This document shows, piece by piece, positions 1 to 64,000 of a stretch of 64,000 nt of DNA. Position 1 is the stretch's first letter; every line of letters begins with the position of its first letter. Under the pieces are notes generated by a model. The model did no database searches and was not told where the DNA came from. It worked only from the letters and a program-made list of their open reading frames with translations. The translations under genes and the position numbers were made by a program. The stretch comes from an uncultured Acidobacteriota bacterium (GTDB lineage Bacteria > Acidobacteriota > Thermoanaerobaculia > Multivoradales > UBA5704), in contig CAVYRF010000002.1 of the NCBI GenBank assembly GCA_963770895.1, positions 1,984,001 through 2,048,000 of the forward strand. The letters run 5' to 3'.

Positions 1-63
1 AACGATCGCCACTTCGAGCAGGCCGGATTCACCAACCTTCTGCCAGGTCCAGGCGCCTCGTAG
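1..63 (+). CDS. 3' end of a probable PIN-domain (VapC-like) toxin, truncated by the window edge
   Basis: Frame 1 reads NDRHFEQAGFTNLLPGPGAS*, matching the typical PIN C-terminal (T)xDxHFxQAGF motif. Confidence 0.6.
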   Translation, partial: NDRHFEQAGFTNLLPGPGAS

Positions 64-94
64 AGGCGGTGCTTGCCGCCTGGGTAGGGCGCGG

Positions 95-186
95 GGACTT
101 TTTTGTTTCCAATTCGCGGCTGCACACGGCGCGCTGCGAGCCGGTCACCAGCACCCCACTGGTAGAGATTCGGCCCTCCCCTCCCC
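95..186 (-). repeat. Conserved non-coding motif, copy 1 (cos/packaging-site-like)
   Basis: Blocks GGACTTTTT, CCAATTCGCGG, CCGGTCAC and TAGAGATTC plus a C-tract recur with identical spacing at 9282-9377. It lies just downstream of the DUF2280 gene. Confidence 0.7.
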
Positions 187-230
187 CAGGGCTCCGCGCT
201 TACTGCGATTCGGGCATTGTCTTCCCCTTG

Positions 231-668
231 TCAGCGGCCATTTTCGGGAAGGTAGATGACAATGGATGGGGGCAGCGGTGCGCCTCCCTTCCCGGATAGT
301 TCGCGCCGATTGGTGAGCAGGCCGCCGACTTCCTCGGCGGCCTGGCGCAGGTGGCGAGCGGCCAGAGCGTCGTTGCCTCGGCTCTTGGCGCGACGGTATA
401 GGGCCTGAAGCTCAGCAAGGCGGAAGGCTTGATGCGCGATGCCTTGCTGGGCGGTCTCTTGGATGTATGCGTCCCTGGTTGCGTCGAAGAGGACGCGCCA
501 CTTCTCGGCCAGGTCGGGGGAGTGATCAGGGTGGTAGCGCCATGCTTGCCGGCGGTCGATGGTGAGATTGAAGCGTTCCGCGACGGCTTCCACAACTTCC
601 GATGGCTCGCGGAAGCAGGCAAGTTGCTGCACGATAAACAGTTGCACTTCTTGTCGTAGCTTGGCCAT
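231..668 (-). CDS. DUF2280-family phage protein (possible small terminase-like)
   Basis: MAKLRQEVQLFIVQQLACFREPSEVVEAV...LAEKWRVLFDATR...IAHQAFRL...AAEEVGG...TNRRELSGKGGAPL is the DUF2280 pattern. Confidence 0.8.
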   Translation of the reverse strand: MAKLRQEVQLFIVQQLACFREPSEVVEAVAERFNLTIDRRQAWRYHPDHSPDLAEKWRVLFDATRDAYIQETAQQGIAHQAFRLAELQALYRRAKSRGNDALAARHLRQAAEEVGGLLTNRRELSGKGGAPLPPSIVIYLPENGR

Positions 669-683
669 GGTCTGGTTTCCGTC

Positions 684-1187
684 TCAGCTGGGTCGCGGTA
701 AGGCGGGCGACCTTGGGTGAGTGCTATTGGGCGAGGAGTCGGTCATGGTGCCGCGGAAGGTCTTCTTGAAAGCGTGGACCTGGCGCAGGTCGTCGGGGTT
801 GGTGAGGCCGAGCAGTGCGCGCAGCTCGCTGGCGCGATAGACGGGGCGCAGCTCGCCGGGGTCCACGTGGGCGTTGTCGCTGGCGAAGATGACGACCTCG
901 CCAAGGACACTGCTTCGCATTTCGACGACCAGGGCGGCGGTGGCGAAAACGTCCAGGGTCATGGCGCAGACCTCGTTCACCCGGAGGGGTGGCGCTGCTT
1001 CCGTGACGCCGGCCAGGGCCAGGGTGGGAGGAGACAGGAGGCGGAGGAGATTGGGCTTGTGCTTGCGCAGCTCCTCCAGCAGGTCTGGTGGGACGGCTTC
1101 GATCGGTCGAAAGCGAAGGCGGTTGCCGGAGGCCGACAGCTCGATTCCCCGGCGATCCAGCTCGGCAAGGATGCTCTCGGGACTCAT
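684..1187 (-). CDS. Hypothetical mobile-element protein with a TubC-N-like N-terminal domain
   Basis: Starts MSPESILAELDRRGIELSASGNRLRFRP...LLEELRKHKPNLLRLL. The ATG at 1187 is preferred over the longer ORF. Confidence 0.6.
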   Translation of the reverse strand: MSPESILAELDRRGIELSASGNRLRFRPIEAVPPDLLEELRKHKPNLLRLLSPPTLALAGVTEAAPPLRVNEVCAMTLDVFATAALVVEMRSSVLGEVVIFASDNAHVDPGELRPVYRASELRALLGLTNPDDLRQVHAFKKTFRGTMTDSSPNSTHPRSPALPRPS

Positions 1188-1460
1188 GGGTGTCAGACCT
1201 CGCCCCAGGCTGCCCCGTCGGCAGCAGGAGCTACGGCGGCGGAAACGACTGCTCCGCTCAAAGCCTGATTTCCCAGGCTTTCGGCAGCATCCCATTTCTG
1301 CCGCGCCCATTCTGCTTGGGTGGCGGGAATCCGCTCTTCGCAGAATGCAGATCCAGCAGGCGTTTCATGGGTGTCGCCATTTCCGCCGCCGTCCGCCGGC
1401 GGCTGGTGGTTGGGGAGACGCATTGAGGGGCCTATGCGGTGCCAGGCCACCGGAAGCCAG

Positions 1461-1489
1461 TTGACATGCCCTGTCCCGATAGTCACAAT
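1461..1489 (+). promoter_or_regulatory. Sigma70-type promoter of the toxin-antitoxin operon
   Basis: TTGACA-17 bp-CACAAT ends 10 bp before the ATG at 1500, implying a near-leaderless transcript. Confidence 0.6.
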
Positions 1490-1499
1490 TCTGGTCATC

Positions 1500-1823
1500 A
1501 TGGTGAGGCGGCGGCCCTATGCCCTGGTCTACGCTCCCGTGGTCAAGTCGCACCTGCGGGTGATCGAGCGACACCATTACTCGTTGATTCGCGCGAGCAT
1601 CGAGGAGCAACTGCGGTTCGAGCCAGGCATCGAAACCACGAACCGCAAGCCGTTGCAGCAGCCTGCCCTCATCGCGGCGCAATGGGAGCTGCGCTTCGGC
1701 CCCGACAATCGGTTCCGTGCCTTCTACGAGATCGACCACGAGAGCCGGAAAGTCTACATCCTGGCGCTCGGTGTCAAGGAGCGGAATCGTTTGCTCATCG
1801 GAGGAGAGGAGGTAGATCTTTGA
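1500..1823 (+). CDS. RelE/ParE-family toxin
   Basis: YALVYAPVVKSHL...WELRFGPDNRFRAFYEID...VYILALGVKERN; 107 aa; overlaps the downstream antitoxin. Confidence 0.8.
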   Translation: MVRRRPYALVYAPVVKSHLRVIERHHYSLIRASIEEQLRFEPGIETTNRKPLQQPALIAAQWELRFGPDNRFRAFYEIDHESRKVYILALGVKERNRLLIGGEEVDL

Positions 1824-2143
1824 AGATTGCATCGGTTGCAGAGGTCAAGGCTCAGTTCAGCGCCTACCTGAAGCAGAGCGAGCAGGGAGCGGTGATCGTC
1901 ACCCGCAACGGCAGGCCGGTAGCTGCGTTGCTGGCCATCCGGGACGACGAGGAGCTCGAAAACCTGGTCCTGGCGCACTCGCCTCGCTTGCGGTCGATCC
2001 TGGGTGCGGCACGGCAGCAGATCCGCGCCGGCGAAGGAGTCGATCACGGAGATCTTTGGCGCGAGATGGAGGCGGCGCCGCCCAAGGCGCGCCGCAAGAG
2101 CAAAGCCAGAAGGGTGCCTTCCGGCAAGCAGGGTAGTGCGTAG
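1820..2143 (+). CDS. Phd/YefM-family antitoxin
   Basis: The TTG start overlaps the toxin stop (TTGA). KIASVAEVKAQFSAYL...VIVTRNGRPVAALL is the Phd signature. Confidence 0.85.
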   Translation: MKIASVAEVKAQFSAYLKQSEQGAVIVTRNGRPVAALLAIRDDEELENLVLAHSPRLRSILGAARQQIRAGEGVDHGDLWREMEAAPPKARRKSKARRVPSGKQGSA

Positions 2144-2185
2144 CAGGTCAGTGAAACCTGGACGCTCACTCATCTTCATTCCTCG

Positions 2186-2330
2186 ATGCGAGAGCGGGCT
2201 TGGCCATCTGCTAGCTGCTGCGGCCGCCCACACCCGCCCGCCCGGTATGCGCACCTGCCTGACGATCCCCGGCGAGCCGTTGCCGAGCAGATCGCCGGCC
2301 ACCTCGCTTCCCTGAGCGCCAAACCGAAAG
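2186..2330 (+). pseudogene. Remnant of a tyrosine-integrase C-terminus
   Basis: ARYAHLPDDPRRAVAEQIAGHLA resembles the catalytic-Tyr helix (TxRYAHL); the upstream box II is degenerate or frameshifted. Confidence 0.5.
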
Positions 2331-2415
2331 GGGGGCCAGCTGGCAAGCTCTGTGTGGCGAAGGGATGCTGGCAGGCGCCGACCTAAAACCGTGACAGGTG
2401 CCGGGAGGGTATCTT

Positions 2416-3162
2416 CTAGGCGAAGTCGTCGCTCTGCCGCCAGCGGGTGTCCTCGATCGTAGCGCCGTCATCGAGATCGCTGATGGCGAGGTAGCCGCCG
2501 CGGCCGTGAGGCTTCATGCAGGCACGGGCTGCCCTCAACCGATCGCGGATCTTCTTCTCGTCCCAGAGACCGGCGTCAGCCAGCACCTTGGGCGTGCCCC
2601 CCTTGGGGATCGCGTAGAGAAGGAAGAGGTACTGGCCCCAGAAGTCCCGCTGCTGTCGCGGTGTCCCGACCACCTTCTTGTTCCGCCGCAGCACCACGTC
2701 AATCTGATACCGCCGGAGCTTGGCGCGGGCGATGGTCCACTGTGCGCGGAGATCCTTGGTGACGTCGAAGCTCACCAGATAGGTGCTGTCGGTGACGTCC
2801 GGGGGGGCCGAGCCTTCCCGGATCTCGGCGGCGGTCGTAACGGTCCCGAAGGACCGTACGAAGCGCAGGTCGTCCGGCCACATCTCGTTCGGGTCGTGGT
2901 AGCCGGCCACCAGGCCCCAGCGCTCCAACGCTGTCGGATCGGGGATGGTCTCGGGCTTGGGGGGCGCCCGCAGGACGTTCGGGTCGGGCTCGGGCGGTGG
3001 CGGCCGGCGCTCCTGCCATTCGGCCCGATAGGCCGGATTCCTGCGGAGGAACTGCCAGGCCCAGGCTTGGAGGGTCAGCCAGGCGGGGATCTCCTCCGCC
3101 TTGAACCTCTCGAACTCGGCCACCCAATCGATGGCTGGAGGCGCTTCGCCGGTCGTCGCCAA
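2416..3162 (-). CDS. DUF6499-like (WAWxFLRRN) transcriptional-regulator-domain protein
   Basis: AWAWQFLRRNPAYRAEW...ERWGL motif, typical of regulators of integrative elements. Confidence 0.65.
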   Translation of the reverse strand: MATTGEAPPAIDWVAEFERFKAEEIPAWLTLQAWAWQFLRRNPAYRAEWQERRPPPPEPDPNVLRAPPKPETIPDPTALERWGLVAGYHDPNEMWPDDLRFVRSFGTVTTAAEIREGSAPPDVTDSTYLVSFDVTKDLRAQWTIARAKLRRYQIDVVLRRNKKVVGTPRQQRDFWGQYLFLLYAIPKGGTPKVLADAGLWDEKKIRDRLRAARACMKPHGRGGYLAISDLDDGATIEDTRWRQSDDFA

Positions 3163-3213
3163 CTGATGACTGCCTGATGCCTGTGGTTTTCCGGGGACGG
3201 AGTCGATTTGCTC

Positions 3214-3226
3214 TAAGTTGTTGATT
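3214..3226 (-). promoter_or_regulatory. IHF-consensus site next to att
   Basis: The reverse complement AATCAACAACTTA matches WATCAANNNNTTR, 4 bp from the att copy. Confidence 0.5.
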
Positions 3227-3230
3227 TGAT

Positions 3231-3279
3231 TGGTGCACCCAGGAGGATTTGAACCACCAACCTACAGATCCGTAGTCTG
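3231..3279 (-). repeat. att site: duplicated 3' part of tRNA-Arg
   Basis: 49-bp direct repeat of 12975-13023 with one mismatch. Confidence 0.95.
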
Positions 3280-3396
3280 CCACGAACTGCATTAGCGGCG
3301 CTACGCTCTGTTTTCACTTCAGTGGTAAGTGATTCACTTGGCACGCTTTAGTGGTACCATGAGGATGCATGGCGAGTCAAGGTACGGCCTGCTCTA

Positions 3397-3415
3397 TTCG
3401 CCCCGGATTCGCCCC
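3397..3415 (+). repeat. Putative integrase arm-type sites (left)
   Basis: TTCGCCCC twice at an 11-bp period, followed by GGCAGA; the same arrangement occurs at 12888-12906. Confidence 0.7.
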
Positions 3416-3435
3416 AGGGCAGAGGGAGATGCGAA

Positions 3436-4707
3436 ATGCCACGACGGGCGGCTGCGATCCTTACGGACATCGCCATTCGTAGGCTGCGGCCGACGGCGCA
3501 GCGCTATGAGATCCGGGACGCCTCCAGGCCGGGCTTCGGGGTCCGGGTGGAGGCGGACGGTCGCAAGGTGTTCTTCCAGCGTTATGGAACGCGCGGCGAA
3601 AGGCGCCTCACGCTGGGCGCCTACTCCGGGGCATTCGGACTGGCACAGGCGAGAGCCGCCGCGGACAAGGCGCGCGCCGATCTCGCGGCCGGCCTCGATC
3701 CCATCGAAATCAAGCGGCAGCGTCGCCAACTGGAGCACGATGAAAGGCAGGCGCAGAAGGCGGCGCGTGATGGCCGGCCGGCTCCGGGTACGTTTGCTGA
3801 GCTAGCGGAACGCTACCTGCGAGACGCAAAGCGCCGCCGCCGGGAGCGCAGCGTGCAGGAGGACGAACGCAAGCTGCGGGTGGAGGTGCTTCCAGGATGG
3901 GGCGCGAGGCGCGTCCGGGAGCTTCGGCGTGCCGATGTTCTGCGCCTGGTCGAGGACTCGCGAGAGCGCGGGGGCGTGTGCTCCAATCGGACCCTGGCGC
4001 TGGTCCGCGCGGTCTTTCAGTACGCGGTGGACCGCGAGGAACTGGATGCCAACCCCGCACTGCGCATCCCGCGGCGCTATCTTTTTGTAGAGAAACCCCG
4101 CGAGCGCGTCCTGAGCCGCGCCGAGCTGCGCTCTCTGCTTGCCGTTGTAGACGACCTTGGCCCCATCGTCGGCGGGGCCTTCCGCATGATTCTTGTGACC
4201 GCCCAACGTCCCGGCGAAGTACTCCGCATGCGATGGGAGGAGATAGGCCGAGACGAAGGCGGTCCCTTCTGGGAGCTTTCAGATGAAGTTGCAAAGGCGG
4301 GCCGCGGTCATCGCGTCCCGCTCTCTCGCCAGGCAATCGCCGTGCTCGAACCGCTCCGGCGAATCACAGACTCGACCCCATGGGTTTTCGCGTCACCCTC
4401 GCCGCGGACGGAAGGGCCGGTGCGCTGGCTTTCCCATGCGGCGAACCGGCTGAGGCAGAAATCCGGCGTCGATCACTTCACCCCTCACGATCTCCGGCGC
4501 ACGGCGGCCACCTGCATGGGCGAGCGAGGGGTGCGGCCTGACGTGATTGAGCGCGTCCTGAACCACGTGCAAGCCAAGATCGCGCGCACCTACAACCGAG
4601 CCACCTACGATGCAGAGAAGCGCCAAGCTCTTGCCATTCTCGGCGACCTCATCGATTCGCTTGCGTCGGGCGAAGAAACGCCGTCGAACGTGGTCTGGCT
4701 TGCATGA
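3436..4707 (+). CDS. Tyrosine recombinase/integrase with an N-terminal arm-binding domain (P4-like/DUF4102 type)
   Basis: N-terminal LTDIAIRRL...GFGVRV...RRLTLGAY; catalytic TAQRPGEV, HDLRRT and LNH...YN motifs. Confidence 0.95.
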   Translation: MPRRAAAILTDIAIRRLRPTAQRYEIRDASRPGFGVRVEADGRKVFFQRYGTRGERRLTLGAYSGAFGLAQARAAADKARADLAAGLDPIEIKRQRRQLEHDERQAQKAARDGRPAPGTFAELAERYLRDAKRRRRERSVQEDERKLRVEVLPGWGARRVRELRRADVLRLVEDSRERGGVCSNRTLALVRAVFQYAVDREELDANPALRIPRRYLFVEKPRERVLSRAELRSLLAVVDDLGPIVGGAFRMILVTAQRPGEVLRMRWEEIGRDEGGPFWELSDEVAKAGRGHRVPLSRQAIAVLEPLRRITDSTPWVFASPSPRTEGPVRWLSHAANRLRQKSGVDHFTPHDLRRTAATCMGERGVRPDVIERVLNHVQAKIARTYNRATYDAEKRQALAILGDLIDSLASGEETPSNVVWLA

Positions 4708-4763
4708 GCCATGCGCCAGGACCAGTTTCGGGGAGCTAATTCTGCTGGCGCCGGAGGGATAAA

Positions 4764-5441
4764 ATGGGCATCAACGAGATCAGGGCTAGCACAGAGAGAT
4801 CCTTCGACCGCTGGCTAGCGGCAATAAGCAAGTTCGACTACTTCTATATGACCGTTGCGGCCGGCCTCTTGGCGTTCATCGCCAAGGACTACCATCCCCG
4901 TAGACTTGACTCTTGGCTGGACTTCTTCGATCCGGTCTCGATGCTACTTCTCATCGCCGCTTTTACGGTAGGCGCGCTCCGCGTGCAATTGGCCACGCAC
5001 CTGCTGTACCTCGAAGTGGAACAAGGGAAATGTCTATTCAGGATTGAGAAGTACCGGCCGGGCCTCACTAGCCCGGTTCCTGGGGAGGACAATGCCACCG
5101 GCCAAGCAATTGGGAAGGTCGAAGCACAAGAGACAGTGGATGCGGAAAGGGCAAGGCTCAGGGCCATCACGGAGGCGACGGCGAAGGTGACTATGCGCGC
5201 CGCAAAATTTTACCAAGCCCGAGTCTGGCTGCTCGCGGCTGGAATAGGCTTGCTCTTGGTTGGCCGAATACTGACTCCCTACTTCCCTGCATTCGCGGGT
5301 ACCGTTTCCATTCAACAATCCCCAGCGGCGACGACTGGCCCTGCAGGCTCGGCCGTCGGCAGGTCCTCGCCTCAGCTCTTGCTGGAGCAGAAGCTGCCTG
5401 CGCCTGCGGCTGAACCTACACAGGTCCGCCACCCCAGGTGA
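4764..5441 (+). CDS. Hypothetical membrane protein (about 3 TM helices)
   Basis: 225-aa ORF with RBS GGAGGG and hydrophobic segments after KFDYF, at MLLLIAAFTVGAL and at VWLLAAGIGLLLVG. Confidence 0.65.
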   Translation: MGINEIRASTERSFDRWLAAISKFDYFYMTVAAGLLAFIAKDYHPRRLDSWLDFFDPVSMLLLIAAFTVGALRVQLATHLLYLEVEQGKCLFRIEKYRPGLTSPVPGEDNATGQAIGKVEAQETVDAERARLRAITEATAKVTMRAAKFYQARVWLLAAGIGLLLVGRILTPYFPAFAGTVSIQQSPAATTGPAGSAVGRSSPQLLLEQKLPAPAAEPTQVRHPR

Positions 5442-5626
5442 CAGAATTGATTCCCGCCGCCCGCCCCGACGGCTTGGTGGCGGGCAGTGCCGCGCTCTTC
5501 GCCAGCCGGCTGGGCGGCTCCCCGGCCGCTGGACGGCGATCGCGGCACCTGAAGCCGCCGCTCCTGAGCCAGCCGCGCTGCCACGGCTGGCTGCGGCACC
5601 CGGTCATTCGCGGTAGACTCCGCGAT

Positions 5627-6685
5627 ATGGAGCGGAGCATGACGGCGATCGATCTCTTCGCCGGCGCCGGGGGGGGCACGGAGGGTCTGAAGGCGGCCGG
5701 CTTTCGGGTAGTCGCTGCCGTCGAAAACGACCGGACTGCGTGCAGGACTTACCGGCTCAACCATCCTGGCGTCGTCCTGATTGAACGCGACGTTCGGCGA
5801 GTCACCGGATCGGATCTTCTGCGCGCGGCTGGGTTGCGGAAGGGTGAGACGTGCCTGCTCCAGGCCTGCCCGCCGTGTCAGACGTGGTCGTCGCTTGGCT
5901 CTGCATCCGCTGAGGACCCGCGGAACCAGCTCGTGTCCGTCGTGTCCGAGCTAGTTCGGAAGATCCGCCCCCGTGCCTTCGTGATCGAGAACGTTCCCGG
6001 TCTGCGATTCGATGCGCGGCTCGCTGCTCTCGTTGCGGAGGCTGGACGCCAGCGGTTCCGAGTGCGGGCCTATGTCGTCGACGCGCAGGACGTTGGGGTG
6101 CCGCAACGCCGGCGCCGCCTGATTGTCATCGGCATCCGCAGTCGGCGGCAGGTGGAACTGCCCGAGTCGCTTTTGGACCTGCTGCCAGCCGAATTCGACT
6201 GCACCGCTCGGACAGTCCGCGATGCCATCGGCCACCTGCCAACGCCTGGCGTTGGCGACGATCAACTGCACCGCGGCAGAACCTTGACCGACCTCGTTAC
6301 GCAGCGCGTGGCCGCTCTTCCGCTGGCCGGGCGAAGGACCGACCTTCCAGAGCACCTTCAGCTTGCTTGCCACCAGAAGCTTAAGGGCCGGGTCGCAACC
6401 GCGGCGTATGGACGTATGGCGGCAACCGAAGTTGCTCCCACCCTGACGACTAGGTGCACCACTCCGGCGTGCGGCTCGTACGTGCACCCCTCCGAGAACC
6501 GGGGCATCACCCTGCGCGAGGCCGCGTTGCTCCAGACTTTTCCCGCGAGTTACCTTTTCAGCGGTGGCTACGGTGCGATCGAGCGGCAGATTGGCAACGC
6601 CATTCCCGTCCGCCTCGCCGAGGCTGCGGCCATGGCTGTGCGGACGCTTCTCGCGCCAGCGGGCGAAAGGCGACTCGGGACGTGA
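5627..6685 (+). CDS. dcm: DNA (cytosine-5)-methyltransferase
   Basis: Motifs DLFAGAGG (I), CPPCQ (IV), ENVPG (VI), PQRRRR (VIII), RGITLREAALLQTFP (IX) and QIGNAIP (X). Confidence 0.95.
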   Translation: MERSMTAIDLFAGAGGGTEGLKAAGFRVVAAVENDRTACRTYRLNHPGVVLIERDVRRVTGSDLLRAAGLRKGETCLLQACPPCQTWSSLGSASAEDPRNQLVSVVSELVRKIRPRAFVIENVPGLRFDARLAALVAEAGRQRFRVRAYVVDAQDVGVPQRRRRLIVIGIRSRRQVELPESLLDLLPAEFDCTARTVRDAIGHLPTPGVGDDQLHRGRTLTDLVTQRVAALPLAGRRTDLPEHLQLACHQKLKGRVATAAYGRMAATEVAPTLTTRCTTPACGSYVHPSENRGITLREAALLQTFPASYLFSGGYGAIERQIGNAIPVRLAEAAAMAVRTLLAPAGERRLGT

Positions 6686-8724
6686 CGCCTAACTCTACGA
6701 ACGGGCCGTCCGCCACCACGACGGTGCCCGAGGCGCCGCTCGTCCTCAAATTCGGCGGCTCCCTAGTCGAGCAGCTCGGGGCGCAGCTATACCCCAGCGT
6801 GACCGCCACAGTGGCAGAGCTCCTATCCAATGCCTGGGACGCGGAGGCCAAGAACGTCTGGATCACAATGCCGTTTGGCGTGTGGCATGCCGACGACCGC
6901 ATCGTGGTGACGGACGACGGACATGGCATGACGCGATACGAGGCGCAGCACTCGTACCTCGTCGTGGGCCACAAGCGGCGCGGGGAAGGCCGAGGCGCGC
7001 TGTCTGCGAGTGGTCTGCGCCGCGTTCACGGACGCAAGGGCATCGGCAAGCTGGCGGCATTCGGCACGGCTGGCATCCTCGAATGCTCGACGCTAAAGAA
7101 CGGCCAGCACGTCGCCTTCAGGTTGAACTACGACGAAATCCGCAAGCTCGATCCATCGGCAGACTACACGGTAGAAGACGCGGTGGATCTTTCGGCACCG
7201 ACGAATCCAGAGAGCGGTTGCCCGCTCGAGCACGGCACCCGCATCAGCCTCTCGCGGCTGCTGCAGAAGAGGGCGCTCGGCGAGGGCCAGTTTTTCCGGT
7301 CCATGGCTCGGCGGTTCGCGATCTCGGCCGACGAGATGGCCGTGCGCATCAACGGTACGCCGCTTCAGCGGTTCGACATGAGCGTCCAATTCAGGTTCCC
7401 GCCGGACAGCATCCCCGAAGGCGTGGCGATCGCCAACGGCTGGGCGGTCGAGTCTATCGCGCCCGGCCACGAGGTGCGCTGGTGGATCGGTTTCACCGAG
7501 AAGCCCTTGGAAGACGAGACGCTTCAGGGCATCTCCGTCCTCGCCAATCAGAAGATGGCCCAGCGGCCGTTTCTATTCGACCGCTCGCGCGGCACTGAGG
7601 GACAGCTCGGACAGGAGTACCTCGTCGGCGAGGTGCAGGCCGATTGGATCGACGCCGGCACTGACGTCGAGGACGACCTCATCCAATCCAACCGAGACCA
7701 GCTCCAGATCGAAGACGACCGCCTCACGGTTTTCGTCGAGTGGGGACGCAGGCGCTTGGCGTGGGCACTGAAGGAGCGCAACCGGTTGCGGCAGGACGCC
7801 GCCGTGCGGGGCTTCGAGGCAAGCCAAGAGCTGCTCCAGCTGTTCGACCCCTACACGAGAACAGAGCGGGCACAACTTCTGCGGCTCGCGGTCAACGCCT
7901 CAAAGCTGCCGGAGATGACCGGCGACTCCCTCCTAGAGCTCATGCAGTCGGTCGTAGACGCGAGATCGGACGCCGCTGTGCGCCAACTGATCGAAGAGAT
8001 CGAAGCATCCGACGAAGCGGTGCAGCCCCGCATGTGGGGACTGGTCCGCCAGTTCGGCCTGATCGATGCCCGGCGTACCTTCAGCATCATCCAGGCTCGG
8101 CTGAAGACGATCAGCAAGCTGAAGGAAGCCCTTGCCGCTGGCGCCAAGGAGGTGCCCGACCTACATGACATCGTCAAGAAGGATCCTTGGCTCCTCGACC
8201 CTCGCTGGCACCTCCTCGACGACGAGGTCGACCTGACGAAGTTGGGCATCGACTTCCAGCCGGCGACCGACGAGACCGGCCACCGGCTCGACTTCATGTT
8301 CGCGCTCATGCCCAAATCGCCCGCCCCACTCGACGAGATCATCGTTGTGGAGATCAAGCGCGGATCCGATCTGCAGGGGAAAAAGCGCGTCGCAACCGAG
8401 GAGGAGGTCAACAAGTTCCACTCGTACGTCCTTGCGGCCAGGGAGCACGAGCAACGCAACGGCTCGCAAGCAAAGGTGCGGGGCCTCATGATCACCCAGG
8501 GCTACACGGCAAACGGCAACCGCGTCAAGCAGAGCCTGGAGGAGAACCCGACGATTGAGCTTCGCTTCAGGACGTGGGACCGCGTCATCGCCGAAACCGA
8601 GCGCATGCACCTCGGATGGCTGGAGGTTTCCCGGGCAAGGAGCCGAGCCGAGGAGCCGGAGCCTGAGTTGGTCGACGAGGATGCCGTGGTGGAAGCACCG
8701 TCTCCTGACCATCCTCAGAGGTGA
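6682..8724 (+). CDS. GHKL (HSP90/MORC-like) ATPase fused to a C-terminal PD-(D/E)xK-like nuclease
   Basis: ELLSNAWDA, DDGHGM, GRKGIGKLA and HGTRI motifs; C-terminal RLDF...VVEIKRG; the GTG start overlaps the dcm stop (GTGA). Confidence 0.85.
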   Translation: MTPNSTNGPSATTTVPEAPLVLKFGGSLVEQLGAQLYPSVTATVAELLSNAWDAEAKNVWITMPFGVWHADDRIVVTDDGHGMTRYEAQHSYLVVGHKRRGEGRGALSASGLRRVHGRKGIGKLAAFGTAGILECSTLKNGQHVAFRLNYDEIRKLDPSADYTVEDAVDLSAPTNPESGCPLEHGTRISLSRLLQKRALGEGQFFRSMARRFAISADEMAVRINGTPLQRFDMSVQFRFPPDSIPEGVAIANGWAVESIAPGHEVRWWIGFTEKPLEDETLQGISVLANQKMAQRPFLFDRSRGTEGQLGQEYLVGEVQADWIDAGTDVEDDLIQSNRDQLQIEDDRLTVFVEWGRRRLAWALKERNRLRQDAAVRGFEASQELLQLFDPYTRTERAQLLRLAVNASKLPEMTGDSLLELMQSVVDARSDAAVRQLIEEIEASDEAVQPRMWGLVRQFGLIDARRTFSIIQARLKTISKLKEALAAGAKEVPDLHDIVKKDPWLLDPRWHLLDDEVDLTKLGIDFQPATDETGHRLDFMFALMPKSPAPLDEIIVVEIKRGSDLQGKKRVATEEEVNKFHSYVLAAREHEQRNGSQAKVRGLMITQGYTANGNRVKQSLEENPTIELRFRTWDRVIAETERMHLGWLEVSRARSRAEEPEPELVDEDAVVEAPSPDHPQR

Positions 8725-9233
8725 CGATGCAAGAGCCGTGCGGCACACTCGCCCCAGATCCCGAGCTGTCCCACAAGACGCGGAAGGTGCGTCCCCCATC
8801 AGCCCGCGACCGAGCGCGGCTGGTTGCTCAGCGGCGGCACGAGACGGCGCCCGAGATGGCCGTTCGTCGTGAGATGCACCGGCTCGGGCTTCGCTATCGC
8901 ACGCACGTTGCCGTTCTCGATGGGACGCGCAGGACCGTCGATATCGCGTTTACCAGGGTGCGCGTGGCCGTGGACGTTCGCGGCTGCTGGTGGCACGGCT
9001 GCCCCGTCCACGGATCGTTGCCGCGAGCGAACACCGAGTGGTGGGCGGCTAAGTTCGCTGCCGTACGGAGGCGCGACGAGGACACCGAGGTACGGCTGAG
9101 GCAAGCCGGATGGCATCTCGTCGTCGTCTGGGAACACGAGGACCCCGCCATCGCCGCACTGCGCATCGACGCCGCCGTCCGGGGCGGGGGCCTCGCGCGC
9201 CTCCTCCCTACATCCAGTCTCGACCTAGTTTAG
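8721..9233 (+). CDS. vsr: Very-short-patch repair endonuclease
   Basis: ETAPEMAVRREMHRLGLRYR...DIAF...VDVRGCWWHGCP...GWHLVVVWEHE; overlaps the upstream stop. Confidence 0.92.
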   Translation: MTMQEPCGTLAPDPELSHKTRKVRPPSARDRARLVAQRRHETAPEMAVRREMHRLGLRYRTHVAVLDGTRRTVDIAFTRVRVAVDVRGCWWHGCPVHGSLPRANTEWWAAKFAAVRRRDEDTEVRLRQAGWHLVVVWEHEDPAIAALRIDAAVRGGGLARLLPTSSLDLV

Positions 9234-9281
9234 CCGTAGTGCGAGGATCTCCTGCGCGGAACCCCCGTGTGCAGCTCCCGA

Positions 9282-9377
9282 GGACTTTTTGTTTTCCAAT
9301 TCGCGGGCGCACCCACGCTGCCGCGGTCCGGTCACTGGCTTAGTGGTGCTAGAGATTCAGACCCCCCTACTCCCCCC
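9282..9377 (-). repeat. Conserved non-coding motif, copy 2 (cos/packaging-site-like)
   Basis: Ungapped match of conserved blocks to 95-186 at offsets 0, 14, 46 and 68. Confidence 0.7.
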
Positions 9378-9577
9378 GACAAGCGTCAGATGCTCGCCAC
9401 GCTCGCCTAGCGAAGGGTGGAAACGGCTCCCGGACCTACTAGCCGCTAGCCTGCCGTGGTGGTCGTCATGCAGGGATCGCAGATGGTGAGGCAAGACACC
9501 GAACAGGCCTCAGTTGGGCGAGCTCCTGGCGCTTCGCGCAGCACCTGGGCGGTGAGCGTGGCTAGCGTCTCGCGGTT

Positions 9578-10189
9578 TGTTGCCGGCTGAGCAGACCCGC
9601 TGCTATTCGGTGAAGAACGCGTGTCACCGCCGCTGCTTAAATACCGCTGCTGGAGGGCGCCCTCGGCGTCGGCTGGTATTGAACCAGCGGTGGAGGGGTC
9701 GAAAGCGTAGGAACTCTGTCCGAACTGTTCCGCAGACTGGGCAGACTGGCGGCCGCGGTTCGGTATCGGGCGAGAGGAGGCCGGCAGGCTGGGGCGTATT
9801 GCGACACTGCTCCGTCACGACCGGTCGGCGCTCCGATTGGCGGTACCGGGCTTGGCGCTCTGCATGAAGCAGCCGTCCGCGTGGCGTAGCCTGGTGGCGC
9901 CTGTTGGATGCTCGCTGCTTCTCCCTGCGTGCGGCTCGCGCACACACCTTGCCGCAGTAGATGTTGCCTCGGTCGCACCCCGAGCAGATCGCGACCAATG
10001 CGCGACACCTGAGACAGCAGTACAAACGCTGAGCCTTCATGGTAGAGCCAGTCTACCGCCAGCCGCCGGCCCGCCGGTCCCCCTTGTCCACCCCCCCGGC
10101 GGGGATGATGCTGAGGGAACTTCACCACCTCCGATGGCTGAGAACTGCGTTCTTCACCGGATAGCAGCGGGTCTGCGCAGCCGCCAACA
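9578..10189. mobile_element. 612-bp non-autonomous transposable element (TGT...ACA ends)
   Basis: 43-bp TIRs (9578-9620 and 10147-10189, 3 mismatches), CGGTT target duplication (9573-9577 and 10190-10194), no transposase. Confidence 0.92.
9624..10040 (-). CDS. Cys-rich, basic zinc-finger-like protein (resembles IS21-associated accessory ORFs)
   Basis: CLRC...ICSGCDRGNIYCGKVC...RRHQATPRGRLLHAERQARYR...CPVC; it is the only convincing ORF between the TIRs. Confidence 0.7.
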   Translation of the reverse strand: MKAQRLYCCLRCRALVAICSGCDRGNIYCGKVCARAARREKQRASNRRHQATPRGRLLHAERQARYRQSERRPVVTEQCRNTPQPAGLLSPDTEPRPPVCPVCGTVRTEFLRFRPLHRWFNTSRRRGRPPAAVFKQRR

Positions 10190-11132
10190 CGGTTGAATGC
10201 CAGTTTGGGGGACCGCTTCTGCATTTGGTTTCTCCTTTCGCCGAAAAGCCCTGATCAGACGAGATGACCGCGCGGCTTGAGGCGCCAATCGGCCCCACCA
10301 CCGCGCGGCAGAATTCTCGCATGAAAGAGGAGACGTGGGCGTCAAGGGTTCCGCGCCTGTCGCTAAGACCTGCACAGGACCACCACCAAAGTTCACAGAA
10401 TCGATTCCCTGAGGTAGGCAATCCGCGACGCCATGCTCATTTATCTACAGTGATTTACGCCTTGTTAGGTGCGATGGCTTGGGTGCGAGGCTGTGGTGGT
10501 TGGTAGAGACTCCGACCACCACAGCCAGCAACGCCAAATCCCCCGATCAACCTGGGCACGACACTGCCGACGATAAGGTATGCCCCGGCGCGCCCAGGCA
10601 AGCCCCGGCGGAAGAGAAGGGAAGGATGGCGGCGGGGCGGTTGGACGAACGCTGGAATGGTTGGCCCGATTCGTCGGATTACGGGCGGGCGTGCTGGCAG
10701 GTGACTGTCGCGGCGGGCACACCCCCTCCCATGCCTGGGAGGTGAGGTGTTAGGCGGGCGGCTGGGAAACCGCAGGGAAGGGCCTTTCAGGGCAGCCCTC
10801 GCCTTTCCGGGTTAGTCTTGTTTGCCGGGTCTAGCCCGGCGCCCAGGCATTCGACCGGGACGTGGGGGTCGAGGTGCTTGCGCACTCTCGGACGAGATCA
10901 AATACTCGTCGCCGTTGCCCGGATTTCCCCGTGCCTACCACTTTGCCGGCAGCGATCATTGCCAGCCCTGTTGAGCCTTTTCGGTCTTTCACCTTGGACA
11001 AGGCTTTTCCTATCGTAACCATCGCAACGCGGCCCGGCCCACTCTCCACAGTCGGCCGGGCCTATAGTCTTCAGCGGACCTGAAATTTCCGTCCAACAAA
11101 GCGTCAGTCGTGCAGCGGGGCCTTGCCGGTCC

Positions 11133-11342
11133 TCAGCCTGCGGCGGTCGTTGGAATCGCTCGCGGGCCGCGGGGAAGACTGGCGAGGAACTTGTCCAGGT
11201 CTTCGCGGAACCAGCCGGATGCATGCTCGCCCAGAATGACTCGCGGAGGGAGCTGTCCCGCTCGTTCGAGGCGATATAGAGACGCCCTGCTGAGGCCGAT
11301 GTAGACCGCTGCGGCGGCAGGGCGCAAAACTCTCTGTAGCAT
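11133..11342 (-). CDS. alpA: AlpA-family regulator/excisionase
   Basis: VLRPAAAAVYIGLSRASLYRLERAGQLPPRVILGEHASGW; RBS AAGGAGA. Confidence 0.88.
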   Translation of the reverse strand: MLQRVLRPAAAAVYIGLSRASLYRLERAGQLPPRVILGEHASGWFREDLDKFLASLPRGPRAIPTTAAG

Positions 11343-11479
11343 CAAGATTCTCCTTGCTTGGCAGGCAGTGCGCCATGCGCTGCCTGGGACGCTCGGGGTA
11401 TCAATCGCACGCGTAAATTGAAACATGTCGGCTTGCCCCTTTGCAAGTTTGCTCATAATTCAATCGATGTCCTTCACAA

Positions 11480-11495
11480 CACGTGCATGCACGTG
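11480..11495. promoter_or_regulatory. Perfect 16-bp palindrome upstream of alpA (candidate operator)
   Basis: CACGTGCATGCACGTG in a lower-GC intergenic stretch. Confidence 0.4.
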
Positions 11496-11713
11496 CAGGA
11501 ACGCAATGTGCCAGGGCGGCTCATGGAGGATTAGCGGGTCCGCCGCCGGCAGCTCGCTCGATCTCAAAGTGAAGCATGGGAGGCTCGCCTTGTGCCACAT
11601 CCAATTGCAGCCTGCCCTGTGCAAAACTGGTGTAAGCCGGCCTTCGCCAAGTTGCTGGGTCTGGAAGGCCGCGGAGAGCAAATCCACGTTCACCGTATCG
11701 AACTGGCCTTGGA

Positions 11714-12241
11714 TCATTCGGCCTCCAGTGCCGGCGCGGCGGCGGATGCAGCGGCGGAAGCGCCGATCCACGGGGCGCGCCAGCTGCCGGTCTGTAGGTC
11801 CATGAAGGCCAGGCAGCAGTGAGCCACAGCCTTGCCGCACTCCTGAGCCAGCCGCAGGATGTCCTTGTGGGATCTCGCCGGCGGCGTCCGGATGTCCAGC
11901 GCCCGAGTGTCCAGCGGCAGGGTGTCCGGCTCCCTGGTGTCCGGCGGCAGGGTGCCGTCTTCCGGCGGCCCTTCCTGGCCGGCTGGCCTTTGCTGGGCTC
12001 GGTAGAGATCCGTCAGGGTCAAACCCATGGCGGCCACGATGCGCCCGAGGGTGCGCGCACAGGGCTGGCGGATGCCCTGCTCGTATCGGGCCAGGGCCGT
12101 CGAGGTGCACCCGACCTGCGCGGCAAGCTGCCGCAGGGTCATACCCGTATCTCGGCGAAGTCTCAGGATCGCCAGCCCAACGAGCTGTGCTTCGTCGGCG
12201 TTCCGCTTCCGATGCCTCCCCTTTGCGGGTTGGGCCTTCAT
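11714..12241 (-). CDS. XRE-family HTH regulator
   Basis: ILRLRRDTGMTLRQLAAQVGCTSTALARYEQGIRQP; contains 15-bp internal repeats at about 11891-11959. Confidence 0.85.
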   Translation of the reverse strand: MKAQPAKGRHRKRNADEAQLVGLAILRLRRDTGMTLRQLAAQVGCTSTALARYEQGIRQPCARTLGRIVAAMGLTLTDLYRAQQRPAGQEGPPEDGTLPPDTREPDTLPLDTRALDIRTPPARSHKDILRLAQECGKAVAHCCLAFMDLQTGSWRAPWIGASAAASAAAPALEAE

Positions 12242-12597
12242 GACAGCTCTCCTTCGATTGAACCGGCCAGGTCGCCTACCTTTGCGGCGAGCTTGCCGGC
12301 GAAGTGGGCCAGGTCGTCGTCGGCCGGTTCCAGGCAAGAATCCTGGGCGGACTTGCGCACGGAGCGCAGGAAGCCTTCGACGAAGCGCAGCTCGGCAGCC
12401 GCGGCCCGCAGCTCGGCGCGGGTGATCGAGTCTTTGTCGGGGAAGTCGGTCGTCTCGACGGCCATGTCGTAGATGAGCCTCCCGACCTGACGGAGGGCTT
12501 CGCGGGACACGGGGTCGTCAATGCAGATCAGCGTCGTTTCCCGGAACGAATCGGCGGGGTTCCAGGGGTGAGGGGTAGACTGCGGGTGGTCGGGCAT
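12238..12597 (-). CDS. Hypothetical helical protein, coupled to the XRE gene
   Basis: 119 aa, RBS GGAGG, ATGA overlap with the XRE gene. Confidence 0.7.
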   Translation of the reverse strand: MPDHPQSTPHPWNPADSFRETTLICIDDPVSREALRQVGRLIYDMAVETTDFPDKDSITRAELRAAAAELRFVEGFLRSVRKSAQDSCLEPADDDLAHFAGKLAAKVGDLAGSIEGELS

Positions 12598-12887
12598 GGG
12601 ATGCCTCCGTGCTCGGCAAGTCCCCGGCGGGAGCTCGTTACTTCCGCCGGGGGCGTCTGACTGAAACGGGGGCGGCGCGTGCCGCCCCTCTGTGCTCTGG
12701 GTTCAGGTGGGAACGTGGCCTGCCGCACCAACGGGCCGGATCGTCTTGCTGCCAGCGCTGGCACCGGTAGCGCGCCGCGCGGCTGGACCGGCTGGGCGAC
12801 CACAGAATGTATACCTGCCGGCGGCTTGGAGCGGGTGGGAATGACGGCGTGCCTAATGCCAGGGGCGGCCGTCAACCGTCGTTCGTT

Positions 12888-12906
12888 TTCGCCCCTCATT
12901 CGCCCC
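12888..12906 (+). repeat. Putative integrase arm-type sites (right)
   Basis: TTCGCCCC twice at an 11-bp period, followed by TGGCAGA. Confidence 0.7.
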
Positions 12907-12974
12907 TGGCAGACACGGTTGCCCGAGCCTTCGGAGGCGCTCCAGCGCAAATCGCTTAGATCGTTGGGGTTAGG

Positions 12975-13051
12975 TGGTGCACCCAGGAGGATTTGAACCC
13001 CCAACCTACAGATCCGTAGTCTGTCGCTCTATCCAGTTGAGCTATGGGTGC
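12975..13051 (-). tRNA. tRNA-Arg (anticodon ACG)
   Basis: GCACCCATAGCTCAACTGGATAGAGCGACAGACTACGGATCTGTAGGTTGGGGGTTCAAATCCTCCTGGGTGCACCA folds as a cloverleaf with an encoded CCA. Confidence 0.97.
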
Positions 13052-13253
13052 ACGAGTGCGGCTTCGTGCGGAGCGGGAATTGTAGAGGATGGGGTCGTTG
13101 GGCCGCAAGAGGTGGGGGGGCGTGATTGGCTGGCTGGTGCAGGTTGGAAGCGCTCTGCGCCGGGGATGGCGTCAGGTTGGGCTGGGGCGGGAGCTGCGAC
13201 TGGGTTGGGGCTGGGTGGCGGCGGATGGTTGGGCTTGAAGGGTGCTGGGTGGG

Positions 13254-15411
13254 TCAGGGTTGCTGGATGGCTTGCTTGGGGTCGATGCGGGTGGCGGTGA
13301 GGGCGGGGATGAGGATGGCGAAGGCGGCGGTGGCGGTGAGGATGGGGATGACGAGGGCGAAGGTGAGGGGGTCGGTGGGGGTGACGCCGTGGAGGGAGCC
13401 TTGGAGACCTCGGGTGGTGGCGAGGGCGACGGCGGTGCCGGCGAGGAGGCCGGCGGCGACGGGGGGGACTGCTTGGTGGGCGAGGAGGAGGAGGATGGTG
13501 GGGCGGGTGGCGCCGAGGGTCATGCGGATGCGATTTCGCGGGTGCGGAGGCCGGCGAAGTGGGCGATGTCGCCGTAGATGCCGACGGCGGCGAGGAAGAG
13601 GCCGAGGAGGCCTAGGGCTAGGAGGAGAAGGGTGTGGAAGCGCTCTTCGGCGGTGGCGCCGCGGAGGGAGTCGTCCATGGTGGTGAGGGTGAGGGGCAGG
13701 GTGGGGTCGACGGCGGCGACGGTGGCGCGGGTGGCGGTGGCGAGGGTGCGGGGATCGGGGCCGCGGGCGATCAGGGTCATGGTGCGCTGGGTCCAGGTCC
13801 AGGTGTCGGCGGGGGCCTGGTCGATGGGGAGATAGAACTCGGGAGCGAGGTCGTGCGCGGGGCCGCGGGTGTGGACGTCGCCGACGATGCCGATGATGGT
13901 CTTTGAGCGGGTGTCGGTGGGGGTGCTTTCGCAGCAGAGGATCTGTTTGCCCAGGAGGTTGGCTTGGCTCCAGGTGCGGCGGGCTTGGTGGGCGAGCTGC
14001 TGGCTGATGATCATGACCCGCTCTCGGCCGGCGAGGTCGTCGCGGGTGAAGGTGCGGTGCGTCGCAGGTGAAGGTCGCTGCGGATCAGGAGGCCGGCGCC
14101 CACCAGGAGGGTGAGCGCCAGACCGACTTCGGCGGCGACCAGGAGGCTGCGCAGGCGGTCGCGCGCGGGGCCGGTGCCGGCGGCGCCGGCACGCAGCAGG
14201 GTTTGCGGGTCCTGGCGTGCGGAGCGCAGGGCGGGCGCCATGCCGAAGAGGAGGCTGGCGGCAAGGGAAACCAGGAGGGTGAAGAGCAGGACGCTGGCGT
14301 CGATGCGGGTTTCGCCGAGGCGCGGAATGCCGGCGGGCGCCAGCGGGAGGAGCAGGCGCACGGCGGCTTCGGCGAACGCCAGGCCGAGGGCGCCGCCGGC
14401 CAGGGCGAGGACGGCGCTTTCGCCGAGGAGCTGGCGCACGATGCGGCTGGCGCCGGCGCCCACGGCGGCGCGGATGGCAAGCTCGTGGGCGCGCCCGGAG
14501 CCGCGGGCCAGCAGGAGGCTCGCCACGTTGGCGCAGGCGATGAGCAGGACGAGGCCGACGGCTCCCAGCAGGACTAGCAGGCGCCGGCGGTAGGAACCGA
14601 TCAGATATTCGGCCAGGGGCTGGATGCGCACGCCGGTCCTGCCGTAGTTGGCATCGGGGTAGCGTTGCGCAAGGTGGCGCATGGCGACGCTGAGCTCGGC
14701 TTGCGCCGCGGCGGGGCTTGCATGGGGTTGCAGCAGGCCCAGCACATCGAGGAAATGGTTGTCGTGCTGGCTGCGCTCGGCCGGGGTAAAGGCGATCGGC
14801 AGCCAGAGCTCTTCCTGGGAGAGCGTGGGATCGAAGCCCGCGGGCATCACTCCGATGACTTTGAAGGCGCGCCCCGACAGGTGCAGGGTGCGTTGCAGGA
14901 CGGCGGGGTCGGAGCCCAGGCGGTTGCGCCACAGAGCGTCGGAGATCACGACCACGGGTTCGGCCGCCGGCTGGTCTTCTTGCGCGGTGAAGGTGCGGCC
15001 GAGCCGCGGTGGCACACCAAAGACGGCGAAGAAGTCGTGGGTGACCGGTGCCGCCAGGACCCTTTCCGGGCGGTCTCCGTCGGCCAGGTTGAGGACGGTG
15101 AAGCGTTGCTGCCGCAGGGCGTAGCGCACGTCGTCGTGCAGCTCGCCGAGCAGGATGCGCCAGCGCCAGCGCCGTTCGGTGCCTTGGGCGATGCGGGCGC
15201 AGGCGCTGGCGACCTGGGTGCGGTCGTCGAAGCGCTGGGCCGCTTCGGCACGCGCCTGCGCCTGGGTCATGCCGGATTCTTCCAGCTCCCGCGCCAGCAT
15301 CGCGACGTGGAAATCGATCTCTTCGGCGACCTGGTCGTCGATCTTGGGGCCGAGCAGGCGGGCGCGCAGGCGACGCTCGAAGGTTTGCCAGGTGTGTTCT
15401 TTGCTTTTCAT
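13254..15411 (-). pseudogene. ADOP/MacB-like duplicated ABC permease, broken
   Basis: VLLIACANVASLLLARG and ELAIRAAVGAG motifs. Homology is spread over three frames (shifts near 14050 and 13525) and the first TM segment appears deleted. Confidence 0.8.
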
Positions 15412-15468
15412 GGCCTTGCGTCGTGCGGGTCGAGTGGCCGGCGGTGAACGCAACGCGGCAGTTGGCGA

Positions 15469-15828
15469 TCAGACCGCTTCGGGGCTGGTCTCCGGGGCCG
15501 GCAGGAGGATGGGCGCGACGGCGGCCAGGAATTCCGCGAAGGTGCGGATCTCCACCTGGAGCTGCCGCTCGCCCTCAGGGGTCAGGCGGTAGAAGCGGGC
15601 GCGCCGCCCAAGCTCCGATTGGCCCCAATCGGCTTCGACCCAGCCGAGGCGTTCCAGGCGGTAGAGGGCCGGATAGAGCGTGCCTTCTTCGACCCGCAAC
15701 GCCTGGGCGCCCCGCGTGCGCAGCCAGCGCGAGATGCCGTAGCCGTGCAGGGGACCCGCGGCAGCCAGGGCCTTGAGGATCAGGGCGTCGAGGGTGCCGC
15801 GCAGCCGGTCGCTGGTGGTCTTCATCAT
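15469..15828 (-). CDS. PadR-family regulator (acidobacterial type)
   Basis: GTLDALILKAL...HGYGI...VEEGTLYPALYRLE...WGQSELGRRARFYRLT; lies upstream of the ADOP permease. Confidence 0.92.
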   Translation of the reverse strand: MMKTTSDRLRGTLDALILKALAAAGPLHGYGISRWLRTRGAQALRVEEGTLYPALYRLERLGWVEADWGQSELGRRARFYRLTPEGERQLQVEIRTFAEFLAAVAPILLPAPETSPEAV

Positions 15829-15875
15829 GGATCTGCCTCCTGGCCTCCTGGGTACCTTGTGTGTGTGTGTGACCC

Positions 15876-15929
15876 ATACCCAGAGGACAAGGTATAGTGT
15901 GATGGAGCGATACCCAGATGTCAAGGTAT
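15876..15929 (-). promoter_or_regulatory. padR promoter with two palindromic operator boxes
   Basis: ATACCCAGAGGACAAGGTAT (15876-15895) and ATACCCAGATGTCAAGGTAT (15910-15929); the second contains a minus-strand TTGACA. Confidence 0.7.
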
Positions 15930-16070
15930 GAGGTCGCAAGGTGCGCTGCTGCCGCCATTTGGGGCGGTTGGGGTGGCGGCCGGATCTTTGCATTCTGGCG
16001 AGAGAGTCGAGCCATGCGGCAGGCGGCCAGCGCGGAGCTGGGCCGCGCCCGCATGCCAGAGGAGTCTGAG

Positions 16071-16568
16071 ATGCCCGAAAAGGAAACGATCGAACGGGCG
16101 AAGCGCGACAAGCGCGAGGGGAAGTCGCCCAGCACGCAGGCCGGCGAGTTCGTGCACGAGGAGATGGAGCACATCCGCGAAGGCAAGCACGGTGCGCGCT
16201 CGACCAAGCAGGCGATCGCCATCGGGCTGTCGAAGGCTCGCCGTGCGGGAGTCGAGCTGCCGCCGCCTGGCAAGCAGAGCGCTTCGGCGGCGACGCGTCG
16301 CAGCGCCGCGCGCGACTTGGAGAAGGGCAAGGAGGGTGCCGTCGAAAAGCCTTCGCCGAAACGCTCGCGTGCCACGAGCGCCGCGCTCAAGCGCGAGGGC
16401 AGCGCGGCGGCGTCTCCGGCCGCGCTTTCCAGGCAGGCGCGCGCCGCGGCCGCCAAGCGAACGGCCGGCGACCGGTCCGCCGCGGCGCGCAAGGCGGTGC
16501 GCACCAAGGGAGCGGCCGGGCGCTCGGCGGCGGCCAAAAAGGCGGCCCGCACGCGTTCCAAAGAGTAG
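16071..16568 (+). CDS. Small basic Ala/Lys/Arg-rich putative DNA-binding protein (DUF6496-like)
   Basis: GKSPSTQAGEFVHEEMEHIREGKHGARSTKQAIAIGLSKARRAG followed by a histone-like tail. Confidence 0.8.
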   Translation: MPEKETIERAKRDKREGKSPSTQAGEFVHEEMEHIREGKHGARSTKQAIAIGLSKARRAGVELPPPGKQSASAATRRSAARDLEKGKEGAVEKPSPKRSRATSAALKREGSAAASPAALSRQARAAAAKRTAGDRSAAARKAVRTKGAAGRSAAAKKAARTRSKE

Positions 16569-17100
16569 TAGCCGGGAGGGTCGTCGCCGTCCGCAAGGCC
16601 GGTGGGGCGCTCCGCTCGCCTGGGCCGGCGTGGCGGCGCTGATCGACTACTGCTGCGTCGGGGTGCTGGCAGTGCTCTGGGCGCTGCTGGGCGCGGCGGT
16701 CGCCGCGTGGTTCCACGGTGTCTGGAACCTCGGGCCTTCCGGTGGCCTGGGCCAGGACGAACGACCAGGTGCTCTGGATCAAGGTATTCACGGTGAGGAG
16801 TTGGCGGCGGCGAAGCCGGCGAGCGCCGCCGCCTGGTCGGTATCCACAACGTTCCATGGACGCCGGAGAGCCGGCCTGCACAGGCTGGAGCGGGGACTTG
16901 TATCGGTATCTCTCGCGGTGTGTTAAAATGCTTGGAAAGCATAGCTCGAAGCTCCGCCAGGAGTGGGAAAGCAGTCTGGCGGGGCTGCCCAAAATGCGCT
17001 TTTGACATGGATGTGGGCGGAAACGGGGATACGGGACCGGGCATGGTCATGTGTCGCCGGATACTGCTTTCTGAGATCGTTTCCACGAGGAGAGGACCCC

Positions 17101-19194
17101 ATGACGAGGATGCCGAGATGCAGGCAGCGGCTGGCGCCGACGATGTGTGTTCTGGCCGTGCTGATGTCCTTTGCCGGGCTGCACGCCGGCGCCGCGCAGA
17201 CGCTCAAGCCGGTGGGTTCGCCGTTGACGCTGGCGGGGGCCGGCAACACCGCAACCGGCGGTACGGGGGGCATGGCCCTGGCGATCGCGGAGTCCGCGGT
17301 TGACGGATCGTTCGAGCTCGCGACCTTGCAAGCGGAGAACATCTTCTTGCAACTGGACTTCAACATCGAAACGATCCACTACGGCAGCAACGGTCAGGCG
17401 AGTGCCGGCGTGTCCCCCAACCTGATGCTGGGCTCCGGCGCCAGCGTGACCTTCCCTGCCGTCGCCGCGCTGGCGGGGGGAGGTTTTGTCACCGCATGGG
17501 TTAACTCGCCGCCGTTCTTCGAACTCCTGGGCGGCAAGCAGCCGGTCGAGCCGAGCGCGCAGCCCCGCACCGCCGGCGACCTGGAGACGGTGGCGGCACG
17601 CCTGCTCGACAGCACCGGCCAGCCGGTGGGCACCGAGATCCAGGTCAGCCCCGGCAGCGAGACGGCAGACCAGGTACAGGTTGCGGCACTCAGTTCCGGC
17701 GGCTTCGTGGCCACCTGGTTCTCGGGGTCCGACGTTCCGGTCGCCCTGTCGGCGGAGCTGTTCGACGCCGCCGGAGAGCCCATGACCGGGGAGATCCCCA
17801 TCGCCTCCATCGGGCGCATGATCGGCGTCACCGGACTGGGCGACGGCGGCTTCGTCGTCGCCTGGGGCGGCGTGGGCGGCGGCGGTCTGTTTTGGCAACG
17901 CTTCAATGCCGCCGGCACCGCGCTGGCGCCGCCCGTCCGGGTTACTTTCACCGATGCCGGCGGGCCGGCCTTCGTGGCGGCAAATCCGGCGGGCCAGGTG
18001 GCCCTGAGCTGGATGACCACCGATCCGAGCGTGCAACCGATCGGCTCTGTCCTGGTGGAGCTGTTCGGAACCGACGGCTCCGCGCTGGGGCCGCCGGTCA
18101 CGGTGGTTACGTCCAACCCGCTCGGCAGCCAGGCGAGCAACCCGGTGCTCGGCGGCCTGGCCGTCGATCTGCAGGGGCAGGCGCTGGTGGCGTGGAGCGT
18201 GAGCGCGAGCGGTGTCACCACCACCGGCAGGGCGCAGCTGGTCGATGCGACCGGAGCGATCGTGGGTGCACCGGTTCCGATCGGTACCAGTGGTTCCGAG
18301 GTGGTGCAGCAGGTGGTGGCGCAAAGCGACGGCAGCTGGAACGTCCTGTGGACGGACTACGTCAACGCCTACGTGCAGACGTTGAGCAGCGCCAGCTGTT
18401 CGCCGAGCGCGACCAGCCTCTGCCTGGACGACAACCGCTTCCGCTTCGACGTGCAGTTCATCAATCCGCTGAGCGGCGGCGGCACCGGCATCGGCAATCC
18501 GGTACCGCTGGCCGCGGACACCGGCGCGCTGTGGTTCTTCGATCCCGCGGTGCCCGAGCTGGTCGCCAAAGTGATCGACGGCACCGCGGTCAACGGCCAC
18601 TTCTGGGTGTTCTTCGCCTCCCTGACCAACGTCGAGTTCGACCTCACGGTGACCGACACCCAGACCGGTGCCGTGCGGGTGTACCACAATTCCGCGGGCA
18701 CCTTGGCGAGCGTGGCCGACACCGCGTTTCCCACCGCTCCCGCTGCGAACCCCGCCCTCCATGCCGCCGCCCAACCGGCCGCGGCCCGGCGTGCAATGCC
18801 CGCCGCTGCACCGGGCGCGGTCAGCTCGGCCGCGACGCCCGCGCTGATTGTCCCGTCGCCGGTCTGCAACAGCACCGGCCAGCAGCTCTGCCTGCTGGGG
18901 AGCCAATACGCCGTCACCGTGACCTTTGACGAGACCGCCGCCAGCCCGTCCACGGGCCAGGCAGTGCAGCTGTCGGCCGACGGCGGCTACTACTGGTTCT
19001 TCGGTCCGGACGACGCCGAGCTGGCGGTCAAGATGCTGGATGGAACCGCGGTCAACGGCCACATCTGGGTGTTCTACGCTTCGCTGACCAACGTCGAGTT
19101 CGACCTGACCATCACCAACACCTCCGGAGCTACCCGCAAGTACCACAACGCCGCGGGCACTCTGGCCAGCGTCGCCGACACCAGCGCGTTCTAG
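17101..19194 (+). CDS. Secreted repeat protein with a duplicated C-terminal beta-domain
   Basis: Signal-peptide-like N-terminus, VAALxxGGFVxxW repeats, and two copies of LCL...WFF...EL..K..DGTAVNGH.WVF.ASLTNVEFDLT. Confidence 0.8.
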   Translation: MTRMPRCRQRLAPTMCVLAVLMSFAGLHAGAAQTLKPVGSPLTLAGAGNTATGGTGGMALAIAESAVDGSFELATLQAENIFLQLDFNIETIHYGSNGQASAGVSPNLMLGSGASVTFPAVAALAGGGFVTAWVNSPPFFELLGGKQPVEPSAQPRTAGDLETVAARLLDSTGQPVGTEIQVSPGSETADQVQVAALSSGGFVATWFSGSDVPVALSAELFDAAGEPMTGEIPIASIGRMIGVTGLGDGGFVVAWGGVGGGGLFWQRFNAAGTALAPPVRVTFTDAGGPAFVAANPAGQVALSWMTTDPSVQPIGSVLVELFGTDGSALGPPVTVVTSNPLGSQASNPVLGGLAVDLQGQALVAWSVSASGVTTTGRAQLVDATGAIVGAPVPIGTSGSEVVQQVVAQSDGSWNVLWTDYVNAYVQTLSSASCSPSATSLCLDDNRFRFDVQFINPLSGGGTGIGNPVPLAADTGALWFFDPAVPELVAKVIDGTAVNGHFWVFFASLTNVEFDLTVTDTQTGAVRVYHNSAGTLASVADTAFPTAPAANPALHAAAQPAAARRAMPAAAPGAVSSAATPALIVPSPVCNSTGQQLCLLGSQYAVTVTFDETAASPSTGQAVQLSADGGYYWFFGPDDAELAVKMLDGTAVNGHIWVFYASLTNVEFDLTITNTSGATRKYHNAAGTLASVADTSAF

Positions 19195-19224
19195 TCAGCC
19201 GCCCCGCAGTCCCGCTACAACCCG

Positions 19225-19259
19225 ACGGCCCGCGCCAGTTGCCAAGGCGCGGGCCGTTT
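19225..19259. terminator. Hairpin between convergent genes
   Basis: ACGGCCCGCGCC-9 nt-GGCGCGGGCCGT followed by TT. Confidence 0.65.
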
Positions 19260-19284
19260 GCCGCCACTGCCGGTCGCCAGGCGG

Positions 19285-20799
19285 CTAGCGCAGGTAGCCC
19301 AGGGAGCGCAGGTGCTCGCGGTCGTCGGAGGTCAGGTGGGCGGTGGCGTCGGGCTGGGCCAGCTGCAGGTTGTGGCGGGCTTGCAGGTCGCGGTTGCGGG
19401 CGGCCTGGTAGGCGGCGTAGAGGGATGCGCCCGCGGCGGGGTGGGCGGCCAGGATGTTGGTGGTTTCGCCGGGATCGTGCTGCAGGTCGAAGAGCTGGAC
19501 CGGGCCGCCGGCGGTGACGAACAGCGAGCGGTCGGGGGTGCGCAGCTTTTCCAGGGCGCCGGCGATGTAGACCCAGGGGCGGGGTTTGGCGTTGCGCTCG
19601 CCGGCGAGCAGCGGCACCAGGTTCTGGCCCATGGTGTCGCGATTGGGGGCGATGCCGACCGCGCCCAGGATGGTCGGCATGACTTCGAGGGTCGACACCA
19701 GGGCGGCGATGCGGCGGCCGCCGAAGCGGCCGTGCGGAAAGCGGATCAGCAGGGGGACGCGGGCGACCTCTTCGTGGTTCTGCTCGTGCAGGAAGAGGCC
19801 GTGCTCGGCAAACTCCTCGCCGTGATCGGCGGTCAACACGATCACGGTGCGGTCCCACAGGCCGCGGGCTTTGAGCTGGTCGAACAGGCGCCCCAGGGCC
19901 GCGTCGGTGTATGCGACGCCACCGTCGTATAGATCCTCGATGTAGGAGATCTCGGCGCGGCTGAATACGTTGCCGGCCGGCCGTTTGCCGGCTTCGACGT
20001 CGCGGTTGACGGCGGCGAGCAACCGGCTGGCGCAGAGGCCGTCGCGGCAGCCGTCGAAGCGCGTGCCGGCGGTGGCGGCAAAACGGCGGTTCCAGGCCGC
20101 GCCATGGTCGTAAGGCAGCTTGTTGAATCCCGAGTGGACGTCGTAGGTGTGCAGGAAGACAAAGAACCTGCCGTACGGCCGGGAGTCCAGCCAGTCGTAG
20201 AGCTTGGGCAGCTCGGTGCGCAAGCCGCCGCCGCTTTCGTCGAAGGCGTCGAAGCCGCGTGCCAGGCCGAAGCTGGCGCTCACGTACCCGCCGCCGGTCA
20301 GGGCGTGGGTCCGGTAGCCGGCGTCGCGAAGCTGCTCGGCCAGGGTGATGCGCCGGCTGTCGAGCGCCTTGCCGTTGTCCGCCCAGACTCCGTGGACCGT
20401 CGGCGGCAGGGAGGTGAACATGGAGGCGTGGATGGGGAGCGTCCCGCCGCCGGTGTTGATGCACGGATCGAAGACGACCGCTTGGCGCGCAAAGCGGTCG
20501 ATGTTGGGGCTGGTCGCACGATCGTAGCCGTAGACCTGGAGGTGGTCGGCGCGCAGCGTATCGACCGAGATCAGCAGCACGTTGCAGCCGGGGCAGGGGC
20601 TGGCGAGCAGCGCGGGGGCGCGGGCAGTGTGCGGCGCACCGTGGCAGGCGAAGCCGGCGCCCGCCAGGACAACCAGCCAGACCGCCGCGGCGACGGCGCG
20701 CCAGACCGGCCGGCGTGGCGCAACGCGACCGGGGGCCGCTTGGGTGGCGATGGCAGCCTCCCGCGGCGCCGGTTTTGAGCTGACCGCTTGTCGCAACAT
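19285..20799 (-). CDS. Membrane-anchored or exported sulfatase-like hydrolase/transferase
   Basis: NVLLISVDTLRADHL, FLHTYDVH, TADHGEEF and C-terminal LRSLGYL; Thr lies where the CxPxR Cys would be. Confidence 0.85.
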   Translation of the reverse strand: MLRQAVSSKPAPREAAIATQAAPGRVAPRRPVWRAVAAAVWLVVLAGAGFACHGAPHTARAPALLASPCPGCNVLLISVDTLRADHLQVYGYDRATSPNIDRFARQAVVFDPCINTGGGTLPIHASMFTSLPPTVHGVWADNGKALDSRRITLAEQLRDAGYRTHALTGGGYVSASFGLARGFDAFDESGGGLRTELPKLYDWLDSRPYGRFFVFLHTYDVHSGFNKLPYDHGAAWNRRFAATAGTRFDGCRDGLCASRLLAAVNRDVEAGKRPAGNVFSRAEISYIEDLYDGGVAYTDAALGRLFDQLKARGLWDRTVIVLTADHGEEFAEHGLFLHEQNHEEVARVPLLIRFPHGRFGGRRIAALVSTLEVMPTILGAVGIAPNRDTMGQNLVPLLAGERNAKPRPWVYIAGALEKLRTPDRSLFVTAGGPVQLFDLQHDPGETTNILAAHPAAGASLYAAYQAARNRDLQARHNLQLAQPDATAHLTSDDREHLRSLGYLR

Positions 20800-20914
20800 G
20801 AAACCGGGATCTTACGCCAACGCCCGGCACCCAGTACCTGCCGTCGGCAAGCGGCGCAAGCGGTGGCGCCGCCGATCAGGGCGTGGCGTCCGGTGTGTAG
20901 CCGCGGCCGAAGGG

Positions 20915-47653
<26,739 letters not shown>

Positions 47654-47794
47654 GGGAGGAAGCGCTTGTCGCGTGCGGAATCCAAAGCGGTGTGGCCCTC
47701 GGCGCAGAGGGCAACGAAAAAACTATAGCGAATGGTTTTCCATACAGGTGCGTCCTCAATCAGGGAGCACGCGTCACCTGCACTGGCGGATGCG

Positions 47795-48484
47795 TCACTT
47801 CTTGGCGAGGTCTTCGATCGCGGCCAGCCGCTCGGCGGCGTTGGCCGGCAGCGGCTCGATCAGCTGGCAGCGGCCGCCGGCGACGGTCAGCACGCGCGCG
47901 GCGCTGGCGGCGAACGGCTCCAGGTCGTGCGAGGCGATCAGCGCCACGGCGCCGGCGGCCAGGCGCTCCGCCAGCCAGGCCAGCAGATCGGCGCGCGAGC
48001 CCAGGTCCAGGGCTTCCAGCGGTTCGTCGAGCAGCAGGTGGCGCGGCGTGCCGATGAGCGCCGCGGCCAGCACGGCCTTGCGGCGCTGGCCCATCGACAG
48101 CTCGCGCACCGAGCGCTGCGCCTGCCCCTGCAAGCCGACAAAGGCCAGCGCCTGGGCGGCGCTCCCGGCGGGCTCGCCACGCAGGTCGCAGACCAGGCGC
48201 AGGATCTCCGCGACGGTGGCGTACGGCGTCAGGTCGGGCTGCTCGGGCACGTAGGCCAGCTGGCGCCGCGCCGCGACTTCCGCCGTCCACAGGTCGTGGC
48301 CGTCCACCTCGATGCTGCCGGCGTCGGGCCGCTCGATGCCCGCAGCCAGCTTGAGCAGCGTGCTCTTGCCGCAGCCGTTGCGCCCCACCAGCAGCGTCAA
48401 GCCCGGCTGCAGGTCCAGGTCGACCGCCGCCACCACGGCTTCCCGCGGCCGGTAGGAGAACGCCACCTGGCGGAACGAGATCAC
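47795..48484 (-). CDS. ABC transporter ATP-binding protein
   Basis: GRNGCGKST, LSMGQ and LLLDEP motifs. Confidence 0.93.
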   Translation of the reverse strand: MISFRQVAFSYRPREAVVAAVDLDLQPGLTLLVGRNGCGKSTLLKLAAGIERPDAGSIEVDGHDLWTAEVAARRQLAYVPEQPDLTPYATVAEILRLVCDLRGEPAGSAAQALAFVGLQGQAQRSVRELSMGQRRKAVLAAALIGTPRHLLLDEPLEALDLGSRADLLAWLAERLAAGAVALIASHDLEPFAASAARVLTVAGGRCQLIEPLPANAAERLAAIEDLAKK

Positions 48485-50886
48485 GGCGCGCCGGCGTCCC
48501 TGTCCAATCGTTCAGAAAGGTTTTCTTTGCTGCGCCGCCGCCGCGTCCAGCGCACCCCGCCGGTGACCAGCGCCGCCAGCGCGCCGGTCGCCGCCAGCAT
48601 CAGGCCGCGGCGGTAGCCTTGCGGCCGGTAGCGCAGGCGCACCGTGCTGGCGCCCGGCTGGACGCGGAAGCCCAGGAAGCCGCCGTTGACTTCGATCGCT
48701 TCGCTGCGCCGGCCGCCGCTGTCGACCTGCCAGTCCTGGGCGTAGCTGACGCTGCCCACCACCACGCCGCCGGTCGGCGTCGCGACGTCCATGTCGAAGC
48801 CGTCGCCGCGCGGCCGGATGGCGCGCACCTCGCCTTGCTGCTCGGGGATGTCCGCCGCCGTGGCGGTGGTCCAGCCGACGGCGCGAAAGTCGTCGCCGTG
48901 CATCGCCTGCCACTGCTCGCTGGCCAGGTCGTCCTGCCGGCTGATCTCCCGCGGCATGAAGAACAGCGGCAGCGCCTGCGGGTTTTGCCATACCCTGCCG
49001 CCGCCGCCTTCGAAGACCAGCCGCCAGGGCGGCGGCATGGCGCGCTCGTGCGACGTCTCCAGGTACCGCACGGCCAGAAAGTCGTGTGCCGCCTGGTCGA
49101 GCTGCCCCAGTGAGTCGCCGATGTTCTGATAGAAGCGGCGGCGGTGACCCAGCCACCACCCGGCCATGCGGGCGGCGTCCTCGGGGCGCATGGGGTCGTA
49201 GCCGCGCGGGTCCCACAGGCCGTAGAGCGCGCCCAGATTTGCCGGCAGATCGAAGTCTTCGCACGCCACCCGGTACGGACCCTCCCCGGCAGCCGCCGCC
49301 TCGCGGCCGCGCGCCATCAGCCAGGCGACGGTCGGCGGCGGCGCCAGGTCCAGCCGCGCCGGCACCGCGGGGTGGTAGCGCACGCCCAGCAGGAAGAGAT
49401 CCAACGTGACCGCCACCACCACCGCCGGCGCGAACGCCGGCCGCAGGCGCGGCACGAGCAGCGCGGCCATCGCCGCCGCCGCCCCCGCCAGGGTGGCGAT
49501 CCACCAGGCGCGCGGCCAGGCGAAGCCGCCCGGCGGCGGCAGCGCCGCCAGGCCGCAGCCGGCGGCGGCGATGGCCGCCGCGGCGACGCCGCGCGCCACC
49601 GCGTCGCGCCCGATCCGCTCCAGCGCCAGACCGGCGGCGAGCGCCAGCGCCAGCACCCAGAATTCGCGCAGCCGCCCGTGCGCCCCCGGCCCGATCACCG
49701 GCAGCGCCAGCATCAGGTTGAAGAACGGCGGCACCCGCAGCGCCACCAGCAGCGCCGCCGCCCCCCCCAGCACCAGCACCAGCAGGCGCCCGCGCAACGC
49801 CACCGCGGCGGCGAGCGCCAGCGCCAGCACCAGCAGCCCGCCGTAGCCGGTGCAGATCTCGTTGAAGCTCCACTTGAGGCTGTAGTTGCCGTCCGGCGGG
49901 CTGCCCAGGGCCAGCGGCGCCAAAACCGGCGGCAGGAAGCTGGCCGCGAACGGCGGCGGCTGGAAGTTTTCGGGCGAGCGCGCCAGCGCCGCGCCGCGCA
50001 CGCTGGCCGGAATGGTGCGCGCCAGCGGCAGCAGCGCCGGCGCCGCCAGCGCCGCGGCGAGCGCCGCGGCCGCCAGCAGGCTGCCGGCGAAGCGCAGCCG
50101 CCCCGGCCGCGGCCGCGCCAGGGCGGCCGCGGCGACGACCGCTGCGACGATGCCGGCGTGCGCCATGCTTTCGGGGTGGCCGGACAGCGCGAGCCCCAGG
50201 GCGCACACCACCAGCCCGCTCCAGCCGCGCGGTACCGCGTCGCGCACCAGCAGGATGCCGAGCAGCAGCCCGGGCACGAAAGCGGCGGCCATGCCGGGGG
50301 TGTCGTAGATCCAGACCACCGCGTAGGTCGACAGGCCGGCCGCCACCGCGCCCAGCGCCGCCCCCCACCGCCCCGCCCCCAGCCGCAGCAGCAGCGCGTG
50401 CATGGTCAGCAGCCCGAGCAGGATCTGCCAGGCGCCGGCCACGGTCAGCGCCCGCAGCGTCGGCAGCGGCAGGGCCAGCAGGTGCAGCGGCGCGAACGGC
50501 GCCGACTGGCCGTTGCCGAGCAGCGGCTGGCCGGTGCCCAGCTCGTGCGACCACAGCGGCACCTGGCCCGCCAGCAGGCGCTGCCGCACCAGGAAGTGGA
50601 ACGGCAGCTGCTCGAGCAGCGTGTCGGCCTGGAAGTAGTTGTGCGGTTGGTCGGCGACGCCGGCCGGCGCCGCGACGTCGGCGAACGGCAGCCAGTCGTA
50701 GGCCAGGTCGGTCGGCACCTGCAGCGCGCCGGTCAGCAGCGGTTGCGCAAAAAAGGCGGTGGTGAGCGCCACGTAGGCGAGCGCGGCGCGGCGCGGCAGG
50801 CCCGGCCGCCACCACCAGCGGACGCCCGCCGCCAGCAGGGCGCAACCGGCGAAAAAGACGGCCAGGGCGGCGGCGGGGGAGGACAT
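48481..50886 (-). CDS. YfhO-like polytopic membrane protein (GT-C type)
   Basis: GQVPLWS...GQPLLGNGQSAPFAP, LSGHPES, DPRGYDPM and C-terminal VRLRYRP; many TM segments. Confidence 0.8.
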   Translation of the reverse strand: MSSPAAALAVFFAGCALLAAGVRWWWRPGLPRRAALAYVALTTAFFAQPLLTGALQVPTDLAYDWLPFADVAAPAGVADQPHNYFQADTLLEQLPFHFLVRQRLLAGQVPLWSHELGTGQPLLGNGQSAPFAPLHLLALPLPTLRALTVAGAWQILLGLLTMHALLLRLGAGRWGAALGAVAAGLSTYAVVWIYDTPGMAAAFVPGLLLGILLVRDAVPRGWSGLVVCALGLALSGHPESMAHAGIVAAVVAAAALARPRPGRLRFAGSLLAAAALAAALAAPALLPLARTIPASVRGAALARSPENFQPPPFAASFLPPVLAPLALGSPPDGNYSLKWSFNEICTGYGGLLVLALALAAAVALRGRLLVLVLGGAAALLVALRVPPFFNLMLALPVIGPGAHGRLREFWVLALALAAGLALERIGRDAVARGVAAAAIAAAGCGLAALPPPGGFAWPRAWWIATLAGAAAAMAALLVPRLRPAFAPAVVVAVTLDLFLLGVRYHPAVPARLDLAPPPTVAWLMARGREAAAAGEGPYRVACEDFDLPANLGALYGLWDPRGYDPMRPEDAARMAGWWLGHRRRFYQNIGDSLGQLDQAAHDFLAVRYLETSHERAMPPPWRLVFEGGGGRVWQNPQALPLFFMPREISRQDDLASEQWQAMHGDDFRAVGWTTATAADIPEQQGEVRAIRPRGDGFDMDVATPTGGVVVGSVSYAQDWQVDSGGRRSEAIEVNGGFLGFRVQPGASTVRLRYRPQGYRRGLMLAATGALAALVTGGVRWTRRRRSKENLSERLDRDAGAP

Positions 50887-50981
50887 GGGGAGCGGTCGAC
50901 GGAGGCGGGAGCAGTGCTAGTATACGCAGCGTTCGCCGACACCACGACCTGGGTAGCTCATCGGGTGTCAGGGCCACTGCC

Positions 50982-52078
<1,097 letters not shown>

Positions 52079-52082
<4 letters not shown>

Positions 52083-52780
52083 TCTCGGTCGTCCTCCCCA
52101 CCTACAACGAGCGTGACGGGATCGCGGAGCTGGCGGCGGAGATCCTGACGGTCGCCCGCCGGGCTCAGCTGGACCTGGAAGTGCTGGTGATCGACGACGA
52201 TTCGCCGGACGGCACGGCGGCGCACGTCGAAGAGACCTTTGCCGCCGATCCGGCGGTGCGGGTGGTGGTGCGGCGCGGCGAACGCGGGCTGGCCAGCGCC
52301 ATCCTGCGCGGCTTTCGCGAGGCGCGCGGCGAAACCCTGGTGGTGATGGACTCGGACGGCAACCACGACCCCGCGCTGGTGCCGCTGATGGTGCGCTGCG
52401 CCGAAGATTTCGACGTGGTGATCGGCTCGCGCTACGTGCTGGGCGGCGGCATGCTCACTTCGGCCTTTCGCTATTGGGCTTCCTACGGATTCAACGTCTT
52501 CATCCGCATCGTGCTGGCGCAGCGCATCCACGACAGCCTGTCGGGATACCTGGCCTTCCGCCGCGGCCTGCTCGACCGGCTGCCGGTCGCCACCATCTTC
52601 TACGGCTACGGCGACTACGCCATCCGGCTGCTCTGGCACGTGGTGCGCGGCGGCGGGCGGGTGCTTGAGATCCCGACGGTGTATCGCTTTCGCCTGGGCG
52701 GCGAATCGAAAACCCGCTTCCTCGCCTACTTCTGGACCTACATCGCCTCGGTGTTCCGGCTGCGCCTGGTCCATCGCTGA
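52079..52780 (+). CDS. GT2 polyprenol-phosphate glycosyltransferase
   Basis: ISVVLPTYNE, IDDDSPDGT, MDSDGNHDP, GSRY and GESK. Confidence 0.9.
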
Positions 52781-54627
52781 TGAAGCAGGGGAGGGCCGGC
52801 GGCAGCCGGTGGCCGCAGGGTGTCGAATGGGGAGCGGCGGTGCTGCTGTCGCTCCTGGCGCTGTGGATGCACGCCGCGCGCGTCGTGTTCGCGGGCGGCC
52901 TGTGGCGCGACGAAACGGCGGCCCTGCGGCTGGCCACCCTGCCGTCGCTGGGCGAGGTGTGGCGCCTCTTCCCGCACGAGGCCTTTCCCATGGTGGTGCC
53001 GATCGGGTTGCGGCTCTTCGTCGCGGCCTGCGGCCAGGGCGATCACGTCCTGCGCCTGCTCGGCTCGGGGGTCGGGTTGGCGATCGTCGCCGCCCTGTGG
53101 GTGAGCGCGCACACGAGCGCCCGCACGCCGCCGCTCGCCGGCCTGGCGCTGCTGGTCCCCAACGCGGCGTTTGTCGTCTTCGGCGACGAGCTGCGCGGCT
53201 ACGGCCTGGGAAGCCTCTTCATCGTGCTCAGCTTTGCCGCCCTGGCGCGCCTGCTCGATCGTCCCAGCCCGTGGGCGGCGGCGGCCGCGCTGGTCGCCGT
53301 GCTGGGCTCGGTGCACACGCTGCTCGCCAACACCGCGCTGGTCGGCGCGCTGTGCGGCGCGGCGATCCTGACCGCACTGCTGTACGGCCGGCGGCGCCTG
53401 GCCTGGGCGGTTTTCGCGATCGGCTTCGCGGCGGCGGTGTCGCTGCTCCCCTATGCCGCGCCGCTGGCGGGGGCGCGTTCGTGGGACGTGGTGGTGGTCT
53501 ATCCGGAGCAGATCGTCCACCTGGCGGCGGTCCTGGGCGCCAGCACCGGCCCCGGCCCGGCGCGCGCGATCTGGCTGACGTTCGGGATGGTCGGCGCGGG
53601 CGGCGTTCTCTGGCTGCTGCTCCGCCGCCGCATGCTTGCGCTGCGCGCGGCCCAGGCAACGCCGCCCGCGGTCACCCCCGCGTGGCGTCCGGCGGCCGGC
53701 GACGCGCTGCAGATCTTCGGCGCCCTCACCGCGGTGTTCGCCCTGGCTGCCCAGCTGCTCTTCCTGAAAGTGCTCAGCTATTCGCCGCGCGCCTGGTACT
53801 ACCTGCCGCTCATGGCGCTGGGCGCCGCGGCGCTCGAACCCGCCATCGCCGGGTGCTGCCGCAGCGCCGGCCTCCGCGGCGTGCGGGCCGGCATCTGCCT
53901 TGTCTGCGCCGCGCTGCTGCTGCCGGGGGCGCTGCCGCGGCTGCCGACGCGGATGACCAACATGGACCTGGTCGCCCAGCGCATCGCGGCGCTGGCGGCC
54001 CCCGACGACCTGGTGGTGGTCAGCCCCTGGTACAACGGCATCAGCTTTTCGCGCTACTACCCGCGGCAACCGGCGCCGCCGGCCAGCCAGGTGGCGCTCG
54101 CCGAGCCGGGGGAGGCGGCAAACGTCGCGCGTCAGGCGGGGCTGGGGCTGGGTGGGCGCCAGGTGCCGGCCTGGATCACCCTGCCCGAGATTCCCGACTA
54201 CCGCATCCATCGCTACGACCTGCTGATCCCGCGGCTGGCCGCGCAGCATCCGATCGACGACGTGCTGGACAGCGTGCGCCGCTGTCTGGCCGGCGGCCAC
54301 CGGGTGTGGCTGGTCGGCGACCTGTGGCTGCCGGCGCCGGGCACGTCGATGGACCCGCTGCCGCCGGCGCCGGGCGGCGCGCCGGGTTGGCACGACTTCC
54401 CCTACATCAAGCTATGGATCTTTCAGCTGGGGCGATACCTGGAGGCGCACGCCGCTTCGTTCCGGATGGTGGAAGTGCCGGCGCCGTCGCTGGTCAGCCC
54501 GCTGGAAGCCGGCGTGCTGATGGAGGTTTCGGGCTGGCACGAGACGCCGGCGACGCCATCCGCGCCGGTCACGCCGTCCGTGCCGGCCCCGGCGCTGCCC
54601 GCCGCCGGCGTCGTTTCAGGCTTCTGA
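52780..54627 (+). CDS. Polytopic membrane protein, probable GT-C glycosyltransferase
   Basis: GLWRDE loop after TM1, ELRGYGL motif, many TM helices; operonic with the GT2 gene. Confidence 0.7.
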   Translation: MKQGRAGGSRWPQGVEWGAAVLLSLLALWMHAARVVFAGGLWRDETAALRLATLPSLGEVWRLFPHEAFPMVVPIGLRLFVAACGQGDHVLRLLGSGVGLAIVAALWVSAHTSARTPPLAGLALLVPNAAFVVFGDELRGYGLGSLFIVLSFAALARLLDRPSPWAAAAALVAVLGSVHTLLANTALVGALCGAAILTALLYGRRRLAWAVFAIGFAAAVSLLPYAAPLAGARSWDVVVVYPEQIVHLAAVLGASTGPGPARAIWLTFGMVGAGGVLWLLLRRRMLALRAAQATPPAVTPAWRPAAGDALQIFGALTAVFALAAQLLFLKVLSYSPRAWYYLPLMALGAAALEPAIAGCCRSAGLRGVRAGICLVCAALLLPGALPRLPTRMTNMDLVAQRIAALAAPDDLVVVSPWYNGISFSRYYPRQPAPPASQVALAEPGEAANVARQAGLGLGGRQVPAWITLPEIPDYRIHRYDLLIPRLAAQHPIDDVLDSVRRCLAGGHRVWLVGDLWLPAPGTSMDPLPPAPGGAPGWHDFPYIKLWIFQLGRYLEAHAASFRMVEVPAPSLVSPLEAGVLMEVSGWHETPATPSAPVTPSVPAPALPAAGVVSGF

Positions 54628-55404
54628 GCCGAACAGCCGGCGCAGGGTCGCCTGGATGGCCAGCGCCGCCTGGCGCGGATCGGGCGCCTGGCGGATCGGC
54701 CGGCCGACGACGATGTAGTCGGCGCCGTCCAGGAAGGCGCTCTCCACCGTCGCCACCCGCTTCTGGTCGTCCGCCGGCCGGTTTTCAACCGGGCGGATGC
54801 CGGGGGTCACGATCAGCATGCGGTCGCCGAGGCTTTCGCGCAGCGGCCGCGCCTCCAGCCCCGACGAGATCACCCCGTCGCAGCCCAGCTCCAGGGCGCG
54901 CCGGGCGCGCGACAGCACCAGCTGCGGCACGTCCACCGCGAACCCCAGGTCGCGCAGGTCGCCGGCGTCCAGGCTGGTGAGCACGGTGACGGCGAGCACC
55001 TTGAGGTCGCCCTTGTCGCTGCACGCCGCTTCCAGGATGCCGTCGTTGCCGTGCACCGTGGTGAAGGTGATGGGGTGGTTGCGCAGCCGCCGCACCGCCG
55101 CGCGCACCGTTTCAGGGACGTCGAACAGCTTCAAATCGGCGAACACCTTGTTGCCGCGCTCGGTCAGCCAGTCGATCAGCTCGAAGTACCCGCCGGCGGT
55201 GAACAGCTCCAGGCCGACCTTGTAGAAGCGCACCGCGTCGCCCAACTGGCCGACCAGCTGGCGGGCGGCCTGCGCGTCGGGCACGTCCAGGGCAAAGATC
55301 AGCCGCTCCTCGGGCGGGATCGGCTTGGCGGACAGCAGGGGCGTGGCGGAGGCGGCAGGCGCGGTGGGTGAGTCAGGCGGCGCGGCGGCGGTCGAATCGC
55401 TCAA
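54616..55404 (-). CDS. pyrF: Orotidine-5'-phosphate decarboxylase
   Basis: LIFALDV, YKVGLEL, FADLKLFDVPETV, VTVLTS, VTPGIRP and IVVGRPI; probable TTG start with RBS AAGGGAG. Confidence 0.95.
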   Translation of the reverse strand: MSDSTAAAPPDSPTAPAASATPLLSAKPIPPEERLIFALDVPDAQAARQLVGQLGDAVRFYKVGLELFTAGGYFELIDWLTERGNKVFADLKLFDVPETVRAAVRRLRNHPITFTTVHGNDGILEAACSDKGDLKVLAVTVLTSLDAGDLRDLGFAVDVPQLVLSRARRALELGCDGVISSGLEARPLRESLGDRMLIVTPGIRPVENRPADDQKRVATVESAFLDGADYIVVGRPIRQAPDPRQAALAIQATLRRLFGSEA

Positions 55405-55487
55405 GCGGGGCTCCCTTGGAAGGTGGGGGCGGCGCGCGCGCAGCACGCCCGTGCCGCCGGCGCCAGTGTCTCATAAGATGGAGCGCC

Positions 55488-56786
55488 ATGATCGAACGCC
55501 TGTTCAAGGTGCGCGCCTGCGGGTCGACGCTGGCGCGCGAATGCCTGGGAGGTGTCGCGACCTTCCTGACCATGGCCTACATCCTGGCGGTCAATCCGGT
55601 CTTCATGGTCGCGGCGGGCATGCCGCTGCCGGCGGCGATCGCCGCCACCGCGGTGGCCGCCGCCGGCGCCACGCTGCTGATGGGGCTGGCCGCCAACTAC
55701 CCCATCGCGCTCGCTCCCGGCATGGGGATGAACGCCTTCTTCGCCTACGGCATCTGCGTCGGCGCCAAGGTGCCCTGGCAGACCGCCCTGGGCATCGTGT
55801 TCTGGAGCGGCGTCGCCTTTCTGGCGCTGACGGTCACCGGCGCGCGCCGGCTGCTGGTGCGGGCGATGCCGCCGGTGTTGCAGCTGGCAGGCGCGGCGGG
55901 CATCGGGCTGTTCATCGCCTTCATCGGGCTGCAGCACGGCGGCCTGGTGAAGGCCGACGCCAACACCCTGGTGACGCTCGGGGACCTGCGGGCGCCCGGC
56001 GCCTGGCTGACCCTGGCGGGGGTCGCGTTCATCCTGGTGCTGCTCGCCGCCGGGGTGCGCACGGCGATCTTCTGGGGCCTGGCCGCGACGCTGGCCGCGG
56101 CGCTGGCAGGCGGCCTGGTGCACGCGCCGGCGCGGCTCTTCGCGGTGCCGGCGGTGGCGCTGCCCGGCGGTGCCATCGACCTGCTCGGCGCCCTGCGGCC
56201 GCAGTACGTGCCGCTGATGCTGGTGGTGCTGTTCTTTGCGCTGTTCGACACGCTGGGGACGCTGCTCGGCCTGGCGCACCAGGCGGGGCTGCTGCGCCAC
56301 GGCGAGCTGCCGCGCATCGAGCGGGCGCTGGCGGCGGATGCCGTGGGGATGGTGGGCGGCGCCCTGTGCGGCACCTCGCCGGTGACGGCCTACATCGAGA
56401 GCGGCGCCGGGATCGCGGTCGGGGCGCGCACCGGCCTGGCGAGCGTGGTCACCGCCGTGCTGCTGGCGGCGTCGCTGCTGTGGATCCCGCTGGTGGAGAT
56501 GGTGAGCCAGGCCGGCTTCATCACCGCGCCGGCGCTCATCCTGGTGGGCCTGCTGATGCTGCGGGCGGTGCGCGAGATCGACTGGGCGGACCTGACCGAG
56601 GCCGCCCCCGCCTTCTTCACCGCGCTGTTGATGCCGCTCACTTTCAACATCTCGCACGGCCTGGCGGCAGGCATCGTGGTGTACGTGGTGGTCAAGCTCG
56701 CGGCGCGGCGCGGCCGCGAGGTGCACTGGCTGATGGGGGTGCTGGCCGTGCTGGTGATCCTGCGCTACGCGCTGCTGCCCGCCTGA
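55488..56786 (+). CDS. NCS2/AzgA-family nucleobase permease
   Basis: TFLTMAYILAVNP, ALAPGMGMNAFF, FDTLGT and TAYIESGAGI..GARTG. Confidence 0.92.
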   Translation: MIERLFKVRACGSTLARECLGGVATFLTMAYILAVNPVFMVAAGMPLPAAIAATAVAAAGATLLMGLAANYPIALAPGMGMNAFFAYGICVGAKVPWQTALGIVFWSGVAFLALTVTGARRLLVRAMPPVLQLAGAAGIGLFIAFIGLQHGGLVKADANTLVTLGDLRAPGAWLTLAGVAFILVLLAAGVRTAIFWGLAATLAAALAGGLVHAPARLFAVPAVALPGGAIDLLGALRPQYVPLMLVVLFFALFDTLGTLLGLAHQAGLLRHGELPRIERALAADAVGMVGGALCGTSPVTAYIESGAGIAVGARTGLASVVTAVLLAASLLWIPLVEMVSQAGFITAPALILVGLLMLRAVREIDWADLTEAAPAFFTALLMPLTFNISHGLAAGIVVYVVVKLAARRGREVHWLMGVLAVLVILRYALLPA

Positions 56787-56867
56787 GCGGATGGGGCCGG
56801 CCAGCGGACCGCCGCGCGCCTGCCGTGCCGCCGGCGGCCGGCGGGGCCGTCAGGGCTCGCGTCGCTG

Positions 56868-57302
56868 TCAAGGCATGCGGTCGTGCATGTAGCGCAGCAA
56901 CCGGTGGAAGCCGCCCAGCATCTCGGCCATCGCCTGCTCCTCTTCGGGCGGCAGCGGCTCCTCGCAGCCCAGGATCTGGTAGAGGCTCGGCGGTGCCGTC
57001 CGGGCGGCGCCGGAGCCGGCCGGGCCGGCGCTCCGCCAGTCGTCGGAAGGCGTGCCGGCGCCGCGCAACGCTTCGGGGCGCCCGTTGACGATCTGCAAGG
57101 CGTTGTGCAGATCGTTCAGGTCGCAGAGCAGGGCATCCAGGATCTTTTCCAGCGTGTCCAGCGAAGGCTTCTGCTTGCCGGTTTCGTAGGCGGACAGCAT
57201 GGCCTTGGTGATGCCCGCATCCGCCGCCACCTGGTACTGCCGCCTGTTCTGTCTTTCGCGTAGCCAGCGCAGCGCCCTGCCGAGGCCATCGAAGATTGGC
57301 AT
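56868..57302 (-). CDS. XRE-family HTH regulator
   Basis: LRWLRERQNRRQYQVAADAGITKAMLSAYETGKQKPSLDTLEKIL. Confidence 0.9.
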   Translation of the reverse strand: MPIFDGLGRALRWLRERQNRRQYQVAADAGITKAMLSAYETGKQKPSLDTLEKILDALLCDLNDLHNALQIVNGRPEALRGAGTPSDDWRSAGPAGSGAARTAPPSLYQILGCEEPLPPEEEQAMAEMLGGFHRLLRYMHDRMP

Positions 57303-57405
57303 GCCCCCGAATGTATCCTCAAGGCTCTTGCTGAGGCAAGCGCAAACGATTGGAAATAAATAACTTAGATCGATATCCAGGACCTGTCGGCAGACTTTTT
57401 ATTAC

Positions 57406-57434
57406 TTGACAGCGAGATTGGCGACATCTACAGT
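57406..57434 (+). promoter_or_regulatory. Sigma70-type promoter in the divergent intergenic region
   Basis: TTGACA-17 bp-TACAGT, flanked by inverted TGTCGGC (57384) and GCCGACA (57442). Confidence 0.6.
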
Positions 57435-57532
57435 TGTTGGGGCCGACAACATGTATTCGAAAGGCGCCCCAGCTCACGGCCGGGAACCTTGGGGATCACC
57501 CCTCCTCTACCTCCAATTGGGAGATGCGCGCA

Positions 57533-58441
57533 ATGTCCTGGAGCGGCGCCGGCGGACCCTCCGACCCCCACCCTGGTCAAGACCTGCTGGAACGCTTCAT
57601 GCGCAACGAGGTCTCGGCAACCGAGCGGCGCCAGGTCGTGCGCCACCTGCTCGCCGGTTGCGCGCGCTGCGTCGCCGTCACTCGGGAGCTCTGGGCGCTC
57701 GGCAAGCCGGACGCCCGCGCCCGCCGCTCAGGCCTCGCCGCGGCCGGCCTCGCCGCCGCGCCCCCCGTCGCCGCTGCTCTGAATCTCACCGCTCCATCAC
57801 CCGGCGGCGCCACCCAGGGCGGCCCGGCGCCCGGCGCCGCCAAGCTCGACCTGTTCGCCGATCTGGCCGCGGACCATGGCGATGCGGACGATGCGGATCG
57901 CCAGCTGACCCGCGCCGTCGAGCTCTACCGGGCCGCATCCGATGCCCCGGGCGCAGCGCAGGATGCAGCGCTGGACGAAGCGCTGGGCGCGGCGGTCCGA
58001 GCCCAGGTGCTGTTCCAGCAGCTGGCACTCCCTGCCGCCGCCGCGGACGCCCGCCGCCTGCAGGGCCAGATCGAGGTCGCTCTGGGACGGCCGGCGGACG
58101 CCGAAGACAGCCTGTCCGCCGCCGCCGACGCGCTCGCCCGGCACGGCATGGGGCGCGGCGCCGCCCTGGCCCAGGTCCAGCTGGGGCTGCTGCTGGCCCG
58201 CCAGGGGCGGACCGAAGACCTGCGCCGCCTGGGCCTCGCCGCCCGGCCGCCGCTCTTTGCCGGCGACGCCGCCTGGGGGTGGACCGCGGCGCTGCTGGTC
58301 TTCCAGCGCCAGGCCGCCGCCGCCCCCGACGATGCCGCCACCCTGCAGGCCCTGGCGCACTACCTGGCGTCCCCGCCCGCCGCCCACCGGCGTCCCGGCC
58401 CGGCGTCCGCGGGGTCCGCCTGGTCCGCCGGCGTCTGCTGA
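57533..58441 (+). CDS. Hypothetical protein with a zf-HC2-like N-terminus and a TPR-like helical region
   Basis: HP...LLERF...VVRHLLAGCARC followed by Ala/Leu-rich helices; the start could be 57524. Confidence 0.65.
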   Translation: MSWSGAGGPSDPHPGQDLLERFMRNEVSATERRQVVRHLLAGCARCVAVTRELWALGKPDARARRSGLAAAGLAAAPPVAAALNLTAPSPGGATQGGPAPGAAKLDLFADLAADHGDADDADRQLTRAVELYRAASDAPGAAQDAALDEALGAAVRAQVLFQQLALPAAAADARRLQGQIEVALGRPADAEDSLSAAADALARHGMGRGAALAQVQLGLLLARQGRTEDLRRLGLAARPPLFAGDAAWGWTAALLVFQRQAAAAPDDAATLQALAHYLASPPAAHRRPGPASAGSAWSAGVC

Positions 58442-58472
58442 CCGGCTCGACGCAACGTGTACACTGCGGCGG

Positions 58473-61040
58473 GTGAGCGCCGCCGCAGCTGAAGCATCCG
58501 AACCGCAGTTTCGCCTGTCACCGGCCAGCGCGCAGGCGCTGGAGCTGCCGAGCCTGCTGGCGGTGTTGTCGCGGTTGGCGGCGACGGACCTGGGCCGGGC
58601 GCGCGTCCTGGGCTTGCGGCCGTTCGCGTCGGCGACGGCGCTCGACGTGCACCGCGGCCGCTTCCAGGAGGCGTCGCGGCTGGTGGCCGACGCCGCGCTG
58701 GTGCCCGACTTCGACGTGCCGGTGGGGGACCTGCTGCGGCGGCTCGCCTCGGGCACGCCGCCGATCGAAGGCGTCGACCTGGTGCGCCTCGCCGATCTTG
58801 CCAAGGCGGGCCGCGCCGCGGTCGCGCGCGTGCGTGCCGGGGACCCGCCCTGTCCGCTGCTGGGCGAGCTGGCCGCCGCGGTGCCGGACGTCGAGCCGCT
58901 GCTGCGGCGCATCGACCGCACGCTCGACCGCCGCGGCCAGGTGCGGGAAGACGCCAGCCCGCGCCTGGTGGCGCTGCGCCGCCAGATCCGCCAGGTGCGC
59001 GACGTGCTGTACAAGGAGCTGGGCGACTACGTTGCCACCCACCGCGGCGACCTCTCCGAAGAGACCATTCCGATGCGCGGCGGGCGCCTGGTCCTGGTCC
59101 TGGCCGCCGGCTCGCGCGGCCGCCCCGGCGGCACCGGCCTGGTCCACGGCCGGTCGGCGACCGGCAAGAGCTTCTACTTCGAGCCGCTGCAGGTGGTGGA
59201 ATCCAACAACAGCTTGCAGCAGGCGAGCGACGACGAGGAGGCCGAGCGGCGGCGCATCCTGGCCGAGCTGATGGGCGAAGCGCGCGCCGCGCTGCCGCAG
59301 CTCGCCGCCCACGCCGGCTTCATCGGCGAGCTCGACCTGCTGCAGGCGGCGGTGCGCTTCGCCGCGCTGTGCGACGGGCGGCTGGCGGACCTGGCGCCCG
59401 CCGGCGGCGAGCTGATCCTGCGCGCCGCGCGCCACCCGCTGCTGGACCCGTGCATGGCGACGCTGCGCGCCGAAGCGCTCGGCCAGGCCGGGCACGGCGG
59501 CGCGGTGGTGCCGCTCGACGTCGAGCTGGACCCGGATCGGCGCATCCTGGTGATCACCGGCCCCAACGCCGGCGGCAAGACGGTGGCGCTCAAGACCGTC
59601 GGCCTGCTCGCCCTGGCGACGCAGTGCGGCCTGCCGATCCCCGCCGCCGCCGGCAGCCGGGTGCCGCGGTTGGGCGCCGTGGTGGCGACGGTGGGCGACG
59701 AACAGGACCTGCTCGCCGACCGGTCCACGTTCAGCGGCCGCCTGCTGCGCCTGCGCGAGGTGTGGGACCAGGCGGACCGCGACGTGCTGGTGCTGCTCGA
59801 CGAGCTGGGCTCGGGCACCGACCCGGACGAGGGGGCGGCGCTCTCCATCGCGCTGCTCGAAGGCCTGCTGGAGCGCGGCGCCCTGGGGGTCATCACCACC
59901 CACCTGGTGCAGCTCGCCGCGGCCGCGCTGGAAATGCGCGGCGCCGCCTGCGCCGCCATGGAGTTCGAGCGCGAGACCGGCCGCCCGACGTTCCGCCTGA
60001 TGCCCGGTCCGCCGGGCGGCAGCGAGGCGCTGGCCCTGGCGCGCCGCCTGGGCCTGCCGGCCGAGCTGCTCGATCGCGCCGAGGCGCTTCTGGGCAGCGA
60101 CCGGCGCGATCTGCGGCGCCTCATCGCCGAGGTCGAGGAGCTGCGGCAGCAGCTGGCCGGCGAGCAGCGGCGCCTCCAGGAGGAGAGCGCCGACGCCGAA
60201 AAGCTGCGCCTGCGCCTGGCGGCCGAGCTGCGCACCCTGGAGCAGGAGCGCCGCGAGGTGGCCGGCAAGACCCGCTCTCAGCTCGAAGCGTTCCGTCGCG
60301 AGACGGCGGACCGGCTGCGCCAGGAAGTCGCGCGGCTGGAGGAGAGCTTCGCCGCCGGCCGCCGGCGCGGCCTGGCCGCCGAAGCGGTCGAGCGGCTGTT
60401 CGCCGCGGCCCCCCAGCTGGCCGGTGGGCCGCAGGAAGACGACACCGCGGGCGAGCTGGTGGTCGGCAGCGAGGTGCGGCACCGCGGCCTGGGCTGGCGC
60501 GGCGTGCTGAGCAAGCTGGAGGGCGAGCGCGCCGAAGTGCTGGTGCGCGGCAAGCGGGTGCGCACCGGCGCCGCCGACCTGGTGCCGGCGACGGGCACCG
60601 CCGGCGAGCCGCCGGCGCCGGCGCGCTCGGGCGCGGCAGCGGCCCTGGCGCACCGCGACCGCGCCGGTGTGCGCGCGGTGGTCGCGATGTCTGCGTCTGC
60701 GTCTGCGTCGGCGGCGTCGGCGTCGGCGGCGGCGGCGGGCGGGCGGGGCGGTGGCGGCGACCTGGACGAGGCGACGGCGGTGCCCGCTGAGATCAACCTG
60801 ATCGGCGTGCGGGTGGAGCCGGCGCTTGCCGAGCTCGACAGCTACCTGGACCGCGCCCTGCTGGCGGCGCGGCGCGAGGTGCGGGTGATCCACGGCCACG
60901 GCACCGGCCGCCTGCGCCAGGCCGTGCGCGAGCACCTGCGCGGCCACGCCGCCGTGGCGGAAGTGCGCAGCGGCGCCCCCGACGAAGGCGGCAACGGCGC
61001 CACCGTGGTCACCCTGCGCGGCCGCGGCGCCGACCGCTGA
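58473..61040 (+). CDS. mutS2: MutS2 family protein with Smr domain
   Basis: ITGPNAGGKT, STFSG, LLDELGSGTDPDEG and IHGHGTGRLR...GGNGAT. Confidence 0.95.
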   Translation: MSAAAAEASEPQFRLSPASAQALELPSLLAVLSRLAATDLGRARVLGLRPFASATALDVHRGRFQEASRLVADAALVPDFDVPVGDLLRRLASGTPPIEGVDLVRLADLAKAGRAAVARVRAGDPPCPLLGELAAAVPDVEPLLRRIDRTLDRRGQVREDASPRLVALRRQIRQVRDVLYKELGDYVATHRGDLSEETIPMRGGRLVLVLAAGSRGRPGGTGLVHGRSATGKSFYFEPLQVVESNNSLQQASDDEEAERRRILAELMGEARAALPQLAAHAGFIGELDLLQAAVRFAALCDGRLADLAPAGGELILRAARHPLLDPCMATLRAEALGQAGHGGAVVPLDVELDPDRRILVITGPNAGGKTVALKTVGLLALATQCGLPIPAAAGSRVPRLGAVVATVGDEQDLLADRSTFSGRLLRLREVWDQADRDVLVLLDELGSGTDPDEGAALSIALLEGLLERGALGVITTHLVQLAAAALEMRGAACAAMEFERETGRPTFRLMPGPPGGSEALALARRLGLPAELLDRAEALLGSDRRDLRRLIAEVEELRQQLAGEQRRLQEESADAEKLRLRLAAELRTLEQERREVAGKTRSQLEAFRRETADRLRQEVARLEESFAAGRRRGLAAEAVERLFAAAPQLAGGPQEDDTAGELVVGSEVRHRGLGWRGVLSKLEGERAEVLVRGKRVRTGAADLVPATGTAGEPPAPARSGAAAALAHRDRAGVRAVVAMSASASASAASASAAAAGGRGGGGDLDEATAVPAEINLIGVRVEPALAELDSYLDRALLAARREVRVIHGHGTGRLRQAVREHLRGHAAVAEVRSGAPDEGGNGATVVTLRGRGADR

Positions 61041-61052
61041 CCCATCGTGCAG

Positions 61053-61124
61053 CCCGCCGGTCCCGGCGGTCGTGCCGACCCCGCCGGTCCCGCCGCCCCC
61101 GCCGACCCCGCCGACCCCGCCGAT
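61053..61124. repeat. Eight copies of a 9-bp intergenic tandem repeat
   Basis: CCCGCCG(G/A)(T/C)-like units between mutS2 and dnaG. Confidence 0.75.
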
Positions 61125-61176
61125 TGGCAGCGGCGCGAAATGCGCGGCACTCCGCTCCTGTTACCGTTCTATCGGT

Positions 61177-63057
61177 ATGCCCTTCGGTAACGTCAATCTG
61201 ACCCCGCAGCTGGTGCAGGCGGTGCGCGACGCGGTGGACATCGTGGCCATCGCCTCCGAGCACACGCGCCTGCGCAAGGCGGGGCGCCGCCACGAAGGCC
61301 TCTGCCCGCTGCACAAGGAAAAGTCGCCGTCGTTCAGCGTCGACCCGGTGCAGGGGCTGTTCTACTGCTTCGGCTGCGGCGCCGGCGGCGACGCGATCAA
61401 GCTGCACATGCTCGCCAGCGGCGACGACTTCCCGGCCGCGATCGAGACGCTGGCCGGCCGCTACGGCATTCCGCTGCCGGCCCGCGCGGTGCGCGCCGGC
61501 GGCCAGCCCGAGCGCGACCTGGAAGGCGCGCTCACCGCGGCGGCAAAGTTCTTCGCCACCCAGCTGCGCAAGTCCACCCTGGCGCAGGGATACCTGGCCC
61601 AGCGGCGGGTGTCGCTCGAGCTGGCCGACCGCTTCGGTCTGGGTTACGCGCCGGACGGCTGGCGGGGGCTCACCGAAGCGCTGTCGTCGCGGGTGCCGGC
61701 GGCGGACCTCGAGGCTGCCGGTCTGGCCGGCCGGTCGGAGCGCAGCAGCCAGCTGTTCGACCGCTTCCGCCATCGCCTCATCTTTCCCATCCACAATGCG
61801 TCGGGGCGGCTGGTCGGCTTCGGCGGCCGCACCCTGGGCGACGACAAGGCGAAGTACATCAACACCGCCGAAACCGACCGCTTCCACAAGGGGCAGCTGC
61901 TGTACGGCCTCTTTCAGGCGCGGCAGGAGATCCGCGAAAGCCGCCAGGCGGTGCTGGTCGAAGGCTATTTCGACGTCATCGGCACGGTGGCGTGCGGCCG
62001 GCTGGGCGCCATCGCGGGCATGGGCACGGCGCTCACCCAGGAACAGGCGCGGCTCCTGTCCCGCTATGCCGACGAAGTGGTCGTCGCCTACGACGGCGAC
62101 CGCGCCGGCGAGGCAGCCTTCGAGCGCGCCCTGCCGGTGCTGCTGTCCGAAGGGCTGAGCGTCAAGCGGGCGCGCTTCGCCGAAGGGCACGATCCCGACT
62201 CGTTGCGCCTGGCGGAGGGGGCCGGCGCGGTGGCGGCGGCGATCGACGGAGCGGAAGATGCCGTGGTGCTGGCGCTGCGCCGGGCGATCCCGGCGCCCAG
62301 CTCCAGCCCGCAGCGCAAGGCGGTCGCGGCGAGCGCCGTGGCGGCGCTGCTGCAGCCGATCCGCGACCCCCTGGTGCGCCACGAATACGAGCGGCGCGCG
62401 GCCGAGCTGCTGGGCGTCGCGGAAAAGGAATTTGCCGGCCGCCTCAAGGAGTTGAAAGGGTGGCAGGGCCTTGGCCCCGCGTCGCAGGCAGCCGGTTCCT
62501 CCTCCCCCGCATCTGCTTCTTCTTCGTCGTCATCGGCGGCTTCGCCCGCGGGCGGTGGCGCCGGAGGCCGCGGCGGCGCCGCGGGGTGGCAGGGCGGGCC
62601 GATCGAACGCCGTTGGAGCGTCGAGGAGCAGGTGCTGGCCAGCCTGCTGTCGCAGGGGGGCGAAACCGAGTCGCTGCCGCCCTGGTCCGAGCTGCCGGCA
62701 GAAGAGGTGTTCTTCGATCCCGAATGCAGGAATATTTACCGTGCCTTTGGCACTCTATATGCCAAGGGCACCGCGCCCGAACCTCGGGCCGTGGCCTCGG
62801 AGATGGCCTCGCAAGGGGCAGCGGTTGACCGGATGGCGCAGATTCTGCTAGAAAAGTCGTTTGACCCGGCGAAAGCCGGGCTTTTGGCGTCTATTGACAA
62901 GCTGGTCCGCCGCTGGCGCCAGCAACGTCTCCGCGAGCTGCTCAGCGCCATTGCGGAGGCGCAGCGCCGAGGCGACCAGGCACGCCTGACCGCCCTGTTG
63001 GAGGAAAAGACGAGCCTCAGCCGCGAGCTGCACCAGGGTGCCGCCCGCCTGCGCTGA
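61177..63057 (+). CDS. dnaG: DNA primase
   Basis: CPLHKEKSPSF..FYCFGC, FGGR, KYIN and VEGYFDV..YDGD. Confidence 0.97.
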   Translation: MPFGNVNLTPQLVQAVRDAVDIVAIASEHTRLRKAGRRHEGLCPLHKEKSPSFSVDPVQGLFYCFGCGAGGDAIKLHMLASGDDFPAAIETLAGRYGIPLPARAVRAGGQPERDLEGALTAAAKFFATQLRKSTLAQGYLAQRRVSLELADRFGLGYAPDGWRGLTEALSSRVPAADLEAAGLAGRSERSSQLFDRFRHRLIFPIHNASGRLVGFGGRTLGDDKAKYINTAETDRFHKGQLLYGLFQARQEIRESRQAVLVEGYFDVIGTVACGRLGAIAGMGTALTQEQARLLSRYADEVVVAYDGDRAGEAAFERALPVLLSEGLSVKRARFAEGHDPDSLRLAEGAGAVAAAIDGAEDAVVLALRRAIPAPSSSPQRKAVAASAVAALLQPIRDPLVRHEYERRAAELLGVAEKEFAGRLKELKGWQGLGPASQAAGSSSPASASSSSSSAASPAGGGAGGRGGAAGWQGGPIERRWSVEEQVLASLLSQGGETESLPPWSELPAEEVFFDPECRNIYRAFGTLYAKGTAPEPRAVASEMASQGAAVDRMAQILLEKSFDPAKAGLLASIDKLVRRWRQQRLRELLSAIAEAQRRGDQARLTALLEEKTSLSRELHQGAARLR

Positions 63058-63144
63058 CGCCCTGCCGTCCATGCCGTGGCTCGCGCCCATCCGTCGCCGC
63101 CCGGGGTCGCCCTGGGCACCTCCCAGAACCGAGAGGAGAACGCT

Positions 63145-64000
63145 TTGACCATTTCCAGCCTTGCACCTGTCGAAGAGAAATACACCACGGTGAAGCAGCT
63201 CATCGAACTGGGTAAGGAGAAGGGCTATCTCCTCTACGACGAGATCTACGAGAGCCTGCCCGAAGAGGTGGTCAGCCTCCCCGACGAGCTCGACGAGATC
63301 TACATCCGCTTTGCCGACCTGGGCATCGACGTCATCGATCGCCCCGAGCGCTACCAGAACCGCGACGATTTCGAATCGGGCGCCAGCGAATTCGACAAGA
63401 AGGAAGATGAAACCACCGAATTCGGCCTGACCACCCACGAGAAGACCAACGACCCGGTGCGCATGTACCTGCGCGAGATGGGCACCGTGCCGCTGCTCGA
63501 CCGCGAGGGTGAAGTGGAGATCGCCCAGCGCATCGAGCAGGGCGAATGGATGATCTACGAAGCCCTGTGCGAAAACCCGGTGGTGCTGCGCGAGCTGCTG
63601 CGGCTCAACGAAATGGCCGCCCGCGACAAGCGCATCCTGCGCGAGCTGGTGGCGGCCGACCCCGACGAGCCGCTCGACCCCAAGGCGTCGGACCGCATCC
63701 GCGGCAACCTCAAGATCTTCGAGCAGATCGCGGTCAACGACCACGACATCCAGGAGCTGCGCAAGCGGCAGAAGCGGTGCAAGCCCGACGGCGAAAAGTA
63801 CCTGGAGATCGAGCGCGAGATCGACCGGCTGGTGGCCAAGATCGCCAAGGACATCCGCACCATCGACTTCAGCGTCCAGACCCGCAATCGGCTGGTGGAC
63901 TTCCTGAAGGACATCGACAAGCAGTTCTCCCGCTTCGAGCAGGACATCAAGCGGGCGCAGACGGCGCTCAAGCGCGAGATCAACGACGACCTCAAGGCGA
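63145..64000 (+). CDS. rpoD: RNA polymerase sigma factor RpoD, 5' part
   Basis: TTG start after GAGGAG; VKQLIELGKEKGYLLYDEI and TNDPVRMYLREMGTVPLLDREGEVEIAQRIE; follows dnaG; runs off the window and is absent from the ORF track. Confidence 0.95.
   Translation, partial: MTISSLAPVEEKYTTVKQLIELGKEKGYLLYDEIYESLPEEVVSLPDELDEIYIRFADLGIDVIDRPERYQNRDDFESGASEFDKKEDETTEFGLTTHEKTNDPVRMYLREMGTVPLLDREGEVEIAQRIEQGEWMIYEALCENPVVLRELLRLNEMAARDKRILRELVAADPDEPLDPKASDRIRGNLKIFEQIAVNDHDIQELRKRQKRCKPDGEKYLEIEREIDRLVAKIAKDIRTIDFSVQTRNRLVDFLKDIDKQFSRFEQDIKRAQTALKREINDDLKA

Follow-up and report, generated by a model that had tools for sequence, protein, structure and literature searches.

Phage satellites that bear the cos site of their helper are already known (PMC6092414, PMC5052747). 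The cos-type SaPIs, SaPIbov4 and SaPIbov5, are described in these papers as integrative elements that lack terminase genes and bear the cos of HNH-dependent helpers; a terS-related leftover, a 3' remnant of the gene, adjoins this cos, and in SaPIbov4 there are two putative sites of the kind (PMC5052747, PMC6092414). EcCICFT073 and the other Gram-negative cos PICIs have, besides an integrase and alpA, a cos of the helper type and accessory genes, are packaged as multimers in full-size capsids, and have a cosB that differs from that of the helper (PMC6092414). The PICMI of Vibrionaceae are very small, with int, alpA and defence cargo, and do not remodel capsids, their concatemers filling the normal one; they encode a primase and depend on virulent vibrio phages, and the portion of the account available to us describes no cos-based packaging (PMC10803314). 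P4-like satellites share the use of the helper's cos, a tRNA integrase and a defence hotspot (PMC6092414, PMC10803314). In a limited search of the literature on phage satellites, none was found described in Acidobacteriota. For cos cleavage of the HNH-dependent type the reference is HK97, in which, as reported in PMC11331095, cutting at cos leaves a 3' overhang of 10 nt, the HNH protein gp74 stimulates the cut, and TerS binds at +15 to +29, with a C:G pair at position 21 and an A-tract. Small terminases of the HK97 type bend the DNA as well as binding it from +15 onward.

The stretch analysed here (64,000 nucleotides of the genome of an uncultured Acidobacteriota bacterium, hereafter the window) contains a cos-like repeat at 95–186 and 9282–9377. 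Both copies were found where an earlier note on this DNA had placed them, with four exact blocks at identical offsets: GGACTTTTT (95–103 in copy 1 and 9282–9290 in copy 2), CCAATTCGCGG (109–119 and 9296–9306), CCGGTCAC (141–148 and 9328–9335) and TAGAGATTC (163–171 and 9350–9358), followed by C-rich tails that reach 186 and 9377, respectively. The copies are identical at 63 of 92 positions without gaps, and the identical positions are clustered in runs of 14, 9, 9 and 8 (four runs of at least 8, p = 0.004 when the identity string of copy 1 vs copy 2 was shuffled 100,000 times). With copy 1 as query, copy 2 was the sole other non-noise match in the genome (E 2.7e-6), and pattern search, blastn-short and nhmmer over all 8,164,432 bases recovered two motif copies only, not the many chromosomal copies that the earlier note had named as evidence against a packaging signal. 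In the chromosome they form direct repeats with a spacing of 9,187 bp.

Read on the minus strand, both copies consist of a G-tract and AATCTCTA, about 17 nt, an invariant ACCG (17 nt after AATCTCTA in either copy), a 10-nt stretch, a C:G cluster and an A-rich run. In copy 1 (island A, 95..186, minus strand), the G-tract and GAATCTCTA (163..186, minus) occupy a cosQ-like position upstream, with about 17 nt between them and the predicted cut, as judged from the phage-site alignment and from the same element at the HK97 right end. The cut block GTGAC|CGG and the predicted 10-nt cohesive end, inferred for the copy 1 locus, span 134..148 (minus), with predicted nicks at 144/143 and 134/133; those predicted for copy 2 (island B, 9282..9377, minus) are at 9331/9330 and 9321/9320. 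A CCGCG cluster and A-rich run (95..119, minus), located from +15 to about +39 relative to the predicted cut, is by its position the putative small-terminase binding site (cosB-like), and the TerS-side block of copy 2 is at 9282–9306 (minus).

This arrangement agrees with HK97 and with the cos of HNH-dependent HK97-like phages, which have a G-tract and AAATCT-type element, about 17 nt, (G)AC|CG and 10 nt, and a C:G cluster and A/T-run about 15–30 nt past the cut. The HK97 record has at its right end a G-tract, AAATCTTCA, 17 nt, GAC and 10 nt, and at its left end begins 18 nt ahead of CCCGA and a T-run. A G-rich tract followed by an AAATCT(C/T)(T/C)A-type element is thus present in both copies and in HK97, with AAATCTTCA in the phage and GAATCTCTA in the islands, and the predicted cut agrees in geometry with the 3' overhang of 10 nt and the TerS site at +15 to +29 published for HK97 (PMC11331095). 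The putative TerS site fits HK97 in position and composition but differs in sequence, and a profile of the downstream part only was not significant; unlike HK97, the islands have a lineage-specific variant here, common to both copies at 23 of 25 positions, at which their relatives differ. HK97 TerS did not match Terminase_4, the family that usually follows the motif, nor was it similar by BLAST to the TerS of the family prophage described below; because of this lack of detectable kinship, the TerS site is assigned by position and composition only. A further difference from HK97 is that neither island copy is flanked by HNH and terS genes, which is unlike a phage site yet expected for a cos borne by a satellite.

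A viral scan with two motif blocks pointed to prophage G490, in which the match sits in the 158-nt gap between the HNH and terS genes, and relatives of its terS showed the same layout upstream of the gene. The pattern GGGGNGGGNNRAATCTCTA occurs at 116 or more viral loci, against 11 for the reversed pattern, and the layout was found between HNH endonuclease and small-terminase genes in over 100 viral contigs of 21–73% GC. HNH domains were detected in 31 of the 42 upstream ORFs tested, and small terminases in 28 of the 47 downstream ORFs tested (Terminase_4 in 27, Terminase_7 in 1), with TerL in 2 more. ACCG lies outside the search pattern; in the alignment of 67 non-redundant sites its G is invariant (67/67) and its A is kept in at least 90%. 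Four viral contigs terminate exactly at AC|CG, 18–20 nt past AATCTCTA; two of them are genomes of 42.3 and 43.2 kb (100% and 96% complete), and both of these begin just upstream of a terS-like ORF. These contig ends, together with those of HK97, suggest a cut after AC. The by-eye likeness of the minus strand to HK97-like cos regions proposed earlier is supported by the same block order and spacing between HNH and terS; in phage contigs the motif lies beside both genes, and, far from never lying near terminase genes or virion ends, the motif coincides with the ends of the four contigs and of HK97.

When a profile built from 70 phage sites was run against the 8.16-Mb genome, copy 1 ranked first (nhmmer E 1.2e-6, profile positions 5–97) and copy 2 second (E 2.1e-3, positions 23–101), while the third match had an E of 4.2. 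Since the search pattern was built from copy 1 and one phage, the score of copy 1 is partly circular. When only the sequence downstream of AATCTCTA was profiled, the genome-wide search missed both copies, and copy-identical positions outside the pattern columns were not enriched in phage-wide conserved columns (12/19 vs 38/60, p 0.62). The identity of the copies as cos is well supported, and we read each as a complete HK97-type site on the minus strand.

Island B is an intact 9.7-kb element at a tRNA-Arg(ACG) gene (12975..13051, minus), its integration target. Its att repeats are 49 nt long (3231–3279 and 12975–13023); the distal one, a displaced tRNA-Arg 3' half (3231..3279, minus) 98% identical to 12975–13023, is also the right border of island A. 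The element encodes a tyrosine integrase (3436..4707, plus; Arm-DNA-bind_3, Phage_int_M and Phage_integrase domains), an AlpA-type excisionase/regulator (11133..11456, minus) and an HTH (Cro/CI-type) repressor-like protein (11714..12337, minus), the last two forming an excision/regulation module. Its cargo comprises an m5C methyltransferase (5438–6685, plus), an HATPase-type protein resembling type II restriction enzymes (6454–8724, plus) and Vsr (8721–9233, plus). Copy 2 lies between vsr and a conserved hypothetical gene (9624..10040, minus), for whose product the sole homologue found adjoins orphan cos sites in the congener G080 (78% over 63 aa, L311).

In island A, copy 1 is flanked by a PIN-domain (VapC-like) toxin gene, of which the 3' end is at 1..63 (plus; L003:15593-16063, PF01850, 8.1e-13) and the start 407 nt before the window, and by an orphan DUF2280 gene (231..668, minus; 145 aa, PF10045, E 4.2e-27), whose stop codon is 45 nt away. 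The earlier observations that copy 1 is just downstream of the DUF2280 gene and that defence-type cargo ends beside the motif (PIN at 63, vsr at 9233) were thus confirmed; the flanks are also unrelated as claimed, the right ones sharing one 29-aa tblastx match (E 0.004) and the left ones only scattered short segments. Viral homologues of the DUF2280 gene overlap the downstream ORF by 14 nt in 27 of 30 cases, and 9 of the 10 downstream ORFs tested carry Terminase_6N/6C; members of the family thus stand in the place of the small terminase in phages of the Terminase_6 type, which have a different packaging system. The only regulators of island A are a homologue of the island B HTH gene, inverted (−5258..−4413 relative to the window), and a Trans_reg_dom protein; no integrase was found within 16 kb to the left, and no left att copy was found.

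Among 91 other genomes of the bacterial family, a sequence-only model (R1) detected related sites in 3, a complete HK97-like prophage of the family and two congeners. Common to all the sites are ACCGG and a block of CCGC(G)A with A/T-rich sequence; GTGACCGG was exact in 3 of the 5 sites. In the own genome under strict filters, R1 reported copy 1 (E 2.6e-7) and not copy 2. The family prophage has the gene set HNH, cos, Terminase_4, TerL, portal, protease and capsid, and shows no tblastx similarity to the islands. In G080, the cos lies in prophage debris, where its neighbours are a transposase and part of a large-terminase nuclease. The satellite family proposed earlier is based on the own genome and on the orphan cos sites of one congener.

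Neither island contained HNH, Terminase_4, large terminase, portal or capsid genes by Pfam and PHROGs searches, and the rest of the genome likewise lacked the HNH, Terminase_4, large terminase and capsid genes of HK97-like packaging (no PF03354, PF03237, PF05119 or PF05065 match). The two islands, with an HK97-like cos but no such packaging genes, are therefore probably satellites packed in helper capsids, and we favour, with fair confidence, the reading that the cos sites on these tandem tRNA-Arg islands serve packaging by an HK97-like helper phage. After infection by or induction of such a phage, its terminase (TerS, TerL and HNH endonuclease) would recognise and cut the island cos, and island DNA would enter helper capsids as units of about 9.7 kb, most likely as multimers. 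The determinants of packaging capture would be the cos in both islands and, additionally in island A, the orphan DUF2280. Given the same TerS-side variant in both copies, both islands would depend on the same helper. That earlier proposal is strengthened by the identity of the sites as cos and by the common variant. No resident helper prophage was found in the genome, and the variant occurred at no locus in viral contigs and as a true match at none of 13 metagenome loci and none of 92 loci in species-representative genomes; a sample of 400 further genomes of the phylum did not contain it either.

That no helper was found would also suit sites that are functionless relics of decayed or recombined HK97-like prophages at a tRNA hotspot, as would the seemingly incomplete island A, without integrase or left att, and the debris around the cos of G080. 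We consider such an origin unlikely: tblastx with the family prophage showed no trace of HNH, TerS or TerL next to the two copies, every functional block is unchanged between the copies although their spacers have diverged (runs of 14, 9, 9 and 8; p 0.004), and the integrative element of island B is intact, with remaining genes that are not phage structural genes. It is quite improbable that the sites are functional cos with another role, either as a decoy at which the terminase of an invading phage would cut and package DNA of the host island, a defence by interference, or as a start of packaging for the neighbouring chromosome. Defence cargo does adjoin both sites (PIN; a type II restriction-modification-like set), they are direct repeats in the chromosome, and known satellites interfere with their helpers, as reported in PMC5052747; yet the present data do not separate such roles from satellite packaging, with which interference normally goes along, and the integrase, AlpA and att of island B point to an excising element.

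The AT-rich stretch, in a genome of 70.7% GC, would suit a site of DNA opening, and taken by itself the downstream part gives statistically weak evidence; nevertheless, a cis site of another kind (a recombinase site, an oriT or an origin of replication) with a chance likeness to cos is very improbable, since three distinct elements follow the order and spacing of the phage sites, blocks specific to the clade recur in a canonical HNH–cos–terS prophage of the same family, and genes for a relaxase or for replication are absent from the neighbourhood. RNA helices, too, can leave conserved blocks between variable spacers, and some hairpins can be drawn, but the fold z-scores gave no RNA signal (plus strand, −0.55 and +0.11; minus strand, +1.12 and +1.61), no Rfam match was obtained, and the motif, with two copies in the genome, is not a multi-copy repeat; the structured RNA or REP/MITE-like repeat that the earlier note had considered is hardly credible.

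As satellites packed by an HK97-like helper, the islands would differ from the described ones in several respects. Besides the host lineage, SaPIs are set apart by the ccm-like capsid-size gene, Stl-type control and replication module, none of which was recognised in the islands, and by their terS remnant, compared with the intact DUF2280 gene, of another terminase type, in island A. The Gram-negative cos PICIs have a lambda-type rather than an HK97-type cos and, like other PICIs, a primase-replicase module, whereas no rpp-like gene was identified in the islands; P4 has a P2-type cos, and no homologues of the alpha primase-helicase, sid, psu or delta were found. More generally, no replication module (primase, replicase) was recognised in either island by Pfam or PHROGs, several small ORFs having no assignment. 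A tentative extension, which we regard as possible though doubtful, is that these are minimal 'cos-only' satellites, packed as concatemers of about four units in HK97-like capsids of about 40 kb, that the DUF2280 of island A exploits a second, headful-type machine, and that the layout is a general probe. Such satellites would escape marker-gene searches because they have neither a primase nor a capsid-remodelling gene. If so, island A would combine an HK97-type cos and, as an orphan, the small terminase of a headful-type phage, and could hence draw on two unrelated packaging machines, and the conserved layout (G-tract, AATCTCTA, about 17 nt, AC|CG) could be used to probe any bacterial genome for orphan-cos hitchers.

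Satellites are usually detected via their proteins; here it is the packaging signal that flags two small islands, which any protein marker would miss. Their host is a soil bacterium of high GC, and its family has few prophages of the HK97-like type. The analysis yields base-level predictions (nick positions, 10-nt end and TerS-side block) and a cos profile with which orphan sites can be told from phage-linked ones. Should the islands be mobilised, their restriction-modification and toxin-antitoxin cargo would move between strains via HK97-like phages.

The earlier note described four blocks (GGACTTTTT, CCAATTCGCGG, CCGGTCAC and TAGAGATTC) at fixed offsets of 0, 14, 46 and 68 in copy 1 (window 95–186, island A) and copy 2 (9282–9377, island B), and this geometry was found in both copies, as was the C-rich tract, a tail that adjoins the block set in copies 1 and 2 alike. 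Ungapped alignment of the two copies gives identity at 63 of 92 positions, clustered in runs of 14, 9, 9 and 8; when the identity string was shuffled, at least four runs of 8 or more occurred by chance with p = 0.004. Exact pattern, blastn-short and nhmmer searches all detected two copies only in the genome (8,164,432 bases, 70.7% GC). With copy 1 as BLAST query against 92 family genomes, its own included, copy 2 was recovered at E 2.7e-6 and the remaining matches were GC-rich noise.

Other readings of the motif were considered. A structured RNA or REP, named beforehand as an outcome that would speak against a packaging signal, was not borne out: fold z-scores ranged from -0.55 to +1.61 over both strands, none being significant, and Rfam matches were absent at the gathering threshold and of chance level only at E values up to 10, while the copy number of two rules out a REP/MITE or other dispersed repeat. 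The motif is also not an att site, the true att repeats being tRNA-Arg halves located elsewhere.

Exact two-block scans of viral contigs gave one chance locus in one case and no locus in another; the same type of scan in species-representative genomes gave 92 loci, none true and most belonging to one conserved coding gene of Alphaproteobacteria, and in metagenome contigs 13 loci, none true. The four-block pattern with up to three mismatches was absent from a sample of 400 further genomes of the phylum. One block-pair scan was productive: CCGGTCAC-N12-16-TAGAGATTC retrieved five viral loci, and at one of them (L144), in the prophage-bearing viral record G490 (54 kb, 43% GC), the tail also matched (14 of 16 positions). 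This match lies within the 158 nt that separate an HNH endonuclease gene from a small-terminase gene (terS), with large terminase (TerL), portal and major head genes further along. Relatives of this terS (L152–L157, 57–99% identity) have the same layout upstream, and blastn against 50,697 phage records matched neither the G490 intergenic region nor copy 1.

The pattern GGGGNGGGNNRAATCTCTA was found at at least 116 viral loci of 21–73% GC, and the reversed pattern at 11. Of the loci listed, 109 were flanked by enough sequence, and removal of near-duplicates left 70; 67 of these 70 sites were aligned, L216, L234 and L246 being left out as probable chance matches judging by their context. In the 67 aligned sites, all from the matches listed, ACCG follows about 17–19 nt past AATCTCTA (the conserved AAATCT-type element after the G-tract), with the G invariant and the A present in at least 90%; the ACCG element was absent from the search pattern used to gather the sites. 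At most listed loci a same-strand ORF stops 4–20 nt before the G-tract and the next ORF starts about 70–95 nt past AATCTCTA. Among the matches listed, the upstream ORFs examined (42 of 60, those from full-flank loci) comprised 31 HNH endonucleases, 8 proteins without family and one each of Abi_alpha, GemA and AAA_33, and the downstream ORFs examined (47 of 57) comprised 27 Terminase_4, 1 Terminase_7 and 2 TerL proteins, one each of capsid, KilA-N and ribonucleotide-reductase, and 14 without family. Co-location with terminase and HNH genes, a check proposed by the earlier note, is thus observed in viral contigs, where the motif lies between HNH and terS.

Four contigs (L211, L300, L222 and L207) end 18–20 nt past AATCTCTA, right behind the AC of ACCG. 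Two of them (42,325 and 43,168 nt), rated 100% and 96% complete, start shortly upstream of a terS-like ORF, and the start of the 42,325-nt contig (GTCTTTATTTTT...) matches the sequence ten nt past GAC in the closely related continuous site L286. Contigs stopping at AC| would be expected from end-repaired virion DNA if the 3' overhang had been removed. Both the architecture of the site and its association in phages with HNH/terS genes and genome ends are direct observations.

The HK97 GenBank record has the same layout, though it was not picked by the search pattern: the right end consists of the G-tract, ATC, AAATCTTCA, 17 nt, GAC and 10 nt, and the left end of 18 nt followed by CCCGA plus a T-run, with terS beginning at nt 50 and HNH as the final gene. 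According to the available parts of a published study (PMC11331095), the HK97 cos ends carry 10-nt 3' overhangs, TerS (the small terminase) requires +15 to +29 and reads a C:G pair at 21 and a neighbouring A-tract through DNA shape, and the HNH protein gp74 stimulates cutting; our numbering of the record agrees with the published T16, C:G 21 and A:T 24–29. Phage contigs of 21–73% GC among the matches listed (L187–L302) and the HK97 record (L303 and L304) have in common the order G-tract, AATCTCTA, about 17 nt, AC|CG, 10-nt end, and C:G cluster with A/T run. The upstream G-tract/AATCTCTA element, not mentioned in the parts consulted of two HK97 packaging papers, might offer a general marker of the cos ends in HK97-like phages.

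On the minus strand, copy 1 would comprise the G-tract plus GAATCTCTA (186–163), a 17-nt spacer (162–146) whose last three nt are the GTG of GTGAC, the putative cut site AC|CGG (145–141), which closes the GTGAC|CGG block (148–141), a predicted 10-nt cohesive end CGGCTCGCAG (143–134) and, past the cut, a cosB-like TerS-side block consisting of CCGCGAATTGGAAAC and an A-run from +15 (119–95). Copy 2 would have the same geometry on the same strand, with a predicted cut at 9331/9330, the 10-nt end CGGACCGCGG and the TerS-side block at 9306–9282; this block is identical at 23 of 25 positions between the copies. Under the cos reading, the AT-rich stretch, which is odd at 70.7% GC, would be the A-tract needed by TerS, and the least conserved parts, namely the pre-cut spacer and the cohesive end, are those that vary among phages too.

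In an nhmmer search of the genome with a profile of the 70 phage sites, copy 1 ranked first (E 1.2e-6, 30.8 bits), ahead of copy 2 in second place (E 2.1e-3, 20.4 bits) and a third match at E 4.2, scores to be read with the caveat that the gathering pattern came from copy 1 and L152. With a profile restricted to what lies downstream of AATCTCTA, neither copy was found in the genome, and copy-to-copy identity vs phage-wide conserved columns, with pattern columns excluded, was not enriched (12/19 vs 38/60, p 0.62), suggesting that the TerS-side block is lineage-specific and not universal. The minus-strand likeness to HK97-like cos regions, originally claimed by eye, is upheld by order and spacing matching phage sites, by the HK97 ends and by the phage-profile ranks, and the repeats are very probably cos sites of the HK97 type.

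Using model R1, a sequence-only model of the site, with strict filters, sites were detected in 3 of 91 other family genomes (E <= 0.01); in the own genome copy 1 was reported and copy 2 was not, and nothing was found at E <= 0.001 in a sample of 150 further genomes of the class. The five relative sites have ACCGG and CCGC(G)A plus an A/T-rich block as in the islands, at equal spacing, with GTGACCGG exact in 3 of 5, and, deeper into the TerS-side block, diverge from the islands. In G005 (same family) the site is located in a canonical prophage carrying HNH, cos, Terminase_4, TerL, portal, S78 protease and HK97-fold capsid, and in G084 (same genus) it adjoins an HNH gene on a 1.8-kb contig. G080 (same genus) has three near-identical sites without canonical HNH-terS flanks (L311:5820–5906, minus strand; L311:7547–7634, plus strand; L312:1700–1785, minus strand), two of which are inverted and 1.7 kb apart, and one of the three has a TerL-nuclease fragment and a DDE transposase as neighbours. 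The inverted pair shares its contig with the sole homologue found for the island B ORF 9624–10040, possibly frameshifted; in tblastn searches of 11 island proteins (DUF2280 left out) against the fetched viral loci, this was the only ORF matched.

The islands lie in a region of reduced GC (0.59–0.69) extending from about 13 kb before the window up to a tRNA-Arg(ACG) gene (12975–13051). A 49-nt copy of the 3' half of this tRNA at 3231–3279 and the tRNA itself form att repeats 9,744 nt apart, between which island B (3280–12974) is located; no third tRNA fragment was found. Island B encodes a P4-type integrase, an m5C methyltransferase, a HATPase-type restriction-enzyme-like protein and Vsr, and contains cos copy 2, small ORFs without assigned function in a minus-strand run, AlpA and a Cro/CI-type HTH gene; its integration module is intact. 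The cargo at 5438–9233 (methyltransferase, HATPase-type protein and Vsr) resembles a type II restriction-modification unit; the HATPase-type protein matches PADLOC REase_II models, and its ORF and that of the methyltransferase, taken from the first start codons, overlap by 232 nt. Island A, left of 3231, contains genes for a Trans_reg_dom protein, a Phd-like antitoxin, a 208-aa protein with a TubC_N-like stretch and DUF2280, cos copy 1, a PIN gene, a HigB/HTH pair and an inverted homologue of the island B HTH gene; a search gave no integrase and no further tRNA fragment. It carries several toxin-antitoxin genes, with a HigB-like toxin and HTH antitoxin (L003:11940–12521; window -4060 to -3479), a PIN toxin (1–63) and a Phd/YefM-like antitoxin (1823–2143). 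The inverted homologue (L003:10742–11587; window -5258 to -4413) of the island B HTH gene region (11608–12498) shows 70–88% identity in tblastx segments and may mark a rearranged end of island A. Within this island B region, GTGTCC(A/G)G is repeated four times with a 15-nt period (11884–11943), which could stem from coding periodicity or else represent several binding sites.

Among public runs, DNA of this region was found in low-depth contigs of four soil-metagenome runs of one study; neither an empty site nor a circle junction was listed for these four runs, whose contigs cannot show molecule ends, and no RNA sequencing run containing the region was listed. Two soil-metagenome contigs depart from the window exactly at the outer edge of the copy 1 G-tract, one being unlike it before 178 and the other after 186; other population members may have the cos and DUF2280 modules connected in another way. 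In one metagenome contig, 32 other letters replace 4320–4573 inside the island B integrase gene, which would make it a variant whose integrase is disrupted.

The cos copies are present on two islands without terminase and capsid genes. In the genome, searches for TerL_ATPase, Terminase_6N, Terminase_4 and Phage_capsid gave no match, tblastx of the whole 26-kb island region against the G005 prophage gave nothing above 40 bits, and the islands cannot package themselves. The genome has one DUF2280 gene. DUF2280 is not part of the HK97-type cos system: of the 47 ORFs examined on the downstream side of cos among the matches listed, none matched it. In viral genomes the stop of DUF2280 overlaps an ORF of 460–470 aa by 14 nt at 27 of 30 loci, and 9 of 10 such ORFs examined encode Terminase_6N/6C large terminases; a prophage table in the available part of a publication also places a DUF2280 protein immediately before the large terminase (PMC7760358). 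A PDB sequence search with DUF2280 found nothing. Island A thus carries, intact and orphaned, a gene whose viral position is that of the small terminase in a second, different packaging system, of the Terminase_6 type, which we take to be headful.

We propose that the HK97-like terminase of a helper would bind the CCGCG and A-run block on the islands and cut at AC|CG and 10 nt downstream with the help of HNH, and that island DNA would then be packaged by this terminase. As a 9.74-kb unit amounts to roughly one quarter of the 40–43 kb genomes seen for HK97-like phages, multimers would be likelier than monomers, and there was no evidence for or against small capsids. Packaging of multimers would parallel EcCICFT073 and PICMI, as far as the available parts of the sources describe them. 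In the available parts of two reports (PMC6092414, PMC5052747), P4, SaPIbov4/5 and EcCICFT073 are established satellites with the cos of their helper; therefore, the kind is already known. Unlike these, the present case has a cos of HK97 type on islands integrated at a tRNA in a soil bacterium of high GC, islands without a recognisable replication or capsid-remodelling module, two tandem elements with one TerS-site variant in common, and, in island A, a cos coupled with the orphan small terminase of another phage type. The whole account, in which the two islands would be packaged by a present-day helper, seems to us moderately probable.

What the first reader, a model, noticed from the sequence alone, without database searches (positions are those of the whole stretch)
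9446..10224. Hidden orphan RiPP precursor gene on the island, visible only after excising an insertion
Seen: deleting 9578-10189 and one CGGTT copy joins an ATG with a strong RBS (AAAGGAGA) in frame to give MQKRSPKLAFNRETLATLTAQVLREAPGA-RPTEACSVSCLTICDPCMTTTTAG*. Known: KLxLN(K/R)ETL..L leaders followed by Ser/Thr/Cys-rich cores characterise a group of class I lanthipeptide precursors in Gram-negative phyla. Here the core has C-x3-C-x3-C-x2-C and 8 Ser/Thr. No LanB, LanC, LanM or radical-SAM gene is in the window. Inference: the island carried a stand-alone substrate that borrows host maturation enzymes, placed beside defence cargo and the cos-like site. It could be a mobile 'precursor-only' peptide module with an antiphage, signalling or antagonistic role.
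Basis: partly seen in the sequence, partly recalled or inferred. Interest (0 to 1): 0.85.

Follow-up and report, generated by a model that had tools for sequence, protein, structure and literature searches.

The report
Lanthipeptide precursor gene split by transposon
A small gene for a lanthipeptide-type peptide precursor, one of about 96 scattered through this bacterium's genome, sits on a tRNA-linked mobile island and has been broken by a 612-base jumping element, so it is a recently dead copy of a very large gene family rather than a unique hidden module.

Summary
Window 9578-10189 is a 612-bp element with 54-nt imperfect terminal inverted repeats and a 5-bp target duplication (CGGTT). Removing it and one duplicate copy restores a 53-codon minus-strand ORF behind an AAAGGAGA ribosome-binding site.

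The restored peptide belongs to a real family:
- A leader HMM built without it scores it 26.4 bits, E 2.4e-5. The 3' half alone scores 12.8 bits.
- It aligns across the junction with metagenomic peptides at up to 52% identity.

It is not an isolated orphan. The genome holds 95 intact paralogues, and only 5 lie within 10 kb of a LanB or LanC gene. The genome has a full LanB with an adjacent LanC, two LanM genes, further LanC-like genes, three of them beside a precursor, and C39 transporters. In relatives the same leader sits in tandem beside LanC-LanB.

The insert is a non-autonomous IS21-family derivative. The gene lies inside a 9.8-kb tRNA-Arg island that carries a restriction-modification system.

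Verdict: a recently inactivated class-I-type precursor. The antiphage and "module" roles are unsupported.

The parts
10190..10224 (-). 5' part of the precursor gene: start codon and the first 11 to 12 codons (N-terminal half of the leader), including the right copy of the target duplication
   Evidence: It matches family-HMM positions 1-12 once joined to the 3' part.
10231..10238 (-). Ribosome-binding site AAAGGAGA, 6 nt upstream of the ATG
   Evidence: The 7-mer AAAGGAG occurs upstream of 17 of 96 family genes.
9446..9577 (-). 3' part of the precursor gene: rest of the leader, a G-A leader end, a Cys/Ser/Thr-rich core and the stop codon, including the left copy of the target duplication
   Evidence: translation P0001; the family HMM hits this fragment at positions 11-32, E 0.018.
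9573..9577 (.). Target-site duplication CGGTT, left copy
10190..10194 (.). Target-site duplication CGGTT, right copy
9578..10189 (-). 612-bp non-autonomous IS21-family-derived element. It keeps both ends and a small accessory ORF and has no transposase.
9578..9631 (.). Left terminal inverted repeat (begins TGTTG)
   Evidence: repeat I1
10136..10189 (.). Right terminal inverted repeat (ends CAACA)
   Evidence: repeat I1. An 86%-identical 117-nt end lies next to a truncated IstA-like gene at C2:5085161-5085277.
9624..10040 (-). 138-aa Cys-rich (CxxC...CxxC...CxxC) ORF carried by the element. It has no Pfam, NCBIfam or PADLOC family.
   Evidence: no family; two metagenome homologues at 41-48% identity; 8 invariant Cys columns in 5 aligned sequences. 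Paralogues lie upstream of IstA/IstB.
3231..3279 (.). attL: 49-nt copy (98%) of the 3' part of tRNA-Arg
   Evidence: (D4)
12975..13051 (-). tRNA-Arg(ACG). Its 3' 49 nt (12975-13023) form attR.
3436..4707 (+). Tyrosine integrase of the island
   Evidence: Phage_integrase 1.8e-19, Arm-DNA-bind_3, Phage_int_M
5438..6685 (+). C5 cytosine DNA methyltransferase (island cargo)
6454..8724 (+). HATPase_c_3-type protein that matches PADLOC type II restriction-enzyme models (island cargo)
8721..9233 (+). Vsr-like mismatch endonuclease (island cargo)
11133..11456 (-). AlpA-type regulator or excisionase-like gene of the island
11714..12597 (-). Xre-type HTH gene (11714-12337) and the overlapping 119-aa ORF (12238-12597). 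This module recurs at about 16 further places in the genome, several next to integrases.

Best explanation
Window 9446-10224 (minus strand) was a 53-codon gene for a class-I-type lanthipeptide precursor.

Anatomy. The leader has the LxLx(K/R)x5L form, here LxFxRx5L, and ends in G-A. The core has 4 Cys and 8 Ser/Thr.

Family. It is one copy of a family with about 96 copies in this genome and up to 51 in relatives. Members are scattered far from the maturation genes.

Inferred mechanism for an intact copy (not shown):
1. The leader is recognised by the genome's LanB dehydratase (1177 aa, C2:5.18 Mb) and by one of its LanC cyclases.
2. Ser/Thr residues are dehydrated and Cys residues add to them to form thioether rings.
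3. A C39-peptidase ABC exporter cuts the leader at the G-A/G-G site.

What happened here. The copy lies inside a 9.8-kb integrase-bearing island inserted at tRNA-Arg, beside a methylase, restriction enzyme and Vsr set. A 612-bp non-autonomous IS21-family derivative inserted after codon 12 and made a 5-bp duplication. The start codon now reads into the element as a 195-aa chimeric frame. The core-encoding part has lost its leader N-terminus, RBS and promoter. The gene is therefore a pseudogene.

Timing (inferred). The two element copies are 99.7% identical and neither gene half has acquired a stop or frameshift, so the event is recent.
For: Shown:
- Element ends, TIRs and TSD. The second copy has its own TSD. 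Metagenome contigs break exactly at 9578 and 10189.
- The restored peptide scores 26.4 bits, E 2.4e-5 at Z = 108,811, against a leader HMM built from 79 other genome members. The 3' half alone scores 12.8 bits.
- It aligns over residues 1-48 with P0123 at 52% identity and with 11 other listed library representatives at 35-45%.
- 95 intact paralogues of median length 54 aa, median 4 Cys and 6 Ser/Thr in the last 28 residues. The window peptide has 53 aa, 4 Cys and 8 Ser/Thr.
- NF038153 (class I lanthipeptide leader L1a) matches 5 places in the genome at E <= 0.01, 3 of them over its cut-off. All 5 are family members. It also scores one of 9 tested members over the cut-off.
- Host enzymes: LanB with both N and C domains next to LanC, two LanM genes, 14 LANC_like matches and 9 Peptidase_C39 matches, one in an ABC exporter beside a LanC.
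- In relatives the same leader sits next to LanC-LanB. G027 has five tandem precursors, then LanC, then LanB on one strand (L041). G027:C11 and G030:C127 show the same arrangement.
- Co-occurrence over 41 genomes. Of 25 genomes with the family, 25 have a Lant_dehydr_N match, 25 have LANC_like and 18 have DUF4135. G018 (100% complete) has 31 precursor matches and no DUF4135. Of the 16 without the family, 6, 7 and 3 have these matches. Related genomes are not independent samples.
- IS21 link. Paralogues of the element's small ORF lie directly upstream of IstA (rve + Mu-transpos_C_2) and IstB (IstB_IS21, 7.4e-52) in L031, and upstream of a truncated HTH-bearing IstA-like ORF in L012. The end of the L012 element is 86% identical over 117 nt to the window element's right end.

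Inferred: the modification chemistry, the cleavage site and the recency of the insertion.
Against: - The restored peptide is a weak member: rank 90 of 97 in the HMM list (95 members plus the restored peptide and its 3' half). Its second leader position is F rather than L, and P-G-A replaces the commoner A-G-G.
- Its 3' fragment has no NCBIfam or Pfam hit. The joined peptide could not be given to those libraries.
- No family precursor was found within about 16 kb of this genome's own LanB-LanC pair.
- One paralogue lies 3.5 kb from a LanM, so the leader is not exclusive to class I neighbourhoods.
- Only one full LanB for about 96 substrates is unusual for class I.
- No chemistry, expression or export was observed.
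- No uninterrupted allele of this gene was found anywhere.
- The terminal TGT and the 4-8-bp TSD as IS21 traits are recalled, not taken from a call.
Confidence: 0.8

Rival explanations
1. One reading: the island carried a self-contained mobile precursor-only module. The substrate gene moves horizontally and uses whatever LanBC the recipient has. It has an adaptive antagonistic, signalling or antiphage role linked to the neighbouring defence cargo.
For: - The gene lies between attL and attR of an integrase island.
- Family loci are somewhat enriched near integrases or the recurrent HTH/orf119 island module: 8 of 87 loci within 5 kb against 3.2 expected, 88 of 5000 permutations. Examples are two precursors about 1 kb from integrases at C2:1.35 Mb and C2:5.27 Mb.
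- The 27-kb low-GC zone at this tRNA holds two more intact precursors.
- Hourigan et al. 2025 (PMC12715929, abstract seen) report defence genes near class II lanthipeptide clusters.
Against: - About 79 of 87 loci are not near island markers, so the family is mainly chromosomal.
- The count includes the window's own locus, which was chosen beforehand.
- Integrase alone is not enriched: 4 of 87 against 2.0 expected, 682 of 5000 permutations.
- None of the matches listed for 40 relatives covers the precursor part of the island; 50 further matches were not listed.
- The gene is now broken.
- No observation links it functionally to the restriction-modification genes, which are on the opposite strand.
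- No evidence bears on an antiphage role.
Confidence: 0.12
2. The family is not lanthipeptide at all. It would be a set of double-glycine-leader, Cys-rich secreted peptides that form disulfides, or substrates of another RiPP enzyme such as a radical-SAM enzyme. The window gene would then be a broken copy of that.
For: - 90 of 95 members are more than 10 kb from any LanB or LanC.
- Most members fall below the NF038153 cut-off.
- The genome has 9 C39 peptidase matches and 31 radical-SAM matches, one about 1 kb from a family member on C1.
Against: - Canonical operons of tandem precursors, LanC and LanB with the same leader occur in relatives.
- The family co-occurs 25 of 25 with both LanB and LanC.
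- Three members in this genome lie 93-316 bp from LanC genes.
- Cores are rich in Ser/Thr as well as Cys.
Confidence: 0.07
3. The interrupted locus still yields a product. Candidates are the 32-aa GTG-initiated frame at 9446-9544 read from inside the element, or the 195-aa chimera that begins at the precursor's start codon.
For: Both frames are open. The element's ORF and the precursor lie on the same strand, so read-through transcription is possible.
Against: - The 32-aa frame lacks the leader half that carries the LxLx(K/R) motif, so it scores only 12.8 bits.
- No RBS or promoter was found for it (one search found no promoter-like site in 9150-10700).
- The chimera has no family match (one search tested the ORF138 frame only; the chimera itself was not tested).
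Confidence: 0.01

Closest known systems
Class I lanthipeptide precursors with the LxLxKx5L leader ending in Gly-Gly (Bacteroidetes type, pinensin family; NCBIfam NF038153 lant_leader_L1a)
   Same: - Same leader architecture, a GG/GA end and a Ser/Thr/Cys core.
- C39 exporters are present.
- In relatives the precursors sit beside LanC-LanB.
   Different: - Here almost all copies lie far from LanB and LanC.
- There are about 96 copies per genome.
- The lineage is a 71% G+C soil bacterium. The only named relative seen is a Thermoanaerobaculia MAG with a 58%-identical paralogue.
- This copy is interrupted.
- Most members score below the NF038153 cut-off.
Prochlorosins and their promiscuous class II synthetases ProcM/SyncM in marine picocyanobacteria
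   Same: Many precursor genes with a conserved leader and hypervariable cores. Many are encoded far from the enzyme (PMC7268733, passage). The leader has a GG end and a C39 transporter (PMC8524650, passages).
   Different: - Prochlorosins use a Nif11-type leader and a single LanM.
- Here no Nif11 or other Pfam family matched 9 tested members.
- Here LanB and LanC, not LanM, track the family. G018 has 31 precursor matches and no DUF4135.
- There are several LanC paralogues.
IS21-family insertion sequences and their non-autonomous (MITE-like) deletion derivatives
   Same: - Long imperfect terminal repeats beginning with TGT.
- A 5-bp target duplication at two independent sites.
- Homologous end and small ORF next to IstA/IstB genes elsewhere in the genome.
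   Different: - No IstA or IstB inside the element.
- It retains a conserved 138-aa Cys-rich ORF of no described family.
- No full-length partner with closely matching ends was found in this genome. The nearest (L012) is truncated.
tRNA-integrated genomic islands that carry restriction-modification systems
   Same: Tyrosine integrase, AlpA-type gene, 49-nt att repeat of the tRNA 3' part, lower G+C than the genome, and a methylase, restriction enzyme and Vsr as cargo.
   Different: It carries a RiPP precursor gene with no maturation gene.

Membership tests
Class I lanthipeptide precursor, LxLxKx5L / lant_leader_L1a type | Leader motif LxLx(K/R)x5L near the N-terminus | tested here: met
   After excision the leader reads LxFxRx5L, with F in place of the second L. 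The motif definition comes from PMC7268733 (passage). The HMM of 79 genome paralogues scores it 26.4 bits, E 2.4e-5.
Class I lanthipeptide precursor, LxLxKx5L / lant_leader_L1a type | Score over the NF038153 curated cut-off (22 bits) | tested here: inconclusive
   The 3' fragment alone gave no hit. The joined peptide could not be handed to the library. Paralogues reach 23.5-28.5 bits in 4 cases and fall below the cut-off in the rest.
Class I lanthipeptide precursor, LxLxKx5L / lant_leader_L1a type | Leader ends in a double-glycine-type site (GG/GA) and a C39 protease or exporter is available | tested here: met
   The leader ends P-G-A. G-A ends occur in several paralogues. There are 9 Peptidase_C39 matches in the genome, one in an ABC exporter next to a LanC. 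Cleavage itself was not observed.
Class I lanthipeptide precursor, LxLxKx5L / lant_leader_L1a type | Core with Cys plus Ser/Thr able to form (methyl)lanthionine | tested here: met
   4 Cys and 8 Ser/Thr in the last 28 residues, against family medians of 4 and 6.
Class I lanthipeptide precursor, LxLxKx5L / lant_leader_L1a type | LanB and LanC encoded beside the precursor | tested here: not met
   No LANC_like or Lant_dehydr_N match lies in the window. The nearest LanC is more than 700 kb away. Both enzymes exist in the genome and lie beside same-leader precursors in relatives.
Class I lanthipeptide precursor, LxLxKx5L / lant_leader_L1a type | Dehydration and thioether rings in the mature peptide | not testable with these tools
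   Needs mass spectrometry.
Prochlorosin-like one-enzyme, many-substrates system | Many same-leader precursors encoded far from the synthetase | tested here: met
   95 intact members, 90 of them more than 10 kb from any LanB or LanC match.
Prochlorosin-like one-enzyme, many-substrates system | Nif11-type leader and a LanM (class II) synthetase as the cognate enzyme | tested here: not met
   No Pfam family, Nif11 included, matched 9 members at E <= 1 beyond chance-level hits. DUF4135 was not found in 7 of 25 family-bearing genomes, including G018 (100% complete, 31 precursor matches).
IS21 family (the inserted element) | Terminal inverted repeats and a short target duplication made on insertion | tested here: met
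   54-nt TIRs at 85%. 5-bp TSDs CGGTT and CTTCT at the two copies. That IS21 ends begin with TGT and give 4-8-bp TSDs is recalled, not from a call.
IS21 family (the inserted element) | Encodes IstA (DDE transposase) and IstB (AAA+ helper) | tested here: not met
   The only credible ORF is the 138-aa Cys-rich protein. Its paralogues lie upstream of IstA and IstB in L031 and upstream of a truncated IstA-like ORF in L012. It is therefore filed as a non-autonomous derivative, not as an IS.
tRNA-integrated genomic island | Integrase plus direct repeats of the tRNA 3' end that bound a compositionally distinct segment | tested here: met
   D4: 49 nt, 98%; G+C 0.61-0.68 against 0.707 for the genome.

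The most novel reading that the evidence does not exclude
This lineage runs a class I (LanB/LanC) counterpart of the prochlorosin system. One LanB and a set of LanC paralogues would mature a library of about 50-100 hypervariable precursors encoded all over the genome. Part of that library would be exchanged between strains as enzyme-less precursor-only cargo on tRNA-integrating islands. Small IS21-derived elements would inactivate individual copies. The window shows one cycle of this gain and loss.
Probability: 0.3. Interest if true: 0.7.

Novelty: new member of a known kind. Interest (0 to 1): 0.45.

Why it matters
The split gene itself is an ordinary pseudogene of a recognisable kind. Its context is more interesting.

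- A high-G+C bacterium, whose DNA turns up in soil metagenomes, carries about 96 same-leader lanthipeptide-type precursor genes. Its relatives carry up to 51. The same profile finds 3,754 cluster representatives in a library of 1.84 billion proteins.
- Almost all copies are detached from the single LanB.
- Genome-mining pipelines that look only within a few genes of a LanC domain would miss nearly all of them. PMC7268733 says this of its own 7-gene limit.
- If the remote precursors are really matured in trans, this would be a class I analogue of the prochlorosin library, with a large source of new ring topologies.
- The island-borne and transposon-broken copies would show how such libraries turn over.

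Tried and rejected
- Uninterrupted allele. A word-indexed search of 5.8 billion proteins with the 44-aa 3' fragment found no candidate. A DNA search of 40 relatives with the whole island found integrase, tRNA, HTH-module and element matches among those listed but none over the precursor part; 50 further matches were not listed. Laying contigs of 4 soil runs showed no joint that skips the element. Uncovered parts prove nothing, and X1-X3 belong to one study that may include the source sample.
- Expression. No RNA holder was listed.
- Shared promoter. A sigma-54-like pattern occurred upstream of 2 of 96 family genes, and no enriched 7-mer appeared apart from G+C-rich words and the RBS. The sigma-70 scan found no site in 9150-10700. 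Neither result is informative for this lineage.
- Precursor next to this genome's own LanB-LanC pair. No family-HMM hit lies in C2:5165000-5200000.
- Family for ORF138. No Pfam, NCBIfam or PADLOC match.
- Profile-based locus scan. The single-protein scan returned one named locus.
- First regex screen. It was too strict and mixed in false hits, so it was replaced by the HMM.
- Leader-end dipeptide count. The regex is non-greedy and unreliable, so it is not used.
- Literature. Four full-text searches turned up no paper describing a many-copy dispersed class I precursor family in such a lineage. This covers only the held open-access library. Supplementary tables of PMC7268733 were not seen and could list related precursors.
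Full report
OBSERVATION

The window's minus strand has an ATG at 10224-10222, preceded by AAAGGAGA six bases upstream. Twelve codons later the frame runs into a 612-bp segment, 9578-10189.

This segment has 54-nt ends that are 85% complementary inverted repeats (I1). It is flanked by CGGTT on both sides, at 9573-9577 and 10190-10194. Deleting the segment plus either CGGTT copy (617 bases) gives one open 53-codon frame that ends at 9446. Deleting 612 or 607 bases gives early stops.

The element ends are confirmed in two independent ways:
- A second copy at C2:5252172-5252783 (99.7% identical) is flanked by a different 5-bp duplication, CTTCT.
- Contigs of soil-metagenome runs leave the element exactly at 9578 and at 10189 into unrelated DNA (runs X1 and X5). 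Contigs of X1 and X3 bridge the left junction exactly as in the window.

THE GENE IS REAL AND BELONGS TO A VERY LARGE FAMILY

A tblastn search of the restored peptide, joined by coordinates inside a script, against the laid genome found dozens of small frames. Each has a basic N-terminus, an LxLx(K/R)-ETL-xx-L stretch, an A-G-G-like end and then a Cys/Ser/Thr-rich tail.

I built a leader HMM as follows:
- 19 seeds were picked by regular expression from the genome.
- One rebuild used 79 members.
- The search ran against 108,811 six-frame segments.
- It returned 95 intact members at E <= 0.01 on all three contigs.

The window gene was not used to build the model. Joined, it scores 26.4 bits (E 2.4e-5 at Z = 108,811). 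Its 3' half alone scores 12.8 bits. It ranks 90th of the 97 sequences scored (95 members plus the restored peptide and its 3' half), so it is a divergent member.

It also aligns across the junction (residues 1-48) with a metagenomic representative at 52% identity, and with eleven other listed representatives at 35-45%. Its length is 53 aa against a family median of 54. It has 4 Cys against a median of 4, and 8 Ser/Thr against a median of 6.

WHAT KIND OF PRECURSOR IT IS

NCBIfam NF038153, named class I lanthipeptide leader L1a, gives these results:
- It scores one of nine tested members over its cut-off and three more below it.
- It matches five places in the genome at E <= 0.01, three of them over the cut-off. 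All five are family members.

Walker et al. 2020 (PMC7268733, passages seen) describe the LxLxKx5L leader, often ending in Gly-Gly and accompanied by a C39 protease, for class I precursors of Bacteroidetes.

The genome encodes:
- a full LanB (1177 aa, with Lant_dehydr_N 6.5e-165 and Lant_dehydr_C 8e-70) convergent with a 536-aa LanC
- two LanM genes, each DUF4135 plus LANC_like
- 14 LANC_like matches in all, three of them 93-316 bp from a family precursor
- nine Peptidase_C39 matches, one in an ABC exporter beside a LanC

The strongest evidence for class I comes from relatives. In G027 five tandem same-leader precursors precede LanC and LanB on one strand (locus L041). G027:C11 and G030:C127 show the same arrangement.

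Co-occurrence over the 41 genomes searched:

| Genomes | n | Lant_dehydr_N | LANC_like | DUF4135 |
|---|---|---|---|---|
| With the family | 25 | 25 | 25 | 18 |
| Without the family | 16 | 6 | 7 | 3 |

G018 is 100% complete, has 31 precursor matches and has no DUF4135. Related genomes are not independent samples, so these counts are descriptive only.

Distance of the 95 intact members from any LanB or LanC match:

| Within | Members (of 95) |
|---|---|
| 5 kb | 4 |
| 10 kb | 5 |
| 50 kb | 18 |

Distance from the enzymes is therefore the norm for the family. No family member was found within about 16 kb of the genome's own LanB-LanC pair.

The family is a trait of the lineage. It was found in 20 of 24 other genomes of the same taxonomic family, with up to 51 matches per genome against 83 in this genome under the same search. 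A profile of nine members finds 3,754 cluster representatives at E <= 0.001 in 1.84 billion proteins.

THE ISLAND

A tRNA-Arg(ACG) gene lies at 12975-13051 on the minus strand. Its 3' 49 nt recur at 3231-3279 at 98% identity, and nowhere else nearby. These repeats bound a 9.8-kb segment with G+C of 0.61-0.68, against 0.707 for the genome.

Island contents, in order:
- tyrosine integrase, 3436-4707
- unknown ORF
- C5 methyltransferase, 5438-6685
- HATPase-type protein matching PADLOC type II restriction-enzyme models, 6454-8724
- Vsr, 8721-9233
- the split precursor
- AlpA-type gene, 11133-11456
- Xre-type HTH gene with an overlapping 119-aa ORF

The low-G+C zone extends left to about C2:1,970,000 and holds two more intact precursors.

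The HTH/orf119 module recurs at about 16 further places, some next to integrases. I collapsed the 96 genes into 87 loci and used 23 of the 24 integrase matches, dropping the one below the cut-off. Results within 5 kb:

| Marker | Observed (of 87) | Expected | Permutations reaching observed (of 5000) |
|---|---|---|---|
| Integrase or HTH/orf119 module | 8 | 3.2 | 88 |
| Integrase alone | 4 | 2.0 | 682 |

The window's own locus is among the eight. Some copies therefore do ride in accessory DNA, but the enrichment is modest. None of the matches listed for the 40 relatives covers the precursor part of the island; 50 further matches were not listed.

THE INSERT

The only credible ORF of the insert is 138 aa, Cys-rich, and without a Pfam, NCBIfam or PADLOC family. 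It has two metagenomic homologues at 41-48% identity and eight invariant Cys columns in a five-sequence alignment.

Its paralogues in this genome lie directly upstream of transposase genes:
- In L031 the neighbours are IstA (rve plus Mu-transpos_C_2) and IstB (IstB_IS21, 7.4e-52).
- In L012 the neighbour is a truncated HTH-bearing IstA-like ORF. The adjacent end of the L012 element is 86% identical over 117 nt to the window element's right end.

The insert is therefore a deletion derivative of an IS21-family element. It keeps both ends and the small accessory ORF and has lost IstA and IstB.

Its second copy sits at the 3' end of another island's integrase gene. Related ends occur in four same-genus genomes and in soil metagenomes at other sites.

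CONSEQUENCE

The start codon now reads into the element as a 195-aa chimeric frame. The core-encoding part has lost the leader's recognition half, its RBS and its promoter. The gene is a pseudogene.

The two element copies are near-identical and both gene halves are undamaged. From this I infer that the inactivation is recent.

MECHANISM: SHOWN AND INFERRED

Shown:
- the gene structure
- family membership
- the presence of the enzymes
- synteny in relatives
- the insertion

Inferred:
- that intact remote copies are matured in trans by LanB and LanC
- that they are cut at the G-G/G-A site and exported by a C39 transporter

COMPARISON WITH KNOWN SYSTEMS

The gene is a member of the LxLxKx5L-leader class I precursor kind by leader, leader end and core. 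It fails the usual criterion of an adjacent LanBC, and its NF038153 score could not be tested.

The system as a whole works like the prochlorosin library, with many remote precursors and few enzymes (PMC7268733, passages; PMC8524650, passages). It is not a member of that family. It has no Nif11-type leader, and LanM does not track it.

Four full-text searches found no description of such a dispersed class I library. Supplements were not visible.

VERDICT

- The locus is a recently broken copy of a very large, mostly enzyme-remote lanthipeptide precursor family.
- It is carried on a tRNA-Arg island with a restriction-modification system.
- There is no evidence for a special antiphage or signalling role.

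Noticed in passing
Whole genome G000 (for example C2:3876774-3876929, C2:4839379-4839915, C1:312412-312858, C3:72358-72525): There are 95 intact same-leader Cys/Ser/Thr-rich precursor genes on all three contigs, 90 of them more than 10 kb from any LanB or LanC. Relatives carry up to 51. This is larger than the finding itself.
   Followed up: yes
window 9624-10040 (-); L012 1304-1780 (-); L031 about 2684-2869 (+): A small Cys-rich (CxxC...CxxC...CxxC) protein of no described family is conserved upstream of istA in IS21-like elements, and is retained by the non-autonomous 612-bp derivative. It may be an accessory DNA-binding factor.
   Followed up: partly
window 9637-10224 (-): The insertion creates a 195-aa chimeric frame that starts at the precursor's RBS and ATG and reads into the element. 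The element's own ORF lies on the same strand and could be transcribed from the precursor's promoter.
   Followed up: no
window 76-148 and 9263-9335: A 73-nt direct repeat (71% identical) shares the core GGACTTTTT(T)GTTT(T)CCAATTCGCGG. One copy lies between Vsr and the precursor's stop codon, the other about 3 kb left of attL. Its function is unknown.
   Followed up: no
window 11632-12688; also C2:1978709-1979478, C2:5639801-5640654, C2:5267252-5267563, C1:1429077-1429924 and others: The Xre-HTH plus 119-aa-ORF module recurs at about 16 further places in the genome and in same-genus relatives, several next to tyrosine integrases. It looks like the regulatory module of an island family.
   Followed up: partly
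C2:1,970,000-1,997,000 (the window begins at C2:1984001): A 27-kb low-G+C zone (0.60-0.69) lies at the tRNA-Arg locus. Only its right 9.8 kb is bounded by att repeats. The left part holds two intact family precursors and a second HTH module, which suggests older decayed islands in tandem.
   Followed up: partly
window 684-1310 (-) and 1439-2143 (+): An ORF with a TubC_N docking-domain hit (1.9e-10) and an ORF with a PhdYeFM antitoxin domain (2e-10) lie in the low-G+C stretch left of attL.
   Followed up: no
window 13277-13726: Degenerate 39-nt G-rich direct repeats (GGTGGCGGTGAGG...) coincide with a very strong positive GC skew (0.31-0.46) just right of the tRNA.
   Followed up: no
L034 (C1:1563000-1572000): An FHA-domain sigma-54 activator and a TPR protein lie next to a LanC and a family precursor. 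They could be a regulator of one sub-cluster.
   Followed up: no
C1:999998-1000453 and C1:1001314-1001574: A radical-SAM gene lies about 1 kb from a family precursor. One paralogue also lies 3.5 kb from a LanM with an ABC transporter between them (L038). The leader may therefore serve more than one enzyme class.
   Followed up: no
L011 2011-2622 (C2:5252172-5252783): The second copy of the 612-bp element is inserted at the extreme 3' end of another island's integrase gene, next to an HTH-module homologue. Both known copies therefore sit in islands.
   Followed up: partly
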